In this document: positions 1 to 13,463 of the stretch, one piece after another
Layout: each line of letters opens with the position of its first letter
Position numbering within the stretch: position 1 is the first letter of the stretch
Origin: a virus
Taxonomy: Duplodnaviria > Heunggongvirae > Uroviricota > Caudoviricetes
IMG/VR virus record: IMGVR_UViG_2529292718_000021
Reading direction: 5' to 3' (one strand)
DNA: 13,463 bases
Program-made: the position numbers and the translations under genes
The notes under the pieces: generated by a model
What the model was told of the DNA's origin: nothing
What the model saw: the letters and a program-made list of their open reading frames with translations, nothing else
Database searches by the model: none

Positions 1-1320
1 ATGAGGTTTGGGTACATTGCTTTGGGTACACCCCCTATTCAAAGTTTGGATATTCGCAAAATGCCAAAACTAACAGACATGCAGATCCGCGCATGGATTA
101 AGAGCGGAGAGCGATTCGAGGGGCGGGCAGACGGTAACGGTTTATACCTACGTTACCGTGAAGCCGACAAAACCCCCACATGGAGATTCCGCTATAAACT
201 CGCAGGGAAGTCCCGCGCCATGCTAATTGGTTCGTATAGCGAGCTATCACTATCAAAGGCCAGAGAGACAGCCAAAGAGCTGTCAGCCAGAGTTGCTCTT
301 GGCTATGACGTAGCAGCAGAGAAACAGGAACGAAAAGCTGAAGCACTGGCAAAAATGGAGGCTGAGAAAAACGCCATGCGTGTTTCAGATCTGGCCTCCG
401 AATACTTCGAGCGCCAGATACTTCCGAGATGGAAACATCCCGATATCCTTCGCCGGAGAATTGATAAGGATATTAACCCCTGCATTGGGCATATGAAGGT
501 AGAGGACGTTAAGCCACGCCACATTGACGACATGTTGAAAGGTATCGTTGACCGAGGAGCACCAACGATAGCAACAGATGTATTCCGCTGGACACGCCGT
601 ATCTTTGACTACGGGATAAAACGCCACGCTCTGGAGATAAACCCTTGTTCAGCGTTTGAAGTATCTGATGCTGGTGGTAAAGAGGTTTCCCGCGACCGTT
701 GGCTAACTCGCGATGAGCTTATCAGGCTATTCGAGGCTATGCGCACCGCAAAAGGATTCAGCCGCCAGAACGAACTGACATTTAAGCTATTGCTGGCACT
801 ATGCGTTCGTAAGATGGAGTTATGCGCCGCACGATGGGAAGAGTTTGATTTAGATGGTGCGGTATGGCATTTGCCGGAAGAACGCAGCAAAAACGGAGAC
901 CCTATTGATATACCTCTACCTTCTCCAGCCGTTGAATGGTTGAGAGAACTACACACCTTTTCATGTAATAGCGCATGGGTGCTTCCAGCCAGGAAGATGC
1001 AAAACAGAATGATCCCACATATTCAGGAAAGCACTTTGCCCGTAGCACTGGCTAAGGTTCGCGCCGAAATGCCGGATGTGCCTAATTTCACGATTCACGA
1101 CTTCCGACGCACCGCACGTACTCATTTAGCAGCGTTGGGCGTTGATCCGGTAGTCGCAGAAAGATGCCTTAATCACAAAATTAAAGGTGTGGAGGGTATC
1201 TATAACCGTCACCAGTATTTTGATGAGCGTAAAGCGGCGCTGGCGCAGTGGTGTGATTTGCTGGTGGCACTGGAGCGCGGCGAAGAATACAACGTGACGC
1301 CTATCAGAAAGGCAAAGTAA
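1..1320 (+). CDS. int: Tyrosine recombinase / phage integrase, P4-like family. True start may be an internal ATG at 61 or 79.
   Basis: 439-codon ORF. C-terminal catalytic region carries the HDFRRT box and a conserved Tyr in GIYNRHQY, typical of tyrosine recombinases; N-terminal MQIRAWIK...GLYLRY...TWRFRY matches the arm-binding domain of P4-type integrases. Confidence 0.9.
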   Translation: MRFGYIALGTPPIQSLDIRKMPKLTDMQIRAWIKSGERFEGRADGNGLYLRYREADKTPTWRFRYKLAGKSRAMLIGSYSELSLSKARETAKELSARVALGYDVAAEKQERKAEALAKMEAEKNAMRVSDLASEYFERQILPRWKHPDILRRRIDKDINPCIGHMKVEDVKPRHIDDMLKGIVDRGAPTIATDVFRWTRRIFDYGIKRHALEINPCSAFEVSDAGGKEVSRDRWLTRDELIRLFEAMRTAKGFSRQNELTFKLLLALCVRKMELCAARWEEFDLDGAVWHLPEERSKNGDPIDIPLPSPAVEWLRELHTFSCNSAWVLPARKMQNRMIPHIQESTLPVALAKVRAEMPDVPNFTIHDFRRTARTHLAALGVDPVVAERCLNHKIKGVEGIYNRHQYFDERKAALAQWCDLLVALERGEEYNVTPIRKAK

Positions 1321-1327
1321 CCGAACA

Positions 1328-1383
1328 GACCGGAACTAGCCCGACGGGGCGAAAAGCGGAAAGCCTTACCGCCTGTTCCGGTC
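1328..1383 (+). repeat. Inverted repeat GACCGGAAC / GTTCCGGTC with a GC-rich structured spacer, just downstream of the int stop. Possible terminator or regulatory hairpin.
   Basis: 9-bp perfectly complementary arms at 1328-1336 and 1375-1383, read directly from the sequence. Confidence 0.3.
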
Positions 1384-1413
1384 ACTCTTTAAGGCAGCGC
1401 GAAAGGTTACGCT

Positions 1414-2295
1414 ATGAGCAAATTGTTCCAGTTCAAAAGTTGGTTGACCATAGAGGAAACCGCAAACAGGTTAAGCACAACACTCGGTGAAAGGGTATCT
1501 GTAGCCGATTGCCTGCAATTGGCTGTAGAAGGCCACATTACAATTTCAGCGATATTGGACGAAGGCCGTTACGCTATCGCTGCTCAAGTCATCAAAAACT
1601 CGCAACGAAGAGTTTTTGAAAAGTGGATTGTTGAAAATACTAACGAAGGTGCGGTAATTAGAACTCCTGCCGGTGATGAATTCTATACCAATGAACAATT
1701 GGATTATGAATACGAAGATATAGAAAGAGTCAGTGATGTTTTTCGTATTAATCATGGCATATACGATCTACCGATGGTTGGGGCTGAATCTTTAGATGTT
1801 ATGCACGAGTTTGACCTTTCACGCGACAAGGTTCCCCGTGAATTTCACAACATGGAAGGTGCTTTCCTCTTAACAGAATTTGGTCTGGTGAATATTCTGA
1901 ACGCGTTCAATGAATATGCCATCAAGTCAGATGAAAATGGCAAACCTAAACTGTACGACAAAGAATCACAGAGGTTTGTTGACTTTAGCCTCGATGGTTA
2001 TCATCCCTTTTTCTATCCTGCTGATGGGCTGGGTAATGTCGAGTTCGTATTCAGAAAAGAAAATATTGCAGAATTTGAAAAGAAAACACTCAGTGATAAC
2101 AACAGTCTCCTGAACCTCGATGAAAGCCTTTTACTGCTTGGCGCGGTGCTCAACGCTTTAAAGAAAGCCGAACCAACTTCTAAAAGGTGGACACAAGAAG
2201 CCCTCAAAGCAGAAATGCTGGATAGGGGTTTAAAATTAAGCTCCCGCTTACTGGATGAATATTTCTCATCAGCTAACAAATCTTTTAAATCATAA
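1414..2295 (+). CDS. Hypothetical protein (293 aa), AT-rich cargo gene between int and alpA. N-terminal 40 residues look like a helix-turn-helix.
   Basis: Long ORF with a plausible RBS (AAAGG about 8 nt upstream). Visibly lower GC than neighbours. No catalytic motif recognised by eye. Confidence 0.75.
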   Translation: MSKLFQFKSWLTIEETANRLSTTLGERVSVADCLQLAVEGHITISAILDEGRYAIAAQVIKNSQRRVFEKWIVENTNEGAVIRTPAGDEFYTNEQLDYEYEDIERVSDVFRINHGIYDLPMVGAESLDVMHEFDLSRDKVPREFHNMEGAFLLTEFGLVNILNAFNEYAIKSDENGKPKLYDKESQRFVDFSLDGYHPFFYPADGLGNVEFVFRKENIAEFEKKTLSDNNSLLNLDESLLLLGAVLNALKKAEPTSKRWTQEALKAEMLDRGLKLSSRLLDEYFSSANKSFKS

Positions 2296-2303
2296 AGATA
2301 ATT

Positions 2304-2332
2304 TCGCAACGAAAATCCATTTTTCGTTGCGA
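2304..2332. repeat. Perfect 12-bp inverted repeat (TCGCAACGAAAA / TTTTCGTTGCGA) with a 5-nt loop, between the cargo gene and alpA. Putative terminator or operator.
   Basis: Arms at 2304-2315 and 2321-2332 are exact reverse complements; located 8 nt after the stop of the 293-aa gene. Confidence 0.6.
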
Positions 2333-2400
2333 TGACATCTAATCCCCCTGCTCACATGATTACCGTAACTTCAACAGCTATCACAGGAGTTACAGGACAT

Positions 2401-2619
2401 ATGACAGCACATAACGCAGCGCAATCAGCACTTCCTACTACTGGATACATCCGCCGTTTTCGTATGCCGGAACTTCTGGGTGTTTCCATGCCAACCATTG
2501 ACCGCTGGGTTAAGAACGGCACGCTGCCGCGCCCAGTGAAACTCACCGATAACGTGACCGCCTTTGATGCGGTAGAGATTAATAACTGGCTGGCTGAGCG
2601 CCGGGGAAAGGTGGCGTAA
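2401..2619 (+). CDS. alpA: AlpA-family phage regulatory protein (excisionase-like HTH). Upstream in-frame starts at 2332 or 2356 are possible.
   Basis: Motif IRRFRMPELLGVSMPTIDRWVKNGTLPRPVKL...EINNWL matches the AlpA/Vis HTH pattern (E. coli AlpA: LRLPAV...TIYDWL...FPKP...W.E.EI.EWL). Position directly after int and a cargo gene is typical. Confidence 0.8.
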   Translation: MTAHNAAQSALPTTGYIRRFRMPELLGVSMPTIDRWVKNGTLPRPVKLTDNVTAFDAVEINNWLAERRGKVA

Positions 2620-3053
2620 TGAAAAAGAAAAACCGCCCCGTACAGCAGGCGGCTAACTCAGATATTCGCACGTCTGATATTACGCCGACCACCAGCCCGG
2701 TACAAGTACCTAAGCGTACCCCAAAGAAACACCGCGCCCGCGTCTATATGCTGCGTACTGGTATAGAGGGATGGACAGAAAATGACATTCTTCGCTACTG
2801 CCGTCTGTCTTCTGGTCGTAACTATGCAACAGAGTTAGAACGCCAGCTTGGAATCACTCTGGAGCGTATCGACGAAAAGAATCCTGATGGTATCGGAACA
2901 CACCTTCGCTACCGTTTCTCCTGCCGTGGTGATGTTCTGAAAGTGATCACTCATGTTAACCATCTTGCGAACATAAATGATCACAACGGACTTTCTCAGC
3001 AGGAAATTGCCGACATTCTGAAACTCTACCCGGACGCGTTTAACGCCGCCTAA
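2619..3053 (+). CDS. Hypothetical protein (144 aa), translationally coupled to alpA (TAATG overlap).
   Basis: ORF with SD-like AAGGTGG upstream; basic N-terminus; no family recognised by eye. Confidence 0.7.
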   Translation: MKKKNRPVQQAANSDIRTSDITPTTSPVQVPKRTPKKHRARVYMLRTGIEGWTENDILRYCRLSSGRNYATELERQLGITLERIDEKNPDGIGTHLRYRFSCRGDVLKVITHVNHLANINDHNGLSQQEIADILKLYPDAFNAA

Positions 3054-3065
3054 CGGAGACTGAAA

Positions 3066-3899
3066 ATGAACATCGAAAAAAGCAGATTAATTTCTGAGGC
3101 TGCCCCTCATCTGAACGCCTCTCTGGGCACAATTAACGGTAATGAATTTGCCGCAATTGTCCCGGTTATTCCTGGTCATATCGGTGGGCGTGAAACCAAT
3201 ATTGTTAGCGCAAAAGCGTTACACAAAGCGTTGGGCGTGGGAAAAGACTTCTCTACATGGATCACTGATCGCATCTCTGAATATGACTTCACCATTGGGC
3301 ACGATTACTCAGTCCATAAAACAATTTCCCCAAATTTGGGGAAAAGCCCGAATGGCGCGGCTTACAGCAAGATAAAGCACTCTGGCAGACCCGGCAAAGA
3401 CTATCTGTTAAGTGTCGGAATGGCGAAAGAACTGGCAATGATCGAACGCAATGATCAGGGTCGCGCTATCCGCCGTTATTTCATCCAGTGCGAGGAAGAA
3501 TTACAGCGTACCGTGCCTGAAATCGCCGCCCGCTATCGTCGCCAGCTAAAAGCCCGTATCAGTGCCGCAAACAACTTTAAGCCAATGTGCGATGCGCTGA
3601 ATATGGCCCGTGCCGAGCAGGGGAAAACGACGCAGCAACACCACTACACAAACGAGAGCAATATGATTTCTCGTATCGTTCTTGGTGGGCTAACTGCCAA
3701 GCAGTGGGCGCGGATAAATGGCTATTCTGGCGAACCTCGCGACCATATGAACGCAGAACAGCTTGAGCACCTCTCATATCTCGAAAGCACCAATATCACG
3801 TTAATTGATATGGGCATGGAATATGAGCAGCGCAAAGGAGAACTCACCCGCCTGTCGCAACGCTGGCTCGCCAAGCGTCTGGAGGTAGTCAATGTCTAA
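3066..3899 (+). CDS. Phage antirepressor (AntA/P22 Ant-like N-terminal domain, KilAC-type C-terminal region).
   Basis: N-terminal SAKALHKALGVGKDFSTWITDRISEYDFTIGHDY matches the AntA antirepressor signature; length 277 aa; RBS GGAGA upstream. Confidence 0.8.
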   Translation: MNIEKSRLISEAAPHLNASLGTINGNEFAAIVPVIPGHIGGRETNIVSAKALHKALGVGKDFSTWITDRISEYDFTIGHDYSVHKTISPNLGKSPNGAAYSKIKHSGRPGKDYLLSVGMAKELAMIERNDQGRAIRRYFIQCEEELQRTVPEIAARYRRQLKARISAANNFKPMCDALNMARAEQGKTTQQHHYTNESNMISRIVLGGLTAKQWARINGYSGEPRDHMNAEQLEHLSYLESTNITLIDMGMEYEQRKGELTRLSQRWLAKRLEVVNV

Positions 3900-4074
3900 G
3901 CCAACAGGAACACCACAACCACAAAAACGCTACAAAGATGCCCACGGAGCACTCGTTACTGTCGAAAGCGTGTCTCACAACCGAGTGACGTTTTATCGCG
4001 ACGGGTATCAATCGCCATGCGTACAACCGCTGGCACGTTTCATGAAGGAGTTCGCGGAGGTTAACAAATGCTAA
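3892..4074 (+). CDS. DUF4222-like small prophage protein (60 aa), start overlapping the antirepressor stop.
   Basis: Translation ...HGALVTVESVSHNRVTFYRDGYQSPCVQPLARF... fits the DUF4222 pattern as remembered; translational coupling. Confidence 0.6.
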   Translation: MSKPTGTPQPQKRYKDAHGALVTVESVSHNRVTFYRDGYQSPCVQPLARFMKEFAEVNKC

Positions 4075-4505
4075 CCGTCCAGAAGAAGACATTTTCACTG
4101 GCAGGTATGTCGCCAAAATCCAGCAATATGACGGCAAAGTCAGGCATTAATACAGCAGATACAAGCAAAGTTTATCATTTGCTGGTGGTCGGAACGGATG
4201 CCTTAACCATACCAGAAATCTCGGGCGATGATATTAGCATTGAGAAGGTCAGCGGCTGCGCCAGAAAATTTCTGGTCGTAGATGATGTCTTCCGCTCGTG
4301 TAGTGACTCCACAAAAACATTCGTCCACGTGCGTGACGTTAACGAAATGAGCGCGATGTACTGTGCATCTGGTGCTTCCAATACTGAGTTTTCGGAGTCC
4401 ATAAAAAAGAGCTTGCCGTTATGCGGCAACACGGTTTATGGTTATAAGGCACCTCATAAAACGGGTGCCGGGATTAGGACCCCGCAGGCAATCGAGGCGA
4501 TACAT

Positions 4506-4526
4506 GACGCGCCAGCGTCTTTTTTT
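4506..4526 (+). terminator. Candidate intrinsic terminator inside the immunity-like leader upstream of the Icd-like gene.
   Basis: Stem GACGC (4506-4510) / GCGTC (4515-4519), loop GCCA, followed by seven T at 4520-4526. Confidence 0.4.
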
Positions 4527-4534
4527 GTATCGGC

Positions 4535-4665
4535 GCACACGCACACCTTATCAATGGTGGGCTGTATGGGGCTGACTTCGGTCAGGCTGGTTTCCTTGAT
4601 TGCCAGTAGTCCTAACCCTGTACAGTCCACCGCCAGCGAGCTTAGGACCTCCGGCGGTGGCTATA
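4535..4665 (+). ncRNA. Candidate structured leader / antisense-RNA-type immunity element (C4/CI-like), tentative.
   Basis: UUCG-tetraloop hairpin CTGAC-TTCG-GTCAG at 4572-4585; 8-bp complementary pair CCACCGCC (4627-4634) / GGCGGTGG (4653-4660) immediately before the Icd-like RBS. In P1 and P4 the icd/immunity genes are preceded by a processed antisense RNA. Coordinates approximate. Confidence 0.25.
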
Positions 4666-4690
4666 AACCATCAATCAAGGAGGCTGCCAC

Positions 4691-4885
4691 ATGCTGGCTA
4701 CTACCCCTACCCAAAAACCGCAATTTATCTGGATTATCGCCGCAGTTCGCCGCGATTGCCCGACAATTACCGCCAAAATTCATCATATTGCTGCCGAGTC
4801 TGAACGCGATGCTCGCCGTTCTCTGGTGCGCGATCACGTCTGCTTTTTTGCTGGTCGTATCCGCATGGAGGTGGCACATGATTAA
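4691..4885 (+). CDS. icd: Host cell division inhibitor Icd-like protein (64 aa).
   Basis: Perfect SD AAGGAGG 7 nt upstream; translation QFIWIIAAVRR...ESERDARRSLV..FFAGRI fits the Icd-like pattern (F.W...A.RR...ARR.L...FAAR) as remembered. Confidence 0.75.
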   Translation: MLATTPTQKPQFIWIIAAVRRDCPTITAKIHHIAAESERDARRSLVRDHVCFFAGRIRMEVAHD

Positions 4886-5096
4886 AACCTACGATGTGCA
4901 TATGGATCCCCTCGAACGCACAAGCCAGATCATCACACTGACAGAAGTGATTAACGACATTCTGGTGAGCAACTCTCCCTCACGAGACGAAAGACTGAAG
5001 GCGTTACTCGCGATATTGGATCTCGCCGTTCGTGACGTTCATTTCCTGCTGGAAGGTGGCGAAATGCCAGTAAAAACGGGGGCAACCAATGAATAA
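4878..5096 (+). CDS. Hypothetical small protein (72 aa), overlapping the icd stop by 8 nt.
   Basis: SD GGAGGTGG upstream of ATG 4878; helical, protein-like translation. Confidence 0.6.
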   Translation: MIKTYDVHMDPLERTSQIITLTEVINDILVSNSPSRDERLKALLAILDLAVRDVHFLLEGGEMPVKTGATNE

Positions 5097-5283
5097 CTCA
5101 ATTAATACCCCTCGCCTTACGTCCGCACTTCAATTAATCGAGCAAGCAGCGGCTGTCCTGGTTGCTGTCAGTCTTTCGGCTGAAGAAATGGACGCTGCTG
5201 ATGTCGTGGATGCGATTAAAGCGTGCTCATCTTTGGTTAACGATGCCCGTGCAGAGCTGGTAATTCTTGGTGGTGAAAAATGA
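5089..5283 (+). CDS. Hypothetical small protein (64 aa), translationally coupled.
   Basis: Start overlaps the preceding stop; G-rich SD-like tract upstream. Confidence 0.6.
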   Translation: MNNSINTPRLTSALQLIEQAAAVLVAVSLSAEEMDAADVVDAIKACSSLVNDARAELVILGGEK

Positions 5284-5543
5284 ATATCAACTTAATTTAT
5301 CGTCATCCGTGTGAGCTGGAAATTGAATCATTGCTGGGGCGTGAAGAGCCATATCCAGACACATTTACTCCCGCAGATTGCGCGACTGAACGGCTTACCA
5401 GAGCGCGCACAGGTCTGGTTCATGTGATGAATGAGATTATTCCCTCGGTGGGAGGGGAACAGGCGACAGTAATCAATAGCTGGCTACAAAAAGTTACCTC
5501 CCTGATAGATATCAGTTTAATCGATGTGGAGAGTGCGAAATGA
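5280..5543 (+). CDS. Hypothetical small protein (87 aa), ATGA start/stop overlap.
   Basis: SD GGTGGTG upstream; coupled to neighbours. Confidence 0.65.
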   Translation: MNINLIYRHPCELEIESLLGREEPYPDTFTPADCATERLTRARTGLVHVMNEIIPSVGGEQATVINSWLQKVTSLIDISLIDVESAK

Positions 5544-5761
5544 CCAACATCCAGCTCATTGAAGCGCAATGTCGCATCGAACAGGTTCAGACTGTTTTAG
5601 GGTTCTGGCTTGAAGGGGCCGGCTCAAGCAACAGAGACAAGTTAATGATTGGCGCGGTTATGTCACTACTCAATGGCGTACCAGAAGCTATTCAGGAAGC
5701 GGACGAATTGTTGGGCAAATATGAGTTACAGAATCATTCAGGCGAGGCGAAACATGAATAA
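5540..5761 (+). CDS. Hypothetical small protein (73 aa), ATGA overlap.
   Basis: SD GGAGAG upstream; coupled to neighbours. Confidence 0.65.
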   Translation: MTNIQLIEAQCRIEQVQTVLGFWLEGAGSSNRDKLMIGAVMSLLNGVPEAIQEADELLGKYELQNHSGEAKHE

Positions 5762-5839
5762 TTTCTTAACTTTCCATGCAGAAGCAACGCCTGACGGCGT
5801 AAACATCATGTATGGCAGCAGAAATCAGAGAGGTAAAAC

Positions 5840-6577
5840 ATGAACAATAACTATTGCATACTGCAGGGAATGACCAGAACGGAGCGCGAAGAATTAAAAA
5901 GTTTCGCTACACAGTGCGGGAATGCTGGCGACATCCAAAGTCTGGAACGCACTTTAATTATGATTGCGCACTGGATGCGCCAGGGGCAAAGAGTTTCATT
6001 TACTGAATATGCCAGCCAGTGGACAGAGGCACAGCGCGAACGGAGCGACGGTAATCACTCAACACCCGAAATGGCGAAGCAATGGCCTTTCAGTGGTAAA
6101 CGCTGTATCAGTCCCGGTGGTTCAGATTATTACCCTGCTGGTGTGGGAGATGAGCCATGTTGTGACGAGACTGAAATCCGCCACGCAGTGACAGTAATTA
6201 CCGCTGAATACCCACAATTTAACCTTGACGGACTGGCGCTCCACAACCGGAATGCGGACTGGGAAAACCCGCTTGATAACCCGTCATTTATCGTATCGGC
6301 GAAAAGCTGCCTGAGATGGATCAGAGACAACGGGATGAGTAATGCCCAGATTGAGAGCTTCCCGCAGGATAACCCCACATCTGACACGTTGAAGCATGAA
6401 GTGGAGCGATATAACCAGATAAACCACCAGCACAGTGATCACCCGCACTATATCCCCAACGGAGCATTTATTGCGGCGATGGTGGCAAGCGGCTACAAGG
6501 TTAAGCCAGCGGGAAGAATGAACGCATTTTTCAATATTTCAAAAAAGGGATTATGTGCTGCTATGGGTAAAAATTAA
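5840..6577 (+). CDS. Hypothetical protein (245 aa), last gene of the small-gene operon; sits immediately upstream of an iteron-like repeat cluster.
   Basis: SD GAGAGGT upstream; long ORF; family not recognised by eye. Confidence 0.75.
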   Translation: MNNNYCILQGMTRTEREELKSFATQCGNAGDIQSLERTLIMIAHWMRQGQRVSFTEYASQWTEAQRERSDGNHSTPEMAKQWPFSGKRCISPGGSDYYPAGVGDEPCCDETEIRHAVTVITAEYPQFNLDGLALHNRNADWENPLDNPSFIVSAKSCLRWIRDNGMSNAQIESFPQDNPTSDTLKHEVERYNQINHQHSDHPHYIPNGAFIAAMVASGYKVKPAGRMNAFFNISKKGLCAAMGKN

Positions 6578-6582
6578 ATAAA

Positions 6583-6686
6583 TGGTACAGGTCTGTACAG
6601 GTGGGGAGAGGTCATTTTTACCCACCTGTACCACCTGCAGGCCGCGCCACACAAGGGTTTGTGACATGGTGGTACAGGTGGTACAG
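6583..6686. repeat. Iteron-like cluster of GGTACAGG(TGG) motifs in direct and inverted orientation; candidate origin or operator array.
   Basis: Copies at 6584-6591, 6594-6604, 6622-6631 (inverted, CCACCTGTAC), a degenerate one at 6633-6641, and 6671-6686 (two overlapping). All in non-coding DNA just after the 245-aa gene stop. Confidence 0.6.
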
Positions 6687-6840
6687 CAAAAACAGCGATT
6701 TTCTTTATAAGGTATGTTTTGCTCATCTGGCAGACGGAGGTATTCGCTGCGGTTTGGCACATAGCCCAGAACAGCAAAGAGTTTTACGAGACTTTTGTAA
6801 AATCCAGTGTACAAGGGCGTGACGTTTTTGAAGGTGAGCA

Positions 6841-6857
6841 CTACGAAATTTTCGTAG
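6841..6857. repeat. Perfect palindrome CTACGAAA-T-TTTCGTAG; candidate protein-binding site.
   Basis: 8-bp arms are exact reverse complements, read directly. Confidence 0.5.
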
Positions 6858-7051
6858 TTCAAAAAATAGCCTCTGAGATGTTGTTATGCCTGTTCAGCAA
6901 ACCATCCGCATAGCTGATCGCGAATCAAATTACCAATGGAGCCAGAAGCAAGGGCAGAACTGGAAAGCGCCTGCCGTGAAGAGTAATGCGACTCCATAAA
7001 TATAGTTTTTAGAGTCCATAAAAAAACTGTCAAAACCTGACATACAGAACG

Positions 7052-7084
7052 ATGCCACCAGCTACTGAACGGTGGCATTTTTTT
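7052..7084 (+). terminator. Rho-independent terminator.
   Basis: 8-bp stem ATGCCACC (7052-7059) / GGTGGCAT (7071-7078), 11-nt loop, followed by a T-run at 7079-7084. Confidence 0.7.
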
Positions 7085-7117
7085 GTGCTATTTGTTTCAT
7101 ATTTTGCAATCACAATG

Positions 7118-7146
7118 ATGAATGTTGCGTTTTATGAAACTATAAT
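7118..7146 (+). promoter_or_regulatory. Candidate sigma70 promoter for the RHH/447-aa/705-aa operon: consensus -10 TATAAT at 7141-7146 with a weak -35.
   Basis: Perfect TATAAT hexamer about 35 nt upstream of the ATG at 7181; strong SD AAGGGGGG at 7169-7176; directly downstream of a terminator. Confidence 0.35.
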
Positions 7147-7180
7147 GACTGTTGTTTTATACAGTTCTAAGGGGGGCGTT

Positions 7181-7354
7181 ATGGCTATTTCAGTAAAGCC
7201 AGTATTGATAAGTGAGAAGCAAATGGAAGCGATAAAGAAAATTCAGGAGGAGCAGCGTAAAAAATCAGAGGTAGGAGTTGCGCCAACGATCCACGAAATT
7301 GCTCGGGGATTAATGGATAAGGCGCTGGCTTACACTTTAACTGGACGTGGGTAA
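7181..7354 (+). CDS. Small protein (57 aa), putative ribbon-helix-helix-like DNA-binding protein; first gene of the operon.
   Basis: Strong RBS; N-terminal beta-strand-then-helix pattern (ISVKPVLISEKQMEAIKKI) is consistent with an RHH fold. Fold assignment is a guess. Confidence 0.55.
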   Translation: MAISVKPVLISEKQMEAIKKIQEEQRKKSEVGVAPTIHEIARGLMDKALAYTLTGRG

Positions 7355-7358
7355 ATTT

Positions 7359-8702
7359 ATGGCTACGTGGCAACAGGGTATTAATTCTGGTGGTTTTCTG
7401 GCTGGCATCGGTGCGCAAAATGAGAATGCGCCAAAGGCAAGCGACATTAACGCAACGCTTGGTCTGATCCGCGAAAACAATGAACTGGCTCGCTCAGGTG
7501 CAAATAACGTTGCTCTGACAGGTCTTCGTGGTCTGGCTGGAGTTGCTGACATTTATAAGCAGCAGCAACAGCAGGAACGTAAAGCGGCATTCCAGAAAGG
7601 TTATGCAGATGCTTATGCGTCCGGTGACAGGGAGCAGATGCGTAATCTTATTACAGCATTCCCAGAAGAGTTTGAGGAAGTCCGTAAAGGGATGAGTTAT
7701 GTCGATGATGCTCAAAGGGATGATTATGGCAATCTGGCGCTCAAAGCACAGGTAGCCTCATCGCTTGGTCAGGGCGCATTTGGCAGGTTCATGATGGATA
7801 ATGAGCAGGAGATGCGTCGTTTAGGTATCCCTCCAGAAACTATTGCTGAAATGCAGGTTAATGACCCGCAGGGCTTCCAGCATTTCGCAGGTAATCTGGC
7901 GCTGTTTTCTCTCGGTCATGAGAAGTATTTCGATATCAAAGATCAAATGGAAGGTCGTCGACTTGAGCAAGGGCGACTGGATGAAAGTATGCGTCAGGCT
8001 GACATGGAGAACGCGAGAGGATGGGCAAATATCCAGAACGCTCAACTAGACAGGGCTCAGCGAGCACAAATTCACTCAGATGAGATGGGATTGAAGCTAA
8101 TGGAGCTGGGGCAAAAAGGTAAGCCGTCAGCAGACTTAATTAAGGGATTAAATTCTGACATTACCAATTTTGGCAAAAATTATAACTCTGTCAGAGCGGC
8201 GGCAAACTCTCTGCAAGCCCTTAGCAAGGTAAATACTGGCGCTGCCCAACTTGGGATTATCTTCAACTACATGAAATCTCTTGACCCGCAGTCAGTCGTT
8301 CGTGAAGGCGAACAGGTTCAGGTAATGCGGTCTGATGGCATATGGGGACAAATCAAAGGATACATAGACCAGCTTAATGCTGGAAACGGCCTGTCGCAGG
8401 AGGCAAAGGATAACATTGTTAACGCCGCAAAAATCAACGCCAATGCTATGGGGCAGCAGTTTAACCAGCAGGTTGACGAGTATCTCGATACATATGGAGA
8501 AACTATTCCTCAGGGGCTAAGAAAAAGCCTTGAAAGAAGGAAAGCGAAGCTATTTGACGATGTTTCCGGGCAGCCTACATCACAGGCTGGCACTGGACAG
8601 GCAAAAGCGGCAACCGGAGGAATATCAGAAGGCGCAACGGCAACCAACCCTAAAACTGGTCAGAAAATCATTTACAGGAACGGAAAATGGCAGCAAATGT
8701 AA
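7359..8702 (+). CDS. Large hypothetical protein (447 aa from ATG 7359; 451 aa if GTG 7347 is used). Gln/Asn/Ala/Gly-rich, predicted coiled-coil, no catalytic motif seen.
   Basis: Long ORF; poly-Q tract (QQQQQ); no Walker A, no HxH or other enzymatic signature by eye. Confidence 0.8.
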   Translation: MATWQQGINSGGFLAGIGAQNENAPKASDINATLGLIRENNELARSGANNVALTGLRGLAGVADIYKQQQQQERKAAFQKGYADAYASGDREQMRNLITAFPEEFEEVRKGMSYVDDAQRDDYGNLALKAQVASSLGQGAFGRFMMDNEQEMRRLGIPPETIAEMQVNDPQGFQHFAGNLALFSLGHEKYFDIKDQMEGRRLEQGRLDESMRQADMENARGWANIQNAQLDRAQRAQIHSDEMGLKLMELGQKGKPSADLIKGLNSDITNFGKNYNSVRAAANSLQALSKVNTGAAQLGIIFNYMKSLDPQSVVREGEQVQVMRSDGIWGQIKGYIDQLNAGNGLSQEAKDNIVNAAKINANAMGQQFNQQVDEYLDTYGETIPQGLRKSLERRKAKLFDDVSGQPTSQAGTGQAKAATGGISEGATATNPKTGQKIIYRNGKWQQM

Positions 8703-10804
8703 TCTTACCGGAAGGTTTTGTGCTCGATGAACAACCTGATAACTCACAGTTTCCTGATAGTTCACAGCTTCCTGATGGTTTTGTGCTTGATGCCCAACCA
8801 GAACAGCAGCAATCACCTTTGGTTTCACCAGAGGAAAATTCCAGACAGGAAAATGTTGTTAATAATGCTAACGGTTTCGACCGTTTTATGTATGGCGTTC
8901 TCAGTGGATTGATGGATGTTGGTAAAGGTGTTGGCCTGTTTCAGGATATGACACCAGAAGAGCAAGCCGCAATTCAGTCTCTACAGCAGAAGTTAGCGGC
9001 AAAACCATCAACCGCACAAGATGTTGGTGAGTTCGTTGGACAAGCAGCGCCATTTGTTAGTGGTGGTGGGATTATTTCTCAGGTTCCCAAAGGGGCGGCA
9101 AGACTGGCTGCCGCCGCAGGGCTTGGGGCTGGAGAAGGGGCTATTGTAGCCAATGGAACAAATAGCGATGTTGCTTCCGGCGCTGCTATTGGCGCTGTGG
9201 CTGGCCCTGTAGCCGAACTTGCTGGCCCTGCAATTAATAAAATAGCTGGGAAATTAACCAAGAAGAATGTTTCTTCGATTCCAGATATTGAGGGGATTAC
9301 TCCTACCGAAGAGAAAATTCGTAAGTTATCTGCACAAGGCAACCCAAATCTTGCCTCTTCGCTTGAAGGGCTAGATCTAAAACCTCAGAAAGAAATTGTT
9401 GAGGCTGCAAATAGGCTTCATGTTGATTCAGTTCTTCCTTCTCATTTATCAGGAAATGAGCAATACCAAGCTGTAGAGCAAGCCCTAAAGTCACGGACAG
9501 GATCAGCGTTAAAAGCTCAAGAAGATAAAGCAATAAGCGAATTAGCCTCTAGTGCTGGCAAGATAATCGATGATGTTGCTGGTGCGCCAGATGCGTTAGC
9601 TATGAGCGAAAAATATATTTATCAGATAAATAGTAGAATGGAAGCACTAAAAAACCGTAGTGATCAGTTATATAAACGTGTTGATTCCGCTCTATCACCA
9701 AGAACAAAAGTCGAAGCAAATAACACAAGCACTATGCTGGAAAAAATCGCTGATGATTTAGGAGGGTGGGATAATCTTGACCCAATAGAAAAGCGAGTTT
9801 TTACAGCAATAAACCCCGGCCCAGATAGCATCCTAACGTATGCAAATTTAAACAGGCAAAGGCGTTTAGTTGGTGATGCCCTAAATAAAAAGCAGGGGCC
9901 ATACAAAGATGCTGATAAAGAAGCGCTATCAAGACTATATGGAGCTTTAGCTGAAGACCAAAAATCTGTCTTATCCAATACTGGATACTTGCGAGATTTC
10001 GAAGTCGCACAACGCCTTGTAGCTATGAGAAAAAACTTAGAAAGGCAAATGGTAAATCTTCGCGGGAAAACACTTAATGGGGATATAGCGTATAAAGTAA
10101 CGAATTCTCTTCAATCTATGGCAAAAGGTGATGCGAGAGGGTTTCGTGAGATTATGCAAAATACTCCATCAAGAACATTGCGAAGGGAGCTAGTAGGAAC
10201 AGCATTAAGAGATATGCTTTCCTCTGGGAAGCGTGGGGCCGACTTTAATCCATCTGGCTTTGCAGATTGGTGGCAAAACTTGCAACACAGTGGACAGCTA
10301 AAGACTTTGGCTGAACATTTGCCAAAAGAAACAATGAGCGGACTATATGATGTATACAAAGTTGCCAGAGCAATAAAAAATGCTAAAGCGCATGAAATAT
10401 CTACTGGTAAGCTGAATGAGTTTGTAAACAGATTTAATCGGGTAACAGCTCCATACGAACTAGCAGCAAAACACATTCAAAAAATAGGCACGATGGTACG
10501 CGCTCATTTTGGATCGCTTGGAGCCATTGCTGGGGCTGATATTGGAGCAAGATTGGCGAGTAAAGCTCGATTAGCTGGTGGAGCAGGGGCGGCTGATGCT
10601 GCGGATAAATTAATTGCCTCGCCAGCCTTCCAGAGCGCAGTAAAAAATCTACACGGAAAAGCGCCTGGGCACATTGTTGATTCACGTATCAGGCGCTCCC
10701 CTCAATGGAAGAGTTTTTTTAACTCTCTTCCTGAACAGGAAAAACGGACCATCGCCAGACTGGGCATCATTACTTGGCTATCTAATGATCCAGATAATGA
10801 CTAG
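8687..10804 (+). CDS. Large hypothetical protein (705 aa), start overlapping the upstream gene by 16 nt. Has an N-terminal tandem peptide repeat and Gly/Ala-zipper-like segments; the gene is compositionally mosaic.
   Basis: Repeat LPEGFVLDEQP / LPDGFVLDAQP (DNA repeat GGTTTTGTGCT[C/T]GATG at 8714-8729 and 8777-8792, 63-bp period); segments such as AAAAGLGAGEGAIVANG and GSLGAIAGADIGARLA; the 5' third is near backbone GC while the 3' ~1.5 kb is clearly AT-richer. Confidence 0.85.
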   Translation: MAANVILPEGFVLDEQPDNSQFPDSSQLPDGFVLDAQPEQQQSPLVSPEENSRQENVVNNANGFDRFMYGVLSGLMDVGKGVGLFQDMTPEEQAAIQSLQQKLAAKPSTAQDVGEFVGQAAPFVSGGGIISQVPKGAARLAAAAGLGAGEGAIVANGTNSDVASGAAIGAVAGPVAELAGPAINKIAGKLTKKNVSSIPDIEGITPTEEKIRKLSAQGNPNLASSLEGLDLKPQKEIVEAANRLHVDSVLPSHLSGNEQYQAVEQALKSRTGSALKAQEDKAISELASSAGKIIDDVAGAPDALAMSEKYIYQINSRMEALKNRSDQLYKRVDSALSPRTKVEANNTSTMLEKIADDLGGWDNLDPIEKRVFTAINPGPDSILTYANLNRQRRLVGDALNKKQGPYKDADKEALSRLYGALAEDQKSVLSNTGYLRDFEVAQRLVAMRKNLERQMVNLRGKTLNGDIAYKVTNSLQSMAKGDARGFREIMQNTPSRTLRRELVGTALRDMLSSGKRGADFNPSGFADWWQNLQHSGQLKTLAEHLPKETMSGLYDVYKVARAIKNAKAHEISTGKLNEFVNRFNRVTAPYELAAKHIQKIGTMVRAHFGSLGAIAGADIGARLASKARLAGGAGAADAADKLIASPAFQSAVKNLHGKAPGHIVDSRIRRSPQWKSFFNSLPEQEKRTIARLGIITWLSNDPDND

Positions 10805-10809
10805 TGAAT

Positions 10810-10823
10810 GGCCACGGATGGCC
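10810..10823. terminator. Short inverted repeat GGCCA-CGGA-TGGCC between the convergent 705-aa and membrane-protein genes; weak candidate terminator.
   Basis: 5-bp GC-rich stem followed on the + strand by moderately T-rich TCAATCTTTATTCTTT. Confidence 0.35.
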
Positions 10824-11249
10824 TCAATCTTTATTCTTTGAAATAGAGTCATTGATCTTTTCGAAACACCAATGAAATCCACAAAAGAGAGCTACACCAA
10901 TATAACAATACAAAACTATCAACCACCTTTCAGTGTCCGAAGGGTAAAAAACATCAATTACATAAGCAACACCAATTGGTATTAATGCTAGTAATAACAT
11001 CGACACAGGACGTACAAACTTCTGAACTATATCAATTTTATAGAACCACAAGGCGGTATGTTTAATGATATAAGTAAAGATGGCTGCGCCAATAATGGCA
11101 AAAAACACCATCGATAAAGTCGGGTATAACTTTGCGACAATTAAACCCAACAAAATAATTATAACTGCCTGCCCCCTCACACCAACCCTCCCTTTAGCTT
11201 TGTTTAGAATGGCAATCATCATATATCCAAGACATGGCATTTGGTACAT
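10824..11249 (-). CDS. Integral membrane protein (141 aa, about 4 predicted TM helices), AT-rich, convergent with the 705-aa gene. An in-frame GTG at 11180 preceded by GGGAGGG may be the true start.
   Basis: Four hydrophobic stretches of 18-21 residues (AVIIILLGLIVAKLY, LSMVFFAIIGAAIFTYII, VSMLLLALIPIGVAYVIDVFY, WLIVLYCYIGVALFCGFHW); low GC. Confidence 0.75.
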   Translation of the reverse strand: MYQMPCLGYMMIAILNKAKGRVGVRGQAVIIILLGLIVAKLYPTLSMVFFAIIGAAIFTYIIKHTALWFYKIDIVQKFVRPVSMLLLALIPIGVAYVIDVFYPSDTERWLIVLYCYIGVALFCGFHWCFEKINDSISKNKD

Positions 11250-11295
11250 AGCTTGGGTCGGGATTTCAAATCCGCTCCCCGTTGATGGGGCCGTT

Positions 11296-11442
11296 ACAGT
11301 ACGCGCATATCCGCTTTATGTGAAACAGGAAGATTTTTCTGATATCACTGTCACAGCAAAACACCAATTTCGTGACCAGTACGCGCGCGAGGTGTATCAG
11401 TTGCAAAATTTTTTGCAGCTGTGTCCGACCAGTACGCACGCG
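11296..11442. repeat. Three degenerate copies of a GC-alternating motif (ACAGTACGCGC, ACCAGTACGCGCGCG, ACCAGTACGCACGCG) plus palindrome TGCAAAA-TT-TTTTGCA at 11402-11417, in DNA with no convincing gene.
   Basis: Motifs at 11296-11306, 11375-11389 and 11428-11442. They fall in different reading frames relative to the overlapping ORF 11080-11478, so the repeat is at DNA level. Confidence 0.55.
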
Positions 11443-11660
11443 ATGGCGGGGAGCACCATAAAACTGTTCTCTACATAAGACAGAGTGGTGGTGATGTGTT
11501 GATTATCGGCGTATATGCGCACAGGACGCGCTATGACGATGTTTTATGCGGGTACACCAATCACATGTATCTGGTGTGATAAATCGCGTTACATGACCTC
11601 TCATGTTGTGCTGGTGGTTATCACGACGTTCTGAATCTGGCCTTTGCCTGATATTTTGCG

Positions 11661-11680
11661 ACAAGTACGCGCGCGTAGCA
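11661..11680. repeat. Well-conserved copy of the ACAAGTACGCGCGCGTAGCA element, containing the perfect 12-bp palindrome TACGCGCGCGTA.
   Basis: Near-identical to the copy at 13030-13050 including flanks (TTTGCG-ACAAGTACGCGCGCGTAGCA). Confidence 0.6.
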
Positions 11681-11703
11681 TCGACAGCATACACATTGGA
11701 TAT

Positions 11704-11904
11704 TCATTTTGTGACCAATGCGATAAGTAGCGGGATAAGAATTGATAAAATCAACAGGACGATGATCCACTTCTGATTCTCGTCCATCTTATCTGCTAGG
11801 CGACGCTCCATTCCGTGCATATCACCGCGAATGGCAATCATCTCATTGCGAACATCCGAGAAGTGGTTGGCTTGATGTTCAATGTGTGGCGTTCTGCCTT
11901 TCAT
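11704..11904 (-). CDS. Small membrane protein (66 aa), N-terminal charged/coiled region plus a C-terminal TM helix; XhlA-like prophage protein (tentative).
   Basis: C-terminal WIIVLLILSILIPLLIALV hydrophobic helix; architecture resembles short XhlA-family proteins as remembered. Confidence 0.55.
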   Translation of the reverse strand: MKGRTPHIEHQANHFSDVRNEMIAIRGDMHGMERRLADKMDENQKWIIVLLILSILIPLLIALVTK

Positions 11905-11983
11905 TCCTGATCCTCACCTATCGTCACCACCTGCTGGTGTATAAAGGTATTGGCCCAAGCAGCTTTCCAATGGGCACTCATGT

Positions 11984-12439
11984 TTATACGCTGACCTTAC
12001 AATCAATCACCGCTTTTAACTTTTCAGCATTGCTTCCCTGACGCTTCCACGCGCTGTAAATATCTTTATCCCACGCTTTACCAGCTTTTGTTTGATAGCC
12101 TGCTTCATTGATCCGTTCAGCTATCACACGCCCATTATCAAATCCCTGTCGGATGGTATCGGCAATGATCTTTATAACTGCCGTTTCGTTATATGGCTTT
12201 GGTGGGATGTTCGGCTTTCCGGCAATAAGCGACGCAGCGGCTTTTTCCATGCGCTCCACCAGCCCAAGCATTCGTGAATCAATAGACTTTTTCGGCTGTC
12301 CCAGCTTCATGCGAATCGCATCAACAAGCCAGGAGGTTTTATCTCCTCCAGAAGCGAGAACAGACCGATTAAACTCATCCTGCAATTCAGATGGGATGCG
12401 GAACGCGACCAGATTAGATTTGCTCATTGCAAAGACCAT
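11984..12439 (-). CDS. Ribbon-helix-helix (Arc/Mnt/CopG-like) DNA-binding protein with a C-terminal extension; putative repressor. Alternative start at 12427.
   Basis: N-terminal NLVAFRIPSELQDEFNRSVLASGGDKTSWLVDAIRMKL follows the Arc/Mnt RHH pattern (compare P22 Mnt FNFRMPMEVREKL...); palindromic operator-like site immediately upstream. Confidence 0.7.
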   Translation of the reverse strand: MVFAMSKSNLVAFRIPSELQDEFNRSVLASGGDKTSWLVDAIRMKLGQPKKSIDSRMLGLVERMEKAAASLIAGKPNIPPKPYNETAVIKIIADTIRQGFDNGRVIAERINEAGYQTKAGKAWDKDIYSAWKRQGSNAEKLKAVIDCKVSV

Positions 12440-12456
12440 ATCAGTGAGTAATATCC

Positions 12457-12475
12457 ATACAGTATACCACTGTAT
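12457..12475. promoter_or_regulatory. Palindrome ATACAGT-ATACC-ACTGTAT upstream of the RHH gene; candidate operator.
   Basis: 7-bp arms are exact reverse complements; a related ACACTGTTATAC follows at 12477-12490. Confidence 0.45.
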
Positions 12476-12541
12476 AACACTGTTATACGCTCAAATATCA
12501 GCCAGAAAATAACGGACCAATCACAAATCTATCGCTGTGTT

Positions 12542-12592
12542 GTTGGTTCAGAGCTGGGCTGTGTTGGTTCAAAATGAGTTGATGTTGGTTCA
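12542..12592. repeat. Three direct GTTGGTTCA iterons spaced exactly 21 bp apart.
   Basis: Copies at 12542-12550, 12563-12571 and 12584-12592. Confidence 0.7.
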
Positions 12593-12635
12593 ATATTTCA
12601 GAAAAAACACAATAAAAACAACAATCTTTACAAAT

Positions 12636-12662
12636 TGAACCAACTGAACCAACTGAACCAAC
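12636..12662. repeat. Three tandem TGAACCAAC 9-mers (reverse complement of the upstream iterons), separated from them by an AT-rich spacer and overlapping the -35 region of the perC-like gene.
   Basis: Copies at 12636-12644, 12645-12653 and 12654-12662; AT-rich 12593-12635. Confidence 0.7.
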
Positions 12663-12685
12663 ACCTTTTTGCTTATCTATATAAT
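12654..12685 (+). promoter_or_regulatory. Candidate promoter of the PerC-like gene: consensus -10 TATAAT at 12680-12685, -35 embedded in the last TGAACCAAC repeat.
   Basis: TATAAT hexamer 14 nt upstream of the ATG at 12699, SD GAGAGG in between; non-canonical spacer. Confidence 0.35.
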
Positions 12686-12698
12686 CTGAGAGGCAGAA

Positions 12699-12980
12699 AT
12701 GATAAGGGACAGGAAAGCTGAAGAGCTGGAGTCAAAAGGGCTATACCGGAGAGCTGCCGCACGATGGATGGAAGTCATGCTGTTATGCACCGAGGACGAT
12801 GATCGGGAATGGATAAAGCGCCGCCGTGAAACGTGTCTGGAGAACGTGAAGCGCCCGCCCGTGAAGGTTGAGGAATTTGGCGACCTGCATAAAGCTGTTA
12901 CCGAAACGCAACACCGCATGGGGATAGCGCAACCGAACGGTAACGCCTTCCGGTTAAATGGCGGCAAGAGGCAAAGGTAG
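12699..12980 (+). CDS. perC: PerC-family transcriptional activator (93 aa).
   Basis: N-terminal MIRDRKAEELESKGLYRRAAARWMEVM matches the conserved PerC/Pch N-terminus as remembered. Confidence 0.8.
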   Translation: MIRDRKAEELESKGLYRRAAARWMEVMLLCTEDDDREWIKRRRETCLENVKRPPVKVEEFGDLHKAVTETQHRMGIAQPNGNAFRLNGGKRQR

Positions 12981-12984
12981 ACCA

Positions 12985-13006
12985 CCAGAGGGAAATCATC
13001 CTCTGG
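12985..13006 (+). terminator. Hairpin CCAGAGG-N8-CCTCTGG downstream of perC; weak candidate terminator.
   Basis: 7-bp perfect stem, followed by moderately U-rich CTGGCGGTTTCTGGTATTT. Confidence 0.35.
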
Positions 13007-13029
13007 CTGGCGGTTTCTGGTATTTCGGG

Positions 13030-13050
13030 ACAAGTACGCGCGCGCGTAGC
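13030..13050. repeat. Second well-conserved copy of the ACAAGTACGCGCGCG(CG)TAGC element, containing the perfect 14-bp palindrome TACGCGCGCGCGTA.
   Basis: Matches 11661-11680 including flanking bases. Confidence 0.6.
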
Positions 13051-13277
13051 ACCCAATCGGTGAGGAAATAGCGGCGACCTGAATGGTCAAAATCACAACG
13101 CAGCTATCCCCGTAAGCAGCGCTTAACGGAATAGCAGTAACCTGAATCCAGTGGGGAGGGGGTAGTCAAATCTCTACAGCCCTGACTATCCGGGACTGCC
13201 CGCCCCATCGTTTTTTTATACCCGCAAAAAATGAAATTTAATCCGGGCGTGTTTCATCCTTCCAGAGGGTATGACGT

Positions 13278-13463
13278 ATGACACCACGCGAAATAGCCTT
13301 ATTGACCATCGCCAAACTTGAGCACGGAGGCCACCAGCTTACACAGGCAGATCAACGGGAGATAGAACGCTCAGTTAATGCCGATATAGCCCGGCGCGAC
13401 AGGTTCCGCGAAATGATGCGAGCACCTGCCTACCAGTGGAAGAAGCCAGCGCCGCGCAGGTAG
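13278..13463 (+). CDS. Hypothetical small protein (61 aa).
   Basis: SD AGAGGG 8 nt upstream of the ATG; complete ORF ending at the window edge. Confidence 0.55.
   Translation: MTPREIALLTIAKLEHGGHQLTQADQREIERSVNADIARRDRFREMMRAPAYQWKKPAPRR

Follow-up and report, generated by a model that had tools for sequence, protein, structure and literature searches.

Results

The window, a stretch of 13,463 nt filed as a Caudoviricetes record (IMG/VR IMGVR_UViG_2529292718_000021), carries near its start an integrase gene, an unannotated gene that we call slot gene X, and alpA, all on the plus strand. The features of this region are:

61–1320, plus strand: int, a P4-type tyrosine integrase (Pfam Arm-DNA-bind_3, Phage_int_M and Phage_integrase; RefSeq annotation of L001)
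1329–1395, plus strand: int-alpA RNA, Rfam RF02996 (66.1 bits against a gathering score of 35.8, full length 1–71)
1396–1413, plus strand: small hairpin whose loop contains AAAGG, similar to a Shine-Dalgarno sequence (conserved AGCGCGAAAGGTTACGCT; present in the predicted MFE fold)
1414–2295, plus strand: slot gene X, 293 aa, ATG start (Xis/MerR-like winged helix, beta-rich domain and C-terminal HTH-like domain)
2304–2332, no strand assigned: operator-like palindrome, the right repeat, with dyads TCGCAACGA (centre 2308) and TCGTTGCGA (centre 2328), 20 bp apart
2332–2360, plus strand: putative alpA promoter from a consensus scan (-35-like ATGACA at 2332–2337, 17-nt spacer, -10-like CATGAT at 2355–2360)
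2365–2393, plus strand: predicted hairpin of the alpA leader in which the Shine-Dalgarno region (AGGAG, 2385–2389) is base-paired, a backbone element
2401–2619, plus strand: alpA, an AlpA-family regulator/excisionase (Pfam PF05930, E 7e-6, above the gathering score; RefSeq annotation)

The int reading frame is open from base 1, and position 61 is the start annotated in relatives. The three Pfam domains of the integrase and the PF05930 match of AlpA confirm the identities that a first-pass annotation of this DNA had given to the two flanking genes. L001 is a 99.9% identical E. coli island integrated beside yicC. The island lies between yicC and dinD, with a P4-type integrase at one end and genes that are mostly co-oriented, as in satellites, and the AlpA-family regulator downstream of int is that of Gram-negative PICIs and P4-like satellites. 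The primase/replicase module is missing from the window; a 3.3 kb segment with the DUF5906 primase of L001, which is 98.6–99.5% identical elsewhere, has been lost, and the window is a deletion derivative. P4-type RNA immunity, isrK plus C4, is present in the island at 4449–4637. AlpA is the master activator in related satellites (PMC11773190; PMC10803314), and a related element, EcCIMP1, is known to be induced and packaged by a helper, the P22-like phage Kapi1 (PMC11773190).

Slot gene X is a genuine low-GC ORF of 293 aa between int and alpA, as had been noted from the letters (GC 0.408, compared with ~0.50–0.54 in int and alpA). It starts 93 bp after int, in an interval that contains the int-alpA RNA, is co-oriented with alpA and evolves under purifying selection (dN/dS 0.13 relative to the copy in Enterobacter). 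X has no match in Pfam, NCBIfam, PHROGs or PADLOC, and Pfam was also empty for 87 diverse relatives. Database entries bear the name 'hypothetical protein' throughout, and no paper was found that cites an accession of X. A sequence-profile search of solved structures returned a single, spurious match (T7 capsid, E 0.17), and no enzymatic or effector domain was detected in the protein.

The family to which X belongs is large and unannotated, with ~2,200 clusters at 50% identity. The order int > X > alpA was observed in every context examined, across Gamma-, Beta- and Deltaproteobacteria, and in 5/5 contexts that were looked up. An integrase gene ends at most 200 bp upstream of X in 28 of 44 genome loci and within 3.1 kb in 39 of them, X overlaps int by 8 nt in three loci, and an AlpA-like ORF lies downstream of X in 33 of 51. 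No member was found in 50,697 phage records, and a plasmid collection of 72,556 records contained one.

Three domains were distinguished in X. Residues ~8–48 form an Xis/MerR-like winged helix, with ~53 N-terminal residues that superpose on the winged helices of Xis, AlpA and MerR; this agrees with the HTH-like N-terminus described in the first-pass annotation and is the fold of the MerR/excisionase superfamily. Residues ~50–225 form a novel beta-rich domain with no detectable structural relative, and residues ~235–292 a three-helix, HTH-like C-terminal domain. The C-terminal domains of family members gave weak, repeated matches to Tc3/Sleeping-Beauty HTH domains (PF01498 in 11/32, best E 0.0027) and a sub-threshold match to PDB 5unk (E 0.025); for the X subtype of the window itself, pattern similarity and a model weakly suggest such an HTH. 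Identity of the N-terminal domain is 57% family-wide, whereas the C-terminal domain is variable (mean pairwise identity 20%), with motif types that correspond to the types of the sites described below. In the N-terminal domain, the helix that would serve in recognition (SVADCLQLAVEG) has acidic and hydrophobic residues and has lost its basic ones, so this domain may not touch DNA. X is not a small single-domain protein of the AlpA/Xis/Vis kind (Pfam HTH_17, Phage_AlpA), from which it differs in its length, its two additional domains, the empty Pfam search and the absence of basic residues in this helix. An origin of X as an AlpA paralogue was rejected, as hhalign against an AlpA alignment gave no match to the N-terminal domain. 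The likeness to MerR is confined to the N-terminal fold: there is no Pfam MerR match, the predicted promoter spacer is 17 bp and not 19–20 bp long, and the sites precede the -35 element instead of falling within the spacer.

X is swapped between islands like a cassette. Comparison of the int–alpA interval across islands bore out the proposal that this slot is variable, with unrelated genes occupying near-identical backbones. In the E. coli islands L004 and L005, int and alpA are 99% identical and the slot genes are unrelated, while one slot gene (99.8–99.9% identical) was found beside int genes that are merely 66–93% identical. Identical slot proteins accompany integrases that are 66% identical in DNA, with att sites that differ (yicC vs der). 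X is not conserved in all related islands, being present in 37 of 5,426 complete E. coli genomes, whereas the int-to-alpA region matched in 682. Other occupants on the same backbone are a DUF6387 gene, a 128-aa reverse ORF and the small EcCIMP1_002, and in E. coli L003 the slot gene overlaps int by 4 nt. In some PICMIs the slot is empty. Since one backbone can function with widely differing slot genes, and some PICMIs with none, the function of the slot is replaceable, which counts against the regulatory model proposed below.

Two inverted repeats had been taken to bracket X. Both exist, but they do not form a pair, as the left one is a known RNA motif and the right one an unrelated, operator-like palindrome. 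The left repeat (1328–1336/1375–1383) is perfect over 9 bp with a 38-nt loop, and its hairpin alone is within chance (z = -1.3); it is the int-alpA RNA, a backbone element and not a part of the cassette. The outer stem of RF02996 shows compensatory changes between islands, and in 12 of 18 loci, as well as in 5 of 17 distant ones, the motif lies 15–20 nt ahead of the start codon of slot genes that are unrelated to one another. This consistent end before the start of any slot gene suggests that RF02996, which is filed in Rfam as an sRNA gene and is positioned here as a slot-gene leader, is a cis-acting leader or an int 3' element. The adjoining AGCGCGAAAGGTTACGCT is likewise kept upstream of unrelated slot genes in L002, L004, L005 and L007. 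The stem of the alpA leader shows compensatory changes between genera, for example CCCGTAAC/GTTACGGG vs CCCCGTTAC/GTAACGGGG.

The right repeat (2304–2315/2321–2332) is perfect over 12 bp with a 5-nt loop, and its hairpin is far beyond chance (-18.4 kcal/mol, z = -5.6, 0/200 shuffles). Its sequence, TCGCAnCGAAAA-N5-TTTTCGnTGCGA, has been conserved downstream of all Enterobacterales homologues and borders on the conserved -35/-10-like alpA promoter; the repeat is an operator-like palindrome and not the cassette boundary that had been proposed. Across nine Enterobacterales genera the palindrome sequence is invariant though X is 42–58% identical, and position 6 varies without compensation. This retention of sequence, with position 6 uncompensated, speaks for a protein-binding site and against an RNA stem. 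Exact copies of both sites in the 31-kb locus L001 are found at 2304–2332 and nowhere else.

Paired sites of this kind are widespread in the family. Two lineage-specific dyad copies follow the X gene in 28 of 40 family loci, compared with 4.3% of windows drawn at random from these loci and 2.1% of shuffled sequences, where a pair was defined as two copies of a ~10-bp dyad, matching at 9/10 positions or better, that lie in the first 75 nt after the stop codon with a start-to-start distance of 17–24 bp. The observed spacing is mostly 20–21 bp, and the dyads include CCGAATTCGG, CCGCATACGG, GGCAATTGCC and TTGGTTAACC; a clear pair is missing in the remaining 12/40 loci. In distant family members the sites are direct repeats that are unable to form the hairpin. 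As direct repeats of palindromes, the pairs are not simple terminators.

The sites are inherited together with the slot gene and not with the AlpA allele. Between the window and L074, X and the spacer behind it are 99–100% identical, but alpA DNA is only 80.8% identical. L074 and L003 encode identical AlpA proteins but differ in both the slot gene and the site pair, which in L003 is TTTCAATAGATT twice, 21 bp apart. L004 and L005 also encode identical AlpA proteins beside different slot genes; L005 has AATAAAATTTA twice, 21 bp apart, and the same scan found no such pair in L004. Autoregulatory sites of AlpA were therefore ruled out, because islands with identical AlpA bear different pairs. Int arm sites were ruled out by the distance from att and by the lack of further copies: no sites were found in the att arms, and the only exact copies lie ~2.3 kb in from the island's int-proximal end.

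The putative alpA promoter adjoins the palindrome. Its ATGAC(A/T) and the final AT of its -10 element are invariant and at fixed spacing in nine genera, and the rest of the spacer is variable. Promoter consensus matches are not enriched in the region (3 found vs 2.0 expected), and the promoter assignment is a consensus-level prediction.

Discussion

We propose that X and its own sites constitute an exchangeable regulator-plus-operator cassette that gates alpA, a model to which we give about an even chance of being correct. The exchangeable unit would run from the start codon at 1414 to ~2360 and comprise the gene, two 9-bp dyads 20 bp apart immediately behind its stop codon and the alpA core promoter that they adjoin. 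X would be produced in the integrated state, with the translation signals and the int-alpA RNA leader supplied by the int-side backbone. It could bind the two sites as a dimer of dimers via its variable C-terminal HTH, with the site centres at ~-39 and ~-59 relative to the predicted alpA start, and bound X would then decide whether transcription of alpA, which encodes the master activator/excisionase, takes place. The strongly conserved winged helix at the N-terminus, together with the beta domain, would be the constant part, which may contact a conserved partner or receive the inducing signal, and alternative cassettes in the slot would be alternative switches. The hallmarks of a regulator in X are two domains of DNA-binding type and the paired predicted sites at the alpA promoter. 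The occurrence of an identical slot gene beside differing alpA alleles is expected if X acts on DNA, but is no proof of it. As to the sign of its action, the upstream geometry and the deletion phenotype of PICMI iolg (see below) favour activation or licensing slightly over repression. The idea that X is a protein repressor in command of the entire island is weakened by the P4-type isrK/C4 RNA immunity that the island possesses.

A more tentative extension is that the X family and, by analogy, other winged-helix slot genes might be a helper-phage-responsive switch, in which a constitutive sensor/transcription factor sits at ~-40/-60 of alpA and, upon infection by a helper, activates or releases it; a swap of the protein with its sites and promoter would then re-tune which helper induces the island. 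We regard this as possible.

X had initially been read as a stand-alone anti-phage or abortive-infection gene in a defence hotspot, which would protect the host and perhaps the helper. Its low GC (0.41) fits such cargo, as does its cassette-like replacement between near-identical islands, with an identical copy that has recently spread into diverged backbones; cargo would, however, be expected in varied contexts, and the X family is found only at int > X > alpA, with the single plasmid record and none from phages. X shares its expression signals with int and should thus be made while the island is quiescent, which would also suit a defence gene, but no effector or enzymatic domain was detected in it, and PADLOC returned nothing for X, for two distant members and for 7/8 alternative slot proteins, with one weak match (PDC-S31, E 0.002). 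PICIs are reported to bear immune systems at their 5' or 3' ends (PMC11364771). In all of 40 evenly sampled islands, on the other hand, the slot contained at most one short gene and no annotated defence system, and the P4 hotspot invoked in the first reading lies between int and psu and not between int and alpA (PMC10803314). An exclusion factor is conceivable for a DNA-binding protein, although the cognate predicted sites of X are located within the island, at the alpA promoter, and not on foreign DNA. In the absence of a convincing PADLOC match, and given the confinement to a single slot and the regulator hallmarks, the defence reading is unsupported, and we consider it unlikely. Should X nevertheless turn out to act in defence or exclusion, it would represent a novel factor of that kind, unusual in its confinement to a single genomic slot.

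A role as recombination accessory factor, in which X would join the Int and AlpA complex rather than regulate transcription, is suggested by the iolg/icg genes of PICMIs, satellites of Vibrionaceae. Like X, these genes follow or overlap int, precede alpA on the same strand and belong to many unrelated families (13 in that position), and iolg of PICMI115 is required for excision (PMC10803314). No Xis-like domain or cognate sites are reported for iolg, and X of the window is set apart from int by the 93 bp with the int-alpA RNA. The PICMI deletion was complemented by int and iolg together only (PMC10803314), which leaves a direct role of iolg in recombination unproven, and the deletion phenotype also fits an activator of alpA. 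The overlap with int of 8 nt or the gap of 2–12 bp in several loci (L047, L048, L050, L038 and L049) suggests translational coupling, and the 4-nt overlap of the L003 slot gene is of the same kind; yet identical slot proteins are found with integrases as different as those at yicC and der. The N-terminal fold of X matches excisionases and its high conservation fits contact with a constant partner such as Int, but the excisionase-type role is already filled by AlpA, and the sole copies of the sites lie far from the att arms. An accessory factor is thus, in our estimation, an improbable function for X.

That the right repeat is a mere terminator or 3' stabilizer of X, with X having an island-internal or host-directed role unlinked to alpA, is very improbable: the hairpin is strong and scores as terminator-like on the minus strand, and the slot genes of L004 and L006 end in a canonical stem plus T-run at the same place, but the coding strand has no T-run after the stem, sequence rather than pairing is conserved across genera (with position 6 uncompensated), and the direct repeats of distant members cannot fold into the hairpin.

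A regulator-plus-operator cassette at alpA would have partial parallels in other islands. Stl of the SaPIs is an HTH protein encoded next to int that is highly polymorphic and controls the promoter of the activation/excision module; its gene is transcribed divergently, its HTH is of the Cro/CI type, and its action as a repressor that phage proteins release is proven. X would likewise be the point of helper-phage sensing, but it is co-oriented with alpA in a different architecture, and its sites lie upstream of the core promoter rather than over it. Stl2 is mentioned in PMC11846896. In the PIME1 integrative mobilizable elements, excision and replication depend on a luxR gene that shares the regulatory region with alpA, so that this gene and PICMI iolg are precedents for a neighbour of alpA that induction requires; the LuxR protein belongs to a family unrelated to X, its gene is divergently oriented, and it responds to a helper plasmid and not to a phage (bioRxiv 10.64898/2026.01.12.698999). 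The cryptic prophage CP4-57 of E. coli K-12 has a similar layout (intA–yfjH–alpA), in which the interval is taken up by one uncharacterised gene (~318 aa), although yfjH is on the opposite strand, YfjH has no detectable similarity to X, and the int-alpA RNA was not found at the CP4-57 locus.

These observations place the Rfam int-alpA RNA as a slot-gene leader and not as a free-standing sRNA. For genome mining, they imply that low-GC single genes in the int–alpA slot should not be counted as defence candidates from position alone. For Gram-negative satellites, the way in which a helper phage turns on alpA is openly acknowledged as a gap, and the X family provides a testable candidate for the switch. 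If the switch reading is true, it would account for the polymorphism of the slot, for the need for iolg in PICMI excision and for the confinement of the family to the int–alpA interval.

Organization of the island

The window covers the greater part of a chromosomal island of E. coli: NZ_CP062855 is 100% identical to it over the 3.1 kb tested, and L001, an island between yicC and dinD in NZ_OZ547150, is 98.6-99.5% identical. The genes are arranged as follows.

First gene, + strand: int, a P4-type tyrosine recombinase
1414-2295, + strand: X, the 293-aa ORF after int
2401-2619, + strand: alpA, after X
After alpA, + strand: a PM1773-family gene, an AntA-type gene and a DUF4222 gene
4068-5096, + strand: Ash-family ORF of 342 aa, containing isrK and C4 RNAs
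3' of the Ash-family ORF, + strand: several small genes
7347-8702 and 8687-10804, + strand: two P22-like DNA-ejection proteins
12699-12980, + strand: PerC gene (PF06069, 104 bits), close to the island end

This layout is similar to that of EcCIMP1 (PMC11773190), a PICI for which Kapi1, a P22-like phage, provides mobilisation. EcCIMP1 also has 'DNA transfer' genes like the ejection proteins of the window (Pfam Inj_translocase, 247 bits; PHROG 6704/770, 'DNA transfer protein'). Despite these two proteins, the window island encodes no capsid or tail genes. Matches to isrK (4449-4525, 63 bits) and C4-antisense RNA (4550-4637, 80 bits) lie within the Ash-family ORF and represent RNA immunity of the P4 type. 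This long ORF could be spurious in part, or it could serve as host gene for these RNAs, as in P4. Approximately 3.3 kb of L001 (19822-23088), including a DUF5906 primase, is missing from the window, and at the junction (5811-5820) the two alignments have 10 bases in common, which fits a deletion between short repeats. The window island is probably replication-defective. A 1.3 kb segment that is not in L001 (11681-13016) carries the PerC-family regulator and two reverse-strand ORFs; the EcCIMP1 PerC homologue silenced LEE1 in Citrobacter rodentium (PMC11773190).

A protein family resident between int and alpA

The length and low GC of X (0.408 vs about 0.50 in the flanks) are as the first-pass annotation described, and a dN/dS of 0.13 against a 95%-identical Enterobacter copy indicates purifying selection. 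A word-indexed search revealed 54 relatives, all 'hypothetical'; apart from a Neptunomonas protein and another whose origin is unknown, they come from Enterobacterales. When 1.84 billion cluster representatives were searched with a profile, 2,210 clusters matched at E<=1e-3 and 396 at E<=1e-30. No Pfam domain was found in 87 diverse members. The AlphaFold model of X is confident (pLDDT 87.7) and has three parts, with a beta-rich domain at residues ~50-225, for which no structural relative was found in the PDB or among viral structures, and three helices at residues ~235-292. Mean identity across the family is 57% in the N-terminal 50 residues and 20% in the C-terminal part, and about 45% at the middle-domain motifs GIYDLPMxGAExLD and FYPADGLxxVEFVFR. 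An HTH-like pattern is present in the C-terminal part and takes two forms, G-x-P-x-S/T-D-D-T-I/V-R-K-x-L (form 1) and G-x-x-x-S-x-R-x-L-D-x-Y-F-S-x-A-N-K (form 2); form 1 gave weak but repeated matches to the Tc3/Sleeping-Beauty HTH (PF01498 in 11 of 32 members; PDB 5unk, E 0.025).

The order int, X, alpA-like gene was found in all five homologue contigs examined (Neptunomonas, Yersinia, Brenneria, Salmonella and Providencia), at differing chromosomal sites. Scanning a single genome of each species for the family pattern yielded 51 X-family loci from Gamma-, Beta- and Deltaproteobacteria, 44 of them with enough upstream DNA. A P4-type integrase ends <200 bp upstream of X on the same strand in 28 of these 44; among the 28, it overlaps X by 8 nt in three and ends 2 and 12 bp upstream in two more. 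The integrase lies 0.4-1 kb from X in six loci and 2.4-3.1 kb in four, one locus contains overlapping fragments of a decayed integrase gene, and in five no integrase was found within 4 kb. Downstream of X, 33 of the 51 loci have a small AlpA-like ORF. By tblastn, the X family was missing from 50,697 phage records, and of 72,556 plasmid records a single one, a 1.9 Mb Paraburkholderia replicon, carried a copy. This synteny and scarcity indicate that the X family is not free-floating cargo, but a resident of the int-alpA slot.

Cassette exchange in the slot

The int-to-alpA region was matched in 682 of 5,426 complete E. coli genomes and X in only 37 (21 near-identical copies, 13 with a 67%-identical allele, and three sharing only the last 214 bp). 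Other islands at the yicC site carry single + strand slot genes (216-321 aa, GC 0.36-0.43) whose sequences show at most slight similarity to X and, in most cases, to one another; elsewhere the slot holds a DUF6387 protein, a 128-aa reverse-strand ORF, or a protein also present in one yicC island. Comparison of the interval across related islands thus bears out the earlier suggestion of a variable slot. Segment-wise identities between islands reveal exchange of the slot cassette.

Identity by segment between pairs of islands
Pair: int; slot gene; spacer to alpA; alpA
Window vs L074: 92.9%; 99.9%; 99%; 80.8%
L004 vs L073: 66.4%; 99.8%; 100%; 87.3%
L004 vs L005: 99.4%; unrelated; not comparable; 99.0%

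The right junction of the cassette lies about 40-45 nt upstream of the alpA start codon. The left junction is the start codon of the slot gene; the upstream int-alpA RNA and a small RBS hairpin are common to unrelated cassettes. The first-pass annotation had described X as bracketed by inverted repeats; both are present, but they are two different things. The left one (1328-1383) is a full-length Rfam RF02996 'int-alpA RNA' (1329-1395; 66.1 bits vs a gathering score of 35.8), a backbone element and not part of the cassette, whereas the right one is a pair of sites. The outer stem of RF02996 has compensatory changes between islands, and the RNA lies directly after int, 15-20 nt upstream of the start codon of the following slot gene, in 12 of 18 loci, including Neptunomonas; it occupies the same place in five Betaproteobacterial or Methylococcales loci. 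Besides the window, the loci with this RNA are L002, L004, L005, L007, L008, L010, L014, L016, L019, L020, L037, L046, L054, L055, L064, L071 and L073; its end is always 15-20 nt from the slot-gene start codon, and behind it comes a small conserved hairpin presenting the Shine-Dalgarno sequence (1329-1413 in the window for RNA and hairpin). Rfam lists RF02996 as an sRNA; its position suggests a leader acting in cis, or a 3' element of int, common to unrelated cassettes, and not a free-standing sRNA gene.

Slot content shows further variation. The 216-aa slot gene of L003 (1614-2264; E. coli GN02100) overlaps the int stop codon by 4 nt, just as the 'iolg' genes of Vibrio PICMIs do. The spacer behind it, 471 bp long, contains a separate repeat pair at 21-bp spacing. 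Variovorax robiniae L046 has tandem X-family members (3359-3997 and 4001-4819) between int and alpA, with the int-alpA RNA ahead of the first. In L025, L041 and L042, int and X are 2.5-3 kb apart, which indicates that additional genes are able to enter the slot. The L004-type slot family (alignment A3, P0226-P0273) is a mosaic of about 40 unannotated proteins with a highly conserved C-terminal domain of ~75 aa (ERHAxNREKLFKSAI...ITNEDVILKHLRSAANGK) and at least three different N-terminal/middle parts.

A site pair upstream of alpA

The right repeat, a 12-bp palindrome at 2304-2332, lies directly 3' of the X stop codon, where TCGCAnCGAAAA-N5-TTTTCGnTGCGATGAC(A/T) is invariant across nine genera of Enterobacterales with X proteins that share only 42-58% identity with the window's. 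Half-site position 6 varies without compensation, which fits a protein site and not an RNA stem. A -10-like hexamer follows 17 nt past ATGAC(A/T), its final AT invariant and the spacer otherwise free; a consensus scan independently returned ATGACA-17-CATGAT (2332-2360). In more distant X-family loci a dyad of ~10 bp, specific to the lineage, occurs twice in the same place, at a spacing of 20-21 bp and in many cases as a direct repeat. With at least 9 of 10 positions required to match, such a pair is present in 28 of 40 X-family loci, compared with 4.3% of 949 random same-locus windows and 2.1% of 1,000 shuffles. No further exact copies of the window's site occur in the 31-kb locus L001.

Site type tracks the C-terminal motif type, while the N-terminal domain is constant. 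AlpA is identical between L074 and L003, whose slot genes differ, and the L003 pair is TTTCAATAGATT twice, 21 bp apart; L004 and L005 likewise share an identical AlpA with different slot genes, and L005 has AATAAAATTTA twice, 21 bp apart, for which no equivalent was found in L004. In these islands each pair ends 68-88 nt upstream of the alpA start codon. The sites thus belong to the slot gene and not to AlpA.

Within the X coding region, a perfect 10-bp inverted repeat (1592-1619) has a one-mismatch half-site, TCGCAACGAAGA, in its loop (1600-1611), possibly by chance. A leader hairpin (2365-2393) pairs the alpA Shine-Dalgarno region and has equivalents in L010, L012, L014, L016, L025, L029, L034, L035, L038 and L049; no Rfam family matched it. 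Its stem is compensated between genera (for example, CCCGTAAC/GTTACGGG vs CCCCGTTAC/GTAACGGGG), and these features suggest translational control of alpA. The longest alpA ORF opens at 2332, a position that falls within both the palindrome and the predicted -35; this start was rejected, as RefSeq and the alignment of relatives support 2401 (72 aa).

Proposed role of X

We see an even chance that X is a DNA-binding regulator co-inherited with its operators and the alpA core promoter; binding, promoter and direction of control we infer. Transcription starting near 2367 would place the site centres at about -39 and -59, upstream of, and not over, the predicted core promoter. This is the usual position for an activator, and is compatible with repression by -35 occlusion. 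In such islands AlpA serves as master activator and excisionase, and the helper phage turns it on (PMC11773190; PMC10803314). The iolg of PICMI115 is needed for excision (PMC10803314), a phenotype that an alpA-licensing factor would give. In PIME1, a luxR-family regulator divergent from alpA in the regulatory region is essential for excision (bioRxiv 10.64898/2026.01.12.698999), and can be likened to the PICMI iolg and to the role proposed for X.

In favour of the first-pass proposal of anti-phage cargo are the low GC of X, the turnover of slot genes and a published statement that places immune genes at the 5' end of PICIs (PMC11364771), but we consider it improbable: the family is confined to the slot, neither X nor its slot-mates gave a convincing defence-model match, slot content was uniformly one short gene in 40 evenly sampled islands, and the sites are on the island itself. 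We are equally doubtful that X is a recombination co-factor in the iolg sense, as could be read from its Xis-like fold and the overlap of some members with int, because the sites are distant from att and identical slot proteins occur with different integrases and att sites. Conservation at the sequence level and the direct-repeat versions of the pair make it very unlikely that the right palindrome is a mere terminator.

Neither the variable slot nor the int-alpA RNA goes beyond what was known or could be foreseen. As far as the literature consulted shows, what is new is the large unannotated X family itself, its strict residence between int and alpA, and, judging from sequence, a putative gene-plus-operator cassette at the predicted alpA promoter. 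As a proposed regulator carried with its operators, the X cassette would belong among satellite regulatory modules.

Follow-up and report, generated by a model that had tools for sequence, protein, structure and literature searches.

A probable P4-like RNA immunity switch beneath a long open reading frame in an EcCIMP1-like satellite

The long open reading frame (ORF) at 4068-5096 of the analyzed viral DNA (the window, a single stretch of 13,463 nucleotides) raises the question of whether this region encodes a protein or regulatory RNAs. The frame comprises 342 codons and, like all features described below, lies on the plus strand. It begins with an ATG at 4068, which overlaps the stop codon of an upstream DUF4222 gene (ATGCTAA, 4068-4074), and the Shine-Dalgarno sequence GGAGG, read directly from the DNA, is located 7 nt before this ATG (4056-4060). 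The first-pass annotation of the locus was right about this start and about the passage of the frame through a terminator-like hairpin with a run of seven T (4506-4526). It also placed two downstream genes in other frames, which holds for the first gene and not for the second. The first, an icd-like gene for a cell-division inhibitor homologous to P4 Kil (4691-4885), is matched by NCBIfam NF033153 (phage_ICD_like) with 71.7 bits, compared with 76.1 bits for P4 Kil, and is out of frame with the long ORF ((4691-4068) mod 3 = 2). The second, a small ORF at 4878-5096 with its own GGAGG (4867), shares the frame of the long ORF, as 4878-4068 is divisible by 3, and supplies its stop codon; it has no separate annotation in RefSeq relatives and no family match in Pfam, NCBIfam, or PHROGs. 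The same annotation suggested an RNA immunity leader of the P1 c4-icd-ant or P4 seqA-CI-seqC kind, and matches to the C4 and IsrK RNA families together with covarying motifs support this suggestion. Very probably, the locus is an RNA-based immunity (quiescence) switch of a P4-like or PICI satellite, with the design known from P4 and from the Gifsy-1 isrK locus, and icd is the first gene under its predicted control.

One of the two RNA matches is that to the C4 antisense RNA. An Infernal scan with the C4 model, named in advance as a check of the RNA reading, yielded a full-length match at 4550-4637 (Rfam RF01695, model positions 1-87 of 87) whose score, 80.2 bits, is well above the gathering score of 45; the same model scores 74.9 bits on the P4 CI RNA. 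The C4/CI-type RNA consists of a basal stem (4555-4571 with 4616-4632), a UUCG hairpin (4572-4585), a second hairpin (4586-4607), and a GCCA tail (4632-4635). The UUCG-tetraloop hairpin noticed at first reading is indeed present, as CUGAC-UUCG-GUCAG. The acceptor-like stem followed by GCCA is consistent with the excision predicted for this family, in which RNase P would act at the 5' end and release a stable RNA of about 77 nt from a longer transcript. Two recognition elements are found here, the b' loop UUUCCUUGAUUG (4591-4602) in hairpin 2 and the a' segment GUCCUAA (4609-4615). The folding z-score of the C4 region is -4.4.

Upstream of C4, separated by a spacer of 24 nt, lies a small RNA of the IsrK/seqA type (4449-4526). 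Rfam RF01394 (isrK) matches 4449-4525 over its full length with 63 bits, against a gathering score of 50, and also matches the P4 seqA region and the Gifsy-1 IsrK. The RNA contains hairpin 1 (4449-4468), hairpin 2 (4469-4484), and a terminator, GACGC-GCCA-GCGTC (4506-4519) followed by T7 (4520-4526), which was also found independently by a terminator scan. Thus, the hairpin and T-run that first drew attention to the region are the IsrK terminator. Taken alone, IsrK is not unusually stable (folding z-score -1.25), so the case for it relies on the covariance model and on comparison rather than on folding energy. The loop of hairpin 2 carries segment a1 (UUAGGAC, 4474-4480), a decoy or target complementary to a', and segment b1 (GGCAAUCGAGG, 4487-4497) can pair with the b' loop, one of the pairs being G-U. 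The dedicated Rfam model for such sites, RF03163 (c4-a1b1), reaches only 14.8 bits in the window; this low score is not counted against a1 and b1, which were identified directly and lie in a stretch already covered by isrK.

A promoter-like site, the putative counterpart of P4 PLE, precedes IsrK at 4413-4442. It includes a -35 box TTGCCG (4413-4418), an 18-nt spacer, and a -10 box TATGGT (4437-4442), with the predicted start at about G4449. The site came from comparison of sequence types and was not reported by a generic sigma-70 promoter scan. In most of the 25 listed types, TTGCC-like -35 and TATAGT/TATGGT-like -10 boxes occur at an equal distance from the IsrK 5' end; P4 PLE (TTGCCT ... TATAGT) is among them.

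The recognition segments have counterparts in the icd leader. The exact complements of a' are a1 inside IsrK and a2 (UUAGGAC, 4642-4648) downstream; similarly, b' is complementary to b1 inside IsrK and to b2 (CAAUCAAGGAGGCU, 4672-4685), which covers the icd Shine-Dalgarno sequence AAGGAGG. Covariation was analyzed in 29 sequence types from P4, Gifsy-1-like phages, and satellites. The whole structure is paired at 95.5%, compared with 34-47% in slid controls, and none of 500 shuffles reached the observed pairing values. The three C4 helices are paired at 99.6-100%, with two-sided changes at 13 of 27 pairs (7, 5, and 1 per helix). The a'/a2 helix is paired at 94% and shows two-sided changes at six of its seven pairs; for b'/b2 the corresponding values are 84.5%, a lower bound because MAFFT set the b2 segments of one group of sequences (L008) out of register, and seven of ten pairs. 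An exact a1 complement lies upstream in 25 of 27 types, compared with 9 of 648 combinations in the cross-type control. The recognition segments fall into 16 a' and 22 b' types, each with its own matching a1/a2 and b1/b2. In a relative that is 98% identical (L003), a1, a', and a2 have all changed in concert. Experimental data point to the same contacts: the Gifsy-1 pairs G28-C162 and G31-C159, proven by compensatory mutation (PMC4825925), map onto a1-a' positions.

Another pairing connects C4 to the leader. An alternative helix (4627-4660) is formed by CCACCGCC (4627-4634) and GGCGGUGG (4653-4660), with a2 in its loop, and is mutually exclusive with the C4 basal stem. It is paired at 97%, with two-sided changes at four of eight positions, whereas sliding one partner by 1-3 columns reduces pairing to 27-57%. 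The helix has a folding z-score of -2.7 and is also found in P4 and Gifsy-1. The complementary 8-mers CCACCGCC/GGCGGTGG pointed out in the first-pass annotation are thus real and beyond chance, as they covary across the 29 types. The copy search that it proposed found each 8-mer once in the window, at 4627-4634 and 4653-4660, respectively. Their coordinates are one base off those implied earlier. The leader alone (4638-4700) has no significant structure (z-score -0.15).

By analogy with P1, P4, and Gifsy-1, these elements may operate as follows. The putative promoter within the long ORF (4413-4418, 4437-4442) would initiate transcripts at about 4449, and the terminator at 4506-4526 would end most of them, yielding an IsrK/seqA RNA of about 77 nt. 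Read-through RNA would hold C4/CI (4550-4637), which is probably excised as a stable RNA of about 80 nt, given that the tRNA-like stem with a GCCA tail is an RNase P substrate in P1 and P4. Pairing of the C4 a' and b' segments with a2 and b2 of the leader would cover the icd ribosome-binding site and block icd translation; this block, in turn, is expected to cause Rho-dependent termination and keep the downstream operon silent, as in P1 and P4. The IsrK segments a1 and b1 may serve as target copies that bind the a'/b' face of C4, either in cis, within the read-through RNA, or in trans, as an anti-antisense RNA, so that the switch would be tuned. Upon induction by a helper, the upstream operon (alpA ... 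AntA-DUF4222) would be transcribed, and ribosomes coupled from the DUF4222 gene would cross IsrK, C4, and the leader, melting the terminator and the RNA folds and shielding the transcript from Rho. Transcription from the upstream promoter would thereby be insensitive to immunity, and the long ORF, whose translation is suggested by its homologues, would act as the counterpart of P4 eta.

The long ORF itself allows a different reading, in which it encodes a genuine regulatory protein of the "Ash family" (Bro network) and the RNA matches are secondary or coincidental. Its good Shine-Dalgarno sequence and the overlap of its start with the upstream stop codon agree with this reading, as do the label "ash family protein" carried by 342-aa products in RefSeq relatives and the match to Pfam PF10554 (Phage_ASH) with 54 bits against a gathering cutoff of 26. 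Moreover, Gifsy-1 orf45, in the same frame, is reported to be translated (PMC4825925). However, the Pfam match is restricted to amino acids 124-219, that is, nucleotides 4437-4724, and so coincides with IsrK, C4, and the leader. In P4, PF10554 falls on the obsolete "cI protein" ORF over the CI RNA, and the immunity factor there is the RNA (PMC10111431). The C4 region has no codon periodicity (column entropy by codon position 0.65/0.73/0.70), and amino-acid identity in the ORF frame (0.54) does not exceed that in the other two frames (0.56 and 0.52). Thus, neither a third-position excess nor elevated ORF-frame identity, the two marks of protein-level selection looked for, was found in the RNA part of the ORF. 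In addition, the coordinated a/b switches alter the peptide while the RNA pairings are kept, and the ORF runs across the conserved icd gene in a different reading frame. We therefore regard a dedicated Ash-family protein as very unlikely. Since the PF10554 similarity is confined to the RNA genes and lacks a protein-level signature, the ORF is read as an RNA-spanning, eta-like frame; over the RNA genes it probably for the most part mirrors IsrK/seqA and C4/CI and is the counterpart of P4 eta. The translation was initially described as rich in serine and threonine, which proved to be only a mild tendency (18.7% overall, 23.6% in the N-terminal part).

The openness of the frame bears on both the protein reading and its opposite, a functionless by-product. 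A stop-free frame across 4449-5093 arose in only 3 of 20000 shuffles, which is improbable enough to count in favor of a protein. None of the 10 close loci interrupts the frame (283-355 codons), and a length difference of 39 nt among them is in-frame and located in the spacer. Across C4 it is open in 49 of 53 unique regions, compared with 9 and 1 for the other two frames; these regions, collected by a fixed sequence pattern, are mostly of the P4 type, so the frame statistics lack phylogenetic independence. In public protein sets, other alleles of this ORF end after 155, about 167, or 210-216 codons or carry poly-A frameshifts, so a frame that extends over the full module is not a universal feature.

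The N-terminal part of the ORF (4068-4436, 123 codons) evolves rapidly. It has 51 variable sites in 369 nt, distributed over codon positions as 19/14/18, and is three to eight times as variable as the flanking genes, with a flat codon-position profile. Strict neutrality, suggested by these counts, was dropped as an explanation: codon differences comprise 93 nonsynonymous and 35 synonymous changes, and dN/dS ranges from 0.38 to 0.92 (Nei-Gojobori), indicating weak or relaxed constraint. Values below one agree with a protein; the constraint is weak at best. No family match was found for this part in Pfam, NCBIfam, or PHROGs, and in a word-indexed homology search its homologues were limited to close E. 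coli and Salmonella relatives. The AlphaFold2 model has a pLDDT of 34.7, which, given the shallow alignment, is uninformative rather than negative. The lack of a family and of a confident fold weighs against an Ash-family protein and fits a third possibility, namely that these 123 codons are what is left of a gene that decayed and whose stop codon was lost when an IsrK-C4 cassette recombined in at about 4437-4450, leaving the long frame as a functionless by-product.

Such a recombination would explain why similarity to phage IsrK-C4 cassettes begins abruptly at about 4450, and the high variability, the flat codon-position profile, and the shortened (155-216 codons) and frameshifted alleles are in line with decay. 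On the other hand, 381 nt compared across 10 loci at up to 8% divergence contain no indels and no stop codons, the spacer length difference preserves the frame, and most lineages of the module have kept it open. Stop-free frames were also rare among the shuffles. A functional spanning ORF also has a precedent in P4, where eta extends across the immunity RNAs and its translation from the upstream promoter overrides termination (PMC10111431). Hence a mere remnant seems rather unlikely. The decayed-gene option of the first-pass annotation can be kept only in part, as the ORF is probably not simply decayed but rather the counterpart of P4 eta.

The eta-like reading can be extended further, with due caution. 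We tentatively suggest, as a possibility somewhat short of an even chance, that PF10554 and the "ash family protein" label, which this ORF carries in many enterobacterial genomes, denote no protein domain but a translation shadow of IsrK/seqA and C4/CI, and that the frame is an eta-type "transit ORF." Such a frame would be kept open in most lineages solely to let ribosomes from a helper-induced upstream operon traverse and override the RNA switch, and selection would act on the act of translation and not on the peptide. If this is true, the a/b segments form a combinatorial barcode of 16 a' and 22 b' types, with triplets switched between 98%-identical elements, which would sort co-resident satellites and prophages into classes of mutual immunity.

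The host element of the module is an EcCIMP1-like PICI satellite. The segment 2609-5820 of the window shares 98% identity with an island located at proA/tRNA-Thr (L001), and the closest relative of the element in the window sits at another chromosomal site, yicC-dinD. AlpA acts as the master regulator of the related PICI EcCIMP1, where a helper induces it (PMC11773190). In relatives, the operon downstream continues to a replicase of the DUF5906 or TOPRIM/DUF927 type; the window lacks 3.27 kb present in them, including the replicase gene. As the replicase is deleted, the module here may no longer serve a working satellite.

The neighborhood also bears on the third alternative, a P1-type immI operon (c4-icd-ant) in which C4 would control an antirepressor and, through it, the induction of a helper or resident prophage. 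Both C4 and icd are present, the same RNA pair controls the antirepressor AnrP in Gifsy-1, and an AntA-family gene is located nearby (3066-3899). That gene, however, lies upstream of the RNA module and outside its control, and the five ORFs between icd and 6577 contain no Ant, KilA, Bro, or other antirepressor domains by Pfam, NCBIfam, and PHROGs. The downstream operon of the relatives leads to a replicase in the P4 fashion, and the module lies within a spanning ORF beside an alpA operon, again as in P4. With no downstream ant and the module within a long ORF, the architecture is P4-like rather than P1-like, and control of an antirepressor appears improbable. A P4-like quiescence switch remains the preferred reading of the locus.

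The system as such is already known from P1, P4, Gifsy-1, and PICIs, and C4 and isrK matches in Gram-negative PICIs were noted in a 2023 survey (PMC10111431). The biological gain is accordingly small: a common E. coli EcCIMP1-like island carries a switch of the P4/P1/Gifsy-1 type, as noted earlier. The practical value lies in annotation, since an RNA region is labelled as a protein in RefSeq and PF10554 is misplaced for P4 epsilon. The 342-aa call swallows the icd gene in some RefSeq records and is associated with a pseudogene mark in others. The real P4 epsilon protein, which PF10554 does not cover, belongs to a different family, and at least one satellite-detection pipeline has taken PF10554 as the P4 epsilon profile (PMC8628076). 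The covarying a/b triplets, in turn, offer a simple sorting of elements into predicted immunity types.

Four known systems can be compared with the locus. The C4 antisense RNA of P1/P7 immI is the founding member of the Rfam family, and it reportedly blocks icd translation through a2/b2 over the ribosome site (Citron and Schuster, 1990, 1992; Heinrich et al., 1994). In the immI order (c4 - icd - ant1/2), an icd homologue is the first gene there too; the difference is the downstream ant gene, which has no equivalent here. The E. coli PICI EcCIMP1, mobilised by the P22-like phage Kapi1, resembles by description island L001, with which it has in common the gene set (integrase, AlpA-type regulator, antirepressor, "Ash family protein," primase, and DNA-transfer genes) and the integration site at proA/tRNA-Thr (PMC11773190). 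It differs from the element in the window, which has no replicase and whose closest relative is at yicC-dinD, and the EcCIMP1 paper does not mention IsrK or C4 RNAs (PMC11773190).

The Salmonella Gifsy-1 locus (isrK - orf45(STnc1160) - anrP) has the same order of IsrK followed by a C4-family RNA; RF01695 also matches STnc1160/orf45, the a1-a' pairing is proven there at the same positions (Hershko-Shalev et al., 2016, PMC4825925), and orf45 is in the same frame as the long ORF. Gifsy-1 differs in that control falls on an antirepressor gene, coupled directly to orf45 through an ATGA overlap, that icd and the long upstream ORF are absent, and that the host element is a lambdoid prophage and not a satellite.

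In P4, the order is PLE promoter, seqA, CI, seqC, and kil, all nested in eta, and Rho-dependent termination downstream is prevented by translation (PMC10111431). Several details differ. The IsrK-C4 spacer is about 107 nt in P4 and 24 nt here; a' is UUCUCAC in P4 and GUCCUAA here; and eta, of 197 codons, abuts the alpA homologue, whereas other genes, including AntA and DUF4222, lie between alpA and the ORF here. The replicase is of the DUF5906 type in the relatives and deleted in the window. The analogy to eta is imperfect: eta and kil are read in one frame and end at a common stop codon, whereas the ORF here differs in frame from icd and takes its stop codon from 4878-5096. The design is nevertheless the same: both loci are matched by RF01695 and RF01394, have the promoter motif at an equal distance from the 5' end of the seqA/IsrK hairpins, and show an arrangement of a1/b1, a'/b', and a2/b2 and an alternative helix that are identical in kind. 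In both, the first regulated gene is Icd-like (Kil in P4), the RNAs lie within a long ORF that is coupled to an upstream gene belonging to an alpA-type operon, and the host is a satellite element with an integrase and alpA.

The region upstream of the icd-like gene is supported as a P4-type immunity module lying within an eta-like ORF. A scan of the entire window against Rfam at gathering thresholds gave three matches in total: full-length C4 antisense RNA (4550-4637, 80.2 bits, threshold 45), full-length isrK RNA (4449-4525, 63 bits, threshold 50), and int-alpA RNA (RF02996, 1329-1395, 66 bits) directly 3' of the integrase ORF (1-1320). The first-pass annotation had suggested an RNA immunity leader of the P1 or P4 kind; its observation is real, and its reading can be sharpened to the P4-type arrangement. 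In folding, C4 is also much more stable than its shuffles (z-score -4.4). The IsrK terminator is the terminator-like hairpin (4506-4519) with its T7 run that the first-pass annotation had pointed out, and the next gene after the RNAs is the icd-like one (4691-4885; NCBIfam NF033153, 71.7 bits). A promoter motif, TTGCCG-18 nt-TATGGT, is found 5' of IsrK at 4413-4442. On the minus strand, the hairpin TTGCCGCATAACGGCAA followed by a T-run forms a terminator-like site (4413-4429) that overlaps the -35 element of this inferred promoter; a plus-strand A6 run (4405-4410) precedes it.

C4 exposes two recognition segments, b' (4591-4602, in the loop of hairpin 2) and a' (4609-4615). Exact complements of a' are a2 (UUAGGAC, 4642-4648) in the icd leader and a1 (4474-4480) in the loop of IsrK hairpin 2. 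The complements of b' are b2 (CAAUCAAGGAGGCU, 4672-4685), which includes the icd Shine-Dalgarno sequence, and b1 (4487-4497) within IsrK. The previously noticed 8-mers CCACCGCC (4627-4634) and GGCGGTGG (4653-4660) are indeed mutually complementary, and each occurs once in the window. Their helix, which holds a2 in its loop, and the C4 basal stem are mutually exclusive.

The pairing was examined comparatively with a search pattern that was built from invariant C4 positions and put no constraint on the stems, any target, a' or most of b'. It matched 84 stretches in IMG/VR; adding the window, P4 and E. coli relatives to the 80 listed as loci gave 53 unique regions, in which 16 a' types and 22 b' types form 29 combinations. 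Every type has its own downstream complement at a fixed position. The own complement is also found upstream, inside the IsrK hairpin: 25 of 27 types have an exact a1, vs. 9 of 648 cross-type controls. When the 29 types were aligned with MAFFT, pairing reached 99.6-100% in the C4 helices, 94% in a'/a2 and at least 84.5% in b'/b2, where misalignment of one group depresses the value; both partners have changed at 6 of the 7 a'/a2 pairs and at 7 of the 10 b'/b2 pairs. Values as high as these arose in none of 500 shuffles, and pairing fell to 34-47% once the partner was slid by 1-3 columns. The 8-mer helix covaries as well: it is 97% paired, 4 of its 8 pairs have changed on both sides, and its slid controls reach 27-57%. 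In a 98%-identical relative, a1, a' and a2 are all altered jointly: one patch (window 4571-4650) swaps C4 hairpin 1, a' and a2, and a separate second patch swaps a1 in IsrK. Together the two patches amount to a coordinated switch of the predicted immunity type.

The long ORF starts, as the first-pass annotation described, at ATG 4068 behind a GGAGG Shine-Dalgarno sequence (4056-4060) and runs for 342 codons to 5096, through the IsrK terminator hairpin, a UUCG hairpin and both complementary 8-mers. Its translation is only mildly biased to Ser/Thr (18.7%). Two downstream genes had been placed in other frames; this holds for icd, while 4878-5096 is in the same frame and supplies the stop codon of the long ORF. 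RefSeq annotation of the locus is inconsistent (L001, the island at proA/tRNA-Thr, 9465-9994; L003, the 98%-identical relative, 1677-2705; L089, the closest full relative, NZ_OZ547150, 5569-6597): an Icd-like protein stands beside a pseudo 'ash family protein, missing C-terminus' in one record, and in others icd is unannotated because a 342-aa 'ash family protein' covers it. The Pfam PF10554 (Phage_ASH) match, aa 124-219 (nt 4437-4724), spans IsrK, C4 and the leader and nothing beyond. Across the 29 types, the C4 region lacks codon periodicity (entropy 0.65/0.73/0.70), and the ORF frame, at 0.54 amino-acid identity, does not exceed the other two (0.56, 0.52), which argues that the 'Ash' similarity, judged from these alignments, is a shadow of RNA conservation. 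In P4 (L004 8168-8584 and 7888-8175), PF10554 likewise matches an obsolete ORF that overlies the CI RNA and was once labelled 'cI gene product', whereas epsilon proper is PF25738; a satellite survey took PF10554 as the epsilon profile (PMC8628076).

The N-terminal 123 codons gave no family match in profile searches of Pfam, NCBIfam and PHROGs and no confident predicted fold (pLDDT 34.7), and a word-indexed homology search found relatives in E. coli and Salmonella only. Variable sites make up 13.8% of this part vs. 1.7-3.9% of the flanking genes in the same loci; its codon-position profile is flat (19/14/18), and its dN/dS is 0.38-0.92. Nevertheless, the frame stays open in each of the 10 close loci (283-355 codons); there are no indels over 381 nt, and a 39-nt spacer difference is in frame. 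Through C4 it is open in 49 of the 53 unique regions (other frames, 9 and 1), and only 3 of 20,000 shuffles leave it stop-free. This fits an eta-like ORF for which the act of translation, not the product, matters, although the long ORF does not share the frame of icd, and alleles terminating after 155-216 codons, as well as poly-A frameshift variants, exist. Among database alleles (P0007, P0018, P0022 and P0024), some lose the frame at the A6 run or close to it and stop after 139-179 codons; others shift frame in the IsrK terminator loop and stop at 155 codons.

Window 2609-5820 shares 98% identity with the proA/tRNA-Thr island, whose gene set and integration site are those described for the PICI EcCIMP1; the closest full relative of the window's element is integrated at yicC-dinD. 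A clean deletion sets the window apart from the latter (L089, from E. coli): the 3.27 kb lost (L089 7322-10588; junction about 5811-5820, flanks overlapping by 10 bp) held the DUF5906 replicase, a 200-aa gene and a small ORF. This truncates the operon under the control of the switch, and the window's island is probably replication-defective. About 1.3 kb at 11681-13016, with minus-strand ORFs 11984-12439 and 12677-13096, has no counterpart at the matching place in L089 and is therefore an insertion or replacement. The satellite-like island also contains P22-type DNA ejection genes (7347-10804), namely a PF16928 injectosome translocase (7347-8702, 247 bits) followed by a 705-aa ORF; EcCIMP1 is drawn with matching 'DNA transfer' genes.

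Many lambdoid phages, Stx-converting ones among them, carry the 240-bp IsrK-C4 cassette (window 4450-4689) at 89-93% identity; it is present in 239 phage records and in Stx2 phage F039 (3000-3187). The phage copies precede varied genes, and the RNAs are annotated in only 2 of 30 listed records.

Systems of this kind, and their occurrence in PICIs, are already known from published work; the remaining interest lies in the 'Ash family protein' annotation artefact, the alternative helix that covaries, and the N-terminal frame that is hypervariable yet open. In P4, the C4 model matches CI RNA (74.9 bits), the isrK model matches the seqA region (60.8 bits), and Kil is Icd-like (76.1 bits). The distance from the P4 promoter PLE (TTGCCT ... 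TATAGT) to the hairpins equals that in the window, as in most other types listed. P4 CI is encoded inside eta, which is translated only from the upstream late promoter, coupled to an alpA homologue, and whose translation blocks termination; the Rfam C4 and isrK profiles find CI/seqA relatives in Gram-negative PICIs (PMC10111431). In Gifsy-1, both models match the 'orf45'/STnc1160 region and IsrK, already named a structural homologue of P4 SeqA by Hershko-Shalev et al. (PMC4825925), and the pairs G28-C162 and G31-C159, proven there by compensatory mutation, fall exactly on a1-a'.

Follow-up and report, generated by a model that had tools for sequence, protein, structure and literature searches.

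The intergenic gap of an Escherichia coli chromosomal island begins with a cluster of short repeats, array B, which together with its A+T-rich flank is read here as one of the two arrays of a bipartite replication origin of the P4/PICI type. According to this reading, to which we assign a probability of about 0.8, the partner array (array A) and the replicase gene have been deleted, and the remainder of the gap consists of a gene relic and a terminator. Because a deletion private to the window (the whole stretch of 13,463 nucleotides analysed) took both the replicase gene and array A, array B is most likely an orphan half-origin which is unable to fire alone. The feature is probably a relic, that is, a half-origin without function in a Gram-negative phage-inducible chromosomal island (PICI). 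From sequence comparison and by analogy with related satellites, we infer that the array would act as part of an origin and that the copy in the window has lost this function.

The island and the two modules of the gap

The window is a Gram-negative PICI located between yicC and dinD. It carries int at the left end, alpA, unidirectional transcription with all genes on the plus strand, a pri-rep-ori module and a dedicated attC site, the pri-rep gene of the module being deleted in this copy (Table 1). In complete genomes, near-identical islands sit between yicC and dinD, a site listed as attC of the Gram-negative PICI EcCIRM13514 (Fillol-Salom et al., 2018; PMC6092414). The att core of EcCIRM13514, GAGCAGATTCAA, was not found in L002, the best match to the window. 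Neither terS nor capsid genes were detected in the window by Pfam, no replicase gene is encoded there and a tRNA scan found no tRNA gene. An Rfam search of positions 6300–7400 returned a sole match at chance level (E = 0.16) and nothing credible. Pfam and PHROGs searches with the 245-aa, 76-aa and 57-aa proteins gave nothing informative.

Table 1. Coordinates of features in the window.
Feature	Position	Strand	Remarks
P4-type tyrosine integrase gene	1–1320	+	
AlpA-like regulator gene	2332–2619	+	
AntA, DUF4222 and Ash genes and several small genes		+	
Junction of the 3267-bp deletion	5810..5811		
245-aa gene	5840–6577	+	Accessory protein, winged-helix-like C-terminal domain
Array B	6583..6687	both	Six TGGTACAGG-type sites; putative right origin half
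Iteron 1	6583–6591	+	TGGTACAGG
Iteron 2	6593–6601	+	cTGTACAGG, one mismatch
Iteron 3	6603–6611	+	Degenerate, GGGGAGAGG; at the place of the third repeat of P4 ori
Iteron 4	6625–6633	−	TGGTACAGG
G+C-rich spacer	6634..6669		36% A+T; contains GCCGCGCCA at 6641–6649
Iterons 5 and 6	6670–6687	+	Tandem doublet TGGTACAGG-TGGTACAGC
A+T-rich flank	6688..6727		70% A+T; AAAAACAGCGATTTTCTTTATAAGG...
Module junction	6777..6778		Replicon cassette to the left, backbone to the right
Relic of phage antirepressor-like gene	6778..6999	+	N-terminally truncated, frameshifted; remnants ...EFYETFVKSSVQGRDVFEGEHYEIFVVQK and DVVMPVQQTIRIADRES...KSNATP (then stop) in two frames
Perfect palindrome	6841..6857		CTACGAAATTTTCGTAG (CTACGAAA-T-TTTCGTAG); codons CAC TAC GAA ATT TTC GTA G of (E)HYEIFVV
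Hairpin 1	6986–7019	+	GACTC/GAGTC; holds GACTCCATAAA and GAGTCCATAAA
Hairpin 2	7028–7042	+	Inverted repeat TGTCA-AAACC-TGACA
Intrinsic terminator	7050..7087	+	GATGCCACC...GGTGGCATT + T7; fold z = −5.6
57-aa (RHH) gene	7181–7354	+	
P22-like ejection-protein genes	7347–10804	+	

A previous reading of the sequence without database searches (the sequence-only reading) had described positions 6583–7050 as a single repeat-dense region of about 470 bp without a convincing gene. The absence of a gene is borne out by identical RefSeq copies, which annotate none, and the open reading frames of the gap (6551–6862 and 6884–7078 on the minus strand, 6719–6913 and 6886–6999 on the plus strand) gave nothing informative with Pfam and PHROGs. 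Every repeat is present at the place given, but the repeats belong to two unrelated modules joined at 6777/6778 rather than to one repeat-dense unit. Of the 5426 complete E. coli genomes searched, 128 contained positions 6560–6777 and about 525 contained positions 6778–7180, the latter group including islands with a 918-aa TOPRIM/DUF927 replicase.

For the left module, at least five copies of GGTACAGG in both orientations within about 105 bp had been listed, and three exact copies and two with one mismatch were indeed found within 104 bp. With position 6584, where the GGTACAGG core of iteron 1 starts, taken as zero, the sites lie at 0, +10, +20 (degenerate), 41 (opposite strand), +87 and +96. 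The 13.4-kb window contains no exact copies other than these three, which fall in 6584–6678. With one mismatch allowed, the whole window contains 17 matches versus 5.8 ± 2.6 in shuffled sequences, and 0 of 200 shuffles reached 17. In array B, the 7-mer GGTACAG occurs in four non-overlapping copies within ~104 bp, and it forms no second cluster elsewhere in the window; of 500 Markov simulations, just 2 produced a 7-mer of any kind with four copies within 110 bp. An iteron of 8–9 bp is thus present at least five times, in both orientations and within about 100 bp, beyond chance. Among the repeats listed for the gap, only this cluster is significant by itself, and the interpretation as an origin-type repeat array is supported for this cluster, the geometry of which matches P4 and PICI origins (see below). 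The CAAAAAnnGCGATTTTCTTTAT stretch following the doublet is conserved in Raoultella, Pantoea, Salmonella and Methylobacter.

The right module has a different content. Positions 6818–6927 match residues 45–84 of the anti-repressor of Klebsiella phage ZX1 (tblastn, E = 1.75e-5) in two frames with a stop between them, and the tail of the relic, up to the TAA at 6997–6999, corresponds to the C-terminal end of a 152-aa ORF that is intact in a related island (L004). The perfect palindrome lies within this relic. The exact 22-mer containing it was found, nearly always in one reading frame, in at least 80 IMG/VR contigs, a set chosen by exact match and therefore uninformative on synonymous-site constraint. 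The 22-mer is part of the conserved peptide ...NDFxARxKDELEGEHYExFVV..., and its flanks show 3-nt periodic conservation. We therefore rejected the palindrome as an independent DNA element, as it is in frame within a conserved protein motif with codon-periodic flanks. The direct repeats (6990–7000 and 7012–7022) match at 10 of 11 positions. They are held by hairpin 1, the stem of which is broken in strain 83972 (GACAC), so that there is no sign of selection on its structure. Neither the palindrome nor the two-copy repeats are significant individually, and the two small hairpins are incidental. The strong terminator noticed at the end of the gap was confirmed; it ends the upstream replication operon, and analogous terminators occupy the same place before the 57-aa gene in three other islands (L006, L007 and L010). 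Although present as listed, the palindrome, the two direct repeats and the inverted TGTCA/TGACA repeat, which had been counted towards an origin, an operator or a packaging signal, belong to the separate backbone module, in which nothing ties any element to replication.

The deleted replicase and its association with the iteron

In comparison with L002 (99% identity), the window is without L002 positions 7322–10588. This 3267-bp segment comprises most of a 200-aa gene, the whole gene for a 783-aa primase-helicase, array A and most of the 76-aa gene. The deletion is private to the window, its junction being found in 0 of 5426 complete E. coli genomes. The replicase gene is present in every full-length relative examined and located about 1.1 kb upstream of array B. 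Array A lies directly 3′ of the replicase stop codon (L002 10252–10354) and is built from the same motif; in the full-length relatives L001 and L002, its orientation mirrors that of array B. An A+T-rich spacer sits in array A and was deleted from the window with it, and the window is thus devoid of both a cognate primase-helicase gene and a second array in cis. The sequence-only reading had found no primase or replicase and had considered the initiator unidentified or supplied in trans. Absence from the window holds true and is due to the deletion, but the protein can be identified as the 783-aa Zn-ribbon/Toprim/DUF5906 protein of the full-length relatives.

By Pfam, the 783-aa protein contains Zn_Ribbon_Prim, Toprim_3 and DUF5906 domains, with no D5_N or Pox_D5. 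Its AlphaFold2 model (mean pLDDT 83.7) gave fold comparison values of 23.8 with the NrS-1 SF3 helicase, 17.5 with the SaPI5 primase-helicase, 15.6 with a T7 primase fragment, 14.8 with vaccinia D5, 12.0 with PriRep1 bound to dsDNA and 8.0 with the C-terminal winged-helix domain of Cdt1. The predicted secondary structure of the C-terminus is winged-helix-like, the last 80 residues being modelled as strand-helix-helix-hairpin. Both SaPI Rep proteins (PMC9371898) and P4 alpha (PMC2777425) recognize iterons via a C-terminal winged helix. The replicase C-terminus showed no significant match to the P4 origin-binding domain (hhalign probability 0.1), and a profile search of PDB sequences with it did not recover 1ka8. 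Since the sequence match to the P4 domain is not significant, iteron binding by the C-terminal domain is only suggested, by the modelled fold and the analogy with P4 and SaPI.

In intact relatives, a P4-alpha-like protein combining a Zn-ribbon/Toprim primase, an SF3 helicase and a winged-helix-like C-terminus is encoded just upstream of the array. As modelled on P4 alpha at ori/crr and SaPI Rep at SaPI origins, this protein would bind the 9-bp TGGTACAGG sites at arrays B and A via its C-terminal domain. The bound replicase might then load itself as a helicase, melt the adjacent A+T-rich DNA and prime synthesis.

Sequence comparisons indicate that the iteron goes together with the replicase's helicase/C-terminal half, and with neither the 245-aa protein nor the primase domain. 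Up to about residue 340, a stretch that covers the primase domain, replicases of the DUF5906 and DUF927 types have 86% identity; beyond it they are unrelated. The DNA directly 3′ of the DUF927 replicase contains three copies of GTTGGTTCA, an A+T-rich stretch and three copies of TGAACCAAC, and the sister TOPRIM/DUF927 islands match the backbone from window position 6778 onward. As the replicases diverge after about residue 340 and are followed by different arrays, the swapped cassette extends from the helicase/C-terminal half to window position 6777. One primase domain is naturally fused to three different helicase/C-terminal modules. The window also contains a second orphan array, the GTTGGTTCA array of a DUF927-type replicon, at 12538–12665.

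The 245-aa gene, which the sequence-only reading had placed as rep in a rep-then-ori layout typical of satellites, does not have this role, although the layout as such is correct. A homologue (67% identity) adjoins an AAA_25 helicase in L006 and L007, where the repeats are AAGTGGGGAG and no GGTACAG cluster is found. Conversely, TGGTACAG arrays occur without any 245-aa homologue in loci from Pantoea, Xenorhabdus, Methylococcales and Glaciecola. This double dissociation ruled out the 245-aa protein as initiator. A search of PDB sequences with the protein gave no match; having a winged-helix-like domain as well, it may have a co-binding role.

The association of iteron and replicase covers 20 loci from seven genera. 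One genome per species was scanned with the C-terminal half of the replicase, which yielded 13 loci, and three more were obtained by protein look-ups. TGGTACAG arrays A and B, with orientation and spacing kept, recur in Raoultella, Salmonella, Pantoea, six Xenorhabdus species, Citrobacter, Methylobacter, Methylomonas and Glaciecola, and the arrangement is kept down to 42% replicase identity. The architecture of the array is conserved across three orders of Gammaproteobacteria while the spacers diverge (72% identity in iteron columns versus 45% in other columns). The distance between the arrays is variable: they are contiguous in Citrobacter (L031), about 0.3 kb apart and flanking the 76-aa gene in Xenorhabdus, 1.06 kb apart in E. 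coli and Salmonella, and 5–7 kb apart (maximum ~6.8 kb) in L009/L013, L010 and L018. Other branches of the replicase family have other iterons (TGGAACAG in L021, TCTAACCCA in L030), and the arrays are missing or degenerate in L017 (a short contig) and L020. Physical linkage of the cassette, rather than function, could explain part of the association.

Alternative readings of the array

Array B could still be a working origin or cis site and not a vestige, if it were driven in trans by the replicase of a co-resident sibling island. We regard this as unlikely, even though array B is 100% identical to the copy in intact islands and some genomes hold two to three copies of the gap region. P4 requires both ori and crr in cis, and array A is deleted here. 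The A+T-rich spacer lost with array A is regarded as the melting site of PICI origins (PMC6092414); on the other hand, a PICI origin can be driven by a primase in trans (PMC11338833). A further, improbable reading is that the orphan TGGTACAGG and GTTGGTTCA arrays have been kept as decoy or handcuffing sites which titrate the replicases of sibling satellites, whether incoming or co-resident (satellite-satellite incompatibility), or for hitch-hiking on the replicase of a sibling.

It is very unlikely that the array is a multi-site transcriptional operator, bound by the 245-aa winged-helix protein, AlpA or the 57-aa RHH protein and controlling the neighbouring operons. The array does lie between two operons, the 245-aa protein has a winged-helix-like domain, and plasmid iterons can serve also as autoregulatory sites. 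However, the distribution of the iteron does not coincide with that of the 245-aa family, and the winged-helix motif of this family is also kept in islands whose iterons are unrelated. A scan of positions 5700–7500 revealed no sigma-70-like promoter, and the terminator stands between the array and the downstream operon. A distinct conserved dyad at 7094–7146, beyond the region for which an operator had been suggested, abuts the TATAAT of the downstream operon and is a better candidate for a multi-site operator than the repeats of 6583–7050.

The suggestion of a packaging signal (pac or cos) for the terminase of a helper phage, which we consider remote, draws on the helper cos sites carried by E. 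coli PICIs (PMC6092414) and on the P22-like ejection proteins of the island, which suggest a pac-type helper. No lambda-type cosN was detected in the window (search at chance level), the motif changes with the replicase cassette and not with the morphogenetic genes, and the sites are arranged as in P4 and PICI origins; nothing supports the suggestion. That the whole 470 bp are decayed, non-functional DNA with repeats arising by chance or as relics has a negligible probability. The pseudogene relic and the individually non-significant two-copy repeats of the right module agree with such decay, but the iteron array is far beyond chance, and the comparative data, with the array architecture conserved in three orders of Gammaproteobacteria while spacers diverge, contradict it for 6583–6687.

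Comparison with P4, PICI, SaPI and plasmid origins

Each origin was scanned with its own iteron, and positions were expressed relative to the doublet. The sites of array B are then at −87, −77, −67, −46 (inverted), 0 and +9, the type-1 repeats of P4 ori as annotated in NC_001609 at −86, −76, −65, −43 (inverted), 0 and +10, and the sites in the right half of the EcCIRM13514 origin at −85, −76, −65, −44 (inverted), 0 and +8. Counted from the first site, P4 ori has offsets of 0, 10, 21, 43 (inverted), 86 and 96. Array B shows the same geometry, in which three direct sites and one inverted site precede a direct doublet that lies some 86 bp away from site one. In the right half of the EcCICFT073 origin, this plan recurs with looser spacing (0, 11, 31 (inverted), 79, 88), and array A is matched by the left halves of the EcCIRM13514 and EcCICFT073 origins. 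Replication driven by the pri-ori segment of EcCICFT073 has been demonstrated experimentally (PMC6092414; PMC11338833). The sequence GCCGCGCCA is common to array B, the EcCICFT073 right half and Citrobacter array B, despite their differing iterons. Because geometry and GCCGCGCCA are shared while the iterons differ, the scaffold appears to be homologous, with the iterons re-specified.

The element is of a known kind, in which TGGTACAGG represents a new iteron allele and the arrays have a split arrangement. The pair of TGGTACAGG and a DUF5906-only replicase was not found described in the papers searched, where the iteron string gave unrelated primer matches only; Figure 2a of Fillol-Salom et al. 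(2018) may show the pair. The analysis assigns defined parts to an unannotated 600-bp gap that more than 500 E. coli genomes carry, and points to a new specificity pair of TGGTACAGG with a DUF5906-only alpha-like primase-helicase. P4 ori/crr and the PICI origins follow one architectural plan, with halves that are contiguous or kilobases apart, and satellites swap replicon cassettes (the helicase/origin-binding half plus the proximal array) at fixed junctions, leaving orphan arrays behind. Orthogonal primase-ori pairs from PICIs already serve as conditional replicons in payloads delivered by phage (PMC11338833), and the full-length allele would add another pair.

The closest resemblance is to P4. 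Site number, spacing and orientation of array B agree with P4 ori within 1–3 bp, and both systems have two cis arrays whose separation varies (between 0 and 6.8 kb here; 4.7 kb between ori and crr in P4). The replicase has the domain order of P4 alpha (Zn_Ribbon_Prim, Toprim_3, DUF5906 SF3 helicase), a similar length (783 versus 777 aa) and a primase domain which is 33% identical. In contrast to P4 alpha, it has no detectable D5_N or Pox_D5 domains, and the helicase and C-terminal halves are without significant sequence similarity. The iteron is TGGTACAGG instead of the type-1 repeat TGTTCACC of P4, the spacer of array B is G+C-rich, and the island is a PICI lacking sid, psu, delta and cos, not a P4-like satellite.

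With EcCICFT073 and EcCIRM13514, the island shares its type (int, alpA, unidirectional operons, pri-rep then ori, perC) and the two-half plan of the origin, and with EcCIRM13514 also the attC site yicC-dinD. It differs from both in the replicase, theirs being 584–607-aa D5_N-DUF5906-Pox_D5 proteins, and in the iteron, which is GGTAGACA in EcCICFT073 and the P4 repeat TGTTCACC in EcCIRM13514. Their halves are contiguous, whereas here they are split by the 76-aa and 245-aa genes, and only one half is kept in the window. Among published Pri-Rep alleles, no match was found in a comparison covering EcCICFT073, EcCIRM13514, ATCC 25922 and IHE3034, all with the other, 584–607-aa type.

SaPI origins likewise have iterons 3′ of rep in both orientations with flanking A+T-rich DNA, and they too rely on an SF3-type helicase as initiator, with a winged helix at its C-terminus. 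They are found in Gram-positive hosts, have iterons of 5–6 bp and another array geometry, and the primase of PriRep5 is of another type. In the theta plasmids RK2, F and pPS10, a plasmid-encoded initiator also binds short repeats beside an A+T-rich region. However, their iterons are direct repeats of 17–22 bp, no fused primase-helicase is present, and the winged-helix Rep initiators recruit DnaB and DnaG of the host.

Mosaic replicases and a putative orphan array

The replicases have one conserved Zn-ribbon/Toprim primase domain in common (76–100% identity), and the helicase/C-terminal module fused to it comes in three unrelated types: DUF5906 only, DUF927, or D5_N-DUF5906-Pox_D5. This was found by comparing the replicase genes of L002, a full-length relative (7870–10221), and L003, another island (4062–6818), together with protein matches P0030–P0149. 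Replicases with this domain are mosaics, with a recombination junction fixed near residue 340.

Besides array B, the probable iteron half-origin, the window contains a second origin-like array, whose iteron is the one that goes with replicases of the TOPRIM/DUF927 type. The three copies of GTTGGTTCA have a spacing of 21 bp and are followed by a 43 bp spacer (81% A+T) and, as the third part, three copies of TGAACCAAC in 9-bp tandem. A replicase of the TOPRIM/DUF927 type is absent from the window. A PerC-like ORF (12699–12980) lies just downstream of the array. A search of 5426 E. coli genomes located the array in 553 of them, at a median of two places each; the island L004 has two copies, one proximal and one distal. 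We read the array in the window as an orphan distal (crr-like) array, the remnant of a replicon-cassette swap.

Coordinates of features in the window and in the related island L003
Feature	Position	Description
Junction of private deletion	window 5810/5811	3267 bp lost
Conserved dyad	window 7094–7146	GTTTCATAttTTGCAAT + gTTGCgttTTATGAAAC, upstream of 57-aa RHH-like gene
P22-like DNA-ejection protein genes of PICI	window 7347–10804; L003 7581–11925	
Second origin-like array	window 12538–12665	GTTGGTTCA x3, A+T-rich spacer, TGAACCAAC x3

Deletion junction and arrays in relatives

The deletion, which created a 29-codon fusion ORF, shows little or no microhomology at its junction (...aaacatcatg/tatggcagcag...). 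A search of 5426 complete E. coli genomes did not find this junction.

In Xenorhabdus ehlersii (L009 826–921; L013 3693–3788), about 4.9 kb separate array B from its mirror-image partner, array A, which lies on the upstream side. Array A falls within what is called as the 5' end of a gene of the Ash family, which suggests that the annotated start of this gene was placed too far upstream. The Salmonella relative L032 carries 12 tandem copies of the 8-bp unit GCAAGGCT (14459–14550), which have no relation to the origin.

The 57-aa gene and the ejection proteins

Directly beside the dyad is a perfect TATAAT. The dyad is kept 5' of homologues of the 57-aa gene in islands of E. coli, Raoultella, Pantoea and Xenorhabdus, and is likely the operator and promoter of the operon in which the 57-aa gene and the ejection-protein genes lie.

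The ejection block includes a 451-aa Inj_translocase (gp20-like) protein and a 705-aa DNA-transfer-protein-like protein. In relatives the block is fuller, with DUF2824, a 217-aa protein and both an ejection and an injection protein. Ejection proteins of its own are unusual for a satellite. The helper suggested by this block is P22-like.

Follow-up and report, generated by a model that had tools for sequence, protein, structure and literature searches.

P22-type ejection-protein genes form a swappable cassette in an EcCIMP1-like phage satellite of Escherichia coli

Three closely packed genes and a convergent membrane-protein gene, at positions 7052 to 11249 of a 13,463-nucleotide stretch of viral DNA (IMG/VR record IMGVR_UViG_2529292718_000021; "the window" below is this whole stretch), raise the question of what they encode and what they do for the element that carries them. 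The original prediction described an insulated operon with a terminator, a TATAAT promoter, a strong ribosome-binding site (RBS) and genes for proteins of 57, 447 and 705 aa, facing a gene for a protein with four transmembrane segments (4-TM), and all of these parts are present with small coordinate corrections. It also found no assignable family for the two large proteins and ranked the block as the window's best candidate for something undescribed. No signature is indeed visible by eye, but profile searches assign both proteins at once, to the gp20 and gp16 families of phage P22. The homology is confident, but the head/tail late operon expected beside such genes is absent, which is what makes the block interesting.

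The window represents an E. coli phage satellite (PICI) that resembles EcCIMP1 and is integrated between yicC and dinD. EcCIMP1, a phage-inducible chromosomal island from E. coli MP1, was published by Pick, Stadel & Raivio in 2025 (ISME J, PMC11773190), so the element family was already on record. The two backbones show 93–97% DNA identity across the regulators, the promoter/leader region and the right arm, and share int, an AlpA-type HTH gene, a PM1773-like gene, AntA, DUF4222, Ash and small ORFs, followed by the leader gene with the E-protein operon and then PerC. They differ in the integrase and in the site, which is tRNA-Thr in EcCIMP1, and comparison with EcCIMP1 indicates that the primase is deleted in the window's copy, so this island may have lost the ability to go through the whole satellite cycle. 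The ORF list and profile searches revealed no capsid or tail genes in the window, and the profile searches found no recognizable terS, pac or rpp gene in its island. Kapi1 induces and transduces EcCIMP1, transduction being low only, and Kapi1 titres after induction are unaffected by EcCIMP1 (PMC11773190). EcCIMP1 also gives superinfection immunity against Kapi1, a phenotype left unmapped by Pick et al., who remarked on "DNA transfer"-like genes (EcCIMP1_017–019) and guessed at a packaging role; PICI packaging genes are usually kept downstream of the primase (PMC11773190). Their paper did not recognize the ejection-protein set, the gene at the sieA locus, the promoter with its LexA-like box or the cassette slot common to several genera that are described below. 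Homology to Kapi1 implies a putative helper of the same type for the window's island.

Gene 20 (7359–8702, plus strand) starts 4 nt past the stop codon of the leader gene and encodes a 447-aa P22 gp20-type ejection protein, that is, a periplasmic conduit protein. The protein matches Pfam PF16928 (Inj_translocase) over residues 16–223 at 2.5e-73 and phrog_917 at 4e-132, and is 75% identical to gp20 of Kapi1, 72.5% to gp20 of SEN22 and, over the first 212 aa, 54% to gp20 of P22. The gene is a mosaic in which the first 200 codons are 99–100% identical to island L004 and the 3' half is 86–97% identical to Kapi1 at the DNA level. Gene 16 (8687–10804, plus strand), which shares 16 nt with gene 20, an overlap also seen in Kapi1, encodes a 705-aa P22 gp16-type ejection/DNA transfer protein, the membrane-associated conduit protein. 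It matches phrog_6704 at 1.3e-174 and phrog_770 at 1.6e-50, the latter being the profile that P22 gp16 itself matches at 2e-266. Identity is 41% to the Kapi1 gene-16 product and 61% to gp16 of phage L014, and residues 208–701 are 63% identical to Sf101 and APC_JM3.2. The predicted 21-residue tandem repeat at the N-terminus is as described (LPEGFVLD at residue 7, LPDGFVLD at residue 28); among the compared proteins, Kapi1 gp16 is the only other one with the LPxGFVLD repeat.

The convergent gene (10824–11249, minus strand) lies in an AT-rich region (GC 0.37) and encodes a protein of 141 aa, or 131 aa from the RefSeq start, with four hydropathy peaks. The 19-bp gap between it and gene 16 holds the small GC hairpin that had been pointed out, GGCCA-CGGA-TGGCC (10810–10823), for which the terminator scan made no call. 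In P22 and HS1, sieA is likewise convergent and about 20 bp past gene 16, with gaps of 22 and 21 bp; the gap in the sister island L006 is 18 bp, and that island holds a true SieA homologue at the sieA position (E 6e-11 to HS1 SieA, NRYPGEA motif, phrog_7745). The window's protein is not a SieA homologue, as it has no SieA motif, a BLAST E of 4.5 and an hhalign probability of 0.1–1.3%, and it matched none of the PADLOC models. Its family is narrow (17 representatives among 1.84e9 proteins). The relatives P0015 and P0008, 42% and 47% identical, in every case lie convergent as the next gene past gene 16; this holds for P22-like phages (L009, L014) as well as for islands (L010, L011). Position alone makes the 141-aa protein a candidate superinfection-exclusion factor.

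The arrangement thus resembles the Lederbergvirus late operon at its immI border, where gp7, gp20, gp16 and sieA are encoded in P22, in the gp20 N-terminal domain family, in gp16 by profile and in the order 20, 16 and then a convergent inner-membrane-type gene about 20 bp on. Unlike P22, the window's island is without gp7, gp14, coat, portal, tail and tailspike genes, and has its own satellite promoter and leader gene in place of a late operon; its membrane protein is also unrelated to SieA. The earlier suggestion of consecutive podovirus DNA-transfer proteins beside an exclusion-type membrane protein was therefore essentially right: the 20-16-sieA order and the ~20-bp convergent geometry match P22, and relatives of the membrane protein always occupy the sieA locus.

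All elements of the operon control region (7044–7176) are on the plus strand. An intrinsic terminator hairpin with a T-run (7044–7086) insulates the operon from the island genes upstream. Its stem ATGCCACC/GGTGGCAT and the following T-run occupy 7052–7084, where the scan lists 7061–7076 plus the T-run, and the inverted repeat covers 7044–7086. The terminator is 93% conserved in EcCIMP1, and a comparable GC hairpin and T-run lie upstream of the promoter in the Erwinia, Chimaeribacter and Serratia silvae loci. The −35 region is spanned by an operator-like inverted repeat, GTTTCATA ... TATGAAAC (7094–7140), which is complementary at 8/8 positions, has the inner half-sites TTGCAAT/GTTGCG and contains a TTTCAT..TGCAAT / ATTGCA..TGAAA motif conserved in 12 genera. 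The −10 hexamer TATAAT (7141–7146) recurs in almost every one of the 22 related loci; it has no good consensus −35, and the consensus scan did not list a full sigma-70 promoter there.

A LexA (SOS) box-like palindrome, GACTGTTGTTTTATACAGTT (7147–7166; CTGT-N8-ACAG), begins 2 nt past the −10 and overlaps the site where transcription is expected to start. This single occurrence in the window is weakly improbable by itself (chance expectation 0.14; at least one in 25 of 200 shuffles). Across the related loci the box is found at the same position in 18/22 and is absent in two; spacing is the canonical N10 in 10 of the 22 (14–17/20 consensus matches) and the non-canonical N9 in another 10. LexA control of the cassette operon is predicted from this box. 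The Shine-Dalgarno sequence AAGGGGGG (7169–7176) serves as the RBS of the leader gene, whose ATG is at 7181.

The leader gene (7181–7354, plus strand) encodes 57 aa, the mechanical ORF from 7052 being an over-extension of it. The protein is specific to the window's satellite family, in which it is conserved at 53–60 aa. Phage genomes yielded no match to it, and its homologues come from Escherichia, Serratia, Klebsiella, Erwinia, Raoultella and Salmonella. The alignment has 21 invariant columns, and dN/dS is 0.04–0.19. The AF2 model (pLDDT 75) shows a coil at 1–11 and helices at 12–28 and 37–53, with no fold matches and no profile matches. The RHH-like label previously attached to it comes down to a strand-helix-helix pattern, and the leader is a possible candidate for an RHH-type regulator.

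We found that gene 20, gene 16 and the membrane gene move jointly as a cassette (7330–11254) between flanks common to EcCIMP1 and recombine with P22-like phages (Lederbergvirus), Kapi1 among them. The flanks are 93% (6778–7329) and 95% (11255–11684) identical to EcCIMP1, whereas the interior has no nucleotide similarity: EcCIMP1 carries 14-7-20-16(SLT) and a same-strand lipoprotein gene in place of 20-16 and the convergent 4-TM gene. The variants comprise 20-16, 14-7-20-16 and SLT-16, and the downstream gene is non-homologous among them (4-TM protein, SieA, lipoprotein or periplasmic protein). One island gp16 is 99.7% identical to that of a real P22-like phage, and cassette segments show 85–97% DNA identity to Kapi1. 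Between EcCIMP1 and Kapi1, gp14 is 83% identical, whereas gp20 and gp16 are only 26% and 24% identical. The cassette genes are under purifying selection, with island-to-island dN/dS of 0.30 for gp20, 0.15 for gp16 and 0.10 for gp7 within an overall range of 0.04–0.30, which excludes the pseudogenes that the original prediction had allowed for. Among 5,426 complete E. coli genomes, 521 (~10%) contain the slot and 85 the whole cassette. Decayed copies also occur: L005 is truncated after gene 20, and the tape measure of Serratia silvae is truncated.

Across the family, the place past the primase position serves as an insulated slot dedicated to expression, built from the terminator, operator-like repeat, TATAAT, LexA-like palindrome, strong RBS and conserved leader. 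The promoter and leader gene head the slot in 22 loci from about a dozen genera, and an EcCIMP1-type primase is present in all 18 loci from other species. In other genera the cassette products are tape-measure proteins (phrog_1107, E=0), T7_gp14/internal virion proteins or a baseplate hub, and no convergent envelope gene is evident beside the tape-measure-type cassettes; a TerS-like gene adjoins the cassette in the Rahnella and Raoultella relatives. Given these contents, the slot would in general provide genome-delivery parts specific to the helper type. Staphylococcal PICIs have a comparable LexA-controlled helper-exploitation operon, SaPI operon I, which likewise follows the replication module, carries virion-related functions and has an SOS box at its promoter. 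However, it encodes terS, capsid-size and interference proteins and no genome-delivery proteins, and its LexA control contrasts with one that is predicted here from a box non-canonical in half of the loci. The capsid-forming PICIs (cf-PICIs) likewise depart from the rule of "no structural genes", since part of the virion is encoded in them, but theirs are capsid, portal, connectors and terminase, and they steal tails; the window's family has none of these four and only envelope-penetration and delivery components.

These data lead us to infer that the proteins for genome delivery come from the satellite itself, together with an exclusion gene. When a P22-like helper turns lytic, the cassette operon would be switched on, probably through SOS/LexA in the E. 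coli group, and satellite gp20 and gp16 would be loaded into procapsids built by the helper. P22 virions incorporate foreign E-proteins, gene 20 works only with its matching gene 16 while gp7 is interchangeable, and mutations that escape SieA lie in gp16 and gp20 (PMC10883804). Because gp7 could be obtained from the helper and the matched pair could not be split, only 20 and 16 would be needed. In the next infection, the satellite proteins would form the trans-envelope DNA conduit. Since SieA-type exclusion targets gp16/gp20, a divergent pair could bring DNA into cells closed to the conduit of the helper itself, helper lysogens being one case, and it might also widen the delivery range. Produced from the integrated island, the membrane protein would exclude incoming P22-like phages; the superinfection immunity that EcCIMP1 gives against Kapi1 speaks for an exclusion gene in the slot. 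Against the model stand the unaffected Kapi1 titres and low transduction of EcCIMP1 (PMC11773190), the lost primase, a membrane protein that matches neither SieA nor any PADLOC model, a LexA-like box with N9 spacing in 10 of the 22 loci and none in two, and tape-measure-type cassettes with no convergent envelope gene evident beside them. The identity and context of the element and its genes are near-certain, while we hold this functional model itself tentatively, at slightly short of even odds; for the explanation as a whole we would put the probability at roughly 0.5.

The module might instead serve interference or defence, the satellite conduit proteins co-assembling with the helper's own (gp20/gp16 here, tape measure or hub elsewhere) as poison subunits that leave helper virions mismatched and non-infective, like other post-primase PICI genes. 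Mismatched gp20/gp16 are non-functional in P22, where Sf6 gene 16 or 20 alone gives <10^4 PFU (PMC10883804), SaPI/PICI genes past the replication module typically have interference functions under LexA control, and the cassette proteins are all low-copy initiator or penetration components. We consider this unlikely, as EcCIMP1 did not lower Kapi1 titres after induction (PMC11773190), poisoned particles would carry the satellite genome too, and full 14-7-20-16 sets with a gp16 nearly identical between island and phage suggest working parts, not decoys. The earlier idea of a satellite-encoded helper-manipulation or defence module did place the module in the right context. Toxicity, with the membrane protein as cognate immunity protein, was also proposed, and large secreted-looking proteins do adjoin a small membrane protein; nothing else supports it. 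Homology and synteny with virion ejection proteins are confident, profile searches and PADLOC found no toxin or bacteriocin domains, and the downstream gene changes from variant to variant, which makes this the most improbable reading of all.

Mosaic breakpoints, the 85–97% DNA identity to Kapi1, the decayed copies L005 and Serratia silvae and the lost primase could also point to passenger DNA, a captured fragment of the 20-16-sieA region of a P22-like prophage with no satellite role or at most an exclusion-gene moron. This is improbable in view of the purifying selection between islands, the conserved promoter and leader dedicated to the slot in 22 loci from about a dozen genera, the recurrence of non-homologous cassettes of the same functional class and the slot's frequency of about 10% in complete E. 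coli genomes. Rather less probable still is a role in packaging or capsid morphogenesis (Pick et al.), or as a homology patch for recombination into helper concatemers and headful packaging. The position past the primase is the usual place of PICI packaging genes, the island has no recognizable terS, pac or rpp, stretches are 86–97% identical to Kapi1 DNA, and a TerS-like gene adjoins the Rahnella and Raoultella cassettes. Yet P22 gp20 and gp16 are dispensable for DNA packaging, mutant particles being DNA-filled and non-infective (PMC10883804); a homology patch would not need purifying selection on protein sequence, and gp20/gp16 of EcCIMP1 are only 24–26% identical to those of Kapi1.

We therefore retain delivery by satellite-supplied proteins as the best reading. 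We believe four observations to be new: the 20-16-membrane genes as a swappable cassette between conserved flanks and under purifying selection; a non-SieA membrane protein whose relatives always occupy the sieA locus; a conserved promoter, LexA-like box and invariant small leader heading the slot in 22 loci; and the use of that slot in other genera for tape-measure, podoviral internal-virion or baseplate-hub genes. The tape-measure and internal-virion proteins found in the same slot elsewhere suggest that satellites of this family bring their own genome-delivery parts.

The operon is present in the window essentially as the original prediction described it, with a terminator, a promoter, a ribosome-binding site, three linked genes, a hairpin and a convergent membrane gene. 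A hairpin (ATGCCACC/GGTGGCAT) with a T-run at 7052-7084 lies upstream of the promoter, whose TATAAT is found at 7141-7146. The Shine-Dalgarno sequence AAGGGGGG (7169-7176) precedes the ATG at 7181 of the leader gene (57 aa, 7181-7354), and gene 20 (447 aa, 7359-8702) starts 4 nt past the leader stop. Gene 16 (705 aa, 8687-10804) is coupled to gene 20 immediately upstream by a 16-nt overlap, which is the same in the P22-like (Lederbergvirus) helper phage Kapi1. The 19-bp gap beyond gene 16 holds a small hairpin, GGCCA-CGGA-TGGCC, and is followed by the convergent AT-rich membrane gene (10824-11249; 141 aa, 131 aa in RefSeq), with four hydrophobic segments by hydropathy. The tandem repeat noted near the start of the 705-aa protein was confirmed (LPEGFVLD/LPDGFVLD, 21-residue spacing).

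The two large proteins had been regarded as belonging to no assignable family. This was wrong, as profile searches place both at once. The 447-aa protein matches Pfam PF16928 (Inj_translocase, described as "DNA/protein translocase of phage P22 injectosome") over residues 16-223 (246.8 bits, cutoff 29.7; E 2.5e-73), and phrog_917 at 4e-132. It is 75% identical to gp20 of the Escherichia phage Kapi1, 72.5% identical to the protein of Salmonella phage SEN22 and 54% identical to P22 gp20 across the N-terminal 212 aa. The 705-aa protein matches phrog_6704 at 1e-174, a family common to the Kapi1 gene-16 product, and shows 41-63% identity to the gene-16 products of Kapi1, Sf101, APC_JM3.2 and E212. 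It has no direct BLAST match to P22 gp16; its residues 113-654 match phrog_770 ("DNA transfer protein", E 1.6e-50), the same model against which P22 gp16 scores 2.3e-266. The Pfam library used did not contain PF26808 (gp16) and PF26849, which makes the Pfam negatives for gp16 and SieA uninformative. In the window gene 16 follows gene 20 and precedes the sieA locus, and the order in Kapi1 and P22 is 14, 7, 20, 16, convergent small genes or sieA, and then the Mnt/Arc/Ant region. The profile matches and this gene order bear out one of the earlier hypotheses, that the two are DNA-transfer proteins of the podovirus type. Sequence search returned no relatives of solved structure for gp20 or gp16.

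In P22 and in prophage HS1, sieA is convergent and lies ~20 bp past gene 16, and the window has the same geometry. The predicted multi-pass topology of the 141-aa protein agrees with that of a protein of the SieA locus, an analogy by position and not by family membership. The protein was rejected as a SieA itself: the motif FxRYPxEAxxFNK is absent, BLAST gave an E value of 4.5, hhalign gave probabilities of 0.1% and 1.3% against SieA profiles (types A-C) of 3 and 13 sequences, respectively, and no match to phrog_7745 was found. A Pfam match to Bax1-I (23.8 bits, cutoff 34.1) was taken as noise of transmembrane composition, and PADLOC matched no known defence system among the 10 window proteins tested, the membrane protein included. 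The family is very small, with 17 representatives in 1.84 billion proteins. The two diverged relatives of the protein, 42% and 47% identical to it, occur in two P22-like phage genomes (L009, L014) and in two islands (L010, L011), and in each case the gene is convergent and directly follows gene 16. Phage L014 pairs a gp16 of the window type (61%) with a membrane protein of the window type (47%). At the same position, island L006 encodes a true SieA homologue of 204 aa (34% identical to HS1 SieA, E 6e-11; phrog_7745), whose NRYPGEA aligns with the SieA motif. A tblastn search of 50,697 phage records found neither the leader nor the membrane protein. The SieA-like protein of L006 was likewise missed by tblastn and was recognised by direct comparison with reference SieA proteins. 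Because the sieA genes of P22 and HS1, the SieA homologue of L006 and the relatives of the 141-aa protein share this position, it would thus represent an exclusion-gene slot, with the 141-aa protein as a positional analogue of SieA. By the same analogy, the EcCIMP1 gene after gene 16, encoding a 232-aa lipoprotein, appears as a candidate for immunity against Kapi1. A convergent envelope gene as a general feature of tape-measure-type cassettes was not supported by crude ORF calls.

Outside the operon, the window encodes a tyrosine integrase, an HTH protein of the AlpA type, AntA, DUF4222, an Ash-family region and PerC; profile searches of this part found neither capsid nor terminase, tail or lysis genes. 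The element measures ~16 kb in E. coli chromosomes, where it lies between yicC and dinD. Its backbone shows 93-97% DNA identity to EcCIMP1, a PICI of 20 kb from E. coli MP1; EcCIMP1 excises only on Kapi1 induction and is transduced by Kapi1 (PMC11773190). The same study noted "DNA transfer"-like genes in EcCIMP1 and proposed a packaging role for them, and it described superinfection immunity of EcCIMP1 against Kapi1 for which no known defence system accounts (PMC11773190). The integrase, the AlpA-type regulator, the conserved gene order and an int-alpA RNA are traits of PICIs. The RNA (Rfam RF02996, 66 bits; 1329-1395, + strand) sits between the integrase gene and its downstream neighbour, as is typical of such islands. 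By the PICI criterion of Fillol-Salom 2018, structural phage genes are absent, and SatelliteFinder treats tail genes as forbidden components. The window encodes two virion ejection proteins, and its relatives encode tape-measure or hub proteins; on structural genes the EcCIMP1-like family departs from the PICI definition.

The window copy lacks 3.27 kb that the 99%-identical island L001 has (L001 14822-18088), a segment encoding a 200-aa ORF, a DUF5906 primase-helicase and most of a 76-aa ORF. At the junction (5811-5820 in the window) the flanking BLAST segments share 10 nt, suggesting a deletion by microhomology. Because the primase, the replication module of the satellite, is lost with this segment, the window copy is probably defective for replication. 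A decayed copy of the same island (L005, NZ_CM173937 3994236-4007802) has a primase truncated to 259 aa, keeps ~107 codons of gene 16 and abuts dinD at its end; intact islands and degenerate derivatives thus occur side by side. The right arm of the window carries genes for a 66-aa protein (11704-11904, - strand; phrog_6324), a 151-aa protein with an RHH-looking N-terminus (11984-12439, - strand; weak match to phrog_30270) and a PerC-family regulator (12699-12980, + strand; phrog_994 at 1e-37). The first two genes are present in island L004 and missing from the otherwise 99%-identical L001. In the left part, Rfam matches at gathering level to isrK (63 bits, 4449-4525) and C4 antisense RNA (80 bits, 4550-4637), both on the + strand, fall within a 342-aa ORF (4068-5096) that RefSeq names "ash family protein". 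The reading frame is probably an over-call, in a region that resembles an RNA immunity locus of the P1/P7 c4-icd-ant or P4 CI type. In EcCIMP1 an Icd-like gene follows immediately downstream.

Homologues of the leader protein are found in Escherichia, Serratia, Klebsiella, Erwinia, Raoultella and other genera, with 21 invariant columns and a dN/dS of 0.04-0.19. The AF2 model (pLDDT 75) has an extended N-terminus and two helices, a predicted shape that fits an RHH monomer, and fold and profile searches gave no support for the RHH assignment. The DNA upstream of the leader gene is kept across about a dozen genera and comprises the terminator, an inverted repeat (TTTCAT..TGCAAT/ATTGCA..TGAAA, 7094-7140 in the window) and the nearly invariant TATAAT, with which no -35 element was found in this region. 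A palindrome CTG-N9/10-CAG lies exactly 2 nt past the -10 in 18 of 22 loci. In the window it is a predicted LexA-like box, GACTGTTGTTTTATACAGTT (CTGT-N8-ACAG, 7149-7164), 2 nt after the -10 and overlapping the promoter. This box is the single CTGT-N8-ACAG in the 13.5-kb window and has 14/20 matches to the LexA consensus (up to 17/20 in Serratia). The spacing is the canonical N10 in 10 of the 22 loci, N9 in another 10 and neither in two, so that LexA control is a reasonable prediction for the E. coli group and not for the whole family. SaPI operon I is a precedent for a LexA-controlled satellite operon. For a late-promoter or qut-like element of the helper, blastn of 6560-7190 against phages returned only patches of 39-110 nt. 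One patch at 6830-6868 (39-45 nt) is 89-91% identical to sequences of Stx2a-converting phages, near an antirepressor gene, and of Shewanella phage ZP9; an overlapping stretch of ~100 nt (6828-6929) is 75% identical to Klebsiella phage phiKp_30.

The leader gene heads a slot downstream of the primase position that is occupied by interchangeable cassettes. With the leader protein as probe we collected 15 further loci from different species, which together with the Serratia, Klebsiella and Erwinia loci make 18. An EcCIMP1-type primase (58-99% identical) lies upstream on the same strand in 18/18, and many of these loci also have AntA and integrase homologues. Escherichia and Serratia have P22-type 20/16 sets in the slot. 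Leclercia, Klebsiella and Pectobacterium have a T7_gp14-family protein with SLT and internal-virion proteins; their homologues include internal virion proteins of podoviruses, for example Pseudomonas phage Ab31 and the Pelagibacter podophages. A 108-aa protein and a bona fide tape-measure protein (phrog_1107, E=0) are found in Erwinia, Pantoea, Chimaeribacter and Lonsdalea, a tape-measure or "tail injection transglycosylase"-like protein in Raoultella and a baseplate hub in Rahnella. Judged by homology, all slot contents are virion components for envelope penetration or the DNA conduit. In the literature we found no paper describing such a cross-genus slot of satellite-borne genome-delivery genes. 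The Tai tail-assembly-inhibition systems, considered as a precedent, are unrelated and are not homologues of virion proteins. Directly after the cassette, Rahnella (L029 12509-13111) and Raoultella (L025 12019-12633) have a small-terminase-like/HTH protein (phrog_51 at 3e-25 and phrog_57 at 1e-8, respectively), which could be encoded by a packaging-redirection gene; no such gene is present in the E. coli islands. Klebsiella, Pectobacterium and Serratia relatives carry probable defence genes on either side of the slot, with an AAA_15/AAA_21 ATPase and a partner gene between primase and leader, and Abi_2 and RnlA/RnlB downstream of the cassette (L017 6348-8330, L023 6058-8393, L034 4953-9242, L015 15650-16612, L016 16949-18162). 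Both sides of the slot are accessory hotspots.

Comparison of the window with EcCIMP1 gave 93% identity over 6778-7329, to the 3' end of the leader gene, no nucleotide similarity between 7329 and 11255, and 95% identity from 11255 onwards. Among E. coli islands, the slot holds leader-20-16 with a convergent signal-peptide protein in L004, leader-14-7-20-16 with a convergent 4-TM protein in L006, and leader-14-7-20-16(SLT) with the lipoprotein in EcCIMP1. The slot, taken as left flank plus leader gene, is present in 521 of 5,426 complete E. coli genomes (~10%), 85 of which carry the exact cassette of the window at 98.7-99.9% identity. Within the cassette the mosaicism is sharp: gene 20 matches island L004 at 99-100% over codons 1-200, DNA identity to Kapi1 is 75-97% from the 3' half of gene 20 to about codon 170 of gene 16, and the remainder of gene 16 is unrelated at the DNA level. 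L009 is a contig of a genuine P22-like phage, having coat, gp4, gp10 and needle genes; its gp16 and the gp16 of island L010 share 99.7% identity, so that alleles are exchanged between phages and satellites. Between islands, dN/dS is 0.15 for gp16 (95 synonymous and 51 non-synonymous differences), 0.30 for gp20, 0.10 for gp7 and 0.23 for gp14. On these ratios, the cassette genes are maintained by selection.

P22 virions incorporate foreign ejection proteins (E-proteins); gp20 and gp16 function only when matched to each other, gp7 is conserved and can be interchanged, and SieA escape was mapped to gp16 and gp20 (PMC10883804). Since the matched pair is needed and gp7 is interchangeable, the 20+16 pair would be a sufficient swap unit. 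The same findings would explain why the gp14 proteins of the validated satellite-helper pair, EcCIMP1 and Kapi1, are 83% identical but their gp20 and gp16 only 24-26%. We infer that particles built by the helper receive from the satellite a conduit with a different specificity, and that the satellite also carries an exclusion gene. In the proposed mechanism, EcCIMP1-like satellites across Enterobacterales would keep a dedicated SOS-linked slot with the invariant leader protein at its head. The slot proteins would match the helper type, as P22 E-proteins, internal virion proteins of podoviruses, tape measures of siphoviruses or a myovirus hub. Built into helper-made virions, they would let satellite-carrying particles use a differing conduit and so bypass superinfection exclusion by resident helper prophages. 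The gene beside the cassette would provide the satellite's own exclusion function and could account for the immunity of EcCIMP1. This reading is tentative, and we give it a probability of roughly 0.4.

The main rival is that the conduit proteins of the satellite act as dominant-negative inhibitors that interfere with the helper, and this is weakened by the finding that Kapi1 titres were unchanged with EcCIMP1 (PMC11773190). Selection on the genes, a promoter dedicated to them and the repeated occurrence of the slot make inert prophage debris an unlikely explanation of the operon.

Both the definition and the computational detection of phage satellites rely on virion structural genes being absent, save for capsid-size or capsid-forming functions. 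The component families described here are known and a 2025 publication already covers the element family; the finding is therefore not categorically new. What goes beyond the existing description is a cassette slot headed by a conserved promoter and leader, the analogue at the sieA locus and the cross-genus pattern of delivery genes. Since PICI criteria and SatelliteFinder bar structural or tail genes, such elements are liable to be missed, and this suggests that satellite censuses with tail genes forbidden undercount them. The idea is directly testable in the existing Kapi1/EcCIMP1 experimental system. If true, it would define a satellite class that current finders reject and a new satellite strategy, in which the injection machinery is swapped and the capsid is not. 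In this widespread satellite family of enterobacteria, a regulated slot is reserved for proteins that move DNA across the recipient envelope. If these delivery proteins are used, satellites can change entry specificity and escape or impose superinfection exclusion. Because PerC-type virulence regulators and defence genes are carried on these islands, gene flow would be affected, as would helper-satellite-host dynamics.

Follow-up and report, generated by a model that had tools for sequence, protein, structure and literature searches.

The 13,463-nt stretch analyzed here (the window) was identified by sequence comparison as an EcCIMP1-like phage-inducible chromosomal island (PICI) of Escherichia coli, a satellite of P22-like podoviruses. 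It appears to carry an ejection module with a two-module gp16 and, beyond it, a separate cassette in the sieA slot for which exclusion is the likely role; a probability of about 0.65 was given to this reading as a whole. The features referred to below are as follows.

7347..8702, + strand: homologue of the P22 ejection protein gp20 (periplasmic channel protein); Pfam PF16928 Inj_translocase, 2.5e-73; phrog_917, 4e-132
7347..7957, + strand: gp20 N-terminal domain, island-backbone type (comparison with ISHS7 and L017)
7947..9206, + strand: co-inherited recombination block, gp20 C-terminal half (~aa 201 to 451) plus gp16 N-module (aa 1 to ~174)
8687..10804, + strand: 705-aa gp16-type ejection ("DNA transfer") protein; phrog_6704, 1.3e-174; phrog_770 "DNA transfer protein," 1.6e-50
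8687..9206, + strand: gp16 N-module, aa 1 to ~174, Gly/Ala-rich and predicted flexible; aa 41 to 140 are 100% identical to Kapi1 and E212
9207..9346, + strand: hypervariable linker and recombination junction, aa ~175 to 220, with the lowest identity against every relative
9347..10804, + strand: gp16 C-module, aa ~221 to 705, a confidently predicted all-alpha domain
10805..10823, no strand: 19-nt spacer between convergent stop codons; short GC hairpin GGCCACGGATGGCC, then a T-rich tail (+ strand)
10824..11180, − strand: slot gene, 118-aa protein with four hydrophobic segments; GTG 11180 likely start; GC 0.350
11181..11500, − strand: conserved slot leader/5′ region, common to islands with different slot coding sequences

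Relationship to EcCIMP1

EcCIMP1 of E. coli MP1 and the window shared blocks at 93 to 97% nucleotide identity. The common backbone consisted of Ant, DUF4222, the Ash/isrK-C4 region, small ORFs, the slot leader, and PerC, and an ejection-protein module lay at the equivalent place in both islands. The integrase/AlpA ends were not alike, and the contents of the cassettes differed: that of EcCIMP1 comprised gp14, gp7, gp20 (439 aa), a 906-aa gp16 that includes a lytic-transglycosylase domain and, instead of a convergent slot gene, a co-directional lipoprotein, whereas in the window the convergent membrane gene was accompanied only by gp20 (451 aa) and gp16 (705 aa). Kapi1, a P22-like phage, has been shown experimentally to mobilize EcCIMP1, which increased superinfection immunity against Kapi1; the genes were labelled as "DNA transfer" or morphogenesis candidates, and a sieA-like slot was not discussed (Pick, Stadel & Raivio 2025, ISME J, PMC11773190). 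As the ejection cassettes differ, this immunity phenotype is not directly transferable to the window's island. The primase region was absent from the window's island copy, which may be decaying; a gp20 stop codon was present in the ETEC H10407 copy.

Ejection genes and the joint within gp16

The gp20 homologue was 451 aa long from GTG 7347 (RefSeq-style start, ATG 7359), and its homologues in E. coli genomes carry the annotation "phage DNA ejection protein." Against its N-terminal domain, the sister island ISHS7 was 98% identical in nucleotide sequence up to nt 7957, where similarity ended, and the P22-like phage contig L017 only 75 to 92% identical (60-nt windows). The P22 counterpart of this domain comprises the gp7-binding, outer-membrane, and PP1 segments (domain map, preprint 10.64898/2026.09.03.749273). 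Homologues of the 705-aa protein held the gene-16 position, 3′ of gene 20, in the Lederbergvirus phages Kapi1, E212, and Sf101, as well as in contigs L012, L017, L018, and L019. Where dS was not close to saturation, dN/dS was 0.05 to 0.19 (Kapi1, E212, and L017 N-modules; both modules of L017 and L012); the E212 C-module gave 0.52 at a dS of 1.7.

Two modules were apparent in the 705-aa protein. AF2 pLDDT was <50 across most of aa 1 to 226 and >90 over aa ~231 to 585 of the C-module, short dips excepted, with a confidence boundary at aa ~227. The C-module had 63% amino acid identity to Sf101 gp13, and searches of the PDB by sequence and by fold returned no match to it. L017 was 95 to 100% identical to 7947 to 9206 in 60-nt windows, with sharp drops on both sides, to 45 to 78% at the joint; from 9207 on, identity was 40 to 87% (60-nt windows), being 45 to 72% in the linker and 71% over the C-module. 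The linker shared 15 to 45% of its amino acids with relatives. Inside the block dS was 0.03 and 0.11, and outside it 0.73 and 3.5, a >30-fold rise across the joint. The helper-type phage Kapi1 had 89% nucleotide identity over 7941 to 9207, and sliding amino acid identity against Kapi1, E212, Sf101, and L012 supported a junction in the 705-aa protein. These comparisons place a true mosaic joint inside the 705-aa gene at nt ~9207 (codon ~174). The initial annotation had proposed such a break ~100 nt away, and the identity drop, the dS jump, and the decoupling of the modules bear it out.

Among 120 homologue clusters, the N- and C-modules reassorted independently, with decoupled identities such as 99% (N) and 74% (C) or 94% (N) and 27% (C). 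The C-module was present in all 120 at 27 to 99% identity and the N-module in only 17; in ~100 clusters the C-module lay behind an unrelated N terminus, and the N-terminal parts it was paired with comprised at least four unrelated architectures (including PF26808, SLT, or none). A variable C-terminal domain on a conserved N terminus had been expected, and the reverse was seen. Alignment of homologues upheld separate variation within the gene, but the C-terminal region was the shared part, and the downstream membrane gene did not vary with it.

Genes 16 and 20 of P22-like phages have been ranked with the virion genes that vary most and are most mosaic in their relationships, and swapping of functional domains between ejection proteins is already on record (Casjens & Thuman-Commike 2011, via PMC10883804; Swanson et al. 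2022, PMC8954989). The joint in the 705-aa gene is one such case. Together with the membrane gene, it amounts to the usual mosaicism of phages plus a single, modestly new feature. Beyond the known mosaicism, an exchange unit could be defined (gp20 C-half plus gp16 N-module; breakpoints nt ~7950 and ~9207), and alleles circulate between satellites and phages, island and phage contig being 95 to 100% identical in 60-nt windows.

P22 carrying the Sf6 homologue of gene 16 alone or gene 20 alone gave no plaque-forming phage, whereas replacement of both did (PMC10883804), and P22 gp20 PP3 and gp16 residues 1 to 205 were modelled together in an AlphaFold3 prediction (preprint 10.64898/2026.09.03.749273). 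The gp16 N-module is co-inherited with the C-terminal half of gp20, its predicted contact partner at the base of the periplasmic channel, and the folded, all-helical C-module would be the part working at the cytoplasmic membrane. A Kapi1/HK620-like N-module and an Sf101-like C-module were probably brought together by homologous recombination at the domain linker (nt ~9207 to 9346). The island's gp20 and gp16 are presumably incorporated into virions.

Base composition

The first ~600 bp of the 705-aa gene had been described as close to backbone GC, and this was confirmed (0.475 for 8687 to 9298; 0.479 elsewhere in the window). The further claim of AT richness from ~9.3 kb through the membrane gene held in part: total GC dropped to 0.424 over 9299 to 10804 and 0.357 over 10824 to 11249, but the final ~300 nt of the 705-aa gene returned to 0.51 to 0.53. 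Its first 180 nt had a GC of just 0.417, and its profile was non-monotonic. Sliding-window and change-point analyses recovered a step in total GC (maximum-likelihood single change point over 8687 to 11249 at nt 9232, 0.495 to 0.408; permutation p ~0.016), but within the gene it was confined to GC1, which fell from 0.66 to 0.55 (Fisher p = 0.005; change point nt 9233, p = 0.005). No shift was found within the gene in GC2 (p = 0.74) or GC3 (0.324 versus 0.299, p = 0.53; change point, p = 0.34). Being limited to first codon positions, the shift reflects amino acid content. It arises because the N-terminal segment is Gly/Ala-rich, and a different mutational background is not the cause; G, A, P, and R made up 46% of aa 101 to 200, and the N-module, with a GC1 of 0.69 to 0.70, was the source of the backbone-like GC. 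The visible step is the amino acid composition of the two gp16 domains and not a donor-genome signature. With GC3 flat across the joint, GC does not serve as evidence for separate acquisition, as had been argued.

At synonymous sites the 705-aa gene was AT-rich throughout, its GC3 (0.307) being the lowest among the window's genes, and the GC3 change point of gp20 and gp16 taken together fell at nt 8487, upstream of the 705-aa gene start. The membrane gene had the lowest total GC of the window's genes, ~2.5 SD under the window mean (300-nt windows). Comparably AT-rich stretches occurred at 1500 to 2400 (~0.40), 6750 to 7350 (~0.40 to 0.42), and 12450 to 12750 (0.377).

The slot gene

The slot-gene ORF extends back to ATG 11249 (141 aa), and its start is most likely GTG 11180. 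A GGAGG lies 6 nt ahead of this GTG (11191 to 11187), sister alleles and RefSeq annotations use the equivalent GTG, and family members P0008 and P0137 to P0144 all begin at the equivalent residue. Hydropathy peaks directly marked three of the four hydrophobic segments; the fourth (aa ~24 to 40) was resolved in the homologue from L012 and read from sequence in the window protein. The product was read as an inner-membrane protein with a probable N-in/C-in topology. No similarity to SieA was detected by BLASTP (E = 2.1) or hhalign (probability, 0.1%), the FxRYPxEAxxFNK motif was absent, and a PADLOC scan gave no defense-family match. No σ70 consensus was found on the − strand in a promoter scan upstream of the gene. 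The hairpin in the 10805 to 10823 spacer, which may serve as terminator for the ejection-gene operon, was not detected in a consensus terminator scan.

The leader was 90 to 97% identical in ~535 E. coli genomes and the coding sequence was common to only 87. Homology in the slot region began at 11177 with ISHS7 and at 11118 with U13A, and an identical leader preceded four different coding sequences. In sister islands the leader, ribosome-binding site, and GTG were kept while coding sequences differed; in one (L020), the common leader and GTG precede a genuine SieA homologue (BLASTP 8e-08 versus P22 SieA; RYPGEA motif; phrog_7745). A single gp16 type (≥90% nucleotide identity, 418 genomes) preceded at least three different slot genes (type 2, type 3, and SieA type), type 3 in 124 of the 418. 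At its gp16 end the slot break lay 17 to 19 nt past the stop; at the other end it coincided with the start codon of the slot gene or, for the homologous type-2 allele, lay ~20 codons inside the coding sequence. The closest phage relative of the 705-aa gene (L017, 79% amino acid identity) had an unrelated 277-aa gene downstream, and Sf101-type phages and prophages, with C-modules 63 to 72% identical, had mnt or other genes there and no membrane gene. A type-2 relative occupied the equivalent slot in a P22-like prophage. Only one second, independent pairing of this gp16 type and membrane-protein family was found, in phage contig L012, where a 48%-identical homologue lies between gene 16 and mnt/arc/ant. 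The membrane gene appears to be an independent, moron-like cassette swapped separately from the gp16 C-module, and the proposal that it forms one cassette with the C-terminal part of gp16 did not survive, since L017, Sf101-type, and sister-island slots carry other genes.

Comparison with P22 and a putative exclusion function

The order of gene 20, gene 16, and a convergent small membrane-protein gene ~20 nt past the gene-16 stop is that of P22 (22 nt between gene 16 and sieA; 19 nt in the window). Both slot genes are AT-rich (P22 sieA GC, 0.337; window, 0.350), and in sister islands a true SieA homologue sits at exactly the equivalent position. However, the 118-aa protein has no sequence, profile, or motif similarity to SieA types A to C, and its four closely spaced hydrophobic segments differ from the N-terminal helix, ~50 soluble residues, and C-terminal helix cluster of SieA. 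The 705-aa protein was not alignable to P22 gp16 by BLASTP, with no match to Pfam Phage_P22_gp16, and the window locus lies in a satellite island rather than a prophage.

Because the downstream gene occupies the sieA (superinfection exclusion) slot, the exclusion part of the earlier idea has merit. Superinfection exclusion is the most likely role, and a plausible one, for the 118-aa protein, given its slot position and a bona fide SieA homologue among its sister-island alleles. The slot gene would be expressed from the constant island leader (GGAGG and GTG 11180), and the protein, from a resident island, would probably keep incoming P22-like phages from delivering their DNA, acting at the gp20/gp16 conduit.

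Alternative explanations

In a rival reading, the gp16 C-module and the membrane protein form a co-adapted pair for ejection and exclusion that is exchanged as a single cassette or, recast, the exclusion protein spares or specifically targets the neighboring C-module. The mutations by which P22 escapes SieA lie in the C-terminal parts of gp16 and gp20 (Leavitt et al. 2024, mBio, PMC10883804), as would suit such a pair. The two families are neighbors in the island and, independently, in L012 (gp16, 61%; membrane protein, 48%), and the block replaced relative to sister islands spans gp20 aa ~204 through the slot-gene start, both genes included. In the B/C gp16 type, differences between type-3-adjacent and type-2-adjacent proteins clustered at aa 298 to 340, 594 to 626, and 691 to 693; however, these patches come from a single type-3 allele, and physical linkage alone predicts them. 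Such a pair is nonetheless unlikely: in the nearest relative (P0018/L017; N-module 99%, C-module 74%) the gene downstream is unrelated, Sf101-type elements lack the membrane gene, one gp16 type occurs with type-2, type-3, and SieA-type slot genes, and experiments on SieA types A and B gave no target specificity.

Recent acquisition of the AT-rich stretch from a lower-GC donor was judged more doubtful still. GC3 was lowest in the 705-aa gene, the membrane gene being next (0.35), the GC3 change point at nt 8487 was significant, and C-module homologues occur in lower-GC Enterobacterales, e.g., Proteus, Providencia, and Xenorhabdus. Yet that step falls within the gp20-C/gp16-N block, which is 98 to 100% identical, away from every detected junction, and GC3 did not differ across the 9.2-kb joint. 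Gene-16 GC3 was below that of gene 20 in most P22-like phages examined, seemingly a gene property, and Ile, Leu, and Phe codons make membrane proteins AT-rich at codon positions 1 and 2. An equally slim chance was given to the small protein being a holin- or antiholin-like lysis-timing factor, or a membrane moron unrelated to DNA-entry exclusion. Its small size, several hydrophobic segments, and charged C-terminal tail (EKINDSISKNKD) are generic holin features, and matches to Bax1-I (Pfam, 23.8 bits; cutoff, 34.1) and the CBO0543 family (NCBIfam, 23.7; cutoff, 35) were obtained, but both fall under the curated cutoffs and could be explained by hydrophobic composition alone. Endolysin and spanin genes were absent nearby, the gene is transcribed opposite to the late ejection-gene operon, and in sister islands its leader and start codon serve a SieA homologue and non-holin proteins, among them a periplasmic protein.

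The preferred reading, a two-module gp16 and a separate slot cassette, resembles polymorphic toxin/immunity and receptor-binding/exclusion cassettes in that a multidomain protein gene with a recombination joint is followed by a small variable gene. Unlike in those systems, the small gene is convergent rather than co-directional, has its own constant leader, and is apparently swapped independently of the upstream C-terminal domain, and a toxin domain is absent. The examined slot genes were all AT-rich (0.33 to 0.43), with envelope-targeted products nearly throughout.

Ejection protein genes in an EcCIMP1-like island

Gene order in the window is integrase, AlpA-like regulator, Ant antirepressor, Ash-like region, small ORFs, gp20 and gp16 homologues, a convergent membrane protein gene, and PerC. 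The features relevant here are as follows.

1-1320, tyrosine-type integrase ORF, which opens the window
1329-1395 (+), int-alpA RNA (Rfam RF02996, 66 bits), separating the integrase gene from the 293-aa ORF
1414-2295, 293-aa ORF (GC, 0.41), missing from both ETEC H10407 and EcCIMP1
2332-2619, AlpA-like helix-turn-helix (HTH) ORF, identified from its own sequence, with the int-alpA RNA upstream
7347-8702, gp20 homologue of 451 aa (Pfam PF16928, Inj_translocase; 2.5e-73)
8687-10804 (+), 705-aa gp16-type gene, overlapping the gp20 homologue by 16 nt
10824-11180 (-), gene for a predicted 118-aa inner membrane protein (slot gene)
past the slot gene, PerC (PF06069; 3.7e-30), the last named gene

No structural genes besides gp20 and gp16 were found in the window, and with an integrase, an AlpA-type regulator, and PerC but no capsid, terminase, or lysis genes, it has the gene set of a phage-inducible chromosomal island (PICI). 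The backbone shared 93.5% (2609-5820), 93.3% (6778-7329), 95.4% (11255-11684), and 97.1% (12541-13463) nucleotide identity with EcCIMP1, the PICI of E. coli MP1, whereas the integrase/AlpA end of the window is different. Many E. coli chromosomes, including those of ETEC-type strains, matched nt 7000-11500 at 99.9%. Experiments showed that EcCIMP1 is excised and transferred only with the P22-like helper Kapi1 and that it increases superinfection immunity against Kapi1 (PMC11773190). Such helper dependence was demonstrated only for EcCIMP1, with Kapi1.

The window carries no replication primase (TOPRIM/DUF927 or DUF5906). Compared with the island of ETEC H10407, it lacks ~3.26 kb comprising a 200-aa ORF, a DUF5906 primase, and a small ORF, with a junction at ~5811-5820 where the matching blocks on either side of the gap overlap by ~10 nt. 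The copy in the window is probably unable to replicate by itself. Rfam also identified isrK (4449-4525, +; 63 bits) and a C4 antisense RNA (4550-4637, +; 80 bits), both within the 342-aa "Ash family" ORF (4068-5096); this ORF may be partly noncoding, and the region may be an RNA-based immunity or regulatory module resembling the C4 system of P1/P7. A 57-aa ORF with no significant family match lies directly 5' of gp20 (7181-7354, +).

Homologues of the 705-aa protein take the gene 16 position in Kapi1, E212, and Sf101 (all Lederbergvirus) and in four P22-like contigs from metagenomes, and the order gp20 to gp16 is the same in these three phages, P22, and the compared loci L012 and L017 to L019. 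The protein matched the profiles phrog_6704 (1.3e-174) and phrog_770, "DNA transfer protein" (1.6e-50). Pfam PF26808 (Phage_P22_gp16) was unmatched, and BLASTP against P22 gp16 gave no significant match, the divergence being too high to align. Many proteins with the C-terminal module of the 705-aa protein have PF26808 in their N-terminal portion. P22-like gp16 proteins reportedly share only 22 to 26% pairwise identity (PMC10883804). Sequence comparison with the PDB returned chance-level myosin matches only, a Foldseek search of the AlphaFold2 model against the PDB returned nothing at an E value of ≤0.001, and PADLOC gave zero matches.

Both genes are intact in the window and lie downstream of the AlpA-controlled genes of the island in the same orientation. 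The dN/dS of island gp20 and gp16 genes was 0.05 to 0.19 where dS was not near saturation. Decayed cassettes were also seen: gp20 of ETEC H10407 (L001, 12359-13702) has an internal stop, and in some E. coli (P0019, P0020, and P0061) the integrase Arm domain or the gp20 N terminus is fused to the last 320 to 414 aa of gp16. Some islands (L005, L008 to L011, and L016) carry four virion genes (gp14-like DUF2824, gp7-like, gp20, and gp16), and the window and ISHS7 types (window and L006) carry gp20 and gp16 only; in the latter, the gp20 N-domain would therefore need the gp7 of a helper.

A recombination joint within the 705-aa gene

The initial annotation proposed a mosaic joint within the 705-aa gene, and alignment with L017, a P22-like phage contig, located one at ~9.2 kb.

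Nucleotide identity of the window to phage contig L017, in 60-nt windows
7347-7946: 75 to 92%
7947-9206: 95 to 100%
9207-9386: 45 to 72%
9387-10766: 55 to 87%, mostly 67 to 82%

Synonymous divergence from L017 followed the same pattern, with a dS of 0.73 for the gp20 N-half, 0.03 for the gp20 C-half, and 0.11 for the gp16 N-module (aa 1 to ~174), jumping to about 3.5 for the gp16 C-module (aa ~221 to 705). Kapi1 shared 89% nucleotide identity with the window over 7941-9207. Residues 41 to 140 of the 705-aa protein were 100% identical to those of Kapi1 and E212, and identity fell to 15 to 30% past residue ~180; from residue ~220 onwards, the best matches were Sf101 (45 to 82% across windows) and L012, a phage contig (mostly 55 to 80%). 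AlphaFold2 gave a pLDDT of <50 for most of residues 1 to 226 and predicted an all-helical domain at residues ~231 to 585 with a pLDDT of >90 save for short dips. Since model confidence switches at about the same residues, the joint coincides with a domain boundary. The 1.26 kb shared at 95 to 100% identity (60-nt windows) means that satellites and helper-type phages exchange ejection protein alleles.

Base composition reflects protein domains

The AT-richness of the C-terminal two-thirds of the 705-aa gene and of the membrane protein gene had been taken as a sign of separate acquisition. Total GC was 0.475 for 8687-9298, 0.424 for 9299-10804, 0.357 for the membrane protein gene (10824-11249), and 0.479 for the rest of the window, and a likelihood change-point for 8687-11249 was placed at nt 9232 (P ≈ 0.016), so the step is real and lies near the place proposed. 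However, only the first codon position shifted (GC1, 0.66 versus 0.55; P = 0.005; change-point at nt 9233), while GC3 stayed flat (0.324 versus 0.299; P = 0.53), with no GC3 change-point (P = 0.34). The step therefore reflects the amino acid content of protein domains and is not a foreign-DNA boundary, a reading rejected on account of the flat GC3. The N-terminal part of the protein is Gly/Ala-rich, with G, A, P, and R making up 46% of residues 101 to 200, and amino acid content likewise explains why the last 300 nt of the gene are GC-rich again. Over its whole length, the 705-aa gene has a GC3 of 0.307, the most AT-rich at synonymous sites in the window. For gp20 and gp16 together, a GC3 change-point was found upstream of the 705-aa gene start, at nt 8487, ~200 nt short of the gp20 stop (0.46 to 0.31; P ≈ 0.001); this drop falls within the block that is 98 to 100% identical to the phage contig and coincides with no detected recombination joint.

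Exchange units of the DNA-delivery machine

The polymorphic arrangement expected from the composition, a constant N terminus followed by a variable C terminus, was not seen. Both halves reassort: the C-module was present in all 120 homologue clusters (27 to 99% identity) and the N-module in 17, and identities of the two were uncoupled.

Identity of the N- and C-modules to the 705-aa protein in four homologue clusters
P0018 (encoded by L017): N-module, 99%; C-module, 74%
P0102: N-module, 94%; C-module, 27%
P0112: N-module, 83%; C-module, 27%
P0021: N-module, 66%; C-module, 63%

In ~100 of the 120 clusters, the C-module lay behind unrelated N termini with PF26808 and/or an SLT transglycosylase domain. 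What is inherited together is a block made up of the C-half of gp20 and the N-module of gp16. Residues 186 to 435 of P22 gp20 form the lower periplasmic barrel and the plinth on the cytoplasmic membrane, and an AlphaFold3 prediction models this region jointly with gp16 residues 1 to 205 (preprint 10.64898/2026.09.03.749273). P22 in which gene 16 or gene 20 alone is exchanged for its Sf6 counterpart yields no plaque-forming phage, whereas the double swap is viable (PMC10883804). The co-inherited block thus fits both the modeled contact parts and the published need to exchange genes 16 and 20 as a pair, and from this match we infer that the breakpoints would lie between interaction units of gp20 and gp16. 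The resulting map of the P22-type DNA-delivery machine has four exchange units, namely, the gp20 N-domain, the gp20 C-half with the gp16 N-module, the gp16 C-module, and the slot gene.

The slot gene is a separate cassette

Five arrangements of the ejection genes and the slot were distinguished among the islands.

Ejection protein genes (lengths in aa) and slot content of EcCIMP1-like islands
Type A (window, ETEC H10407): gp20 (451), gp16 (705); convergent 118-aa membrane protein
Type B (U13A, D8, A10): gp14, gp7, gp20 (473), gp16 (701); convergent second membrane protein, a distant relative of that of type A
Type C (ISHS7): gp20 (488), gp16 (701; 95% aa identity to type B); convergent 132-aa signal-peptide protein
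Type D (G749, 005008, MP1 [EcCIMP1]): gp14, gp7, gp20 (439), gp16 with a transglycosylase domain (906); codirectional 232-aa lipoprotein, no convergent gene
SieA type (Z1323CEC0016, L020): gp20 (488), gp16 (701, B/C type); convergent 204-aa SieA homologue

The coding sequences of types A, B, and C and the SieA type share one leader and a GTG start. Among 5,426 complete genomes of E. coli, ~535 contain the leader (window ~11177-11500) and only 87 the coding sequence of the window. ISHS7 and U13A have gp16 proteins that are 95% identical and slot genes that are wholly different; their homology breaks 17 nt past the gp16 stop and picks up again at the slot gene's 5' end, ~20 codons into the type-2 coding sequence. 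The type C slot gene was present in only 124 of the 418 genomes with the B/C gp16 type. Phages whose gp16 C-modules are related had unrelated genes in the slot: one for a tail-anchored protein of 277 aa, a pair for a signal-peptide protein and a lipoprotein, or mnt; in others, no gene preceded the tailspike. All slot genes listed were AT-rich (GC, 0.33 to 0.43), the usual mark of accessory "moron" genes.

The proposal that the C-module and the membrane protein gene had moved as one cassette is not borne out by these arrangements, as identical or close C-modules adjoin unrelated genes. A toxin/immunity pair was rejected because a toxin domain is lacking, the partner gene runs convergently, and the two do not covary. 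In a weaker form of this idea, the gp16 C-module and the membrane protein would still be a cognate pair. One independent second co-occurrence of the C-module with the membrane protein family, in phage contig L012, and the clustering of amino acid differences between gp16 alleles that adjoin different slot genes would fit such a pair, but physical linkage can explain both, and the pairing is considered improbable.

The slot occupies the sieA position

The slot gene is convergent to gene 16 with 19 nt from stop to stop, the same layout as in P22, where sieA is convergent and lies 22 nt past gene 16. In L012, the homologue P0008 (48% identical to the 118-aa protein) is located between gene 16 and arc/mnt/ant. 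In a published survey of SieA, each case looked at in detail had its sieA in a P22-like prophage (PMC10883804). The earlier suggestion of an exclusion function therefore pointed to the right biology in that the slot is the sieA site of P22, but the 118-aa protein itself has no sequence link to SieA: BLASTP against P22 SieA gave an E value of 2.1, hhalign of its family against a SieA A+B profile gave a probability of 0.1%, and phrog_7745 and the motif FxRYPxEAxxFNK were missing. The sequence feature of SieA types A to C, absent from the 118-aa protein, is found in the slot protein of L020 from E. coli Z1323CEC0016 (204 aa; 4167-4781, -), which matched P22 SieA (BLASTP, 8e-08) and phrog_7745 and carries RYPGEA. 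Satellites thus hold the sieA slot, at times with a real sieA. An Abi-family gene lies just past the SieA homologue in L020.

The slot ORF can be read from an ATG at 11249 (141 aa); this product was set aside in favor of GTG 11180. A GGAGG lies 6 nt 5' of this GTG, homology among sister alleles stops at or near it, and every family member starts at the equivalent residue, making a 118-aa product likely. Hydropathy showed three clear peaks, compared with four in the L012 homologue, and a fourth hydrophobic segment was assigned here by reading the sequence. The positive-inside pattern, with the basic loop KHTALWFYKIDIVQKFVRP and a charged C-terminal tail, suggests an N-in/C-in topology. The family comprised 13 clusters within 1.84 billion representative proteins, and no match turned up among 50,697 phage records in a tblastn search. 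Pfam and NCBIfam gave only subthreshold hydrophobic matches (Bax1-I and CBO0543), and PADLOC matched neither this protein nor any alternative slot protein. Scanning the surroundings of the slot for consensus sigma-70 promoters and terminators gave no convincing site (3 sites versus 4.7 expected) and missed the hairpin that, followed by a T-rich tail, lies between the convergent stops. Upstream of the slot gene, the first of the leftward genes (11984-12439, -) encodes a 151-aa protein whose sole family match is a weak one to phrog_30270; its N terminus may resemble a ribbon-helix-helix DNA-binding fold, making it a candidate regulator of the slot or operon.

Possible roles of the slot and the ejection proteins

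Envelope proteins encoded in the slot belong to the 118-aa membrane family or to another membrane family, or are a periplasmic protein or a true SieA. One tentative reading, to which we assign a probability of about 0.3, is that the convergent slot of EcCIMP1-like satellites is a plug-in site, in which one leader and start serve interchangeable, mostly nonhomologous envelope proteins that would all block the gp20/gp16 conduit through which incoming P22-like phages deliver their DNA, and that the gp20/gp16 alleles of the satellite would let its own particles into cells so protected. In the mechanism proposed as the main reading, which is held to be more likely than the plug-in site, island gp20 and gp16 would be loaded into helper-built capsids upon helper induction; the slot protein, made from the resident island, would disturb conduit assembly by incoming P22-like phages in a SieA-like manner. 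The 118-aa family is accordingly presented as a candidate non-SieA superinfection exclusion protein, and such a role, if confirmed, would help explain the variability of ejection proteins and the protection of lysogens by satellites. If the plug-in site is real, satellites are carriers of diversified entry exclusion proteins.

The element family, the mosaicism of ejection proteins, and the sieA locus are already published. What this analysis adds is a precise map of the modules, the near-identical gp20-C/gp16-N block that a satellite shares with a phage contig, the presence of the sieA slot in satellites, and the 118-aa candidate family. Literature searches for satellites carrying ejection proteins turned up the EcCIMP1 paper alone (PMC11773190), where the genes are not named as such.

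A plug-in site would also hint at where to seek the immunity conferred by EcCIMP1, although EcCIMP1 has no convergent slot gene, and the measured immunity belongs to an island with a different cassette from that of the window. In L010 (6196-6894, +), L011, and L016 (EcCIMP1), the convergent gene is absent and a 232-aa lipoprotein (lipobox LLAGC) is encoded 3' of the transglycosylase-containing gp16; this lipoprotein is a candidate source of EcCIMP1 superinfection immunity.

Follow-up and report, generated by a model that had tools for sequence, protein, structure and literature searches.

The region at positions 12541-12662 of the window (the whole 13,463-nucleotide stretch of viral DNA analysed here) is in our estimation one half, termed unit B, of a bipartite replication origin of the PICI type, and it would be recognised by a primase-helicase, Pri-Rep, and not by the neighbouring RHH regulator. 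We put the probability of this reading at roughly three in four. In the proposed mechanism, an AT-rich region that would be the melting region of the origin has a set of GTTGGTTCA iterons on each side, the two sets being opposed, and the iterons would be read by the C-terminal DNA-binding domain of Pri-Rep (WP_001244110 or WP_001244111), the TOPRIM-DUF927 protein of EcCIMP1-type islands. In compact relatives, a unit A and then a unit B would together make up the origin within a few hundred bp 3' of the pri-rep gene, and the promoter for the genes that follow (ssb-perC) would sit at the outer edge of unit B. In the EcCIMP1-like islands of E. coli, A and B would then have been separated by about 6 kb of cargo, which gives a layout like that of the P4 crr and ori sites. 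In the island of the window, where a DUF5906-type primase gene is deleted, unit B would persist as an orphan attached to perC. The original prediction, made from the letters of the sequence, had offered two explanations for the repeats, either a multimeric regulator controlling perC or an origin-like iteron/AT-rich unit, and it is the second that comparative evidence favours, through the position of the units 3' of pri-rep and the covariation of the iterons with Pri-Rep.

The elements on which that prediction was built are all present. They comprise a palindrome beside the leftward gene, three direct repeats at an exact spacing of 21 bp, and an AT-rich spacer followed by three contiguous inverted repeats (Table 1). 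The start-to-start distances in the outer set (21 and 21 bp) place its three iterons on the same helix face, and the inner copies, at 12636, 12645 and 12654 on the minus strand, follow one another with a period of 9 bp. Both sets are oriented towards the spacer, where the G+C content is about 20% over positions 12593-12635 as compared with 45-50% in the flanks. These six copies are the only exact occurrences of GTTGGTTCA in the 13.5-kb window. When up to one mismatch is allowed, 11 matches are found against 3.1 expected, a number reached in none of 200 shuffles; for L003, a near-identical locus, the six exact copies stand against 0.21 expected, and no shuffle reaches six. The outer set keeps an identical register in L001, L003, L024 and L028, and likewise, with more variation, in L015-L020, and the CTTTACAAAT border of the spacer is kept across genera, in unit A and unit B alike. 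An Rfam scan at the gathering threshold detects no RNA family in 12440-13300, and a megablast search of 11900-13463 against a phage collection gives no match.

Table 1. Features of the window that bear on the unit at 12541-12662 and on its setting.
Feature	Position	Strand	Basis or detail
Deletion junction	5811-5820		3,268-bp deletion at the 10-bp microhomology ATGGCAGCAG
Residual second iteron set, island's own origin (DUF5906-primase type)	6584-6680		GGTACAGG / GTACAGGT
RHH-like protein gene, 147 aa	11984-12427	-	ORF
Palindrome pair, probable operator of the RHH-like protein	12457-12488		ATACAGT-N5-ACTGTAT (12457-12475) overlapping GTATAACA-c-TGTTATAC (12472-12488)
Outer iteron set, putative origin unit B	12541-12593	+	three (T)GTTGGTTCA at 12542, 12563, 12584
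AT-rich spacer, putative melting region	12594-12635		composition; ends in AAAACAA-N4-CTTTACAAAT (12626-12635)
Inner iteron set, putative origin unit B	12636-12662	-	three contiguous TGAACCAAC (= GTTGGTTCA on the minus strand)
Candidate perC promoter and leader	12663-12698	+	conserved TTGCTTAT-TATATAAT; TATAAT 12680-12685; Shine-Dalgarno GAGG 12690-12693
perC-family gene	12699-12980	+	Pfam PF06069, E=3.7e-30; identical to EcCIMP1_025

The position of the unit in related islands gives the first argument for an origin. In the islands of strain CP53 (L001) and of EcCIMP1 itself (L024), the six-iteron/AT-rich unit is present twice. Unit A starts 25-30 bp past the stop codon of the gene encoding Pri-Rep, a 918-aa TOPRIM-DUF927 primase-helicase, and unit B, upstream of perC, is inverted relative to unit A and lies about 6-8 kb away. 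With the RHH-like protein as the query, 20 further loci were fetched from other Enterobacterales. In Tatumella, Cedecea, Morganella, Chimaeribacter, Pantoea, Erwinia and Proteus, unit A again follows the primase gene directly on its 3' side, so that this arrangement (L008, L015-L020 and L026) spans eight genera when the E. coli islands are included. Four of these loci (L008, L016, L019 and L020) and the compact E. coli island L026 also hold unit B within about 100 bp of unit A, and at most about 400 bp from the pri-rep stop codon. In such compact islands unit B runs from a spaced triple through an AT-rich stretch ending in CTTTACAAAT to three copies of CTTTACAAATTGAACCAAC, a TATATA element and the next gene. 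Since this anatomy is matched by that of the unit in the window, the latter would be the outer one of two units that form an origin region. The order in L025 and L026 is pri-rep, units A and B, ssb and perC, and in the EcCIMP1-like islands of E. coli a cargo block of about 6 kb lies between A and B, made up of P22-like ejection genes and, in some of these islands, the RHH gene.

The second argument comes from the way in which the iterons change. Their sequence varies with the primase allele, and the architecture of the units stays constant. The iterons are GTTGTCTCA in both units A and B of L025, GGGATAAC in L010, AGTGTGTCA in L012 and GTCGGTTCA/TCCGGTTCA in L023, and GGTACAGG iterons follow the DUF5906-type primase of L002, L003, L014, L028 and L029. 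Five iteron types track variants of a motif in the C-terminal region of Pri-Rep. The motif reads GRG[YF]QRKSPR[IV]xxRQ in all ten of the GTTGGTTCA-type primases, and the four primases that go with other iterons differ exactly there, in a comparison of 14 aligned primases with a single closely matched pair (L025/L026). The two proteins of that pair are 90% identical across their first 768 aa, and their last ~150 residues, the C-terminal domain, are divergent; in place of QRKSPRI, the L025 protein reads GRV-REG. The same domain sets apart more distant proteins. Compared with the L001 primase, those of L016 and L020 are further away than that of L023 in their N-terminal and middle parts, and closer in the C-terminal domain; GTTGGTTCA is kept in L016 and L020, and not in L023. 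The helicase part of Pri-Rep matches the SaPI “Pathogenicity island protein” (PDB 8tch, E=1e-11) and the Cch helicase (5dgk). In SaPIs, the iterons bound by the C-terminal winged helix of Rep stand on either side of an AT-rich region just 3' of rep (PMC9371898), and a like origin organisation has been described in Gram-negative PICIs, where it is functional for EcCICFT073 (PMC6092414). Taken together, the SaPI precedent, the covariation and the helicase homology argue strongly that Pri-Rep would bind the GTTGGTTCA iterons through its C-terminal domain.

The gene to the left of the unit encodes a protein that had been called an RHH regulator. The assignment finds weak support in structure prediction, and the gene has no match to a Pfam or NCBIfam family. 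As to the extent of the protein, an alternative in-frame ATG at 12439 would lengthen it to 151 aa, and the start at 12427 seems preferable because the homologues consistently start with MSKS or MSNS. None of the 371 homologues carries a Pfam domain, although one source names a homologue “Arc-like DNA binding domain”. Searches of Pfam, NCBIfam and PHROGs with the protein return no informative family, and a profile search of the PDB returns nothing. In its AF2 model (overall pLDDT 74), an N-terminal extended segment is followed by helices at residues 13-26 and 30-41, with a pLDDT of about 70 for this part, and the C-terminal domain is modelled confidently. Foldseek against the PDB gives weak local matches, all with E>1, to Arc, CopG, NikA and VapB (TMt 0.58-0.75, with 0.64 for Arc 1bdv and 0.75 for CopG 1ea4), and no match for the C-terminal domain.

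The palindrome next to this gene had been taken for an operator, and it does behave as the operator of the leftward protein itself. A second palindrome (GTATAACA-c-TGTTATAC), absent from the original prediction, shares bases with it, and the pair overlaps a conserved extended -10 element on the minus strand (TGgTATACT, plus-strand positions 12461-12469). In a set made up of the window and the 20 RHH loci that were fetched, the putative operator is kept just 5' of the RHH-like gene in 19, with L022 and L023 uninformative because they hold the C-terminal part of the gene only. Two classes can be told apart. In the first, a protein starting MSKSNL[VI]AFR pairs with GTATAACAnTGTTATAC(...)TGgTATAaT, and in the second, a protein starting MSKSLSVTFR pairs with the tandem TGTCTTAC-nn-TGTCTTAC(...)TGaTAAAAT. 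Over the 19 loci, the class of the operator and that of the N-terminal beta-strand covary perfectly (12 vs 7 loci, 0 exceptions). Since the palindromes vary together with the N-terminal beta-strand region, they are probably the autoregulatory operator of the RHH-like protein, and since the operator repeats abut the conserved extended -10, autorepression is their likely function. In this respect the system resembles the Arc/MetJ/CopG autorepressors. A short N-terminal strand is predicted to precede two helices, tandem or inverted repeats of ~10 bp overlap the gene's own promoter, and the residues of the predicted strand covary with the operator sequence. It differs from them in an extra, highly conserved C-terminal domain of ~65 aa and in having no significant sequence-family or fold-search match.

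RHH proteins often bind tandem repeats cooperatively, and the window, L001, L003, L015, L017, L018 and L028 all have the RHH gene beside unit B. It had been suggested that perC is controlled from the divergent region by a multimeric regulator, the RHH protein or some other, bound to the palindrome and, in a cooperative manner, to the six iterons. This now seems very improbable. The RHH-like protein of the window belongs to the first specificity class and those of L015, L017 and L018 to the second, and yet identical GTTGGTTCA units adjoin both. The presence and absence of the two elements also disagree: EcCIMP1, L025, L026 and L029 have the units without the RHH gene, and 12 of the 15 informative RHH loci from outside E. 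coli have no GTTGGTTCA beside it. Among loci of the first class, most have no such iterons next to the RHH gene. Moreover, iterons are also found 3' of the primase gene, with no RHH gene anywhere near. Thus presence/absence and covariation both indicate that the RHH protein is not the iteron reader.

To the right of the unit, the gene does belong to the PerC family, as had been predicted, with a PF06069 score of 104.5 bits against a gathering cut-off of 22.6. Its product is 100% identical (tblastn) to the copies of strains MP1 and CP53 (WP_000617443.1). The suggestion that this copy would act as an activator of LEE virulence genes does not hold: EcCIMP1_025, the identical protein, silenced a LEE1-lux fusion in Citrobacter rodentium, and EPEC PerC activated LEE1-lux (PMC11773190). 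One might imagine PerC itself as the protein that binds the iterons, in autoregulation of its promoter, from the fact that unit B stands directly upstream of perC in all the E. coli islands examined. We regard this as scarcely credible. The PerC of L025 is 93.5% identical to that of the window and goes with different iterons (GTTGTCTCA), whereas the PerC of L003 is 53% identical and goes with identical ones. In addition, L016, L019 and L020 have GTTGGTTCA units and no perC detectable in the 20 kb examined, and in L015, L017 and L018 the unit-B-type copy beside the RHH gene precedes other genes.

For the candidate TATAAT box before perC, the -35 position would sit in the last iteron, so an overlap of the iterons with the -35 of a putative perC promoter is plausible; a simple scan for sigma-70 promoters and terminators calls none in 12300-13300. 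A TATATA/TATAAT element (TTGC-TTAT-TATAAT) is kept 3' of unit B and is missing from unit A. Further downstream, the RNA fold of the spacer between perC and orf61 (12975-13230) is not significant (z = -1.5). Throughout the E. coli islands examined, unit B invariably travels with perC, probably because it holds the putative promoter region of that gene. That association is just as well expected under an alternative in which unit B is mainly a transcriptional control site: origin firing would take place at unit A alone, and Pri-Rep, made only upon induction of a cognate PICI, would bind the iterons overlapping the promoter of perC (ancestrally of ssb-perC) and turn the genes behind it on or off. 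The conserved TATATA/TATAAT element and gene start after unit B and not after unit A speak in its favour, as does the fact that in E. coli the unit stays with perC whatever its left neighbour or the type of primase, and unit A by itself satisfies the published definition of a PICI origin. However, unit B has a full origin anatomy, with opposed sets, helical phasing, an AT-rich core and the border found in unit A, which is more than a simple operator needs, and in the P4 precedent two iteron sites are both required for replication. On balance we consider a mainly regulatory unit B unlikely, while giving it appreciable weight. The alternative overlaps with the origin reading, as the binder, Pri-Rep, is identical in the two and only the output differs.

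The element in which the unit resides is an EcCIMP1-like PICI of E. coli. Its genes start with a tyrosine integrase, the int-alpA RNA and an AlpA-like gene, and continue with an AntA antirepressor, a DUF4222 gene and an Ash-family gene that encloses the isrK and C4 RNAs; then come P22 gp16-like and gp20-like ejection genes, a small membrane protein, the RHH-like gene and perC. The int-alpA, isrK and C4 RNAs are the only Rfam matches elsewhere in the window. Islands matching the window occur in hundreds of E. coli chromosomes, and none of the deposited phages matches it. EcCIMP1 itself, from E. coli MP1, is a PICI mobilised by the P22-like phage Kapi1 (PMC11773190). Among 5,426 complete E. coli genomes, more than 1,000 have a match to the EcCIMP1 island family, and many of the matching genomes hold more than one matching place (median 2).

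Compared with an intact island of the L003 type, the window has lost 3,268 bp. Positions 4677-5820 correspond to L003 4590-5733, and positions 5811-12779 to L003 9001-15969 (99.8% identity); apart from the deletion, identity over 4677-12779 is 99.2-99.8%. The segment lost contains orf200, the gene for a DUF5906-type primase-helicase, and a first set of GGTACAGG iterons, the second set being left behind. GGTACAGG / GTACAGGT repeats are also found directly 3' of the DUF5906 primase gene in L002, L003, L028 and L029. The intact DUF5906-primase islands L003, L028 and L029 hold the GTTGGTTCA unit before perC as well, with or without the RHH gene; the copies in these three islands and the window are ~99% identical, such that their conservation says little about selection. 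Because the primase type of the window, L003, L028 and L029 has other iterons, the presence of the GTTGGTTCA unit there does not reflect a cognate origin function. Given that the lost primase was of this other type, with GGTACAGG iterons, and that no initiator is encoded, the GTTGGTTCA unit in the window is most likely a non-cognate orphan origin module, incapable of firing from the island's own genes.

In its general form the proposed origin comes closest to that of PICIs and SaPIs (Ubeda et al. 2007, 2012; Fillol-Salom et al. 2018, PMC6092414). As in these elements, two opposed sets of short iterons surround an AT-rich region in the window, and the (Pri-)Rep gene of relatives has the unit directly on its 3' side. 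Here too the iterons are specific to the Rep allele, with the specificity mapping to the C-terminal domain, the helicase domain has homologues in SaPI Rep (PDB 8tch) and Cch, and the host element is a PICI of the int-alpA-pri/rep kind. Several differences must be set against these likenesses. The iterons are 9-10 bp long, as compared with 5-6 bp in SaPIs, and there are two mirror-oriented units, A and B, which in EcCIMP1-like islands are split by ~6 kb of cargo with B placed before perC. In the window, the unit stands not 3' of rep but in the interval from the RHH gene to perC. The window has no rep gene, and the module that belongs to the island itself has a different specificity.

A second comparison is with P4, where a primase-helicase likewise works with two iteron sites, crr directly 3' of the alpha gene and ori some 4.8 kb away. 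These P4 sites were reportedly described by Flensburg & Calendar 1987 and by Ziegelin et al. 1993-95. According to the annotation of NC_001609, ori sits in the divergent vis/sid intergenic control region, and crr and ori both carry alpha-binding repeats. The N-terminal primase domain of P4 alpha is 33% identical to the Pri-Rep proteins. An analogous two-site layout is seen in L001 and L024; the repeats, the C-terminal domain and the type of element differ. The P4 repeats are TGTTCACC octamers (type I) and not GTTGGTTCA, the C-terminal and helicase modules and the internal arrangement of the repeats are different, and the window element, which has no sid, delta or psu, is a PICI and not a P4-like satellite. 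The likeness to P4 is one of analogy, not of membership.

A third comparison is with EcCIMP1 (Pick, Stadel & Raivio, 2025; PMC11773190). It belongs to the same island family, with the same gene order and an identical PerC, and its unit B upstream of perC shows 97.9% DNA identity to that of the window. Unlike the window island, EcCIMP1 lacks the RHH gene and has a cognate TOPRIM-DUF927 primase together with unit A. The window island is recombinant, its DUF5906-type module being without the primase gene, and the two integrases are 28% identical.

As far as the literature goes, a search for the GTTGGTTCA 9-mer returns unrelated, primer-like matches only. The papers on EcCIMP1 do not discuss its replication origin, and no paper describing GTTGGTTCA iterons was found. 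The class of mechanism, a PICI/SaPI iteron origin, is established; what would be new is the origin of EcCIMP1 and its split, two-unit form.

For the window element itself, the local biological consequence may be small, as it is a replication-defective recombinant island in which the copy of the unit is probably inert for replication. A bolder idea, which we hold to be doubtful, is that the orphan GTTGGTTCA unit would be a functional trans-responsive module, bound by the Pri-Rep of a co-resident EcCIMP1-type PICI once that PICI is induced. The island would then be replicated in trans, or perC would be switched, and either way the silencing of LEE would be coupled to satellite induction; the origins of the EcCIMP1 family would be truly bipartite, like P4 crr/ori, with cargo between the halves.

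For the family as a whole, the comparisons made here would locate a previously undescribed replication origin in widespread phage satellites of E. coli, and they propose a recognition motif in the C-terminal domain of Pri-Rep. They suggest that a two-unit origin can be split by cargo, with one unit travelling with perC. They also change the candidate regulator of perC, which would be Pri-Rep and not the adjacent RHH protein. We also propose a link between the induction of a satellite and the regulation of virulence genes.

Compared with the near-identical intact island L003, the window's copy of this EcCIMP1-like phage-satellite island has undergone a clean 3,268-bp deletion, whose junction (5811-5820) lies at a 10-bp microhomology, ATGGCAGCAG, and which corresponds to L003 5734-9000. 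The lost segment held orf200, the gene for the DUF5906 primase-helicase and the first set of origin iterons, and the replication initiator is absent from this copy of the island. Among the complete E. coli genomes sampled, none had exactly this 3,268-bp deletion.

Another family of iterons, GGTACAGG/GTACAGGT, is retained. In the intact relatives, additional copies of these repeats follow immediately on the 3' side of the DUF5906 primase gene; in this replicon type too, a two-gene insert therefore lies between the two origin units. The ejection-gene block is the cargo that parts unit A, the iteron/AT-rich unit 3' of the TOPRIM-DUF927 primase-helicase gene, from unit B, its partner upstream of perC. 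Its products are homologues of P22 ejection proteins, and Kapi1, the known helper phage of EcCIMP1, is itself P22-like. The alleles of this cargo differ from island to island.

Features of the window and of related loci (L numbers; L024 is EcCIMP1 of E. coli MP1)
Feature	Position	Details
int-alpA RNA	1329-1395	
isrK and C4 antisense RNA	4449-4637	63 and 80 bits; in tandem, within the "ash family" ORF 4068-5096
GGTACAGG/GTACAGGT iterons	6584-6680	both orientations; downstream of a 245-aa ORF (5840-6577)
P22 ejection-protein homologues	7347-10804	gp16 (PF16928, E=2.5e-73) and gp20-like "DNA transfer protein"
C-terminal domain of RHH-like protein	11984-12190	residues ~81-143; best-conserved part, GFDNGRIIAERLNEAGYQTKAGKAWDKDIYSAWKR
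Non-coding stretch, ~300 bp	12981-13277	between perC and the 61-aa ORF
61-aa ORF	13278-13463	downstream of perC
(T)GCGTACC and GGTATCC/GGATACC families	L010, L012-L014, L016, L023	300-450 bp upstream of RHH gene
Same families	L011, L020, L021	
Same families	L024 10330-10400	

The long Ash ORF could be a gene over-called across a P1/P4-type region of RNA-based immunity. The MP1 annotation places a truncated ash gene together with an Icd-like gene in the equivalent region.

The C-terminal domain of the RHH-like protein, encoded leftward of perC, has a pLDDT of about 90 in the predicted model, and no match to it was found among Pfam families and PDB folds. Beyond perC, the spacer before the 61-aa ORF is kept in EcCIMP1-like islands and has a T-run at its end (13214-13220); it has no match in Rfam, and the stability of its fold is not significant (z = -1.5). 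In EcCIMP1 a paralogue of the 61-aa ORF, 62% identical, lies across unit B (the two ORFs are at L024 9052-9237 and 10057-10239), in the place where the window has the RHH gene. Homologues of the 61-aa ORF are also found near the RHH gene in several genera.

Repeats of two further families, (T)GCGTACC and GGTATCC/GGATACC, turn up again and again, either in the neighbourhood of the RHH gene or close to the alpA_1 end of islands. They are found across islands that differ in primase and iteron types, and do not track the primase. They may be arm-type sites for the integrase or excisionase close to the island end.
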